From assembly GCF_008065095.1 (NCBI RefSeq), contig NZ_CP042911.1:6570001-6602000 (forward strand): DNA of 32,000 nucleotides. The letters are read 5' to 3'. Source of the stretch: Gemmata obscuriglobus (GTDB taxonomy: Bacteria > Planctomycetota > Planctomycetia > Gemmatales > Gemmataceae). Shown here piece by piece: positions 1 through 32,000 of this stretch; positions within the stretch are counted from its first letter, which is position 1; each line of letters starts with the position of its first letter. The notes under the pieces are model-generated. The model saw only the letters and a list, made by a program, of their open reading frames with translations, had not been told where the DNA came from and searched no databases. Position numbers and translations under genes: made by a program.

Positions 1-1978
1 GGGCCGCGGCGTCGCTCGGCATTCGCCAATCGCCCCGCGGCGACAGGCTCACCGACCCCACCTTCGGGCCGTCCGGCAGGCAGCTCCGCTTGTACTGGCT
101 CGCGAAGAACCGCCGCAGAAACTCTTTCAGCCAGTGACGCACCTCGTCCGGCTCGTACGTCTTGCTGAACTTCGCGTGCCCCGCGAGGAACAGGATCTTC
201 CGCGGCTCCGCCCCGAACCGCAGGAAGTGGTACAGGAAGAAGTCCACTAGCTCGTACGGCCCGACCGTCGCTTCGGTCAGTTGCGTGGCGGCCCCGCCCT
301 CGTCCAACGGCAGCAGCTCCGGGCGTATCGCCGTGTTCACGATCGCCAGCAGCGTGTCCCGTGCCGGGCCGTCGAACTCGTTCTCCGCCGCCCACTGCAC
401 CAGGAACTTCACGAGCGTCTTGGGGATGCTCACGTTCGGGTTGTACATGCTCATGTGGTCGGCGTTGTACGTGCACCACCCGAGCGCCAGTTCCGAAAGG
501 TCGCCGGTGCCGATCACGAACCCGGCGTTCATCAGCAGCGACGTGCGGACGCGGGCCTGCACGTTCTCGAACGTCAGGTCGCTCCGGTTGTGCGGCGGGA
601 GCCGGCGCAGCTTGTCCGACAGCGACTCGACCGTTTCGCCCGCCAACTTGATGCCGAACGGCGCGTGGCCGAGCGCGCGCATCTGCTCGAGACACATCGC
701 GCGGATGTCGATCTCGCGCAGGGTGATGTTGAGCGCCCCGGCGAGCCCGTCGGCGTTGGCCCGCGTCTCGGGCGTGGTGCCGAACCCGGGCATCGTGAGC
801 GCGTGAACCCGGTCGCGGGGCACCCCGAGCTCGTCCATCGTCTTGCACACGACCAGGAGCGCCAGCGTCGAGTCCAGCCCGCCCGACACGCCGATGGACA
901 CCGGCGGGAAGTTGACGTGCGACAGCCGCCGGCCCAGCGCCGCCACCTGCGTCTGGAAGATCTCCCGGCACCGGTCGTCGCGGGTGGCCGGGTCGGACGG
1001 CACGAACGGGTGCGGGTCCACGGCGCGCACGAACGTCGGCTCGCGGGCGCTCAGCTCCAGGTCGAACGACAGCGTGCGGTACTTCCCGAGGCTCAGGTCC
1101 GCGGACCGGTTGGCGTCGTGGAAGCTGTTGGTCTGGATCCGGTCGTGCAGCAGCCGCTCGACATCGATGTCGGCGACGAGCAGCCGCTGCGCGTGACGGA
1201 ACCGCTCGGACTCCGCGACGATCGCCCCGTTCTCCGCGATCAGGCAGTGCCCGCCGAACACGGTGTCGGTGGTCGACTCCCCTTCCCCGCACGACGCGTA
1301 CACGTACCCGCCGATGCACTTCGCGGACTGGGCGCTGACGAGCTGCCGCCGGTACCCCGCCTTGCCGATCACCTCGTTGCTGGCGGACAGGTTGGCGAAC
1401 ACGGTGGCGCCCATGACCGCTTGGAGCGAGCTGGGCGCCACCGGCATCCACAGGTCCTCGCAGATCTCGACCCCTAGCGTGAACCCGTTCATCGTGCGGC
1501 AGTCGAACAGCAGGTTCGTGCCGAACGGGACGCTCTGGCCGGCGCACGAGGCCGCCGAGAAGTTCGCGTTGTCGGCCGGGCAGAAGTACCGGGCGTCGTA
1601 GAACTCCTTGTAATTGGGCAGGTACGTCTTGGGGACGATGCCCAGCACCTTCCCCGCGTGGATCACCGCGGCGCAGTTGAAGAGCTGCCCCTCAATGGCC
1701 AGCGGGAGCCCCACGAGCGCGACCCCGCGGAACACGGTGCCGCTCTTCTCCACCACCTTCGCCAGCGCCTCTTCCGCGGCCCGCTGGAGCGACTGGAGGT
1801 GGAACAGGTCGTGGCAGGTGTAACCGGTGAGTCCGCACTCGGGGAACACCAGGAGGTTCACGCCCTGCGTTTCGGCCCGGGCCATGAGCGCGAGCGTGCG
1901 GTCGGCGTTGAAGTGGCAGTCGGCAACCCGCAGTTCCGGACACGCCGCCGCGACGCGAAGGAAGCCGTGTGTGTTCAT
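1..1978 (-). CDS. nadE: Glutamine-dependent NAD(+) synthetase, long form (CN-hydrolase glutaminase domain plus NAD synthetase domain); C-terminus lies beyond the left window edge
   Basis: My own minus-strand translation from ATG 1978..1976 stays open to position 1, which is why it is missing from the ORF track: MNTHGFLRVAAACPELRVADCHFNADRTLALMARAETQGVNLLVFPECGLTGYTCHDLF... It has nitrilase-superfamily contexts (LVFPE, GVEICEDLW), then the ATP-pyrophosphatase P-loop GVSGGLDSTLALLV and GTGDLSELALGWCTYN. Plus-strand ORFs 162-2087 are shadow frames. Confidence 0.9.
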   Translation of the reverse strand, partial: MNTHGFLRVAAACPELRVADCHFNADRTLALMARAETQGVNLLVFPECGLTGYTCHDLFHLQSLQRAAEEALAKVVEKSGTVFRGVALVGLPLAIEGQLFNCAAVIHAGKVLGIVPKTYLPNYKEFYDARYFCPADNANFSAASCAGQSVPFGTNLLFDCRTMNGFTLGVEICEDLWMPVAPSSLQAVMGATVFANLSASNEVIGKAGYRRQLVSAQSAKCIGGYVYASCGEGESTTDTVFGGHCLIAENGAIVAESERFRHAQRLLVADIDVERLLHDRIQTNSFHDANRSADLSLGKYRTLSFDLELSAREPTFVRAVDPHPFVPSDPATRDDRCREIFQTQVAALGRRLSHVNFPPVSIGVSGGLDSTLALLVVCKTMDELGVPRDRVHALTMPGFGTTPETRANADGLAGALNITLREIDIRAMCLEQMRALGHAPFGIKLAGETVESLSDKLRRLPPHNRSDLTFENVQARVRTSLLMNAGFVIGTGDLSELALGWCTYNADHMSMYNPNVSIPKTLVKFLVQWAAENEFDGPARDTLLAIVNTAIRPELLPLDEGGAATQLTEATVGPYELVDFFLYHFLRFGAEPRKILFLAGHAKFSKTYEPDEVRHWLKEFLRRFFASQYKRSCLPDGPKVGSVSLSPRGDWRMPSDAAA

Positions 1979-2933
1979 AGCGACGTTATATCACCTCCGC
2001 CACCCGCGCGACGTGCCACACCACCCCGCGGCCGGGGGTAGGCACGAGTCCGCCACGCGGCCGGGGCTCGCGCTCCGGCCGCGCTGAATCTTCGGGATCA
2101 TCTGTCTTGCTCTGTGCCCAGAACCCTTGCGATCGACGCCCAGGCTGTCAGTAGATTTCGCGTGGGCAGAGCACTCGACAGGCCCACCGTAGCCCACGCC
2201 CAAATGCAGCACGCGAACAAATGTTCGCGGCGTCTTCGGGAGGTATTCGCGTGCATCCGCCCCTCTTGCCGGTTCAACGTTCTCTGTCTTCACCGGTCGA
2301 GTTCCCTTGTCCTTACTCGTGTTGACAACCGCTGTGCTGGCGCCGCCAGCGGTCGCCCAAACTAACTCACTCCGCATCATCTCTTCGTCTTCGCGTTTGC
2401 AGTTTCCGTCACCGCTTACGGTTCGTTCGGCCACGAACGTCTCGATGTGGGTTCGGGATTTGGTTCGTCAGCATTTTCGCCGTGCGGCCCCCATCTTTTT
2501 TCGGCGGGGGTTGCAAGCGGGCGCGCTCAATCACTCCGGTGAAGTCGCCGAGGCGCCGCTTCGGATCCTGTTCTCGGAAGCCCGCATCTTGGTTGGCCAT
2601 TTCTCTCTGGCGGCCCTGCGGCTGGAAACCCGCCCCTGCGTACCACTGATTATTCCGCCGCCACGAGGTACGAGGCCGGGGGCTGAGGTTTCCTTGCTCG
2701 TAATGCTCTCCATCAAGCCCGAAGACGAAGAGCGTTTCAGCAATCGGTGCGCGAACCTACGGGGGAACGAACCACTTTACCTGAACCCGACAGTGCTTCA
2801 GGCAACTGACTTTTCGCGAGAAAGCCATCGCAGCGCCGGAAACTGGAACGGTTGTTGCTAACCACAATTGCGTTACATCTGGACCCGCTGTGCTGTGTGC
2901 CTGCGGGTTCAATCACTCTCCAAAGGAGCCTTG

Positions 2934-3365
2934 ATGAACCGCTTCGCACGTCTCGCCGTTGTCCTCGGGCTGCTGGGTGCCGTTGGGTGTGGCAAAACGG
3001 AATCCTCGACCGCACCGTCGAAGGACCCTGCCAAGCCGAACACGCCTCGTAAGCTGTCGGTGAAGGCGCCGTCCAGCCAGACCGTGACGCAGGATCGTGC
3101 CGACGAACTGACCGTCTCGGTGGACCGGGATGGGTTCAGTGTTCCCGTTACCATCGAGCTGAAGAACCTACCGAAGGGCGTTACCGTCGAAACGAAGGAT
3201 CTGACGATCCCAGCAGACAAGAACTCACTGAAGGTCACGATCAAGGCCGCGCCGGACGCGCCGGCAGTGGTCGATCACGTTGTGCAGGTGGTTGGTAAGG
3301 CGAAAGGCGAAGCCGATGTGCCCGAGGTCGCGAGCGACTTCAAGCTCACAGTGAAGTCCAAGTAA
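2934..3365 (+). CDS. Small secreted lipoprotein, function unknown
   Basis: Internal ATG at 2934 of ORF 2868..3365 is preceded by AAGGAG (2923-2928). N-terminus MNRFARLAVVLGLLGAVGC has a signal peptide plus lipobox with Cys. The beta-rich remainder (..VTIELKNLPKGVTVETKDLTIPADKNSLKVTIKA..) looks protein-like. Confidence 0.7.
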   Translation: MNRFARLAVVLGLLGAVGCGKTESSTAPSKDPAKPNTPRKLSVKAPSSQTVTQDRADELTVSVDRDGFSVPVTIELKNLPKGVTVETKDLTIPADKNSLKVTIKAAPDAPAVVDHVVQVVGKAKGEADVPEVASDFKLTVKSK

Positions 3366-3894
3366 CGAGTCCGTGTTTTAAGTTCGCTACTCTTTCTGTG
3401 GCTCCCCAACATTCCGCTGCCAACAATTGCCGACGTTCCACGAGCGCCGGCGATTGTTGCATGATCCCCTCGATGTAGAGCGGCCCGGGTTTCATTTCCC
3501 AGCAGCTTCCACCGCTTACCCGCACGACTCGCCCCCACACCATTTCATCCCACGAATTCGCAGACCGACGGCCTGTCAGCACCATCCGGGGCGAATGTGA
3601 GCCACTACGCGCCGGTTAAACGCGTCTCGGCCACCTTAGTAAAGCAACCGAGCCGTGAGAGTCAGCCCGATGCGCTGACCGCCCCACCGGACGGATGACG
3701 CATGGCGGTTACAATGTTCGGGCTCGTATCTTCGTCCTTCGAACTCGCGGCGGAGAGGTGCCAGTAAGCTTCGCCTTTGATCAGATCGGGGGTTGCGTGC
3801 AACGCATTTCTTACGTCAGGGACCTCACCATGGAGAAGCGAACATGCACCGCCTCGGGTCCAAGAAAAACGGCTCTCCGCAATTATCATGAACG

Positions 3895-4020
3895 TTATAC
3901 ACTTCTTTCGCCGAACCGACCCAGGACGCAGAGGCGGAAGTTCTTGGAGTTTAACATCCCGTAGGCACGCCACAGGATGGCCCGCAACCCGTGGTTGAAG
4001 CCTTCCGTTCGACCACGGGT
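3895..4020 (-). pseudogene. Isolated C-terminal fragment of an ISL3-type transposase (about 40 codons)
   Basis: A frame different from ORF 3662..4681 reads TRGRTEGFNHGLRAILWRAYGMLNSKNFRLCVLGRFGERSV-stop (TAA 3897..3895). This matches the conserved ISL3-family tail (..TEGxNNKIKxIKRxAYGFRNFxNFRLRIL). No upstream ISL3 homology is visible. Confidence 0.4.
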
Positions 4021-4021
4021 T

Positions 4022-5351
4022 GCTCCGAGCATTGAACTCGCCCACCAGCGACTCCACCAGACGGCTGGTGATCGGCAGCCCCGCTCGCCGATACCGCGGG
4101 TAGTCCATCCGCCCTTGGTTGTTGCCCAAGTAACTCAGCGCCGCGGCAACCACCCGGCGCGGATCCCGCGCGGGCAACTCCTCACCCTCGGGTACCGGTG
4201 CCACACGCGCCTGGCACGAGGCCCGGGTCACCAGCACCTCGCGCACCCGCACCTGCCAGCAGGCCCGCATCCACGTTCGGTACCGCGACCAACGGTCCGC
4301 GTCGGTGCCGCCCATTGCCCACGCGGCCCCGTCACTCACGGACGCCTTGCGCGGGGCTCGGTAGAAGCCCCGCTCCTGAGCTTCGGCTGCCATCATCGGA
4401 CCGAACAGGTGGCTCGCGGCCATGCTCGCCACACACGTCCGCACCAACCGCACCGGACCCGGCCGCGGCGGTGGTTCCGCCGCACGCGCGTCGGCAGCCC
4501 AAGTTTCTCGGCCTGGCGGTGGTTCACCGGCCCACCCGTTGAGTTGGTGCTTGAGGCGCTGCACCCGGCGCGGTTCGTCAAACGCCGGCCCGGGTTCGGG
4601 TTGCGGATCCTGTCGGGACGGGGTGCTCTGGAGAGTGACCAGCGCCGCTACCTTATGTTCTTTGCCCTGGGTCTCATACACCCCCGGTCCCTGCCCCGCA
4701 GGTGCCCGCCATCAACCTCGACGGCCAACCACCGCCGGTACCATGTCCACGCGCACCGGCAACTCCCGGCGCCGCTGTTGGACCACCTTCTGATCCCGCT
4801 GGCGAGCCAACTCGTTGCCGATCTCCTGGGCGATCCGCTGGACCTGAGAGCAACCTGATGTTGATCCGGGCCAACGGAAGCGCGAAGGTCGCTTGTGCGG
4901 CCGAGTTCAACCGCCTCATGGCGACCGCGATAGTTATGGCCGTCCAGTCGCAGGGCATTACGCGGGGGGGAGAAAAGTCCCGCCGGCATTGGGGGCAGTG
5001 GCACACCGGTTCGTGGAGGGTGAGGACGTGCCCGGTGTCGACGGTCAGCGGTCGATCCTCTTAATCGACCGTCGCCACCGTGCCGCACTGGTGACACGGC
5101 GGCACGGTGGCGACGGTACGGTACTGGACCCGCGCGGTGAGCATGACCACAGCCAAGCCCTCGACCAGCGCCGCCGCCACCCGCTCCATGTCCGCGAAGT
5201 CCAACTGCTGGGCATCCACGCCCTCCGCGGTTCGTTGGGCTGCGATTGTTCCCCAGCGCGACGCCAACGCTCGCAACTCCGCCAAAAACTCAGGTGGCAA
5301 CTTGACCGATGGGCATTGCTCGGCCCGCCTTGCACTTGTGACGCGCACCAA
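4022..5351 (-). pseudogene. ISKra4-like DDE transposase, decayed (multiple frameshifts and a premature stop)
   Basis: Homology has to be followed through at least 4 frame changes. Pieces in order: ..PPCHQCGTVATVD-stop (ORF 5061..5351); RPLTVDTGHVLTLHEPVCHCPQCRRDFSPP; NALRLDGHNY; MRRLNSAAQATFA; VQRIAQEIGNELARQRDQKVVQQRRRELPVRVDMVPAVV-stop; AVEVDGGHLR; then ORF 3662..4681 with ..KASVSDGAAWA.. and ..ALSYLGNNQGRMDYPRYRRAGLPITSRLVESLVGEFNAR. These are typical ISKra4-group zinc-finger and C-terminal motifs. Confidence 0.7.
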
Positions 5352-5631
5352 CGACCTGTTTCATTCTCTTTGCTATCGCATACCTTTTGCAATTGCAAAC
5401 CGCGTCTTGCCCTCGGATATGACTTGTTCGGTTTCCGAGACTTGTCAGGCTCGCTTACGGGTGTAGAATCGAGTATAGGAATGTGGTAATTGTCTCCGAC
5501 AGACGCCACGGTGTTCGCGGCCAGTTTCTTCAGAATCCAGCCGCGTTTGGACCGGATGGTTTTTAGTTGTGTTTGTGGAAATCCAAAGCAAAGGATTTCT
5601 ATCCAACAATATGCTATCTAATTTCAACAAA

Positions 5632-5705
5632 GCGCGTTTAGCTCAGTTGGCTAGAGTACCACATTGACATTGTGGGGGTCACTGGTTCAAGTCCAGTAAC
5701 GCGCA
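5632..5705 (+). tRNA. tRNA-Val (anticodon GAC)
   Basis: Hand-folded cloverleaf. Acceptor GCGCGTT/AACGCGC plus discriminator A; D arm GCTC-AGTTGGCTA-GAGT; anticodon stem CCACA/TGTGG with loop TTGACAT; variable loop GGGTC; T arm ACTGG-TTCAAGT-CCAGT. No encoded CCA. Confidence 0.93.
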
Positions 5706-5710
5706 CTCAA

Positions 5711-5764
5711 CAAACCGGCCGCAAACCCAAGCGAAACAAGGGTTTGCGACCGGTTTGTTTTTTT
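5711..5764 (+). terminator. Rho-independent terminator of tRNA-Val
   Basis: 18-bp stem CAAACCGGCCGCAAACCC (5711-5728) / GGGTTTGCGACCGGTTTG (5740-5757) with one mismatch, an 11-nt loop, followed by seven T (5758-5764). Confidence 0.8.
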
Positions 5765-5835
5765 CGGCTGGCAAACCTGAGGGGATCGGAAGTGTCGTCG
5801 TAGTTAGCCTTTGGGTAACGCCTGAAGTGCGGCTA

Positions 5836-7097
5836 ATGAAGAAGGCGAAGACCGCGGAGCCGACGATCACCCACGACCAGGCGCCCGACCGGACGGCGTG
5901 GCCCGAGTGCGGGCACCCGGTGACTGCCGACTACGCCAACCGGCGGACCGTTCACACCCTGGCCGGGATCACCCGCCTGAACCGGACCATCCGCCGGTGC
6001 CACCACGTTGAGTGCGGGTTCCACAAGCGGCCGTACCGGCCCGAAGCCGAGGGGCCCTTTTCGCTCCCGCGGCACGAGTTCGGGCTCGACGTGGTGGCCC
6101 TCATCGGGCGGTTCCGGTAGGCCGAGCACCGGTCCGTGCCCACCTGGTGGGGCGCCACGTGCAGGTGCCCGAGCGACCGTGACCAATCTCCTGGACCGGT
6201 ACGACGAACGGCTCGCCGTGTCCCCCGCCGATGACCGCCGTTTGTGCCAGTTCCACTGCCTGCGCGAGGCCGGGCGGCCCATCGGCACGCCAAGAAGGAG
6301 TACAAGAAGAAGGCGCGCGGGGGCCGGGCGATCGAGCGACAGGCGGACGGGCGAACGGGGGCCGAGGACGAGGTGATCCAGAGGTATTGCTCGGCCGTGC
6401 GGAGCGCGTTGACGGACGACGGTCGCCCGCCGTTGGAGGCGTCGGGGCGGAAGTTGCACGCGCGGTTGTCGGCCATCGGGAACAGCCTCGACCGGGTCGA
6501 GGAAAAAAGGGGCTCCCGAGGGAACTCCTGCAGTTGAAGGGCACGATCGCGAAGGGCTTGAGAGCGACCGCCACGTTGTGGCCCGCGATCGGTGTGGCGT
6601 TCGGGTGGTTGCATCAGGCGGCCCACGTGTTGGGTGTGGAAGGCACATCCGGTGCGGCGATCCGCAAGAAGCTGGGCGGCTTGTTGGGGGCCATGCCGCG
6701 GCATCGGCGTTCGGCGGGCACGTTGAAAGATGCGGTGTCTCACTTCGTAAAGGTCACTCGGAGTTACGGGCCGGGCTTGTTCGTGTGCTACGACGTGGCG
6801 GGCCTGCCGGGGACCAACAACGACCTGGAGCAGTTGTTCGGCGCGCACCGGTATCACGAGCGCCGGGCGAGTGGTCGCAAGGGCGGTTCTCCGGGAACCG
6901 TGCTTCGTGGGTCGGTGCGGGTGGTGGCCGCATTGGCGACGCGGACGGGGGAGGTGACCGCGACCAATGGAAGCGTGCTCGTGCCGATCGGGGGGCGACG
7001 CCGGCGGCGGGTCGAACGAAGGCGGTTCCGCCGGAACCCGGAGGAATACCTCAAAGCCCTGGAAAACAAGCTCATCCAGTCAGGTTTGCCGTCCTAG
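5836..7097 (+). pseudogene. Second, unrelated transposase gene, decayed (nonsense codon, frameshifts, probable internal deletion)
   Basis: Starts MKKAKTAEPTITHDQAPDRTAWPECGHPVTADYANRRTVHTLAGITRLNRTIRRCHHVECGFHKRPYRPEAEG..GRFR, then TAG at 6118-6120 followed by AEHRSVP. It continues in other frames: TVTNLLDRYDERLAVSPADDRRLCQFHCLREAGRPI; HAKKEYKKKARGGRAIERQ..VIQRYCSAVRSALTDDGRPPLEASG; then ORF 6231..7097 with ..HFVKVTRSYGPGLFVCYDVAGLPGTNNDLEQLFGAHRYHERRASGRKGGSPGTVLRGSVRVV. I recognise a zinc-finger N-terminus and a transposase-type tail, but I cannot name the IS family with confidence. Confidence 0.6.
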
Positions 7098-7229
7098 AAA
7101 AATGATGTCGGTGAGAACGGCGCCCCCTGATCTTGCGGTGCCCGTATTGAGGACCGCTCCGACGGTAAGGCCGGGGGACGTGCGGGTCAGACCGGGCCGG
7201 CTGTACCCGACGGCGCCGGCGAACAGTAC

Positions 7230-7262
7230 GGCCGGCCGCACCCGACGGTGTCGCGGCCGGCC
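7230..7262 (-). terminator. Candidate terminator hairpin after the prenyltransferase-repeat gene
   Basis: Perfect 10-bp GC stem GGCCGGCCGC (7230-7239) / GCGGCCGGCC (7253-7262) with a 13-nt loop, about 25 nt downstream of stop 7286-7288. No U-tract. Confidence 0.35.
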
Positions 7263-7285
7263 CGGCTTGCCCCCGGAACGAGCGG

Positions 7286-8422
7286 TCACTTCGCCTTGGG
7301 CTTACAGTAGCTCAGGGCCATGAGCACGTACCCGGTGTCGAGCGCCGGGTCGCTCTCCATCCAGTTGGCGGAGGTGTTGACCCAGCTCCCGTCCTCCTTC
7401 TGCCGCTTGACGATGGCCGCCAGCAGGTCGGCGCGCCAGTCGTGCTTCACGCCCTTGGCGTCCGTGAACGTGTCCTCGCCGAGGGCGTCCATCGCCTTCG
7501 CGAACGTGTGGTAGTAGTAGTACAGGCCGCGCTGGCTGTTCGCCTCGGGCATGCCCGGGTTGGCGTCGAGCGTGTAGTTGGCGCCGATCCACTCCAGCGC
7601 CTTCTTCATCCGCGGGTCGTCCTTGCCCACCCCGCAGTAGATCATGCTCTTGATACCGGCGTAGGTCATGCTCCCGTACCCGCCCATGTCGGTCGTCCGG
7701 CCCTTGTCGTCGCGGCGGTTCTCGCCGCCGTTGGCCCCGGTGTAGATGAAGCTGCCGTCGTTGTTCTTTTTCGCCCACGGGGCCTTGTTGTGCTCGCTGT
7801 CGAAGTTCTGGCACCGGCTCACGAACACCAGCGCCTTCTTGAACGCCGGGTCGTCCTTCGGCACCCCCGCCGCCCTCAGCGCCTCAAGGAAGAACGCGGT
7901 GTTGGACAGGTCCGGGCGGGACTTGTCGCCCGCGTACCCGGCGCCGCCGTAGTAGTCGCTGTCGCCCTTCTTCCCGCGGGCCTCGTCCCACTGGTACTCT
8001 TTCAGGTACTTCGTGGCGTTCCCGATCACCGCCTTGTACTTGTCGCCCTTGTTGGCGGCGGTCAGCGCCATGACGTTGATGCTGGTCTTGTAGTTGGTCA
8101 GGGACGCGACGTCCCCCTTGCCGGCGATGTGCCCGGCCTTCTCGTTCACCAGGCCCTCAATGTACGACACGCCCTTGGCGGCCGGCGCGTCGTCGGGCGA
8201 CGCCCCGCACCGCAGGAGGCCGGTCACCGCGATCCCGGTCACCCCGGTCGCGTTCGGCCCCTTGGACCAGCCGCCGTCCTCGTTCTGCGACTTCTTCAGG
8301 TACGCGGTGGCCTTATCCACCGCCGCCTTCCAGTCGTCCGCCGGTTCGGCGGACGCCGGGCGCGGGACCAGGGCGGCGAACTCGCCGAACACGAGCACGG
8401 GCACGAGCAGACGCTTCGTCAT
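7286..8422 (-). CDS. Secreted prenyltransferase/squalene-oxidase repeat (alpha/alpha-toroid, terpenoid cyclase-like) protein
   Basis: ORF 7286..8422. Signal peptide MTKRLLVPVLVFGEFAALVPRPASA. Repeated motifs of this fold: ..YLKKSQNEDGGWS.., ..QWDEARG..YYGGAGY.., ..VKRQKEDGSWVN... SD GAGGAGG upstream of the ATG. Confidence 0.85.
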   Translation of the reverse strand: MTKRLLVPVLVFGEFAALVPRPASAEPADDWKAAVDKATAYLKKSQNEDGGWSKGPNATGVTGIAVTGLLRCGASPDDAPAAKGVSYIEGLVNEKAGHIAGKGDVASLTNYKTSINVMALTAANKGDKYKAVIGNATKYLKEYQWDEARGKKGDSDYYGGAGYAGDKSRPDLSNTAFFLEALRAAGVPKDDPAFKKALVFVSRCQNFDSEHNKAPWAKKNNDGSFIYTGANGGENRRDDKGRTTDMGGYGSMTYAGIKSMIYCGVGKDDPRMKKALEWIGANYTLDANPGMPEANSQRGLYYYYHTFAKAMDALGEDTFTDAKGVKHDWRADLLAAIVKRQKEDGSWVNTSANWMESDPALDTGYVLMALSYCKPKAK

Positions 8423-8504
8423 AAGTTCGACCTCCTCGTCAGGGGAAATGGGACCGGTGTCGGCCGCACCGGCTTCGGGAGCCGAGAGCCGGCGCGGCCG
8501 CGGC

Positions 8505-10607
8505 TCAATCGACCGTGACCGTGTGCGGGGTCTTCTCCACGTTCCCGGCCCGGTCGGTGGCCCCGGCGGTCACGGTCAGCTTGCCGGCGGGGGCGTCAAG
8601 CTCGACCTCCCACTCGGCGAAGTTGTCCCGGGTCGCGCGGGCCTCCTTCCCGTTGACCGCCACCCCCCGCACCGCCGAGCTGTCCGCCGTCCCGCCGCGG
8701 ACGAGCACCTTGCCCCCGCTCCGCACGACGGACGTGACGACCGTGCTCGGCGGGATGTTGTCCACGAACCCCGGGATGCCCCGGAAGTACTCCTTGCCCG
8801 TCTCGTCCTCCGCCGCCGGCGCGCCGATGCTGAACGGCATGTGCAGGTCCTTGTTCCGGATCTCCTTGAACGAGATGTTCTTGTACGTGTGCCGGTCCAT
8901 CACCGACCGCCAGATCCCGTACTCGGCCCGGAAGACGTCCACCCCGTCCAGGAACACCCCGCTGGTGCCGGCGTGGACCGACCAGTTGCTCTCCCACACC
9001 CGGAAGTTCTTGACCCAGAACGGCCGCCGCGCGTCCGGGTGCGCGCCCGCCGCGTCCGCCCTGAGCAGGTCGTTGAGGTCGTAGAAGGACTTCTGTGACC
9101 CGAACCCGTCCGGGCGGGTGATGCCCCGCAGGTTGAGCCCGAAGAACCGCATCGCGTGCGCCTCGTTGTTCTCGAACTTCACGAACGGCAGGGTCCGCAC
9201 GTCCTGCTTCTTCACGGTCCCGTCGGCCTGGCGGACCGGCAGCACCGGGTCGAAGTCCGCCGTCTTGCGGCACTCGAACTTGAACCCGTACTCGGCGCAG
9301 TCGGCGGCCACGTTGTTGGTGAACGTGTTCAGGCAGTTGGCCCACCAGAACGCGCCCCCCTTGTTCTGGTCGAACGGCAGCGCCTGCCGCGGCAGCGGCC
9401 GGCCCGGCGACACGACGGCCCCGAGGTTCCGGTCGAACACGTTGTGAACCTCGGTCCCGTCTTCGAGGAAGAACCCGTGCCCGACCGTCTTGTACCCGAC
9501 CACGTCGCGGACGATCAGGTACTGGGTGCCGTGGACCGTGACCCAGCGGTTGTGACTGTCCCAGACCGACGCGCCCCGCACGTAGCTGCCCCGCATGGTG
9601 TCGCCGCACAGGTGGTAGTGCAGCGCGTACCGGCCGAGCACGTCCTTCTTGCCCAGGTGCCGGAACTCGGCGTAGGAGACGCTCCCGGCGCTGTGCCGGT
9701 GGTACATGGTGTGCCCGCGCGCCCCGGCCGGGTCGGCGGACTCGACCACCACGTTGCGCGACAGGTTGGCGATCTCGCCGCAATAGCTCCCTTCCGCGTA
9801 GTGCTCGAACGTCACCGCGGCATCAAGGCGAGCGGTGCCCTTCGGGCCGCCGGCGCCCGCGACCGGGGCGTCGATCCCCGTCAGCACCCGCGCCTCGGTC
9901 TGGCACCCGTCCTCGAAGGGGCCGCGCCCGGCCCCACCGGGCTGCCGGGTGCCCGTCAGGATCACGCGGTCGCCGGCCCGCCACCCGCCCGGCAGCTCCG
10001 CGAGCGCGGCGGACGTCGCGCCGGCCGGAACGGTCTTCGCGAGCTTGACCCAGGTGCGGGACAGCGGCGCGCCGTGAAACTCCATGCGCCCGCCGCAGCA
10101 CACGACCGCCGGGCACGAGTCCTTGTCCATGCCGGGGAGGTGGTGCAAGCGGATCAGCGCGGTGTGCGCCTGCGGGACCGGGGCCTCGGGTGTGCCGACG
10201 AGCAGCGCGGGCCGGGGGGCGCCGGGCTTCGGAGGGCCGGGCACGGCGTGGCAGTCGCCCCCCTCCTCCGACGGCTCCTCCCCGTAGGTAACGGTCAGCA
10301 GGCCCACTTCGAGCCGGGTGTCACGGTCGCGGGCGAACTCGAGCGTGCCGGCCACCTGCACGAGCCGAATCACGTCTTTTGAGTCGGCGTCGTAGGCAAC
10401 GGCGTGCCCGGCGCGGACGACCACGCGGTCACCGGCCGCGGGGACCCGCCCGGCGTCCCACGTCTCCTTCGCGGACCACGGGCCGGACTGTTTCGACCGG
10501 AGCAGCGGCGCGTCGGCCGCGCGGCCCACAAGGGCGGACGCCAGCAGGGCCACCAGGGCGAGGGGCGCCGAAACGCGGGTCCAGCGCAACCGCACGATCA
10601 GACTCAT
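8505..10607 (-). CDS. Secreted G8-domain / right-handed beta-helix protein with C-terminal Ig-like domain
   Basis: ORF 8505..10634. I prefer ATG 10607 (GGAG 5 nt upstream) over GTG 10634. Signal MSLIVRLRWTRVSAPLALVALLASALVGRAADA. G8-type N-terminus SGPWSAKETWDAGRVPAAGDRVVVRAGHAVAYDADSKDVIRLVQVAGTLEF, then a long beta-helix-like region. Confidence 0.8.
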   Translation of the reverse strand: MSLIVRLRWTRVSAPLALVALLASALVGRAADAPLLRSKQSGPWSAKETWDAGRVPAAGDRVVVRAGHAVAYDADSKDVIRLVQVAGTLEFARDRDTRLEVGLLTVTYGEEPSEEGGDCHAVPGPPKPGAPRPALLVGTPEAPVPQAHTALIRLHHLPGMDKDSCPAVVCCGGRMEFHGAPLSRTWVKLAKTVPAGATSAALAELPGGWRAGDRVILTGTRQPGGAGRGPFEDGCQTEARVLTGIDAPVAGAGGPKGTARLDAAVTFEHYAEGSYCGEIANLSRNVVVESADPAGARGHTMYHRHSAGSVSYAEFRHLGKKDVLGRYALHYHLCGDTMRGSYVRGASVWDSHNRWVTVHGTQYLIVRDVVGYKTVGHGFFLEDGTEVHNVFDRNLGAVVSPGRPLPRQALPFDQNKGGAFWWANCLNTFTNNVAADCAEYGFKFECRKTADFDPVLPVRQADGTVKKQDVRTLPFVKFENNEAHAMRFFGLNLRGITRPDGFGSQKSFYDLNDLLRADAAGAHPDARRPFWVKNFRVWESNWSVHAGTSGVFLDGVDVFRAEYGIWRSVMDRHTYKNISFKEIRNKDLHMPFSIGAPAAEDETGKEYFRGIPGFVDNIPPSTVVTSVVRSGGKVLVRGGTADSSAVRGVAVNGKEARATRDNFAEWEVELDAPAGKLTVTAGATDRAGNVEKTPHTVTVD

Positions 10608-10653
10608 GTGGGCTCCGACTCGGTCAGGGGCCACCCGCGGGGAACATGTTTCG

Positions 10654-10896
10654 TCACTGCGTCCGCAGTTCGAGCGGTGGCAGCTCCGTCTGCCGCTCTG
10701 CGACGACGACCTTCGTCGCCGGTCTTCGGACTTCGTTGTAACGCCATTTCAGCCGGTCCGGGCCTTCGATCTCCTGATCCCCGCCCGGGTGATACGTCGG
10801 CCAGATGACGGTGACGGCGTACTCCCCGGGCGGCAGGCCGTCGCCGGGCTGCAGGGTGGAGACGAAGCCACGGCGGGCGGGACCAGTTCGCTTCAT
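10654..10896 (-). CDS. Short ORF resembling only the C-terminal half of small planctomycete carboxypeptidase-regulatory-like lipoproteins; possibly a gene remnant
   Basis: Internal ATG of ORF 10654..11016: MKRTGPARRGFVSTLQPGDGLPPGEYAVTVIWPTYHPGGDQEIEGPDRLKWRYNEVRRPATKVVVAERQTELPPLELRTQ. The tail pattern (PGEY.VTV.. DRL..RY......V.V......LPP.EL) is familiar. No signal peptide or lipobox is found upstream in any frame. Confidence 0.4.
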   Translation of the reverse strand: MKRTGPARRGFVSTLQPGDGLPPGEYAVTVIWPTYHPGGDQEIEGPDRLKWRYNEVRRPATKVVVAERQTELPPLELRTQ

Positions 10897-11318
10897 GGTC
10901 GCTCTCGGTGTCAGTCGGTGCGCCGGCGGTCGGCGCCGCGGGCGCCGACGGCAGGCGGAGATCGCCAGGTCGTCCGGTCGCGCCACAAGGCGCGCGGTGT
11001 GCCGAACCGATCGCACCTGTTTGAGACAGTCCGTTGCCTGAATTAACTAAAATACGGGGAGCTGTGTGGGCGTCCGGCTCGAGCGCGGAATGATCACCGC
11101 TGGTCACAGCGCGTTCGCTTTGCGGTGACCATTCCGCCGCACCGCCCGGGCGGCGTGGTGACCGGATCGAATGCCTCGTCGAACACCCCGAGCGTGTGCG
11201 CGTTGCGGTTACCGCGCACCACCATCACCTTCTCGGCCCCGACGTACCGGCCGCGCAACGGCCAGCCTCGGCGGGTGCGATCCTCGCGCCGCGCCCCGGC
11301 ACCGAAGGCGGATAAACG

Positions 11319-11367
11319 CGTTCGGGGCCGGCGAACGGGATCGTGTCCCGTTCGCCGGCCCCGAACG
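11319..11367 (-). terminator. Strong hairpin closing the minus-strand gene string
   Basis: Perfect 22-bp stem CGTTCGGGGCCGGCGAACGGGA (11319-11340) / TCCCGTTCGCCGGCCCCGAACG (11346-11367) with a 5-nt loop, 27 nt downstream of the ABC ATPase stop (11394-11396). Only a weak T-rich tail (GCGTTTAT) follows on the minus strand. Confidence 0.6.
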
Positions 11368-11393
11368 TGCCGCGTCGTATCGAGCCGACGGGG

Positions 11394-12335
11394 TCAGCTC
11401 GTGATGCCCTTCGTGATGTTCAGGAAGATGTGCTCGATGTTGATCTCTTCCTCGCGGAAGCTGTGCAACTTGAACCGCTCGGCGATGAGCCGCTCGGGAA
11501 TGAAGCTGCCGTCGTCCAGCCCGGCCCGCAGCGCCACGCGGACCAACCCGGCCTTCGGGTCCACCGCCGCGGACGACACCTCTTTGTAGGTGCCGAGCTT
11601 GTTGGCGGCGTCGGGGTTGCGGTCCCCCACCGACACCAGGAACACCCGCCCGCCGCGGATCTTGCGGACCTGCTCCTCGGCCGCCTCCACGCTGCCGTTG
11701 AAGATCAGCTTCCCGCGCTCGATGATCCCGAGCGTGTTACAGATCTCCGCCAGCTCCGGGAGGATGTGCGACGACAGCATGATCGTCTTGCGCTCCTGCC
11801 GGAGCCGCTTGATCAGCTCGCGCATCTCGATCCGCGCCCGCGGGTCGAGGCCGCTGGCGGGCTCGTCGAGGAGGAGCACCTGCGGGTCGTGCAGCAGCAC
11901 GCGGGCCAGCCCGAGCCGCTGCGTCATCCCGCGGCTGAGGCTCGTGACCAGCGCGTCCCGCTTGTACCCCAGGTCCACGTAGTCCAGAACCTGCGCCACC
12001 TTCTTCCGGCGCGCCTCGCCCTGGATGCGGTACATGGCCGCGAAGAACTCCAGGTACTCGGTCACCTTCATGTCGTCGTACACGCCGAACGCGTCCGGCA
12101 TGTACCCGATGGCCCGGCGGATCTCCGTGGACCCGGTGTAGATCGAGTACCCGCACACCGTGGCCTCGCCCCAGCTCGGGTTGAGCAGCGTGGCGAGCAT
12201 CCGCATGGTGGTGGTCTTGCCGGACCCGTTCGGGCCGATGAACCCGTACACGTCGCCCGGCTCCAGCTTCAGCGACAGCCGGTCCACCGCGAACAGCTCG
12301 CCGTACTTCTTGGTCAGGTCGCGGCACTCAATCAT
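11394..12335 (-). CDS. ABC transporter ATP-binding protein (ABC-2/NatA-like with C-terminal extra domain)
   Basis: ORF 11394..12335. Walker A GPNGSGKTT, Q-loop, signature LSRGMTQRL, Walker B LLLDEPASGLD, H-loop SSHIL. Confidence 0.93.
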   Translation of the reverse strand: MIECRDLTKKYGELFAVDRLSLKLEPGDVYGFIGPNGSGKTTTMRMLATLLNPSWGEATVCGYSIYTGSTEIRRAIGYMPDAFGVYDDMKVTEYLEFFAAMYRIQGEARRKKVAQVLDYVDLGYKRDALVTSLSRGMTQRLGLARVLLHDPQVLLLDEPASGLDPRARIEMRELIKRLRQERKTIMLSSHILPELAEICNTLGIIERGKLIFNGSVEAAEEQVRKIRGGRVFLVSVGDRNPDAANKLGTYKEVSSAAVDPKAGLVRVALRAGLDDGSFIPERLIAERFKLHSFREEEINIEHIFLNITKGITS

Positions 12336-12342
12336 TGGGAAA

Positions 12343-12373
12343 GTTCCAAGTTCCAGGTTCCAAGTTCCAGGTT
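12343..12373. repeat. Left heptamer array of the four-helix-bundle cassette: GTTCCAA GTTCCAG GTTCCAA GTTCCAG GTT
   Basis: Read directly. Begins 7 nt from the ATG (12335) of the ABC ATPase gene. Inverted partner at 12815-12842. Confidence 0.9.
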
Positions 12374-12389
12374 GGCGGGCCGCGGGGAA

Positions 12390-12794
12390 CTATTCGCTGT
12401 CGTTCGGTGCGTACTTTCGACCGCCGAGATCTGAACGTTCGAGGTAGCGGATCAAACCCACCAGCAGTCGGGTCGTGTCACGCGCCAACGCGGTCATTCG
12501 CCGGAACGTCATCTCATCGATGTACTCGGCATCGAGCGCGGCACAAAGTTGCGACCGCACCTCACCCGCCGAGCCTTTCGCAACGTACAACAACTGCCGA
12601 AATTCAGCGTTCCCGTCTCGCTCGTAGCGCTCGGCAATGTTCGACATGACCGAGATCGAAGCACGCCGGATCTGGTCTCGAAGGGCGAAGTCACGCGCGA
12701 ACGGCTCTCCGCGAGTCACTTGGTAAACGGCCCTGTTCAATTCACGCGCCTTTTTCCAGCCTTCGGTATCTTCGAACCGGGTGATTGCGCCCAT
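12390..12794 (-). CDS. Four-helix-bundle protein (23S rRNA intervening-sequence protein family, TIGR02436/PF05635-like; same fold family as DGR Avd)
   Basis: Internal ATG 12794 of ORF 12390..13061, with SD GAGGAA upstream. 134 aa: MGAITRFEDTEGWKKARELNRAVYQVTRGEPFARDFALRDQIRRASISVMSNIAERYERDGNAEFRQLLYVAKGSAGEVRSQLCAALDAEYI.. This matches the family signature (W..A..L...vY..T..FP..E.f.L..Qi.RAa.Si..NIAEG....s..EF..fL..A.GS..E). Confidence 0.88.
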   Translation of the reverse strand: MGAITRFEDTEGWKKARELNRAVYQVTRGEPFARDFALRDQIRRASISVMSNIAERYERDGNAEFRQLLYVAKGSAGEVRSQLCAALDAEYIDEMTFRRMTALARDTTRLLVGLIRYLERSDLGGRKYAPNDSE

Positions 12795-12814
12795 CGGTTC
12801 CTCTGTCTTTCCAC

Positions 12815-12842
12815 TTGGAACGTGGAACCTGGAACGTGGAAC
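12815..12842. repeat. Right heptamer array: TTGGAAC GTGGAAC CTGGAAC GTGGAAC (inverted copy of the left array)
   Basis: Its reverse complement GTTCCAC GTTCCAG GTTCCAC GTTCCAA matches 12343-12370 at 25 of 28 positions. Its last base is the first base of the complemented TAG stop (12842-12844) of the upstream gene. Confidence 0.9.
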
Positions 12843-15196
12843 TACCGAACAGGCAGGTAAAACCGGACCCACGTTTCCTGGCGGCCGGTGCCCGGCAGCG
12901 GCTGGCGGGCGCCGCTCCCCGGCAGCCCCTTCAGCCACACCCGCGACGGCGAGTTGGGGCCGCTCAGCACCTCTTCGGCGGCGCCCGGCGGCGTCGCGAC
13001 CCGGCCCACCACGATGACCTCGTCGCGGACGTGCTGCCCGTGGTACTCGGAGAACCGCCACGACTGGTCCAGCCGGCGCAGCGACGCGTTCCGCGGCACC
13101 ACGCCCTCGTCGTTCCGCAGCGCCCCCTCGTGGAACAGCAGCCCGGTGAGGGGGAGCGGCCCGGTGTACACCGTTTGCTGTTGCAACTGTCGCTCCACGT
13201 TCTTCTGGCCCGGCCGGTCGGCGTACGACTGCACCCGCCGGAGCAGTTCTTCCAGTTTGGCGTTACCGCGGAGCCACTCCTGCGTGCTCTCGCCCTGAAC
13301 CATCACCAGCCGCACCGTGCGGCCGCGCGTGATGACGCCGCCCGGCAGCGGGTACGCCTGCCCCGCGTAGAACGCGACGCAGTCGGTCAGTTCGGGCACC
13401 GGCAGGTCGTGGCGGAACGTGCCGATCGCCCGCGAGCGGTCCCCGGGCGGGTGAACCAGGTTGGAGGTCACCGGCGCGGGCGCCCCGGGCGCGCCGGTCA
13501 GTTTCGCCGACCAGTTCGCGGAGAACGCCTTCGTGGACCACACCTGAATCGGCACGCCCTCCAGCCCCTCGTCGCGCCGGGGGTACCGCCGCCGGGTGAG
13601 GCTCGCGCGCCCCGCCCGCGGGGCGCCGAACCCCGCCACCGCGGTTCCCTCGGGGAGTTCCTCCGCGGCCCAGCCGTCGCCCGGCGTCAGCCCGACCGAG
13701 TAGGAGTCGATGCGGGGGCTGAACACCGTAAACCACGTCGAACCGTACACGCGGTCCGAAGCCGGGTCCACGTCCACGATGTCGAGCTTGTTCACCTTCA
13801 GGTCGCGCCCCTTCACCGCGGACGCGGAGACGTACGCCAGCACGCTCACCGTCAGCACGATGATCGGGAACGTGACCCAGGTCAGCTCGAGCCGCCCGAA
13901 CACGCGCTTCAGGACGTAGTATTCGACCGGCCCGACCAGCAGGATGTACAGCGCAATGAGGAGCGCCACCCAGCCGAAGGACACCACCGGAACGCCGTCG
14001 AACGCGTCGTTGTGGCCCCGCACCGCGACCGCGATCTCGTCCTCGTCCTCCGTCATGCTGCCGGCCGACCGGGGCTTGCCGTCGCCGCCGCTGGACGCGC
14101 GGCTCGCGCCGGCGTCCCGCAGCAGGAAGTCCCAATAGTCGGCCCGGGCGGCGAACTCCGCGAACTGCGGGCCGTCGAGGTCGAACGCCACTTGGGTCAC
14201 GCGGCCCAACCCGAGCGGCGCCTGCACGACGACCGCGGGCCGCTCTTCGTTCGCGACCGGCGGCGGGCTGAGCACGCGGGCGGGTTTGCCGGGGCGGGCC
14301 GCGAGGTTCGCGACCGGGAACGCGCCGCCGCGCCCGCCGAGCGTCCCGCTGGCGGAGTTCTTTTCGCCCGCGGGCCACACCAGCGCGACCGCGGACACGT
14401 CGCGGGTCGGCGCCTCCGGCCGCACCCGGAACGGGAGGAGCGGGTCCATCGCCGGGAGCGACGCCACGACCGGCGCGTTCGCCCCGACCGACGTCACGAC
14501 CCGCCCGCCCCGGCGCACCCATTCGACGAGCGCCTCGCGCTTCTTCTGGTTCTGCGGGGTGGCATCCGGCGCGAAGAGTTGCTTCACGAAGTCGGCGGCG
14601 CCGGTACCGAGCACCACCAGGTCGGCGCCGTCGTACCCGTACCACCGGTCGGGGAGTTGGGCGACGGTCGCGATGTGCGTGAAATCCACGCGCCCGGCCC
14701 GGAGCGGTCCCGAATCGGTGGCGCCGGCGGGCCGCGGCAGCTCGAACTTGGGCGCCGTGCCTCCCAGCGCGAGCACCACGTATTGCAGCGATTCGCGCAC
14801 CCGCGGTTTTACCCGGAACGGCTCGGACAGGGCCGAGCCGCCCTTCGCCCGCACCCAAACGGTGACCTCACTCGCGAGGCCGTTGGGGCGGACGTACCCG
14901 ATCGCGGCACGGTCGGTCGCCAGGTCCACCGGCACGACCGAGGTCACGGTCACCTCGTCGGGATCGGGCGCCTCGATCACCACCTCGGCCGGATCGGAAC
15001 CTGCCCCGGTCACCTCGAAATTGACGTACACCGGCGCCCACGCGCCGAACTTGGCGATAAACGTGTCGTCGCGGCCGCTGGGGAGCCCGACCGCGGCGGC
15101 GGTGATCTTCACACCGTCTTTGGCGGTGGCGGTCGCGGCGCCGAGGAGGAACACGAGCAGCGTCGCGAGGGCACGCACCACAGTCGCCGTTGGCAT
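12842..15196 (-). CDS. 784-aa secreted/membrane protein of unknown function (signal peptide, large N-terminal exported region, two central TM helices, large C-terminal region)
   Basis: ORF 12842..15457. The likely start is ATG 15196 (purine-rich AAAGAAAGAAG upstream), giving the signal peptide MPTATVVRALATLLVFLLGAATATA. TM pair ..VVSFGWVALLIALYILLVGPVEYYVL.. and ..LTWVTFPIIVLTVSVLAYVSASAV... The segment ..LQYVVLALGG..GADLVVLGTG..LVEWVRRGGRVV.. recalls GATase1-like/ABC-auxiliary (GldG-type) folds; that link is inference only. Confidence 0.75.
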   Translation of the reverse strand: MPTATVVRALATLLVFLLGAATATAKDGVKITAAAVGLPSGRDDTFIAKFGAWAPVYVNFEVTGAGSDPAEVVIEAPDPDEVTVTSVVPVDLATDRAAIGYVRPNGLASEVTVWVRAKGGSALSEPFRVKPRVRESLQYVVLALGGTAPKFELPRPAGATDSGPLRAGRVDFTHIATVAQLPDRWYGYDGADLVVLGTGAADFVKQLFAPDATPQNQKKREALVEWVRRGGRVVTSVGANAPVVASLPAMDPLLPFRVRPEAPTRDVSAVALVWPAGEKNSASGTLGGRGGAFPVANLAARPGKPARVLSPPPVANEERPAVVVQAPLGLGRVTQVAFDLDGPQFAEFAARADYWDFLLRDAGASRASSGGDGKPRSAGSMTEDEDEIAVAVRGHNDAFDGVPVVSFGWVALLIALYILLVGPVEYYVLKRVFGRLELTWVTFPIIVLTVSVLAYVSASAVKGRDLKVNKLDIVDVDPASDRVYGSTWFTVFSPRIDSYSVGLTPGDGWAAEELPEGTAVAGFGAPRAGRASLTRRRYPRRDEGLEGVPIQVWSTKAFSANWSAKLTGAPGAPAPVTSNLVHPPGDRSRAIGTFRHDLPVPELTDCVAFYAGQAYPLPGGVITRGRTVRLVMVQGESTQEWLRGNAKLEELLRRVQSYADRPGQKNVERQLQQQTVYTGPLPLTGLLFHEGALRNDEGVVPRNASLRRLDQSWRFSEYHGQHVRDEVIVVGRVATPPGAAEEVLSGPNSPSRVWLKGLPGSGARQPLPGTGRQETWVRFYLPVR

Positions 15197-15237
15197 GTCG
15201 GTCTCAGCTTCTTTCTTTACCCCGGCGGGGGCAAGAC

Positions 15238-15564
15238 TCACGGCTTGGCGGCGGCGCACGCGCACGGCGCCCGACCGCACTTCGGGCACCCGGCCCCGTA
15301 CTTCCGTCGCACCGCGTCGTCGAGGTCCACGCCCGCGATGTTGGCCAGCGTGGCCAGCCACGCCAGCACGTCGGCGAACTCGAGCGTCAGGTTCTCGGGG
15401 TCGGCGGCGGGGTCGCGGAGCGCGGCCGACAGCTCGCCGACCTCCTCCATGAACCACATGAACGTCCCTTCGATCCCGCGGCGCGCGTCCTTCGCGCCGA
15501 ACAGGTCGCGGATGCGGGCCTGCACCGCGGCGAGGGTCATCGGCGTTGGCGTTGGGTCGGTCAC
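15238..15564 (-). CDS. MazG-like nucleotide pyrophosphohydrolase domain protein (small all-alpha NTP-PPase)
   Basis: ORF 15238..15564 (GTG start; ATG 15540 is an alternative). ..TLAAVQARIRDLFGAKDARRGIEGTFMWFMEEVGELSAALR......LEFADVLAWLATLANIAGVDLDDAVRRKYGAGCPKCGRAPCAC carries the EExxE-type metal motif and the Cys-rich tail typical of the family. Confidence 0.85.
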   Translation of the reverse strand: MTDPTPTPMTLAAVQARIRDLFGAKDARRGIEGTFMWFMEEVGELSAALRDPAADPENLTLEFADVLAWLATLANIAGVDLDDAVRRKYGAGCPKCGRAPCACAAAKP

Positions 15565-15673
15565 AAACCAGATTCTACAGGGGGCCGGAGAATGCGGCAG
15601 CCGGGCACTCAGATGTGATACGCTGGGCGGGAAATGAATGTTCTACGCGGGGGAGTCGAATGTCGCGGCTCTG

Positions 15674-15839
15674 AGTCTCAAGTCGTCGGGTCCGAAAGCC
15701 AGTCGTTTCAAGTTCCAGGTTCCAAGTTCCAAGTGGAGTCACCAGCGACACGAATCGCCGGCGCTTGTGACGAGCGGGGTTCCGACTTGGAACCTGGAAC
15801 TTGAAACGACTGGCTTTCGGACCCGACGGCTTGAGGACT
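15674..15839. repeat. Cargo-less palindromic element with the same GTTCCAR heptamer core: about 54-bp stem, 57-nt loop
   Basis: 15684-15727 (CGTCGGGTCCGAAAGCCAGTCGTTTCAAGTTCCAGGTTCCAAGT) is the exact reverse complement of 15785-15828. Pairing extends outward through one T-G wobble and one bulged G to 15674/15839. That covers two of the three bases (15838-15839) of the TAG stop codon (15838-15840) of the histidine kinase gene. The loop contains a second small stem, GTCACCAGCG/CGCTTGTGAC. Confidence 0.9.
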
Positions 15840-18330
15840 ACCCACAAGGCAGTTCGAGCCGGAAGCACGCTCCGGGCGCCCCGTCCGCCGGCCGGTACGC
15901 AACGGTCCCGCCGAGCACCTCCGCCCACTGTTTCGCCAGCGCCAGACCGAGCCCGGCGCCGCCCGCGGTCGTGTCCGCGGCCGCGCCGCGGCGGAACGGC
16001 TTGAAAATCGCCCTCCGTTCGCCCGCCGGGACGCCCGGCCCGCGGTCCTCGACTTCGAACGTGACACGGCCCGCCCCGCCCGCCTGCGCCCACAGCCAGA
16101 TCCGCTTGTCCGCCGCGTCCCGCGCGTACTTCCGCGCGTTGTCGATCAGGTTCCCGACGATCTGCTGCACCATCACCGGGTCGGTGCTGAGTTCCAGTTC
16201 CGGCGGCAGCGTGGAGACCACCACGAGTTCGCGCCCGTCGGCCGCGACCCGGTCGGCCCAGGTCTCCTTTAGTTGGTCGAGCAGTTCGGCGGCGCGCACC
16301 GGCTTCAGGTCGCCGTTCTTCCGGCGCTTTTCGAGCCGCGCGAAGTCCAGCACGTTATCGACCAGGCGGTGCAGCCGCTCCGATTCGACCGCCAGCGTGC
16401 GGAGGTACTCCTGCCGCTTCGCCTCGTCGTGAATCATCCCGCTCGTGAGCAGGTCGAGGTACAGTCGCAGCGACGTGAGCGGCGTGCGCAGCTCGTGCGT
16501 GACGGCCGACACGAACCGGATGCGCCGCTCCGCGAGGTCGATGAGCGACCACCCGCTCAGCCCGACCGCCGCGACGGCGACGAGCGCCGCCGCCCACGCC
16601 AGCGCCAGCCCGAGCCGCAGCGCGGTCCAGTCCCCGGGCGGAAGTTCGGGCTGCGGGCCGGGGTCGAGTTGAACCGGGAGCGCGGTCATCGCGCGCCCCG
16701 GCTGGACCCCGTCCGGGCTCTTCACCGGCACGAGCGTCGCGCCCGGGAACTGGTCCTTCACCTCGTCCTTGAGAAGTGCCCCGAGCCGGGGCCAGTCGAG
16801 GACCACCCCCTGATAGACGGTGCGGCCGTCGAGCTTGGCGACCCGCATCAGCACGAGCGTCTCGGTGCCGTCCGCCGCGGTGAGCCACTGCGGCCGCATC
16901 GAACCGAGGTGAATGTTGACGACCGGCGGCCCTACGAGCCAGTTTTGGGCCGCACCGTTCGTCAGCGCGTTGCCGAAACCGTTCGATTGACCCGGGCGCT
17001 CCTCGCCGACCGGGGCGGAAGCGCGCGGCCCGCAGCTCGCGCCGCCGGCGATGCTCCACGCCGCCGCGAGCAGCGGGTTCCGTGCCGCTTCCGCGCGGCA
17101 CCGCTCCTCGACCGCGTCCAGGCACCGGCGCCGCTCCAGTTCGATCCGGAGGGCCGCGAGCCGCTCGGTAATTGGGCCTCCGCCGGCCCGGTCGCCCAGT
17201 CGCTTCTGCAACGCGCCGGCGTCCTTGGCGAACTTGGCCTGGTCGAGTACCTCGCGGAGCTTGTCGAGTTCGGCTATCGCCTGACTGAGCGAAGTGCCCT
17301 TCTCGCTGTTTTCGTTGCCCACAGCCGGCGAAACGGGAACGTCACTATTCCGCACGTCGTTGTTCTGGAGCGCGCCCGGATAGTTCTTCCCGTACATCGG
17401 GTCGGCGCCCGCGCCCTTCGCTTCTTGAGTCGCCCGCTGAATGGTTTGCGCGCGGTTCCAGAAGTCGTCGCGCCCGCGGTCGTTGTCCGCAACGCGGGAA
17501 GCGCCTCTGGTGTTTGTCGCCTGCGGTCCTCCCGCGGCCGTTGCGCCCGGAGGTCCGGCCGGGGCCTGCGCGGCCGAAGGGGCGCCCTCGCGCGGCGCTG
17601 CCGACGGAAGGTTGTTGCCGCGGCCGGCCGCGGCCTGCGGCTCGCGCCGCGGCAGTTCCCACCCGAAAAAGCGGCGGGCGTCAGTGGCGTCTGGGGCGGC
17701 GGTCGTCGGGGTGCGTTCCGGTGGCGGGGGCGGCTTCGGGGCGGACGTCGGCGCGCCGGTCGCAACCGACGCCGCCGACCGCTGCCACGAATCGGTGGTG
17801 AACAGCGGGGCCGCAAACGGAAGCGAATCGACCGGAATCGCGCGGTCGCGCGCCGCCAGCAGCCCGCAGGTCGCGGCGGCGGGGTACTTCGCGCGGAGGT
17901 CGCTCAGCGCCAGCGCGCGGTCGGGGGAGTCGTTCCGGAGCGGGAGGTCGGGCCAGACCGAAGCGACCCGCTCGCGGGCGTCCGGGGGGAGCACCTGGGG
18001 CGAGTCCCACCCGGTCGCGGGGTCGAGCTGGACGTGCAACTTCATCCAGTCCGGGAGCTGCGCGCCGAGCAGCGGAGTCGGGCCGGCGGAACTGTAATGG
18101 TGGAACGGCCGGCCGTCCTCGCCGCCGAGTTGGAGCAGCACGCGGCCGTCGAGCTGCCAGAGCGCGACGCGGAGCTTGTTCTCGAGCTCGGCTTCGGCGG
18201 CGGCCGCGCGCTGGGCGGTCTCGACGCGCAGCGCGACCACCGTGAGCCAGCCGAGGCCGGCAAACACGAGCGCTGTGACCAAGACGAACATCATCGGCCC
18301 GCCCGCCGGGCCGAGCAACCGCCGTGACAT
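15838..18330 (-). CDS. Sensor histidine kinase with a very large uncharacterised sensor region
   Basis: ORF 15838..18330. TM1 MMFVLVTALVFAGLGWLTVVAL, TM2 LRLGLALAWAAALVAVAAVGLSGWSL, H-box FVSAVTHELRTPLTSL, N box GNLIDNARKY, G boxes VEDRGPGVP and GGAGLGLALAKQW. Confidence 0.9.
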   Translation of the reverse strand: MSRRLLGPAGGPMMFVLVTALVFAGLGWLTVVALRVETAQRAAAAEAELENKLRVALWQLDGRVLLQLGGEDGRPFHHYSSAGPTPLLGAQLPDWMKLHVQLDPATGWDSPQVLPPDARERVASVWPDLPLRNDSPDRALALSDLRAKYPAAATCGLLAARDRAIPVDSLPFAAPLFTTDSWQRSAASVATGAPTSAPKPPPPPERTPTTAAPDATDARRFFGWELPRREPQAAAGRGNNLPSAAPREGAPSAAQAPAGPPGATAAGGPQATNTRGASRVADNDRGRDDFWNRAQTIQRATQEAKGAGADPMYGKNYPGALQNNDVRNSDVPVSPAVGNENSEKGTSLSQAIAELDKLREVLDQAKFAKDAGALQKRLGDRAGGGPITERLAALRIELERRRCLDAVEERCRAEAARNPLLAAAWSIAGGASCGPRASAPVGEERPGQSNGFGNALTNGAAQNWLVGPPVVNIHLGSMRPQWLTAADGTETLVLMRVAKLDGRTVYQGVVLDWPRLGALLKDEVKDQFPGATLVPVKSPDGVQPGRAMTALPVQLDPGPQPELPPGDWTALRLGLALAWAAALVAVAAVGLSGWSLIDLAERRIRFVSAVTHELRTPLTSLRLYLDLLTSGMIHDEAKRQEYLRTLAVESERLHRLVDNVLDFARLEKRRKNGDLKPVRAAELLDQLKETWADRVAADGRELVVVSTLPPELELSTDPVMVQQIVGNLIDNARKYARDAADKRIWLWAQAGGAGRVTFEVEDRGPGVPAGERRAIFKPFRRGAAADTTAGGAGLGLALAKQWAEVLGGTVAYRPADGAPGACFRLELPCG

Positions 18331-18393
18331 AGGAACCCCGCCGAGCGCCGTCGCGTCGCGGAGCCTTGCCGCGCCCGCGACGTTACGACTTCA

Positions 18394-19134
18394 TCACCTC
18401 GCGACCTGTAGCTCGTCCGCGGGGACGAGCAGCGCGGGGCCGGCCATGTACCCGTGCGCCCGGACCGTGACGATCACCTCGGGCTGGTCGTCGCCCGTGG
18501 CGGGGTCCCGCAGCTTCGCCCGCAACCGGGCCACGTGCATGTCGACCGCCCGGGTCTCAAGGCCGGCGGTGCCGATGCCCCAGACGCGCGACAGCAGTTC
18601 CTCGCGCGACACGGCGCGCTCGCGGTTGCTCACCAGGTACTTCAGCAGCGCCGCCTCGGTCTCGGAGAGGTCGAGCCGGGTGCCGTCGGCCCACCGGACC
18701 TCGCGCCGCAGCAGGTCAATGATCCCGCTCCCGAGTTCCACGACGCGCACCTCGCGGACGGACCGCATGGTGCGCCGGAGGATCGCCTCCACGCGGGCGA
18801 TCAGCTCTTTCGCGGAGAACGGTTTTACGACATAATCGTCGGCACCCATTTTGAGCCCGCGAACGCGATCGTCCTCGCTGCCGCGGGCGGTGAGCAGGAC
18901 CACCGGGCGCGTCGGGTTGGTGCGGCGGAGTTCGCTCAGCACCTCCAGCCCGTCGCGCTTCGGCAGCATGATGTCCAGCAGCACCAGGTCAACGCCCGCG
19001 GCGCCGGCCTCGCGGAGCCCCGTCGCCCCGTCGGCGGCCTCGGTGACCTCGTACCCGCTGAGCCGCAGGGCGTCCGAAACCCCGCGGCGGATGGCCGGTT
19101 CGTCTTCCACCACCACGATGCGCGCTTTGGGCAT
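18394..19134 (-). CDS. OmpR/PhoB-family response regulator (receiver plus winged-helix DNA-binding domain)
   Basis: ORF 18394..19134. ..RIVVVEDEP.., phospho-acceptor context DLVLLDIMLP, ..LLTARG.., ..GADDYVVKPF... The C-terminal winged-helix ends with a long recognition region. Confidence 0.93.
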   Translation of the reverse strand: MPKARIVVVEDEPAIRRGVSDALRLSGYEVTEAADGATGLREAGAAGVDLVLLDIMLPKRDGLEVLSELRRTNPTRPVVLLTARGSEDDRVRGLKMGADDYVVKPFSAKELIARVEAILRRTMRSVREVRVVELGSGIIDLLRREVRWADGTRLDLSETEAALLKYLVSNRERAVSREELLSRVWGIGTAGLETRAVDMHVARLRAKLRDPATGDDQPEVIVTVRAHGYMAGPALLVPADELQVAR

Positions 19135-19249
19135 GACCCGAGTCCCCCGGAAGAGGCAGAAACCGCGGCCTGAATGTGAGACGAGGATCGCGCCCGTTCG
19201 TTGACGCGATTTCGTCTTTTCGGTCGGCGGCTCGGCCCAGCGGGGCGGC

Positions 19250-19969
19250 TCACTTCTTCGGCGGTGCCGCCGAGAGTACGACGTCGAACACGCCCGTTTC
19301 GATTGTGCCGCCGCCCACTTTCGCCGGCTCGAGGGTGATAATCAGCGACGCCTTGATGAACTCGTCGGCCGCGTTGCGCGGGTCGCCTTTGAAATACAGT
19401 TGGGTGACGAGGTTCGTGTACCCGGTTTTGCGCACGAGGTAGTGGATGTGCGCCGGGCGCCAGGTGTCGGGACCGGTTTTGTAGGCGCCGGGGTGGACCG
19501 TCTCGAACTCGTAATACCCGGTTTCGTCGGTGAGCACGCGGGTCCGGTTCACGTACACGCCCTTCGCGGGCGGGTTCCGCGGGTCGTCGTTGTCGTACCG
19601 CCCGTCGGCGTCGGCCTGCCAGATGTCGAGCACCGCGCCCGCCAGCGGCTTCTTGGTGTCGAAGCCCCACACCCGCCCGCGGATCAGCATCGGTACGCCC
19701 TTCGCGAGCGGCGGGGTCACTTTTGCACGGTACGGGGCGCCCTCGCGAAAGTACGGCCCGAGGATGTTGTCCTCGGTGGGCTTCGCGGTTCCGGGCAGCG
19801 CCGCCGGCGGCACGAACGGCAGCGGGGCGTCGGCGAGAGCCTGGAACTCGGGATAGTGTTTGAGCGTGCCGCTCGGCAGCGTGGGCAGCGCGTCGGCCCG
19901 TAGGGTCAGCGCCGAAGCGCCGGCCGCGGCCAGACCACCGACAAACAGCTCGCGACGGGAAATCGACAT
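19250..19969 (-). CDS. Tat-exported intradiol ring-cleavage dioxygenase-like protein
   Basis: Internal ATG 19969 of ORF 19250..20143 (SD GGAGAGGG upstream). Twin-arginine signal MSISRRELFVGGLAAAGASA. Core ..ILGPYFREGAP..MLIRGRVWG...KPLAGAVLDIWQADADGRYD.....GYYEFETVHPGAY......RPAHIHY.. is typical of the protocatechuate-dioxygenase-like fold. Confidence 0.85.
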   Translation of the reverse strand: MSISRRELFVGGLAAAGASALTLRADALPTLPSGTLKHYPEFQALADAPLPFVPPAALPGTAKPTEDNILGPYFREGAPYRAKVTPPLAKGVPMLIRGRVWGFDTKKPLAGAVLDIWQADADGRYDNDDPRNPPAKGVYVNRTRVLTDETGYYEFETVHPGAYKTGPDTWRPAHIHYLVRKTGYTNLVTQLYFKGDPRNAADEFIKASLIITLEPAKVGGGTIETGVFDVVLSAAPPKK

Positions 19970-20228
19970 TCGGAAGCCCTCTCCGGCGGGTGCGGGACGA
20001 ACCAAACGACAGTGTGCCGTCCGACTTCTATTCCCGCAAGCGGGGCGAATTGATCCCGGGGACCGCCGGCGGCTTGCGCTGCGCTCGCCGCCCCTCGGAA
20101 GTCCCAAAATCCGGTTACGGGAAATGGGACAGGGCGGGCGCAACGAACGTCGTCCGTCGCGCCCGCCCCGTTAAAACGCTGTCCCCGGCGCGTGCGGTAC
20201 GACACCGCGACGGCTTGAGACCGTTGGC

Positions 20229-20723
20229 TCACGTGCGACTCAACGAACCGACGGACGGTTCGACCGGAGCCGGCACTGGAGCACCGACCTCGGTCCGCTC
20301 GCCCGGACCGAACCACGCCCGCTTGAGTGCGTCGACGCTCGCGGTCAGGTGCCCGACGGAGCGCTCCAGTTCCGCACCCGGGGCGACCGGATCGAGCCGG
20401 CGGGCGCTCCGCGAAACCGTGAGCAGCAGGCAGTCCAGCACGTGTGCCGTGACCAGTTTGGGGCCCAAATCGCGCAGGGCGGCCGGCCAGTTTCGCAGCC
20501 GCACGCGACCGGGCGCGGAGCGGAGCAAGTGGCCGATGGCGAGGAACACGTCCGGCGTGAGACCGGTCAGCCGTTCGCAGTCCAGGGTGACGCGCGCGCC
20601 CGGGTGCTCGCACAGCCGGCGCTGGACGGCGGCGGCCACCGCGGACCACTCCGGAAGGTCGACAAAGTCCGACAGCGCGAACACGGCGCCGCTGTCTCTC
20701 GGTTCGGTTGGGGCCACGCGCAC
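20229..20723 (-). CDS. Hypothetical protein with STAS-like (anti-sigma-factor-antagonist-like) N-terminal half
   Basis: ORF 20229..20723 (GTG start). It is the only frame here with high GC3 and a non-degenerate composition. ..AVFALSDFVDLPEWSAVAAAVQRRLCEHPGARVTLDCERLTGLTPDVFLAIGHLLRSAPGRVRLRNWPAALRDL.. follows STAS logic. The domain call is tentative. Confidence 0.45.
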   Translation of the reverse strand: MRVAPTEPRDSGAVFALSDFVDLPEWSAVAAAVQRRLCEHPGARVTLDCERLTGLTPDVFLAIGHLLRSAPGRVRLRNWPAALRDLGPKLVTAHVLDCLLLTVSRSARRLDPVAPGAELERSVGHLTASVDALKRAWFGPGERTEVGAPVPAPVEPSVGSLSRT

Positions 20724-21046
20724 GTTCTCTTGGGGGAAGCGACGGCAGCGGTCGCTGTTGGGACGTGCTCAGAAGATCGATGGGCGCGCGATCGTTTACA
20801 CGCGGTGATACCCAGAGCCGCACGGCGGTTCCGGAGCACTTGACACGGCACCGCCACTAGCCAAACCTGGGGACACCACCAAGCCCCATCGCACAAAATG
20901 GGCCACTGCCATCAGCCGAAATGCGGAGAGCACGGCCCCACCGATACATGAGCCCGCCGCGGGTGTCGCTTTCCGACGAGCCGCGACCGCCGGTCACGTG
21001 TGCGAGAACGGGCGGCTTTTGCAGCACGTGCGGGGCGCACGCTTCT

Positions 21047-21134
21047 GAAGACAATTTTTGACAGGATCGACAGGATGAAGACCGATCGATTTTAAATCCT
21101 GTTCATCCTGTCGATCCTGTCAAAAATTGTCTTC
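21047..21134. repeat. AT-rich perfect 33-bp inverted repeat built from 9-bp-phased ACAGGAT units
   Basis: GAAGACAATTTTTGACAGGATCGACAGGATGAA (21047-21079) is the exact reverse complement of 21102-21134, with a 22-nt loop GACCGATCGATTTTAAATCCTG. The right arm and adjoining loop read ATCCTGTtcATCCTGTcgATCCTGT. Confidence 0.9.
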
Positions 21135-21571
21135 GCATCCCCGCCGCGCGTTCGTGCCCCGCTCCCGGGCGTTCGCAGTTCGTCAAAAAACGCGACACCC
21201 GCAGCGGGCACGTGCATGTATGCGCCCCGACGGGAGCGTGAACGCCGTCGTCGGTCAGGGACCGGGAGGGCACAAGACCTCACGAAAACACACTAACATA
21301 CTGCTGATTTTTGGCGCATGAGCTCGCGAGAATGCACCACCGGACCGTTTATGGTTTCCGGTTCATCGGCGGTGCGTGCCCCCGCCGCTAGCGCAGATGT
21401 GAAGCCGGCGACAGACTCATCGATTTTACAGAACCGATCGGGTAAGATCGTCGCCACCGCAGTCTTGCGATCCCCGTTCATTGCGCACCCGCGCGGCCGA
21501 ACGGCTTCAGATCGAGCGGACTCGGGCCGTCGAACTCGCCTGGCAACTGGTCCGCGAGAGCCGGTGCAACT

Positions 21572-24163
21572 ATGGTCGGATCACCACACCCGCGCCGCCG
21601 GTCCATCGGCCCGTTCGTTCGGTTCGCCTTTGGGGTCGCGTTTTCGTTGGTAGGTTCCCCGCACGTCCGCGGGGCCGATCTCGGTGAAGCGGAGAAGCTG
21701 TTCCGCACCGGCAAATACGCCGAATGTCAGAAACTAGCCGCTGGCGAAATCGCAAAGGGAGCCGACGCAGCGTCGTGGTGGGTGCTCAAAGTCCGGGCCG
21801 AAACCGCACGCGGAGAGTACACGGCGGCCGGCAAGACGATTGAAGACGCTCGGACGCGGTTCCCGGACGACCTCGTCCTTCACCTCCTGGCCCACGAAGT
21901 CTACCGCACAAGCGGAAGGGAGAAAGAAGCCGCCGCGACCCTGGCTGCCGTCCAGCGGCAGATCGATAACCGCGCCGCGAGTACGCCGGCCGAACGGGTC
22001 GCGCTCGGGCGTTACCTCCTGTCCACAGGGGCGGACGCGAAAGAGGTGCTCGACCGGTACTTCAACCCGGTCGTGAAGAACACGCCCGCCTACCTCGACG
22101 CGCACCTCGCCGTGGCCGAACTGGCGCTGACGAAACATGACCGGGCGCTCGCGGCCGAAACGCTTCAGAAAGCCCCGAAGGAGGCCGCCGGTCAAGATCC
22201 CCGGTACCATCACCTTTTGGCCCGCGCGTTCGCCGAGGACGATCGGGCGCGGGCGACGAAAGCCATTGCGGAAGCGCTCGCGATCAACCCCCATCACGCG
22301 GACAGCCTCCTCTTCCGGGCAGACCACCTGATCGACGCCGAAGATTTCGCCGGCGCGGAGGACGTGCTGAAAGCCGTCCTGGCCACAGACCCCGGCGAGC
22401 CGCGGGCGTGGGCGTACCGAGCCGCTGTCGCTCACCTCCGCGAGGACGCCGCCGGGGAAAAAGCCGCGCGCGAGAAGGCCCTCGCGCGCTGGCCCGGGAA
22501 CCCGCACGTGGAGCACCTCATCGGGCGGAAGCTGTCCCAGGACTACCGCTTCAAAGAGGGCGCGGCCTACCAGCGGAAGGCGCTGGAGAAGGACAAGCAG
22601 TACCTGCCGGCCAAGGCGCAACTGTGCCTCGACCTGCTCCGGCTCGGCGACGAAACGGAGGGTTGGAAGCTGGCGGCCGAGGTGTTCGCGGCCGACGGCT
22701 ACAACGTGGTCGCACACAACCTTGTCGCCCTTCGGGACCAGCTCTCGAAGTTCCGCACTATCACCGCCGACGGGTTCGTCCTGCGGATGGAGGAGAAAGA
22801 AGCCGACCTGTACGGCCGGCAGGCGCTGGCGGTGCTCCAGCGGGCCAAAAAGGTGTTGTGCGAGAAGTACGGCGTCCGCCTCGACAAGACGATCACGGTC
22901 GAGATCTTCCCGCGCGGCCAGGACTTCGCGGTGCGCACGTTCGGTATGCCGGGATCGGAGGGCGTTCTGGGCGTCTGCTTCGGGCCGGTCATCACCGTAA
23001 ACGGCCCGGCCGCACAGGGGCAATCTCCGTCGAGCTGGGAGGCGATTGTGTGGCACGAGTTTTGCCACACGGTTACTCTCCACAAGACCCGCAACAAGAT
23101 GCCCCGCTGGCTCAGCGAGGGAATTTCCGTTTACGAGGAGTCGCTCGAGAACCCCGGGTGGGGCCGCTGGATGACCCCGAGGTATCGCGAAATGACCTTG
23201 GGCGATGACCTGATCCCCCTCAGCCGGTTGAGTTCCGCGTTCCTGAGCCCGAAAAGCGCGCTCCACGTTCAGTTCGCCTACTTCGAGTCGGCGTTGGCCG
23301 TCGAGTTCCTCGTGAGCCGGTACGGGTTCGATGCCCTCAAGACGGCGCTGGACGATCTGGGAGCAGGGCTGTCTGTAAATGAGGCACTCGAACGGCGGAC
23401 CGGCCGACCGCTCGCCAAGCTCGACAGCGAGTTCACCGACTTCGCCCGGGCGCGGGCCAAATCAGTGGCCCCCGACGCGACCTGGGAAGAGCCCGACCTG
23501 AAAGACGAGGCGGATTCGGCCGCGGTGCGGGTCTGGCTTCAGAAGCACCCGCAGAGCTTTTGGGGGCGGCAGCGGCTGTGCCGGGGACTGGTGCGGGAGC
23601 AGAAATGGGCGGAGGCCGAGAAGGAGTTGAACGCCCTTCGCACGCTTTACCCGGAGTACGCCGGACCGAACAACGCTTACGAGCTGCTCGCCGTGCTGTA
23701 CCGGCAAACCGCGCGACCGAAGGAGGAAGGGGCCGCGCTCGAGGAGTGGGCCAAACGGGACGGTGACGCGACCGCCGCACACCAGCGGTTGACGGAACTG
23801 GGTGCCGCCGGGGGCGACTGGACGGCCGCCGCCCGAAACGCCCGCCGCTGGCTGGCCGTCAACCCGCTCACGCCCACCCCGCACCGGGCACTGGCCCAGG
23901 CCGCCGAGCACCTGAACGAGCGTAACGAGGCCACGACGGCTTACCGCGCCGTGCTCCGGTTCGGCGTTCCGGACGCCGCAAGCGTGCGATACCGCCTCGC
24001 GGTGCTTCTGGAACAGAGCGGCGAGCGCGACGCGGCCCGGCGCGAGGTGCTGAAGGCGCTCGAAGAGGCCCCGCGGTTCCGCGAAGCGCACGAACTGCTG
24101 TTGAAGCTGGTCGCTGCCGCCGAGAAGTCCCCTGCCCCGCCCCGACCGGAGAAGAACCCGTGA
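21572..24163 (+). CDS. TPR-repeat protein with embedded MA-clan (gluzincin, Peptidase_MA_2-like) zinc metallopeptidase domain
   Basis: ORF 21572..24163. Signal-like N-terminus, TPR-like helical repeats on both sides, and the central motif VWHEFCHTVTLHKTRNKMPRWLSEGISVYEE (HExxH plus a downstream Glu ligand). Confidence 0.85.
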   Translation: MVGSPHPRRRSIGPFVRFAFGVAFSLVGSPHVRGADLGEAEKLFRTGKYAECQKLAAGEIAKGADAASWWVLKVRAETARGEYTAAGKTIEDARTRFPDDLVLHLLAHEVYRTSGREKEAAATLAAVQRQIDNRAASTPAERVALGRYLLSTGADAKEVLDRYFNPVVKNTPAYLDAHLAVAELALTKHDRALAAETLQKAPKEAAGQDPRYHHLLARAFAEDDRARATKAIAEALAINPHHADSLLFRADHLIDAEDFAGAEDVLKAVLATDPGEPRAWAYRAAVAHLREDAAGEKAAREKALARWPGNPHVEHLIGRKLSQDYRFKEGAAYQRKALEKDKQYLPAKAQLCLDLLRLGDETEGWKLAAEVFAADGYNVVAHNLVALRDQLSKFRTITADGFVLRMEEKEADLYGRQALAVLQRAKKVLCEKYGVRLDKTITVEIFPRGQDFAVRTFGMPGSEGVLGVCFGPVITVNGPAAQGQSPSSWEAIVWHEFCHTVTLHKTRNKMPRWLSEGISVYEESLENPGWGRWMTPRYREMTLGDDLIPLSRLSSAFLSPKSALHVQFAYFESALAVEFLVSRYGFDALKTALDDLGAGLSVNEALERRTGRPLAKLDSEFTDFARARAKSVAPDATWEEPDLKDEADSAAVRVWLQKHPQSFWGRQRLCRGLVREQKWAEAEKELNALRTLYPEYAGPNNAYELLAVLYRQTARPKEEGAALEEWAKRDGDATAAHQRLTELGAAGGDWTAAARNARRWLAVNPLTPTPHRALAQAAEHLNERNEATTAYRAVLRFGVPDAASVRYRLAVLLEQSGERDAARREVLKALEEAPRFREAHELLLKLVAAAEKSPAPPRPEKNP

Positions 24164-25014
24164 CCCGAACGCGTCGGTTCGTTGTGGCGGCGGTGGTCTT
24201 CGCGTCCGTGGCCGGCGGGCTCGTTTCCGCGGCGCGCCAGCCCCGGTACCGTGCGCAGAGCGAGCTGCCCGCGAACCGGGCCGGCGTGCCCGACTGGAAA
24301 GTGGACCCGAACTTCAAGAACGACGTGTTCACGTTCGTGCGGATCGAGTACGACTCGCTCCGCCGCGGGTTCGGGCGCGGCGGCGGGGGCGGGTGGCGGA
24401 CCGACTGGCCCGACGCCGAACTCAACCTGTCGTTCCGCCTCCAGCAACTGACCTCGCTGCGCGTGAACCCGAACCCGATCGTTCTGCGCCTCACCGACCC
24501 GCGCCTGTTCGACCACCCGTTCATTTACATCGTCGAGCCCGGGGGGCTGGTCTTCTCGGAGGACGAGGTCCTCGCGCTGCGGAAGTACCTGACCAACGGC
24601 GGCTTCCTGATGGTCGACGACTTCTGGGGCGACGCCCAGTGGGAGAACTTCCTCCGCGAGATCAAGCGGGTGTTCCCCGACCGCGAGCCCCAGGAGCTGC
24701 CGGCGGACCACGAGATCTTCCGGTGCGTGTACCACCTGAAGGAGAAGCCGCAGATCCCGAGCATCGGCGCGGCCTACGCCGGCAAGGCCGAGGGCATCAC
24801 CTGGGAGCGCGGGCACGGCGGGAACACGCAAACGGTCCACTACAAGGGGCTCTTCGACGACAAGGGGCGGATGATGGCGTTCATCGGCCACAACACCGAC
24901 CTCGGCGACGGGTGGGAGCGCGAGGGCGAGGACCCGTGGTACTTCCGCGAGTTCTCCGAGAAGAAGGCGTACCCGCTCGGCATCAACGTCATCGTGTACG
25001 CGATGACCCACTGA
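24160..25014 (+). CDS. DUF4159 domain-containing protein
   Basis: ORF 24160..25014. GTG start overlaps the upstream stop (GTGA). N-terminal TM; ..WRTDWPDAELNLSFRLQQLTSL......LFDHPFIYIVEPGGLVFSEDEVLALRKYLTNGGFLMVDDFWG.. is the DUF4159 signature as I remember it. Confidence 0.88.
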   Translation: MTRTRRFVVAAVVFASVAGGLVSAARQPRYRAQSELPANRAGVPDWKVDPNFKNDVFTFVRIEYDSLRRGFGRGGGGGWRTDWPDAELNLSFRLQQLTSLRVNPNPIVLRLTDPRLFDHPFIYIVEPGGLVFSEDEVLALRKYLTNGGFLMVDDFWGDAQWENFLREIKRVFPDREPQELPADHEIFRCVYHLKEKPQIPSIGAAYAGKAEGITWERGHGGNTQTVHYKGLFDDKGRMMAFIGHNTDLGDGWEREGEDPWYFREFSEKKAYPLGINVIVYAMTH

Positions 25015-25045
25015 TGCCGGCTCGGTTGGAGTGGATTGCTGTTGT

Positions 25046-25122
25046 CTTTGTGGCACAGACATTCCTGTCTGTGTGGCTTGGAGCGCCGGACCCGCACAGG
25101 CAGGAATGTCTGTGCCACAAGG
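25046..25122. repeat. REP-like pair of inverted 26-nt units, each itself a small hairpin (CACAGACA-TTCC-TGTCTGTG)
   Basis: TTGTGGCACAGACATTCCTGTCTGTG (25048-25073) versus the reverse complement of 25095-25120 (TTGTGGCACAGACATTCCTGCCTGTG) matches at 25 of 26 positions, with a 21-nt spacer. Lies between the DUF4159 and MoxR genes. Confidence 0.85.
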
Positions 25123-25178
25123 CCAGACCCAACCGACCGGTTCCCCCATTCGCACACCGCGTAACGAAAGGACCGCCC

Positions 25179-26192
25179 GTGACCGCAGCCGGGACCGAAT
25201 TCGAGCAGGACAAGCAGGCGGTCGAGAAGATCCGCGCCGCCCGCGGCGCGATCGAGCGCGAACTCGGCAAGGTGATCATCGGCCAGAAGGAAGCCACGGA
25301 GCAGTTGCTCACCGCGCTGCTCGCGGGCGGGCACTGCCTGATCACCGGGGCGCCGGGGCTGGCCAAAACGCTCCTCGTCCGGTCGCTCGCGCAGCTCTTC
25401 CGACTGAAGTTCGCCCGCATCCAGTTCACCCCGGACCTGATGCCGGCGGACATCACCGGCACCGACATCCTGGAGGACACCGGCGACGGGCGCCGGCGGA
25501 TGCAGTTCGTGAAGGGGCCGATCTTCGCGAACGTGATCCTGGCCGACGAGATCAACCGCACCCCGCCGAAGACCCAGGCCGCGCTGCTCGAGGCGATGCA
25601 GGAGCACCAGGTGACGGCCGGCGGGGTCCGCTACCCGCTGGACGAGCCGTTCTTCGTGCTCGCCACGCAGAACCCGGTGGAGATGGAGGGCACGTACCCG
25701 CTGCCCGAGGCCCAGCTCGACCGGTTCCTCTTCAACGTGGTGGTCGACTACCTGCCGGAAGAGGACGAGGTCGCGGTGGTGCGCCAGACCACCTCCCGGC
25801 GGCCGGCGCCCATCGAGCCGCTGTTCGACGCGGCCGACGTGCTGCGGTTCCACGAGGTGGTGAAGAAGGTGCCGGTGGCGGACGACCTGATCCGGTACGC
25901 CGTGCGGCTGGCCGCCGCCACGCGGCCCGGCCGGGGCGGCGCGCCGGACTTCGTGAACCAGTGGGTGAGCTGGGGGGCCGGGCTGCGGGCGGGCCAGTCG
26001 CTCGTGCTCGGGGCCAAAGCGCGGGCGCTGCTGGAGGGGCGGGCGCACGCCACCCCCGCCGACATCCGCGCGCTGGTCCACCCCACCCTGCGGCACCGCG
26101 TGCTGCTGAGCTACCGCGCGGCGGCCGACGGGGTCTCCGTCGATACGGTGATCGACCGCCTCCTCGAACACGTTAAGGACGCGCCCCGCTGA
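25179..26192 (+). CDS. MoxR-family AAA+ ATPase
   Basis: In-frame GTG 25179 (GAAAGGA 7 nt upstream) of ORF 24393..26192; the upstream part of that ORF reads through the REP element. Walker A ITGAPGLAKT, Walker B ILADEINR, ..PFFVLATQNPVEMEGTYPLPEAQLDRF.. Confidence 0.93.
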   Translation: MTAAGTEFEQDKQAVEKIRAARGAIERELGKVIIGQKEATEQLLTALLAGGHCLITGAPGLAKTLLVRSLAQLFRLKFARIQFTPDLMPADITGTDILEDTGDGRRRMQFVKGPIFANVILADEINRTPPKTQAALLEAMQEHQVTAGGVRYPLDEPFFVLATQNPVEMEGTYPLPEAQLDRFLFNVVVDYLPEEDEVAVVRQTTSRRPAPIEPLFDAADVLRFHEVVKKVPVADDLIRYAVRLAAATRPGRGGAPDFVNQWVSWGAGLRAGQSLVLGAKARALLEGRAHATPADIRALVHPTLRHRVLLSYRAAADGVSVDTVIDRLLEHVKDAPR

Positions 26193-27169
26193 TGCCCGCA
26201 CCCGCGCCAACGCCGACCGCCGCGAACCGCCCGCCGTCGGGCGGGCCGGCACTCATCGACCCCGCGGCCCTGATGCGGATCAAGAGCCTCCAGCTCCGGG
26301 CGCGGGTGATCGTCGAGGGGTTCGAGAAGGGGCTGCACCGCAGCCCGTACCACGGGTTCTCGGCCGAGTTCAGCGAGTACCGCCAGTACACCCCCGGCGA
26401 CGACCCCCGGTACCTCGACTGGCGCCTCTTCGCCCGCTCGGACCGTTACTACATCAAGAAGTTCGAGGACGAAACGAACCTCCGCTGCCACCTGATCGCG
26501 GACGGCAGCCGGTCGATGGGCTACGGGTCCGGGACGGTCACCAAGTGGGACTACGCCCGCACCGCGGCCGCCACGATCGCCTACTTCCTGTCGCGCCAGC
26601 GGGACGCGGTCGGGCTGGTGACGTTCGCCGACCGCGTCGTCGAGTACATCCCGCCCCGCGCCCGCCCGGGCCAGCTCGCGCACCTCACCGCGGCGCTCCA
26701 CCGCGACCCCGGCGGCACCGCCACCGACCTGGTGGGGCCGCTCGGCGAGGCCGGTGCCGTCACCCGCCGGCGCGGGCTGTTCGTCCTGTTCTCCGACCTG
26801 CTCGTGCCCGCCAGCGCGGTTCGGACGGCGATCGGCGGCCTGCGCGCCGCCGGGCACGACGTGATCGTCTTCCGCGTACTGGACCCGCAAGAGGTCCACT
26901 TCCGGTTCGACGCGCCGGGTCTGTTCCGCGACGCGGAGACGGGCCGTGAGGTGTTCGTCGACCCGCGAACGGCGGCCGACGAGTACCGCGCCCGGTTCGC
27001 GGCGCACGCGGCGGACGTGCGGCAAGAATGCACCAGCGCCGGGGCCGATTTCGAGCAGCTCACGACCGACCGCCCGCTCGAACTGGTGCTGTTCGATCTG
27101 CTCCGGGCGCGCGCCCGGCGGGGCCGCGCCGCGGCCCGCAGCGCCCAGAACCGGGGGGGCGGCCGATGA
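26192..27169 (+). CDS. DUF58 domain-containing protein (vWA-like partner of MoxR)
   Basis: ORF 26192..27169. The ATG shares one base with the MoxR stop. ..GLHRSPYHGFSAEFSEYRQYTPGDDPRYLDWRLFARSDRYYIKKFEDE..LIADGSRSM.. Confidence 0.9.
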   Translation: MPAPAPTPTAANRPPSGGPALIDPAALMRIKSLQLRARVIVEGFEKGLHRSPYHGFSAEFSEYRQYTPGDDPRYLDWRLFARSDRYYIKKFEDETNLRCHLIADGSRSMGYGSGTVTKWDYARTAAATIAYFLSRQRDAVGLVTFADRVVEYIPPRARPGQLAHLTAALHRDPGGTATDLVGPLGEAGAVTRRRGLFVLFSDLLVPASAVRTAIGGLRAAGHDVIVFRVLDPQEVHFRFDAPGLFRDAETGREVFVDPRTAADEYRARFAAHAADVRQECTSAGADFEQLTTDRPLELVLFDLLRARARRGRAAARSAQNRGGGR

Positions 27170-29235
27170 GCTTCCTGGCGCCGCTGTACGCGCTCGGCCT
27201 CCTGGCCGTCGCCGCCCCAATCATTTTCCACCTGATCCGCCGGCGGCCGAAGGGTGAGGTGCCGTTCAGCTCGGTGATGTTCCTGACCCCGTCGCCGCCG
27301 CCCCCCGCGAGCCGGCGACGGTTCGACCAGCTCTTGCTGCTCTTGCTGCGGGCCGCCGCCCTGATCCTGCTCGGGCTGGCGTTCATGCGCCCGTTCTTCC
27401 GCCAGGACGCCGCGGCCGACGCCGGCGAGCCGGGGGGCCGCGTGGTCGTGCTGATCGACACCAGCGCGAGCATGCGCCGCGGCGACGTGTGGAAGCGGGC
27501 CGTCGCCAGCGCCGACGCCGCGCTGGCCGAGTGCCGGCCGACCGACCGCGTGGCCGTGTACGCGTTCGACCGCACGGTTCGCCCCGTTCTGGGGTTCGCC
27601 GAGGCCGACCGGCTCGAACCGCACCAGCGGGTCGCCGTCGCCCGGGACCGGTTGACCCAACTGACCCCGACCTGGGGCGGCACCGAACTCGGGCGGGCGC
27701 TCGTGGACAGCGCCGGCGCGATCCTCGAAGCCGGTGCCGGCGGGGCGCTGGCGCGCGGGAAGGTGGTGCTGGTCAGCGACCTCCAACAAGGGGCGCGGCT
27801 CATCGAACTGGCGGGTTTCGAATGGCCGGCCGAGGTCACGTTGGACCTGCGCGCGGTGAGTGGCGACGGCGGTAACGCCGGTCTGGCTCTGCTGACCGAC
27901 CGCCCCGACCCGGAACCGGGCGGCACCGCGGCACCGTTCCGCGTGCGCGTGACCAATTCCGCCGGCGCGAACCAGGAGCAGTTCCGTCTCGTCTGGGACG
28001 GGGTGAACGGGCCTGCCGTCGAGGCATACGTTCCGCCGGGCGAAAGCCGGGTCGTGAAGGTCCCGCGCCCGCCCGCGGGCGGCCCGGCGCCGACGCTCCG
28101 ACTCACCGGCGACGCGCACGCCTTCGACAACGCGCTGTACTTCGCCGGGGCACGGCGGCAGGAGTTGACCGTGCTGTTCCTGGGCGCGGACGCGGCCTCC
28201 GATCCCGCCGGTCTGCTGTACTTCCTGGAACGCGCATGGGGCGAAACGCCGGAGCGGGTCGTCCGCGTGGTCGCCCGCAAGCCCGGCGACCCGCTGACGT
28301 GGGACGACGTGCGTGCCGCGCCGCTCGTGGTTCTGGCCGGCTCTCCATCCACCGAAAGCACTCAGGTCCTCGACCGCTACCTCCGCGAAGGCGGGGTCGT
28401 GCTGGTCGTCCTGACACCCGCGTCGCCCGCACTACCGGCACTGGCAGGAGCGTCCGACAGTGCCGTCGAGGAGGCGCGGGCGGACCGCTACGCGATGCTG
28501 CGGGACATCACGTTCGATCACCCGCTGTTCGCACCGCTGTCCGGCCCGCAGTTCAGCGACTTCACCAAGGTCCACTTCTGGAAGCACCGGCGGCTCACAG
28601 ACCAGCACCTCCCCGGCGCGCGTGTGCTGGCCCGCTTCGACGACGGCGCTCCGGCCGTTCTCGAAAAGCCGCACGGCAAGGGGCGGGTCGTGGTGCTGGC
28701 CAGCGGCTGGCAGCCGGCCGACAGCCAACTGGCGCGGTCGTCGAAGTTCGTCCCGTTGATGACCGCCCTGCTGGAGCTGCGCGGCGGCCGAGCGGCGACC
28801 GGCGTTACCTACCGGGTGGGCGACCGCGTGCCCGTGTCCGCCGCGAGCGGCGCGACCACGGTTCACAAGCCGGACGGAACTGCCGTCGCCCTGTCCGCGG
28901 ATGCCAACGCGTTCGCGGACACCGACCAGCCCGGCGTGTACGTCCTCGACACCCCGACCGGTCCCCAGTCGTTTGCCGTCAACCTGGACCCGACCGAAAG
29001 CTTGACCGCGACCGTACCCGTGGAAACACTGGAACAGTTGGGGTGTCGGCTGGTGAATCGAGAAGCCGAAAGCCGGCGGACCGAAGCCGAGCGGCAACAA
29101 CAGAACACGGAACTGGAACGGAACCAAGCGGTCTGGCGGGTGCTGCTTCTGGTGGCGATTGTCGTGTTACTCGTCGAAACCGGACTGGCCGGGTGGCGCA
29201 CCCGATCGGGCCGGCGGGAGGTTGCGACGCCGTGA
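27166..29235 (+). CDS. BatA-domain (aerotolerance-regulator N-terminal) plus vWA membrane protein
   Basis: Internal ATG 27166 of ORF 27028..29235 (ATGA overlap with the DUF58 stop). MSFLAPLYALGLLAVAAPIIFHLIRRRPK.., second TM, vWA MIDAS-like VVVLIDTSASM, C-terminal TM AVWRVLLLVAIVVLLVETGLAGW. Confidence 0.88.
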   Translation: MSFLAPLYALGLLAVAAPIIFHLIRRRPKGEVPFSSVMFLTPSPPPPASRRRFDQLLLLLLRAAALILLGLAFMRPFFRQDAAADAGEPGGRVVVLIDTSASMRRGDVWKRAVASADAALAECRPTDRVAVYAFDRTVRPVLGFAEADRLEPHQRVAVARDRLTQLTPTWGGTELGRALVDSAGAILEAGAGGALARGKVVLVSDLQQGARLIELAGFEWPAEVTLDLRAVSGDGGNAGLALLTDRPDPEPGGTAAPFRVRVTNSAGANQEQFRLVWDGVNGPAVEAYVPPGESRVVKVPRPPAGGPAPTLRLTGDAHAFDNALYFAGARRQELTVLFLGADAASDPAGLLYFLERAWGETPERVVRVVARKPGDPLTWDDVRAAPLVVLAGSPSTESTQVLDRYLREGGVVLVVLTPASPALPALAGASDSAVEEARADRYAMLRDITFDHPLFAPLSGPQFSDFTKVHFWKHRRLTDQHLPGARVLARFDDGAPAVLEKPHGKGRVVVLASGWQPADSQLARSSKFVPLMTALLELRGGRAATGVTYRVGDRVPVSAASGATTVHKPDGTAVALSADANAFADTDQPGVYVLDTPTGPQSFAVNLDPTESLTATVPVETLEQLGCRLVNREAESRRTEAERQQQNTELERNQAVWRVLLLVAIVVLLVETGLAGWRTRSGRREVATP

Positions 29236-32000
29236 ATGCCAACACAGAACTTTGGGCGGTGTTGGACCGCATCGGCGCGCGATTCCGCCGCGTCCGACTG
29301 CTCGGCGGGCTCGCCGCGTGCTGGGCTGTGCTCGCTCTGCTCGGGCTCGCCGCAGGCGCTCGGCTCGCCGCGGACGGGTCCGCCGCGGGAACGGGCCGGC
29401 TTCTGGCGCTCGCACTCGCGACCGCGGCCGTTGTCGTCGGGGCGGCGTGGTGGGCGGCGTCGCGCCGGGCGGCGCCCGATCGGCTCTGGGTGGCCCGCCG
29501 GATCGAGGCGCAGCACCCGGACCTGTCGGCCCTACTGTTAGCCGCGGTCGACCAGCACCCGGGACCGGACGGGCGGTTCAGCTTCCTCCAGGCGACCGTG
29601 CTGGAGTCGGCCGTCGAGCACAGCCGAGCACACGACTGGGACGAGGCCGTTCCGCCCCGCCGGTTAACGCTCACGCGTGTCGCGCACGGGCTGGCGCTGG
29701 CCGGGCTCGTGGTGGTCGTGGGGTGGCTCGGGTTCCGAACCGCGGCGACGGCCGGTGACAACGCCGGAGCACCGGTTGCGGGCGAGACGTTCGGGGCAGG
29801 CGCGAAGGTCGAAGTGGAACCGGGACACACCGAGATCGAGCGCGGGTCGGCGCTGGTGGTGACGGCCCGTTTCCGCGGGCCGGTCCCGGCGGACGTGACG
29901 TTCGTGACCGAAGGGGCGACGCCGGCTCTTGCACCGCGGGCGATGCAGCGCCAACTGGACGACCCGACCTTCGCGGCGTACGTCCCCTCCGTTACCGCCG
30001 ACCTGACCTACCGGGTCGAGTTCACCGGCGGGCGGAGCGACGACTTTCGCGTCAAGGTGTTCGAGCACCCCGAGCTGCGGAAGGTGAACGCGGGTCTGGT
30101 GTTCCCGAACTATACCGCCCTGGAGCCGAAGACGATCGACGACGTCCGCCACGTCACCGCGGTGGAAGGCACCGAGATCACGTTGTACTGCCACCTCAGC
30201 AAGGCGGTCACCCGGGCGGTACTCGTTGACAAGCAGAAGCAGGAGCAGCCGCTCATTCCGCACGACATCGAGCGTCACGTTTACAAGATCACCCTGACCC
30301 CGACCGCTTCCGAGCGGTATCAGGTGCAACTCGCGGACGCCGACGGCCGCGCCAACAAGCTGCCGGCCGACATCACGATCAACGTGACCCGAAACATGCC
30401 GCCCGTTGTGACGGTGCCGCAACCCGGCCGCGACGCCCGCGTCTCGCCGCTGGAAGAACTGCCGCTCAAAGCCGACCTGCGGGACGATTTCGGGGTCGTG
30501 CGGCACGGCCTCACGGTCACGGCGGTCGGTCAATCTCCCCAAGAGGTCGTGCTGGGGGAGGGCGCCGGGAAGGCGGCCCCGAAGCGGGTGCAGCCCACAC
30601 ACCTGATCGACTTCGAGAAGCTGAAGGCGCAACCGGATCAGGTGGTGTCGTACTACTTCTGGGCCGAGGACATTGGCCCGGACGGCAAGCCACGCCGCAC
30701 CTCCGGGGACATGTACTTCGCGGAGGTCCGCCACTTCGAGGAGATCTTCCGCCAGGGCGAGCAGCAGACCGCCGAGCAGCAAGAGCGGGAGCGCCAGGAG
30801 CGCGAACAGCAGGGTCAACAAGGCGGTAACGCCGAAGCCGCCGACCAGCTCGCGGAGATGCAGAAGCAGATCGTGAACGCCACGTGGCGCCTGATCCGCC
30901 GCGAGGTCTCGATCACCCCGACCGACAAGTTCGCCCCGGATGTCAAGCTGCTCGGCGAGTCGCAGCAGGCGGTCATCGATCGGGCCGGCGCGCTGTCCGA
31001 GCGCCTCCAGGGCGAGTCCGCCGAGCACCTCGGCCGGGCGGTCAAGTTGATGGAAGAGGCGAAGAAGCGGCTCGGCGAATCGGCGGACCAGAACGCCCCC
31101 GGGACGCTGCCCGCCGCGCTGGCGTCGGAACAGGCCGCGTACCAGGCGCTCCTGAAGCTCCGCGCCCGCGAGTTCGACGTGACGCGGAACAACTCCCGCC
31201 AGCAGCGGCAGAGCGGTTCGTCGGCGAACAGCAGCCGCAGCCCCTCCCAGCGGCAGCTCCAGCAACTCGACCTGGCCGACGAGCGGCAGCGGTACGAGAC
31301 CCAGAGCGCCGCCCGCGAGCAGCGCAACCAGCAGGCCCAGCGGGACCGCGAGCAGCGCGAGAACCAGGAGTTGGCCGACCGGCTCAAAGAACTGGCCCGC
31401 CGGCAGACCGACCTGACCGACCGGGTGAAGGAGCTGCAATCGGCGCTCGAGCAGGCCCGGGACCAGAAGCAGAAAGAGGAGCTGCAACAGCAGTTGAAGA
31501 AGCTCCGCGACCAGCAGCAGCAGGTGCTCCGCGACACCGACCAGCTTCAGGAGCGGTTGGAGCAGGAGCAGAACCGCGACCGGCTGGCCGGCGCGCGGGA
31601 GCAGGTCGAGCAGAGCCGCGAGGCCGTCCGGCAGGCGTCCGAGGCGCTCGAGCGCGGCCAGTTGGGGCAGGCGGTCAACGAGGGCACGCGGGCGCAGCGG
31701 CAGCTCGACGCCACGCGCGAGCAACTCCGCCGCGAAACGGCCGCCCGGTTCGGCGAGGAGATGCGCGACCTGCGCCAGCAGGCCCGGAAGCTGGACGACG
31801 AGCAGCAGAAGCTCACCAAACAGCTCGACGAGCTGAAGCAGAGCCCGAAGCCGGGGCTGAACTCCGGCACGGACCGCGAGCAGGTGCAAAAGGGGCTGGA
31901 GGAGCAGAAGAAGCAGCTCGACCAGATCACGGATCGGGTGCAGAAGGTGGTTCAAGAGGCGGAGAAGTCGGAGCCGCAACTGGCGCAGGAGCTGTACAAC
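29232..32000 (+). CDS. Large membrane-anchored coiled-coil protein in the slot after BatA (DUF4175/BatD-like position); 3-prime end beyond the right window edge
   Basis: My own translation from GTG 29232 (GTGA overlap with the BatA stop) stays open to 32000, hence not in the ORF track: VNANTELWAVLDRIGARFRRVRLLGGLAACWAVLALLGLAA.. It has two TM helices, a beta-rich middle (..VEVEPGHTEIERGSALVVTARF.., ..VVSYYFWAEDIGPDGKPRR..), then more than 400 aa of Q/E/R-rich coiled coil (..LKKLRDQQQQVLRDTDQLQERLEQEQNRD..). The 771-aa minus ORF 29664..31979 is its shadow. Confidence 0.75.
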   Translation, partial: MNANTELWAVLDRIGARFRRVRLLGGLAACWAVLALLGLAAGARLAADGSAAGTGRLLALALATAAVVVGAAWWAASRRAAPDRLWVARRIEAQHPDLSALLLAAVDQHPGPDGRFSFLQATVLESAVEHSRAHDWDEAVPPRRLTLTRVAHGLALAGLVVVVGWLGFRTAATAGDNAGAPVAGETFGAGAKVEVEPGHTEIERGSALVVTARFRGPVPADVTFVTEGATPALAPRAMQRQLDDPTFAAYVPSVTADLTYRVEFTGGRSDDFRVKVFEHPELRKVNAGLVFPNYTALEPKTIDDVRHVTAVEGTEITLYCHLSKAVTRAVLVDKQKQEQPLIPHDIERHVYKITLTPTASERYQVQLADADGRANKLPADITINVTRNMPPVVTVPQPGRDARVSPLEELPLKADLRDDFGVVRHGLTVTAVGQSPQEVVLGEGAGKAAPKRVQPTHLIDFEKLKAQPDQVVSYYFWAEDIGPDGKPRRTSGDMYFAEVRHFEEIFRQGEQQTAEQQERERQEREQQGQQGGNAEAADQLAEMQKQIVNATWRLIRREVSITPTDKFAPDVKLLGESQQAVIDRAGALSERLQGESAEHLGRAVKLMEEAKKRLGESADQNAPGTLPAALASEQAAYQALLKLRAREFDVTRNNSRQQRQSGSSANSSRSPSQRQLQQLDLADERQRYETQSAAREQRNQQAQRDREQRENQELADRLKELARRQTDLTDRVKELQSALEQARDQKQKEELQQQLKKLRDQQQQVLRDTDQLQERLEQEQNRDRLAGAREQVEQSREAVRQASEALERGQLGQAVNEGTRAQRQLDATREQLRRETAARFGEEMRDLRQQARKLDDEQQKLTKQLDELKQSPKPGLNSGTDREQVQKGLEEQKKQLDQITDRVQKVVQEAEKSEPQLAQELYN

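Follow-up and report, generated by a model that had tools for sequence, protein, structure and literature searches.

In Gemmata obscuriglobus, the 134-aa four-helix-bundle gene that separates two genes of an operon was found to be carried as one unit with two flanking inverted arrays of tandem heptamers. We read this unit as a member of a widespread and apparently undescribed class of cassettes, in which a TIGR02436/PF05635 open reading frame (ORF) is combined with tandem-heptamer arrays in the manner of the intervening sequences (IVSs) of 23S rRNA, and in which the RNA stem would be processed. A probability of roughly 0.6 is given to this reading as a whole. The comparisons described below supported an IVS-like, evolutionarily mobile cassette. 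The features of the locus are listed in Table 1; the window, i.e. the whole stretch of DNA that was analyzed, comprised 32 kb.

Table 1. Features of the cassette, its host genes, and the neighboring ORF-less hairpin
Feature	Position	Strand	Remarks
5' arm (transcript sense)	12813..12843	-	AGTTCCAC GTTCCAG GTTCCAC GTTCCAA GT
3' arm	12342..12372	-	ACCTGGAAC TTGGAAC CTGGAAC TTGGAAC T
Shine-Dalgarno-like GAGGAA	12798..12803	-	3 nt 5' of the four-helix-bundle ATG; read from sequence
Four-helix-bundle gene, 134 aa	12390..12794	-	PF05635/TIGR02436; motif RxxxSxxxNxxE = RRASISVMSNIAE
Upstream host gene, 784 aa	12842..15196	-	without Pfam family
Downstream host gene, ABC transporter ATPase (GldA/DrrA-like)	11394..12335	-	
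ORF-less hairpin, left arm	15674..15727	.	inner part consists of GTTCCAR heptamers
ORF-less hairpin, right arm	15785..15839	.	overlaps histidine-kinase TAG (15838-15840)

The original prediction had placed inverted GTTCCAR arrays on both sides of the gene, and positions as well as unit counts proved to be exact. The left array (12343-12370) reads GTTCCAA GTTCCAG GTTCCAA GTTCCAG on the plus strand, and the right array (12815-12842), on the minus strand, reads GTTCCAC GTTCCAG GTTCCAC GTTCCAA. In its extended form, the inverted repeat (12342-12372/12813-12843) comprises 31 nt, of which 28 are complementary (90%), with 440 nt between the arms. When up to two mismatches were allowed, GTTCCARGTTCCAR matched 12 times in the window versus 0.42 matches expected, and 12 matches were reached in none of 100 shuffles. 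Two array pairs were present in the window. The cassette occupies the gap between the 784-aa gene and the ABC ATPase gene, as had been claimed. The right array shares one base with the TAG (12842-12844) of the upstream gene, and the left array ends 7 nt from the ATG (12333-12335) of the ABC ATPase gene, placing the downstream ribosome-binding region within or beside the 3' arm. An Rfam gathering scan of the whole window detected no rRNA, in agreement with the earlier claim, and its sole match was a tRNA at 5632-5705. An Rfam E-value scan of positions 11000-17000 returned no RNA family, only generic miRNA-hairpin matches to an ORF-less palindrome.

The assignment of the gene to the 23S rRNA IVS-protein family, with a Shine-Dalgarno-like motif of its own, was confirmed. 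Its product matched PF05635, formerly named "S23 ribosomal protein," at 1.8e-29 (102.5 bits, cut-off 33.8) and TIGR02436 at 1.4e-30 (105.7 bits, cut-off 24). The AlphaFold2 monomer (pLDDT 86.4) consists of four long helices, and in Foldseek this predicted bundle resembled those of 2GSC (Xcc0516; TM 0.79/0.90) and 2RLD (BT_0352; TM 0.73/0.83); phmmer also linked the protein to 2GSC (4.6e-10). The family is characterized by the conserved motif GxxRxxxSxxxNxxE (PMC3936711). In the window protein, the corresponding stretch is ALRDQIRRASISVMSNIAE, which keeps RxxxSxxxNxxE and replaces the glycine by alanine. Residues N52, A54, and E55 are invariant across 28 relatives. The solved homologs 2GSC, 2RLD, and 4DWL have five chains each, and by analogy the cassette protein is probably a pentamer. 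Its identity between relatives was 74-76%, compared with 63-68% and 87-90% for the products of the two neighbor genes. The ORF is intact at the filled sites, and a dN/dS of <0.1 showed that the protein is under purifying selection.

Orthologs of the 784-aa gene are widespread in Gemmataceae, and the ABC ATPase gene always comes next. Syntenic filled sites were found in Gemmata sp. SH-PL17, Gemmata massiliana, and Frigoriglobus tundricola. Empty orthologous sites, which the original prediction had proposed to look for, were found in four more distant relatives, whose MazG/~790-aa/ABC loci (L160-L163) are free of the cassette. The junction in L160 consists of TGA, 9 nt, and ATG. L161 and L162 have array-less spacers of 46 and 101 nt, respectively, and L163 holds an unrelated palindrome. 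Arms as well as gene are missing from the empty sites. Judged from these filled and empty loci, it was shown that the cassette was inserted together with its arms at the stop/start junction in an ancestor of the Gemmata/Frigoriglobus group and has been inherited since. The array units are heptamers in G. obscuriglobus and octamers (GTTCCAGA/TCTGGAAC) in both Frigoriglobus arms; this change of both arms from 7-mers to 8-mers showed that the two arms evolve in concert. The suggested mobility was upheld for the family over evolutionary time. At this site, however, the cassette has long been in place, with synteny extending over Gemmata and Frigoriglobus.

About 20 independent contexts of the gene family were sampled, which is not a census. 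Arrays were scored by lag autocorrelation, as a strict search for runs proved overly stringent where units alternate or 7- and 8-mers are mixed. A period of 7 scored best for 18 of the 20 upstream flanks and for 17 of the 20 downstream ones, or 35 of 40 in total, and the threshold for an array was reached by only ~2.5% of control windows. The expectation that other four-helix-bundle genes carry such arms was therefore borne out: flanking arrays were present on nearly all sampled family members, in several bacterial phyla. Relatives in other operons (27-68% identity) are flanked by arrays of different heptamers, and their contexts include sdhA/sdhB, recG/rsmD, BREX brxC/pglX, secretin/ParA-like, parA/parB, cas6/cas4, and conjugative-plasmid genes. 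The heptamer sequence varies by lineage, and heptamer type tracks protein similarity. Arrays usually contain 4-5 units, with a range of 2 to ~18. The cassette was co-directional with the upstream gene in 15 of 17 operon contexts and antisense to the host operon in the other two. One family member, in Pseudanabaena, has direct arrays on its flanks, which cannot form a stem.

Two related Nostoc plasmids, whose genes are 91-97% identical, carry different cassettes at adjacent junctions of one operon. The corresponding empty junctions read TAG-GTT-ATG and TAA-TTT-ATG, and these cassettes represent a recent insertion polymorphism. Close relatives differ in the orientation of the cassette within one and the same pair of flanking genes: the cassettes of L142 and L147 are 94% identical, and the L139 cassette is inverted with respect to those of L134, L138, and L141. 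Inversion of the cassette was seen in one acidobacteria-like lineage. Searches of the literature on the family names, heptamer repeats, and short tandemly repeated repetitive (STRR) sequences found no paper joining the gene family to flanking heptamer arrays, and a full-text search for heptamer dimers returned unrelated primer sequences only.

ORF-containing IVSs are found in the 23S rRNA of, among others, Coxiella burnetii and Leptospira. In Azospirillum lipoferum L169, a four-helix-bundle ORF with inverted heptamer arms lies within a confirmed LSU rRNA gene. The Coxiella IVS contains tandem GACAGAT heptamers and has a 28-bp stem, which RNase III cuts mid-stem (PMC4990558). The cassette shares with the 23S rRNA IVSs the ORF family (23S_rRNA_IVP), an enclosing terminal stem of ~28 bp (~20-30 bp is typical of IVSs), a total length of 430-510 nt, and co-directionality with the host transcript. 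Terminal tandem heptamers, though not a formal criterion for an IVS, are likewise common to the cassette and the Coxiella and Azospirillum elements. Unlike 23S rRNA IVSs, which occupy helix 25 or 45 of a 23S rRNA gene, the cassette sits in the spacer between two protein-coding genes of an operon, and its arms directly adjoin a stop codon and a ribosome-binding site. Excision by RNase III has been demonstrated for 23S rRNA IVSs and would apply to the Gemmata cassette by analogy. The shared traits were in line with the earlier view of an IVS-type stem-plus-ORF module in an mRNA intergenic spacer, and they suggest that ORF-containing 23S rRNA IVSs are built from the same module.

The Avd protein of diversity-generating retroelements (DGRs) has the same bundle fold (4DWL and 8UB7; TM ~0.68 by query and 0.82 by target length), and 8UB7 and related entries show an Avd homolog as part of a reverse-transcriptase ribonucleoprotein complex of a DGR. 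However, identity between Avd and the cassette protein is only ~12-13%, the closest structures are the non-DGR proteins 2GSC and 2RLD, and PF22296 gave no match in the window protein. A DGR is recognized by an adjacent reverse transcriptase and a template/variable repeat pair. As originally stated, no reverse transcriptase domain is listed among the genes called within ~10 kb on each side of the cassette, and the heptamer arms are the only repeats bracketing the gene.

The cassette was also compared with dispersed repeats. Correia elements of Neisseria and ERIC sequences of enterobacteria are short inverted-repeat insertions in operon intergenic spacers that fold in mRNA and can be cleaved by RNase III or RNase E. 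To our knowledge, they contain no ORF, have arms of unique sequence, and are confined to one genus each, whereas the cassette carries an ORF and tandem-heptamer arms, and heptamer arrays span phyla. Nor does the non-coding character of MITE/REP-like elements apply to the cassette, which encodes a conserved protein. REPIN-RAYT systems resemble it in having one small gene between inverted repeat copies plus dispersed ORF-less hairpins. RAYT is a recognizable HUH tyrosine transposase and REP units are palindromes of 20-40 nt, in contrast to the cassette with its protein devoid of a catalytic signature and its tandem heptamers. Cyanobacterial STRR sequences are tandem heptamer repeats in intergenic spacers that have remained unexplained; STRR-like arrays flank the sampled cyanobacterial four-helix-bundle genes. 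Paired tandem 7-8-mer arrays in intergenic spacers, often on opposite strands and at variable distance, e.g. between proB/proA and moaA/mosC, have been reported for Geobacter metallireducens and described as putative IHF/HU "global regulator sites" (PMC2700814). No link to four-helix-bundle genes or IVSs was found in descriptions of the Geobacter arrays or of STRR.

Folding of the minus-strand RNA, proposed as a check, gave the expected result: the arms paired in the MFE structure and also in the centroid. The arm-arm duplex energy was -44.6 kcal/mol, and the whole region was only modestly more stable than shuffled sequences (z = -2.2). Inside the cassette, no sigma-70-like promoter was detected, and a single terminator-like match was at chance level. 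Having no promoter-like site of its own, the cassette is probably transcribed with the operon. In the operon transcript, the arms would pair as a stem of 28-31 bp around the four-helix-bundle cistron, and by analogy with rRNA IVSs this stem would be a likely RNase III substrate. Cleavage would part the upstream from the downstream cistron and free a small mRNA; for the Gemmata cassette, RNase III cleavage and release of a monocistronic transcript, as originally proposed, are only an analogy. Because the 5' arm starts within the stop codon of the upstream gene and the ribosome-binding region of the ABC gene is covered by the 3' arm, the stem probably also links translation of the ABC gene either to cleavage or to ribosomes that complete the upstream gene.

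GTTCCAN arrays were also found without the gene. The hairpin at 15674-15839, ~3 kb from the cassette, has a 57-nt loop, a duplex energy of -97.6 kcal/mol, and a fold z-score of -14.5. Being non-coding and having terminal inverted repeats, it fits the description of a MITE/REP-like element, and it resembles transcribed hairpin repeats of the Correia/ERIC type. Within 120 sampled GTTCCAN array loci, 24 hairpins with loops of <200 nt were found. A four-helix-bundle gene was detected in 3 of the 120 loci (phmmer plus a 120-sequence HMM), and the use of GTTCCAN arrays as gene markers was rejected. These arrays are mostly ORF-less and are spread over many phyla.

Mismatches between the arms of 15 cassettes, counted on the sense strand, comprised 13 G·U, 18 A·C, and 22 transversions. 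They showed no G·U excess as a signal of RNA-level selection, and arm complementarity may thus be maintained at the DNA level. This result favors a transposon-like or invertible element whose arms work chiefly at the DNA level as terminal repeats for insertion, excision, or inversion and whose RNA stem is incidental and not specifically processed; enzymes would come from the host or act in trans, and the protein could be an accessory DNA-binding factor. The precise insertions including arms, the clean empty sites, the opposite orientations in close relatives, and the direct arrays of Pseudanabaena point in the same direction, as does the concerted change of the arms, which is expected from gene conversion between inverted repeats. 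Nevertheless, we regard such a purely DNA-level element as rather unlikely. The cassette encodes no transposase, integrase, or nuclease, its 134-aa helical bundle lacks a catalytic motif, and no target-site duplication was visible at the filled-versus-empty junctions compared. Moreover, the 15:2 co-orientation with host transcription would be unexpected, the arms lie directly against stop and start codons of the host genes, and cleavage by RNase III has been proven for the stems of rRNA IVSs, which share this design.

It is improbable that the cassette is a domesticated regulator, i.e. that a probably pentameric protein binds its own arrays as RNA or single-stranded DNA, autoregulates, and controls translation or stability of the ABC ATPase message. 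Strong purifying selection on the protein, the usual 4-5 units per array set against five chains in 2GSC, 2RLD, and 4DWL, the presence of an Avd homolog inside the DGR ribonucleoprotein complex, and the location of the arms on the ribosome-binding regions of the cassette ORF and the downstream gene would agree with this idea. On the other hand, the host operons (sdh, BREX, cas, par, recG, pilus, and ABC) serve unrelated functions, which makes a regulator dedicated to a single one of these operons unlikely; the empty sites indicate that the operon works without the cassette, and array length spans 2 to ~18 units. The idea that a REP/MITE-like heptamer hairpin existed first and that its loop was later entered by a small gene of separate origin appears very improbable, even though the heptamers of the cassette often form hairpins that lack an ORF, the gene occurs in so few array loci, G. 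metallireducens has 53 ORF-less array pairs, and rRNA IVSs are located at the tips of pre-existing helices. Neither arms nor gene are present at the empty sites, arrays occur in almost all sampled contexts with a heptamer type that tracks protein similarity, and no remnants of a four-helix-bundle ORF were detectable in solo-hairpin loops.

The reading as an IVS-type cassette class indicates that three long-separate and unexplained items, the 23S rRNA IVS ORF, the scattered four-helix-bundle genes, and the intergenic tandem heptamers, are one module. If so, annotations treating four-helix-bundle genes as functional partners of their neighbors need revisiting, one such case being the association that has been reported between 23S_rRNA_IVP and cas genes (PMC3936711). 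The agent that inserts a 0.5-kb cassette exactly at a stop/start junction and the reason for a repeat period of seven have become testable questions, and the cassette may be a natural device to split or couple cistrons in an operon transcript. A broader, speculative proposal, which we consider unlikely, is that proteins of this family are trans-acting partners of tandem-heptamer arrays in general and, by analogy with RAYT/REPIN pairs, recognize their cognate repeats as RNA or single-stranded DNA. Its own cassette and the many ORF-less heptamer hairpins of the respective genome would then be spread, processed, or maintained by the protein. If true, 23S rRNA IVSs, cyanobacterial STRR, the Geobacter "global regulator sites," and a cross-phyla excess of period 7 would have a single explanation.

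PADLOC, used for defense systems, matched neither the cassette protein nor the 784-aa protein. A phage origin was rejected, as tblastn gave no match in 50,697 phage records and one relative only was found in IMG/VR; a four-helix-bundle homolog on a viral contig (L173) had no clear period-7 arrays. GC3 of the cassette ORF was 0.63-0.69 versus 0.83-0.98 in the neighbor genes, a low value despite apparent long residence, for which simple vertical inheritance is an insufficient explanation.

The gene for the 134-aa four-helix-bundle (4HB) protein lies between two inverted heptamer arrays. This arrangement, proposed from inspection of the sequence, was confirmed by matches of the protein to PF05635 and TIGR02436 and by the complementarity of the extended arms (see the table). 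A two-unit heptamer pattern, allowing up to two mismatches, had 12 occurrences in the window, where 0.42 were expected. As also predicted, the unit abuts both neighbors: the right array shares one base with the TAG that ends the upstream 784-aa gene, and 7 nt separate the left array from the ABC ATPase start codon (ATG). Identical cassette proteins were present on CP025958.1 and in the UQM 2246 draft of G. obscuriglobus. The AlphaFold2 model (pLDDT 86) was a four-helix bundle. 2GSC (Xcc0516; TM 0.79/0.90) and 2RLD (BT_0352) superposed with it, whereas phage Avd (4DWL) was a more distant structural match. In agreement with the original prediction, rRNA was absent from the window, and no reverse transcriptase was listed within 10 kb of the cassette. 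A tRNA gene was the sole Rfam match above gathering threshold in the window. Folding of the sense (minus-strand) RNA gave the expected pairing of the arms in the MFE as well as the centroid structure, and the arm duplex energy was -44.6 kcal/mol.

Features of the window, of junctions lacking the cassette, and of cassettes elsewhere
Feature	Position	Strand	Description
Window, left array	12343-12370	+	four GTTCCAR heptamers
Window, right array	12815-12842	-	four GTTCCAN heptamers
Window, extended inverted repeat (arms)	12342-12372 / 12813-12843		31 nt, 90% complementary
Window, 4HB ORF, 134 aa	12390-12794	-	PF05635 1.8e-29, TIGR02436 1.4e-30
Window, ORF-less hairpin	15674-15727 / 15785-15839		54-55-nt arms, 57-nt loop, inner part GTTCCAR heptamers
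Window, tRNA gene	5632-5705		RF00005, 67 bits
Frigoriglobus, octamer arms			GTTCCAGA x2 / TCTGGAAC x4
L160 junction			TGA, 9 nt, ABC ATG
L161 junction			46-nt spacer without arrays
L162 junction			101-nt spacer without arrays
L163 junction	5906-6006		unrelated GC-rich palindrome of ~110 nt (GGCGAGCGGGGGGCGTAAGCCCCCTGAT...), cassette absent
L131			GTTCCAA/GTTCCAGA, between SdhA-like and SdhB-like genes
L132			CTGGTKY arrays
L133			CTGAGTS, between secretin-like and ParA-like genes
L135			GTTTCAR arrays
L134, L136-L149 (acidobacteria-like group)			GTTGCGG/GTTACAA
Pyrinomonadaceae MAG			RecG / cassette / RsmD, GTYCCAR
BREX locus			BrxC/PglY / cassette / PglX, GGTCYAR
L008, MoxR operon			GTTCCAA
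L008, upstream 475-aa ORF	4782-6209		
L022, Lentimicrobiaceae locus			AGTCGRY, ~18 units
Plasmid members			GGGRAAA, AGGGTGT, AAGGGAA (parA/parB), GGTTYAA, AGGGAAC, GTCAGGA, among others

The same order of MazG, ~790-aa gene (the orthologue of the 784-aa gene), cassette, and ABC ATPase gene was found in Gemmata sp. SH-PL17, G. massiliana, and Frigoriglobus tundricola. For comparison, the ~790-aa gene was followed into four more distant loci, where its orthologues show 50-58% identity. The original prediction had been made to depend on the existence of empty sites, and all four of these loci (L160-L163) had the same flanking genes and lacked the cassette. Their junctions showed that the two genes nearly abut without the unit, as had been anticipated, the spacer of L160 being 9 nt. 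The upstream stop codon was TAG, fused to the first repeat, at all filled sites and TGA at the four empty ones. Judged from these sequences, the cassette is an insertion, and evidently an old one, at the Gemmata/Frigoriglobus locus. Hairpin elements may land preferentially at the ~790-aa/ABC junction (compare the palindrome in L163).

Two Nostoc plasmids with a conserved four-gene operon (A to D; proteins 91-97% identical) provided a further comparison. A GTCAGGA cassette lies between B and C on the N. punctiforme plasmid (L172), and a GGGRAAA cassette with 37% protein identity to it lies between C and D on the plasmid of Nostoc sp. ATCC 53789 (L164). At the reciprocal junctions there is no cassette, only a 3-nt spacer (TAG-GTT-ATG and TAA-TTT-ATG). 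It is therefore deduced that these cassettes were inserted recently, together with their arms, and precisely at the junction of a stop with a start codon. In the acidobacteria-like group, both cassette orientations were observed between the same two convergent genes. The close relatives L142 and L147 carry a 94% identical cassette in opposite orientation, and that of L139 is inverted relative to L134, L138, and L141; the orientation breakpoints are the heptamer arms. The Nostoc junctions and the two orientations support the suggestion that such cassettes could be mobile, at the level of the family. Neither a target-site duplication nor a recombinase was seen for the cassettes. In operon contexts, 15 cassettes were co-directional with the upstream gene and 2 were antisense. 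Inside the acidobacteria-like cassettes there are also a further inverted repeat and an AT-rich segment resembling a promoter.

Across the filled lineages the 4HB ORF was intact, with a dN/dS below 0.1. Protein identity was 74-76%, between the values of its neighbors (63-68% and 87-90%), and synonymous sites were saturated in the ORF and unsaturated in the neighbors. Despite the cross-genus synteny, GC3 of the ORF was 0.63-0.69 compared with 0.83-0.98 for adjacent host genes (the window, L127, and L128), and the GC content of the ORF was below that of its flanks in 10/10 other contexts examined. Both arms varied together, from heptamers in G. obscuriglobus through mixed 7/8-mers in SH-PL17 to octamers in Frigoriglobus.

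Inverted tandem arrays, with a unit varying by lineage, also flanked metagenomic relatives of 41-68% identity. Further contexts were drawn from exact-protein look-ups and a genome scan, and in nine remote members encoded on annotated plasmids (27-41% identity), arrays were present on the flanks in every case. The two arrays were non-complementary in Nostoc PCC 7120, and on the Pseudanabaena galeata plasmid (L170; cas6/4HB/cas4) ~14 and ~13 AAAGCYA units stood in direct rather than inverted orientation. In 20 independent contexts, autocorrelation was compared for lags 5 to 12. Lag 7 scored highest in 18 of the upstream and 17 of the downstream flanks, with lag 8 leading in two on each side; the array threshold was reached by only ~2.5% of control windows taken from these loci. 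An exception was L173, a viral contig whose 4HB homologue showed no clear period-7 signal. The array-plus-ORF architecture is a property of the 4HB gene family rather than of the Gemmata locus. The upstream 475-aa ORF of L008 stays open across the 5' heptamers and extends into the beginning of the 4HB gene; apparently its stop codon was shifted by the insertion, and it gained a tail encoded by the repeats.

One of the nine plasmid members, from Azospirillum lipoferum, is located within a confirmed LSU rRNA gene and is thus a genuine intervening sequence (IVS); its arms are inverted GGACRGA-type heptamers. In the Coxiella IVS, RNase III cuts the 28-bp terminal stem at its middle, and two or three tandem GACAGAT heptamers are present, the number being strain-variable (PMC4990558). 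What is shown is that the Gemmata unit is a cassette of IVS type, that it was inserted into the spacer of an operon, and that it has been inherited with its protein conserved and its arms evolving together.

Because no promoter-like site was found in the cassette, we infer that it is transcribed along with the operon. Its arms would then form a long-range stem of IVS dimensions, which by analogy RNase III probably cuts. The stop codon of the upstream gene holds the start of the 5' arm, and the 3' arm lies over the sequence 7 nt before the ABC start codon, a geometry that recurs in most operon contexts. Opening of the stem, by cleavage or by terminating ribosomes, would probably govern downstream translation. 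Against a role confined to RNA stand the mismatches in 15 arm pairs, of which 13 were G·U and 18 A·C, the other 22 being transversions. The direct arrays of the Pseudanabaena cassette and the occurrence of inversions likewise argue against such a role. Action at the RNA level and action at the DNA level are compatible and not exclusive, and we assign the reading that combines them a probability of about 0.6. The cassette itself is real and non-random; RNA processing is its candidate function, by analogy.

The 4HB family was previously known from rRNA IVSs, from Avd of diversity-generating retroelements (DGR), and from structural genomics. Its presence inside cas loci was interpreted as functional association (PMC3936711), and heptamer arrays were noted in Coxiella (PMC4990558) and Geobacter (PMC2700814). 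The IVS/Avd family, the cas-locus presence, and the heptamer arrays have so far been three separate reports; in the literature searched, no description was found of a general module of heptamer arrays and 4HB ORF or of its insertion at operon stop/start junctions.

Arrays also occur without the gene. The pattern GTTCCANGTTCCANGTTCCA was present at no fewer than 120 loci in one-genome-per-species contigs, with ~17 expected by chance according to our own estimate. The matches listed came from Acidobacteriota, Bacteroidota, Planctomycetota, Verrucomicrobiota, Proteobacteria, Chloroflexota, and candidate phyla. Among these listed matches, 29 of 120 array loci contained an inverted pair, 24 of the 29 being plain hairpins because the loop is shorter than 200 nt, and a 4HB gene was found in only 3 of the 120, HMM search included. 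A survey of 835 kb around GTTCCAN arrays from many phyla (L007-L126) yielded 131 period-7 arrays, 54 of them of other than the ascertained sequence, and 0 to 5 arrays for each of the periods 5, 6, and 8 to 11. The period-7 units in this survey often alternate as 14-nt super-units. In L021, L103, and L125, inverted GTTCCAN arrays 0.7-1.4 kb apart enclose genes of unremarkable appearance (one radical-SAM-like, one ORF of 148 aa, and one PurU-like). The arrays may here carry a different type of cargo, or each pair may be two separate arrays. In the Geobacter metallireducens genome, 53 inverted pairs of tandem 7-8-mers, e.g. at proB/proA and moaA/mosC, were proposed to be IHF/HU sites (PMC2700814). 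The window itself holds an ORF-less hairpin (fold z-score -14.5, duplex energy -97.6 kcal/mol) that starts in the TAG of a histidine-kinase gene, upstream of a MazG-like gene, and looks like a relative of the cassette arms.

Follow-up and report, generated by a model that had tools for sequence, protein, structure and literature searches.

Between a histidine kinase gene and a MazG-like gene of Gemmata obscuriglobus lies a long, near-perfect palindrome whose inner arms share tandem heptamers with a gene-bearing cassette ~3 kb away. The question raised by this locus is whether the palindrome is a cargo-deleted member of a spreading element family, related to the cassette as a MITE is to its parent insertion sequence, or whether it belongs to the kinase transcript that it follows. 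We approached this question through repeat searches, folding predictions, and comparisons with related and distant genomes, starting from the window, i.e., the whole 32,000-nt stretch of DNA analyzed here.

A long hairpin begins inside the stop codon of a histidine kinase gene

The palindrome spans 166 bp (15674–15839), and repeat search and folding resolve it into ~54 base pairs enclosing a 57-nt loop. Specifically, the repeat search returned two 51-nt arms, 15677–15727 and 15785–15835, that lie 57 nt apart and are 98% complementary (50/51). Apart from their sole mismatch, at 15683/15829, these arms form 44 consecutive perfect pairs (15684–15727 with 15785–15828), and three further pairs beyond a 1-nt bulge (G15836) take the stem out to 15674/15839. 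The original prediction of 44 perfect pairs, extended to ~54 by one wobble and one bulge, was thus confirmed except for the wobble, which exists as G-U on the + strand only and reads as C-A on the coding (−) strand. The predicted folding energy was −129.3 kcal/mol for the − strand and −128.1 kcal/mol for the + strand, compared to a mean of about −64 to −66 kcal/mol for shuffled sequences (z = −14.8 and −14.3, respectively), and 0 of 200 shuffles folded as well. An Rfam scan of the hairpin yielded no family at gathering score and only sub-threshold hits to generic long-hairpin miRNA models.

The kinase gene (15838–18330, − strand) encodes HisKA and HATPase_c domains, and its C-terminus is full length compared to its orthologues, which is also the case in SH-PL17, G. 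massiliana, and G18. Its TAG occupies 15838–15840, and two of these bases, A15839 and G15838, are paired in the stem, exactly the 2-nt overlap that had been predicted. Since the kinase C-terminus is intact, the stem begins at the native stop codon. Downstream, the MazG-like gene (15238–15540, − strand) starts from an ATG at 15540 that is conserved among orthologues, the annotated start being a GTG at 15564 (ORF 15238–15564). Between the hairpin and this gene lies a promoter-like block, GCTGCCG-N17-GTAGAATC (15572–15601, − strand), which was invariant among G. obscuriglobus, SH-PL17, G. massiliana, and Frigoriglobus in a comparison of orthologues. By its position and conservation, this block suggests a separate promoter for MazG, with the kinase unit ending at the hairpin. 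On the chromosome (CP025958.1), genes for a dioxygenase, a response regulator, and the kinase precede the hairpin, and MazG, an 812-aa protein, a PF05635 gene, and an ABC ATPase follow it in that order. The hairpin therefore sits between protein-coding genes, and the window contains no rRNA.

An older, locus-specific lower stem carries a heptamer tip

By its anatomy and its conservation, the hairpin is made of two layers: an older lower stem of ~30 bp, and an upper stem of 23 bp built from heptamers and closed by the loop. Read on the coding strand, the lower stem is formed by a 5′ arm at 15808–15839, which begins inside the kinase TAG, and a 3′ arm at 15674–15704. The upper stem follows with a 5′ arm at 15785–15807 (GTTTCAA, GTTCCAG, and GTTCCAA, then GT) and a 3′ arm at 15705–15734 composed of three YTGGAAC units and then TTGAAAC. 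The arms are convergent, with three heptamer units in one and four in the other, and the extra unit (15728–15734) permits a pairing register displaced by 7 nt. The loop (15728–15784) measures 54–57 nt and forms a 10-bp internal mini-hairpin in the predicted fold; as expected from the earlier reading, it holds no ORF.

Evidence for the age of the lower stem comes from the closest sequenced relatives by kinase identity, Gemmata sp. JC673 (86%) and G. algarum JC717 (79%). Both retain the order of response regulator, histidine kinase, and MazG, and in both a hairpin starts directly after the kinase TAG, with a lower stem homologous to the outer 24–30 bp of the G. obscuriglobus arms. Across 23 aligned pairs, 19 are unchanged, three show compensatory double changes (G-C to A-T, A-T to G-C, and C-G to T-A), one has changed on one side yet still pairs, and none is broken. 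The JC673 hairpin is itself strongly folded in prediction (−89 kcal/mol, z = −8). As far as these alignments go, the lower stem is locus-specific, and its pairing has been maintained in evolution by compensatory changes. Consistent with this, an 18-mer from the outer arm had no match in IMG/VR, and its 20 matches in JGI metagenomes can be put down to chance, as all were single matches with unrelated flanks. The idea that the whole 54-bp arm is a spread element is hence not borne out by these comparisons, the outer ~30 bp being specific to this locus and common to JC673 and JC717. Since the outer arm is homologous in these two genomes and kept paired, only the tip belongs to a heptamer family. 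An ancestral structure confined to this operon, which the original prediction had named as the outcome contrary to its own, comes close to describing the lower stem.

The tip itself has a different distribution. Neither JC673 nor JC717 carries GTTCC/GGAAC units at the hairpin apex, which is unrelated to that of G. obscuriglobus, so that among these three genomes the 23-bp heptamer stem with its loop is found in G. obscuriglobus only. A comparison of the G. obscuriglobus and JC673 loops gave a marginal similarity, with a shared 9-mer (p = 0.04). As the nearest relatives lack the heptamer module, it is dispensable for whatever the lower stem does.

Further out, the interval between kinase and MazG is occupied differently. 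In SH-PL17, G. massiliana, and G18, two small signal-peptide genes lie there and no hairpin at all, an observation that counts against the transcript role proposed below. A more distant kinase orthologue, on the L216 contig, is followed by another downstream gene, again without a hairpin, and so does not polarize gain versus loss.

The heptamer tip resembles the arms of a neighboring IVP cassette

Two heptamer elements are present in the 32-kb window, the kinase hairpin and a cassette ~3 kb away (12342–12843, − strand), and GTTCCAR/YTGGAAC heptamers are common to both. Allowing for up to one mismatch, GGAACYTGGAAC occurs 12 times in the window compared to 0.35 expected, with 11 of the 12 occurrences in the kinase hairpin or the cassette arms. 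The cassette consists of a PF05635 gene (23S_rRNA_IVP/TIGR02436, here IVP; 12390–12794) enclosed by inverted heptamer arms at 12342–12372 and 12813–12843. Its product is a four-helix-bundle protein, and the Xanthomonas pentamer XCC0516 (PDB 2GSC) is the sole relative whose structure has been solved. As had been noted from the sequence, the inner arm of the kinase hairpin, ACTTGGAACCTGGAACTTGAAAC, repeats the motif of the cassette arms, and differs by one base from the reverse complement of 12343–12365. Likewise, the 27-nt array of the hairpin is one base away from the 3′ arm of the cassette (26/27), a match that constitutes weak evidence because other genomes commonly show this C/T alternation of heptamers.

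The cassette arms adjoin the TAG of the upstream gene at one end and, at the other, leave 7 nt to the ATG of the ABC ATPase; the minimum-energy fold predicts that they pair with each other over a distance of 440 nt (z = −4.5). Because the arms begin at a stop codon and end at a start codon, this modeled fold suggests that the stem keeps the upstream stop and the downstream start codon adjacent despite the 440-nt insert. The same two genes flank the IVP gene in G. obscuriglobus, SH-PL17, G. massiliana, and Frigoriglobus. The cassette has thus stayed at one site across three Gemmata species and Frigoriglobus, which indicates an old element without visible mobility over that timescale. In Frigoriglobus, both arms have changed to an 8-nt unit with complementarity kept. 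In Gemmata G18, the orthologous site retains both heptamer arms and the leader motif CGGAGCG within ~100 nt and has no ORF, which demonstrates that ORF-less derivatives do arise. The orthologous interval in JC673 and JC717 measures 145 nt and has no heptamer arrays.

These patterns bear on the proposal that the kinase hairpin is a cargo-deleted relative of the cassette. The shared heptamers, the recurrence of ORF-less hairpins in many genomes (see below), and the state of G18 all favor a kinship of this kind, but the loop retains no detectable cassette remnant. Local alignment of the loop with the G. obscuriglobus cassette revealed no significant similarity (p = 0.34–0.55), which led us to reject the loop as a remnant, and the match to CGACACGAAT that had already been called weak stands at chance level in the same tests. 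One of six loop–cassette tests reached p = 0.01 (against SH-PL17), which we attribute to multiple testing.

Heptamer hairpins and IVP genes recur across phyla

We next evaluated the distribution of the heptamers with a scan for GGAACNTGGAACNTGRAAC, which recovered 49 loci in a viral collection and at least 120 loci in a species-genome collection. The matches listed came from Planctomycetota (Fimbriiglobus, Zavarzinella, Stieleria), Acidobacteriota, Bacteroidota, Verrucomicrobiota, Nitrospirota, and Proteobacteria, and included 35 compact hairpins with loops of 7–145 nt. Polarity among these listed matches was strongly biased: the GTTCC arm was 5′ in 35 close pairs versus ~4 reversed, and the kinase hairpin likewise has GTTCC 5′. 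Of the 35 listed hairpins, about half start no more than 12 nt from a long ORF's stop codon, and several stop 5–10 nt short of a start codon. These stop-codon distances derive from a strict check of each hairpin, statistics of array-to-ORF distance made without a gene caller being uninformative. Since a PF05635 ORF was near the array in just 4 of the 169 listed loci, most such hairpins are empty.

Conversely, every IVP gene inspected outside rRNA was bracketed by inverted tandem repeats, with a unit specific to the lineage. The unit is GTTCCAR in the ABC transporter operon of Gemmata and GTTCCAGA (8 nt, in both arms) in that of Frigoriglobus, GGTCCAA in a BREX operon of Myxococcota, GTTTCTR in a polyamine operon on soil metagenome contigs, GTCCCAA or GTTCCAA between RecG and RsmD in Pyrinomonadaceae, and GTTCCAA in L055. 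No IVP relatives were found in viral contigs. Taken together, the heptamer tip of the kinase hairpin is, on the strength of its repeat units, a member of a class of hairpins with tandem-heptamer arms that includes the arms around S23p/IVP genes, whether these lie in 23S rRNA intervening sequences or, as in Gemmata, within operons of protein-coding genes.

A candidate role at the 3′ end of the kinase transcript

We tentatively favor, with slightly less than even confidence, the reading that the kinase transcript ends in an RNA stem-loop, and that this stem-loop would control the processing or stability of the transcript. Specifically, the stem would fold right after the kinase stop codon into >50 bp of double-stranded RNA, which would block 3′ exonucleases and is predicted to be an ideal substrate for RNase III. 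In doing so, the stem could define where the kinase mRNA has its 3′ end, determine the half-life of this mRNA, and part it from the MazG unit with its own conserved promoter-like motif. The heptamer tip would lengthen and strengthen a pre-existing stem. Several observations speak for this model: the anatomy and fold statistics of the hairpin, the homologous and still paired lower stem in JC673 and JC717, the conserved promoter-like block before MazG, the intact kinase C-terminus, the heptamer-closed cassette with its predicted pairing and its retained complementarity in Frigoriglobus, and the stop-codon placement and polarity of hairpins among the matches listed. So do the RNase III excision of the Coxiella intervening sequence (PMC4990558) and the mostly transcribed Xanthomonas arrays near stop codons (PMC4692102).

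This model is analogous to REP elements and to the sib site of phage lambda. REPs stabilize the mRNA upstream of them, and Liang, Rudd and Deutscher reportedly found in 2015 that REPs within ~15 nt of a stop codon stall ribosomes. Lambda sib is an RNase III-sensitive 3′ hairpin, whose cleavage exposes the upstream mRNA to 3′ decay. The likeness of sib to the proposed model is mechanistic only, in that both would place a long stem downstream of a gene; it has no sequence or evolutionary relationship to the kinase hairpin. Against the model, a stem that overlaps a stop codon will be partly melted by terminating ribosomes.

If pairing were maintained in the RNA, mismatches in the arms might be expected to favor G-U wobbles on the sense strand. 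Across nine elements, the arm mismatches were wobbles on the sense strand in 6 cases, wobbles on the antisense strand in 14, and transversions in 18, i.e., there was no sense-strand bias, and the antisense duplex of heptamer elements was often as stable as the sense duplex or more so. Maintenance at the RNA level and maintenance at the DNA level may both fit the mismatch and pairing data. In addition, the compensatory changes of the lower stem could be explained by conversion from arm to arm in the DNA palindrome, with no function involved.

Alternative origins and roles of the hairpin

Four other explanations were weighed against this RNA stem-loop. In the first, the heptamer module is an ORF-less derivative of an IVP-type cassette that inserted into, or replaced, the apex of the older hairpin, in the way that helices 25 and 45 of 23S rRNA carry intervening sequences at their tips. 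Beyond the ORF-less cassette at the orthologous site of G18 and the near-identity of the array to the cassette 3′ arm, such mobility would account for the presence of the module in G. obscuriglobus and its absence from JC673 and JC717, and for IVP cassettes in operons as unrelated as those of the BREX system, polyamine metabolism, and RecG-RsmD in different phyla. The perfect complementarity of the module arms further hints at a recent origin of the tip. However, direct signs of transposition are lacking: there is no target-site duplication at the whole palindrome (flanks GCTCTG|AGTC…GACT|ACCCAC), the heptamer module is flanked by inverted (GTCG/CGAC) and not by direct repeats, no transposase gene occurs within 20 kb, and no recombinase gene lies nearby. 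The dissimilarity of loop and cassette and the synteny of the cassette across three Gemmata species and Frigoriglobus also count against it. Moreover, with only two lineages to compare, the tip may represent a gain in G. obscuriglobus or a loss in JC673 and JC717, either being compatible with the data. We thus consider a mobile origin of the tip unlikely, and the MITE-to-parent mechanism of the original prediction, in the face of missing duplications and transposase, reduces to an analogy that is only partly supported.

The second explanation, which we likewise hold to be doubtful, is that the heptamers are a neutral by-product of DNA metabolism: arrays made by slippage, with arms homogenized by template switching or conversion, that are harmless and functionless. 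Heptamers are an over-represented simple-repeat size in bacteria, repeat number and unit length vary among relatives (7-nt vs 8-nt units, and 12–19 copies at some loci), and the intercistronic MoxR-DUF58 hairpins of different Gemmataceae are unrelated in sequence. The absence of a sense-strand wobble bias is in line with such neutrality, as is the failure of a study of Xanthomonas and Nostoc repeats to find a function (PMC4692102). Yet neutral arrays would not be expected to show the tight and recurrent placement at stop and start codons, the strong bias toward a 5′ GTTCC arm among the matches listed (35 close pairs vs ~4 reversed), or the recurrence of one unit across phyla, and in the lower stem 0 of 23 pairs are broken between species.

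A third possibility, that the hairpin is a non-canonical transcription terminator of the kinase operon that works without a U-tract, appears very unlikely. The hairpin does lie at the end of a transcription unit, with a separate promoter-like motif downstream of it. The window shows no enrichment of canonical terminators (12 found vs 13.5 expected), and other gene ends there also carry long hairpins without U-tracts, e.g., 11319–11367. Nevertheless, no U-tract follows the stem on either strand, and no terminator of the hairpin-plus-U-tract kind was found at the site, which upholds the earlier judgment that this is not a canonical terminator. In mycobacteria, hairpins that lacked a U-tract failed to terminate transcription (PMC3993855), and in Escherichia coli the ribosome represses terminators located a few bp after a stop codon (PMC4824070). 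That the hairpin is a classical terminator is unlikely as well.

Finally, the notion of the heptamers as a protein-binding array, i.e., as sites for the S23p/IVP four-helix-bundle protein acting in trans or for an ECF sigma factor, is hardly credible: GGAACTT and TGAAAC do resemble ECF −35 boxes, TGAAAC-N16-CGAC can be read on the coding strand (15710–15685), the IVP-flanking unit equals that of ORF-less arrays in the same genome or its relatives (checked for Gemmata and Xanthomonas XCC0516), and arrays usually have 3–5 units where an IVP relative is a pentamer (PDB 2GSC), but an IVP gene is within reach at just 4 of 169 loci among the matches listed, the arrays are double-stranded when folded, and the many arrays that end 5–10 nt before a start codon leave no room for a −10 element and transcription start.

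Relation to known repeats and intervening sequences

The kinase hairpin is partly known in kind, through heptamer-repeat hairpins and elements of the intervening-sequence type. To our knowledge, intergenic heptamer repeats, such as the STRRs of cyanobacteria and the GGGAATC arrays of Xanthomonas, and the S23p genes of rRNA intervening sequences have both remained without a function for decades. ORF-less intervening sequences of ~100–150 nt are known, e.g., from Salmonella and Campylobacter. In Coxiella, the 23S intervening sequence combines an S23p ORF with a 28-bp terminal stem and tandem GACAGAT heptamers whose number varies between strains; RNase III excises this sequence, cutting at the first of the repeats (PMC4990558). 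The 23S rRNA intervening sequences with an S23p ORF (Coxiella burnetii, Leptospira; PMC4990558) resemble the Gemmata elements in their long terminal inverted repeat with tandem heptamers in the stem. Their PF05635/S23p cargo is matched by the neighboring cassette (12342–12843, gene 12390–12794) but not by the kinase hairpin, whose 57-nt loop carries no such ORF. The Gemmata elements also differ in residing in a protein-coding region instead of helix 25 or 45 of 23S rRNA, and in their unit (GTTCCAR vs GACAGAT in Coxiella), while the heptamer stem of the kinase hairpin is set on top of an older, unrelated stem.

Heptamer arrays of Xanthomonas offer a second point of comparison. Rehm et al. described ~186 GGGAATC arrays there, 70–75 of them as convergent pairs and typically of four units, located 0–50 bp from stop codons or overlapping them, with a conserved position and a variable length (PMC4692102). 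Most were transcribed in X. axonopodis pv. citri, no link to mobile elements and no function were found, and similar heptamer arrays were reported in Nostoc in the same study (PMC4692102). Among the Xanthomonas arrays, #15 is separated from bccP by 6 nt and overlaps the start annotated for XCC0516, which is the S23p homologue with structure PDB 2GSC (PMC4692102). The kinase hairpin shares with these arrays, and with the STRR-type arrays of Nostoc and Calothrix, its tandem units, convergent pair, and proximity to a stop codon, and the Gemmata elements share the occupation of the same intergenic site in related species with length variation and the absence of a linkage to insertion sequences. 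The unit and the phylum are different, the Gemmata unit does not form G-quadruplexes, and in the kinase hairpin a non-repeat stem encloses the array.

REP/BIME elements and MITEs are likewise intergenic palindromes that often lie just after stop codons. Unlike them, the kinase hairpin has no RAYT or other transposase partner and no target-site duplication, no further copy of its outer arm was found in IMG/VR or JGI metagenomes, and its inner arms are tandem repeats rather than one conserved palindrome. The parent element of a MITE encodes a transposase, whereas the fuller heptamer element here carries a four-helix-bundle gene.

The Gemmata locus, its relatives, and Xanthomonas XCC0516 suggest that heptamer repeats and S23p genes represent one type of element, with the same architecture inside ordinary operons of Planctomycetota, Acidobacteriota, and Myxococcota. 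This cross-phylum link is the most interesting by-product of the analysis; in the open-access literature, we found no paper that connects S23p/IVP genes with heptamer repeats or describes the planctomycete elements, and searches for the heptamer strings returned cloning primers only. Extending this link, S23p/IVP genes and heptamer hairpins might form one widespread, two-part system, a proposal that is speculative and, as a whole, rather improbable. An element of the intervening-sequence type would colonize stable hairpins, at their tips or at their bases, in 23S rRNA and in mRNAs across many phyla, and its stem would splice it out topologically, by placing a stop codon beside a start codon or by holding rRNA fragments together. 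ORF-less hairpins, including the kinase hairpin and the repeats of Xanthomonas and Nostoc, would then be non-autonomous members, possibly recognized in trans by the pentameric protein. The material at hand covers one orthologous site both with and without an ORF, and a heptamer module that caps an older, conserved hairpin. For annotation, a long stem of this kind that overlaps a stop codon should not by default be labeled a terminator or a MITE.

Some other readings of the heptamers were considered in passing. Integron attC sites have GTT/AAC heptamer cores, but of opposite polarity, and the cassette here is syntenic, so that this candidate was rejected; a sigma-54 promoter was set aside because the spacing does not fit. 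CsrA-binding GGA sites or ECF −35 boxes within the heptamers are a weak possibility.

IVP cassette site in Gemmataceae

The IVP cassette (window 12342-12843, minus strand; a PF05635 gene between inverted heptamer arms) is syntenic across Gemmata and Frigoriglobus, the corresponding loci lying near 9940-10500 in comparison contigs L171, L172 and L173. Its arms begin within the upstream gene's TAG and stop 5-10 nt short of the ABC-ATPase start codon (ATG). In Frigoriglobus, an 8-nt unit (GTTCCAGA) makes up both arms, which are still complementary. At the orthologous site in Gemmata sp. G18 (L215:14303-14565), both heptamer arms are retained and the interval between them is only ~100 nt, without an ORF, while the PF05635 gene is present at this site in four other Gemmataceae. 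The G18 locus is a natural ORF-less allele of the IVP cassette.

IVP genes and heptamer arrays elsewhere

Close IVP homologues, 56-61% identical, sit co-directionally within unrelated operons (L195-L204, L205-L208, and L209-L212), namely between BrxC/PglY and PglX of a BREX system, in a DUF4178-spermine synthase operon, and in a RecG-RsmD context. Inverted heptamer arrays flank the IVP gene in all three contexts, with a different unit each time. A published GGGAATC heptamer array of Xanthomonas campestris (XCC0516/XCC0517) adjoins XCC0516, which is entered there solely as a conserved hypothetical (PMC4692102, supplementary table). XCC0516 is the S23p homologue with the structure PDB 2GSC.

Possible array growth and repeat origin

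Very long pure arrays of the GTTCCAR-type heptamer were recovered in a betaproteobacterial MAG (12 units, L068:5389-5470) and at two further genome-scan loci (19 units, L167:6483-6613, and 14 units, L152:10-105), which suggests that slippage is still lengthening these arrays. The older stem of the hairpin at the kinase 3′ end (window 15674-15839) may, too, have grown from a simple repeat, since the arms of its counterpart in the sister species JC673 (L213:10499-10650) resemble degenerate 8-nt tandem repeats (CAAGTCGT CAGGTCCG GAAGTCGT AAAGTCGA).

MazG upstream region

Upstream of MazG, a GCTGCCG-N17-GTAGAATC block (window 15572-15601, minus strand) is invariant across three genera and probably serves as a promoter. 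MazG is annotated as starting with a GTG at 15564, upstream of the conserved ATG at 15540.

Other hairpins and RNA genes

The MoxR-DUF58 intercistronic gap carries a hairpin in 3/3 Gemmataceae, with unrelated arm sequences: GTTCC heptamers in SH-PL17 (L171:13778-13873), a GC-rich palindrome in G18 (L215:17836-17921), and CACAAAG-type repeats in Frigoriglobus (L172:13822-13999). Within the window, the gap between the DUF4159 and MoxR-type ATPase genes holds a hairpin unrelated in sequence to the heptamer family (25043-25125; 34-nt arms, 88% complementary, 15-nt loop), and an inverted repeat with 56-nt, 80% complementary arms lies upstream of the TPR/Peptidase_MA_2 gene (21024-21157), its inner arms containing a tandem GACAGGAT(C/G) repeat. 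At 11319-11367, 27 nt past the ABC-ATPase stop codon, a stem of 22 perfect base pairs closes a 5-nt loop and lacks a proper U-tract. The window as a whole contains 12 canonical terminator-like sites against 13.5 expected, a number in line with chance.

A tRNA-Val (GAC) gene at window 5632-5706 is preceded by a sigma-70-like promoter match (5442-5469), the sole one in the first 20 kb of the window. On a Planctomycetia MAG contig that also bears a heptamer hairpin, the Rfam Acido-Lenti-1 RNA was matched at gathering score (L127:5562-5607).
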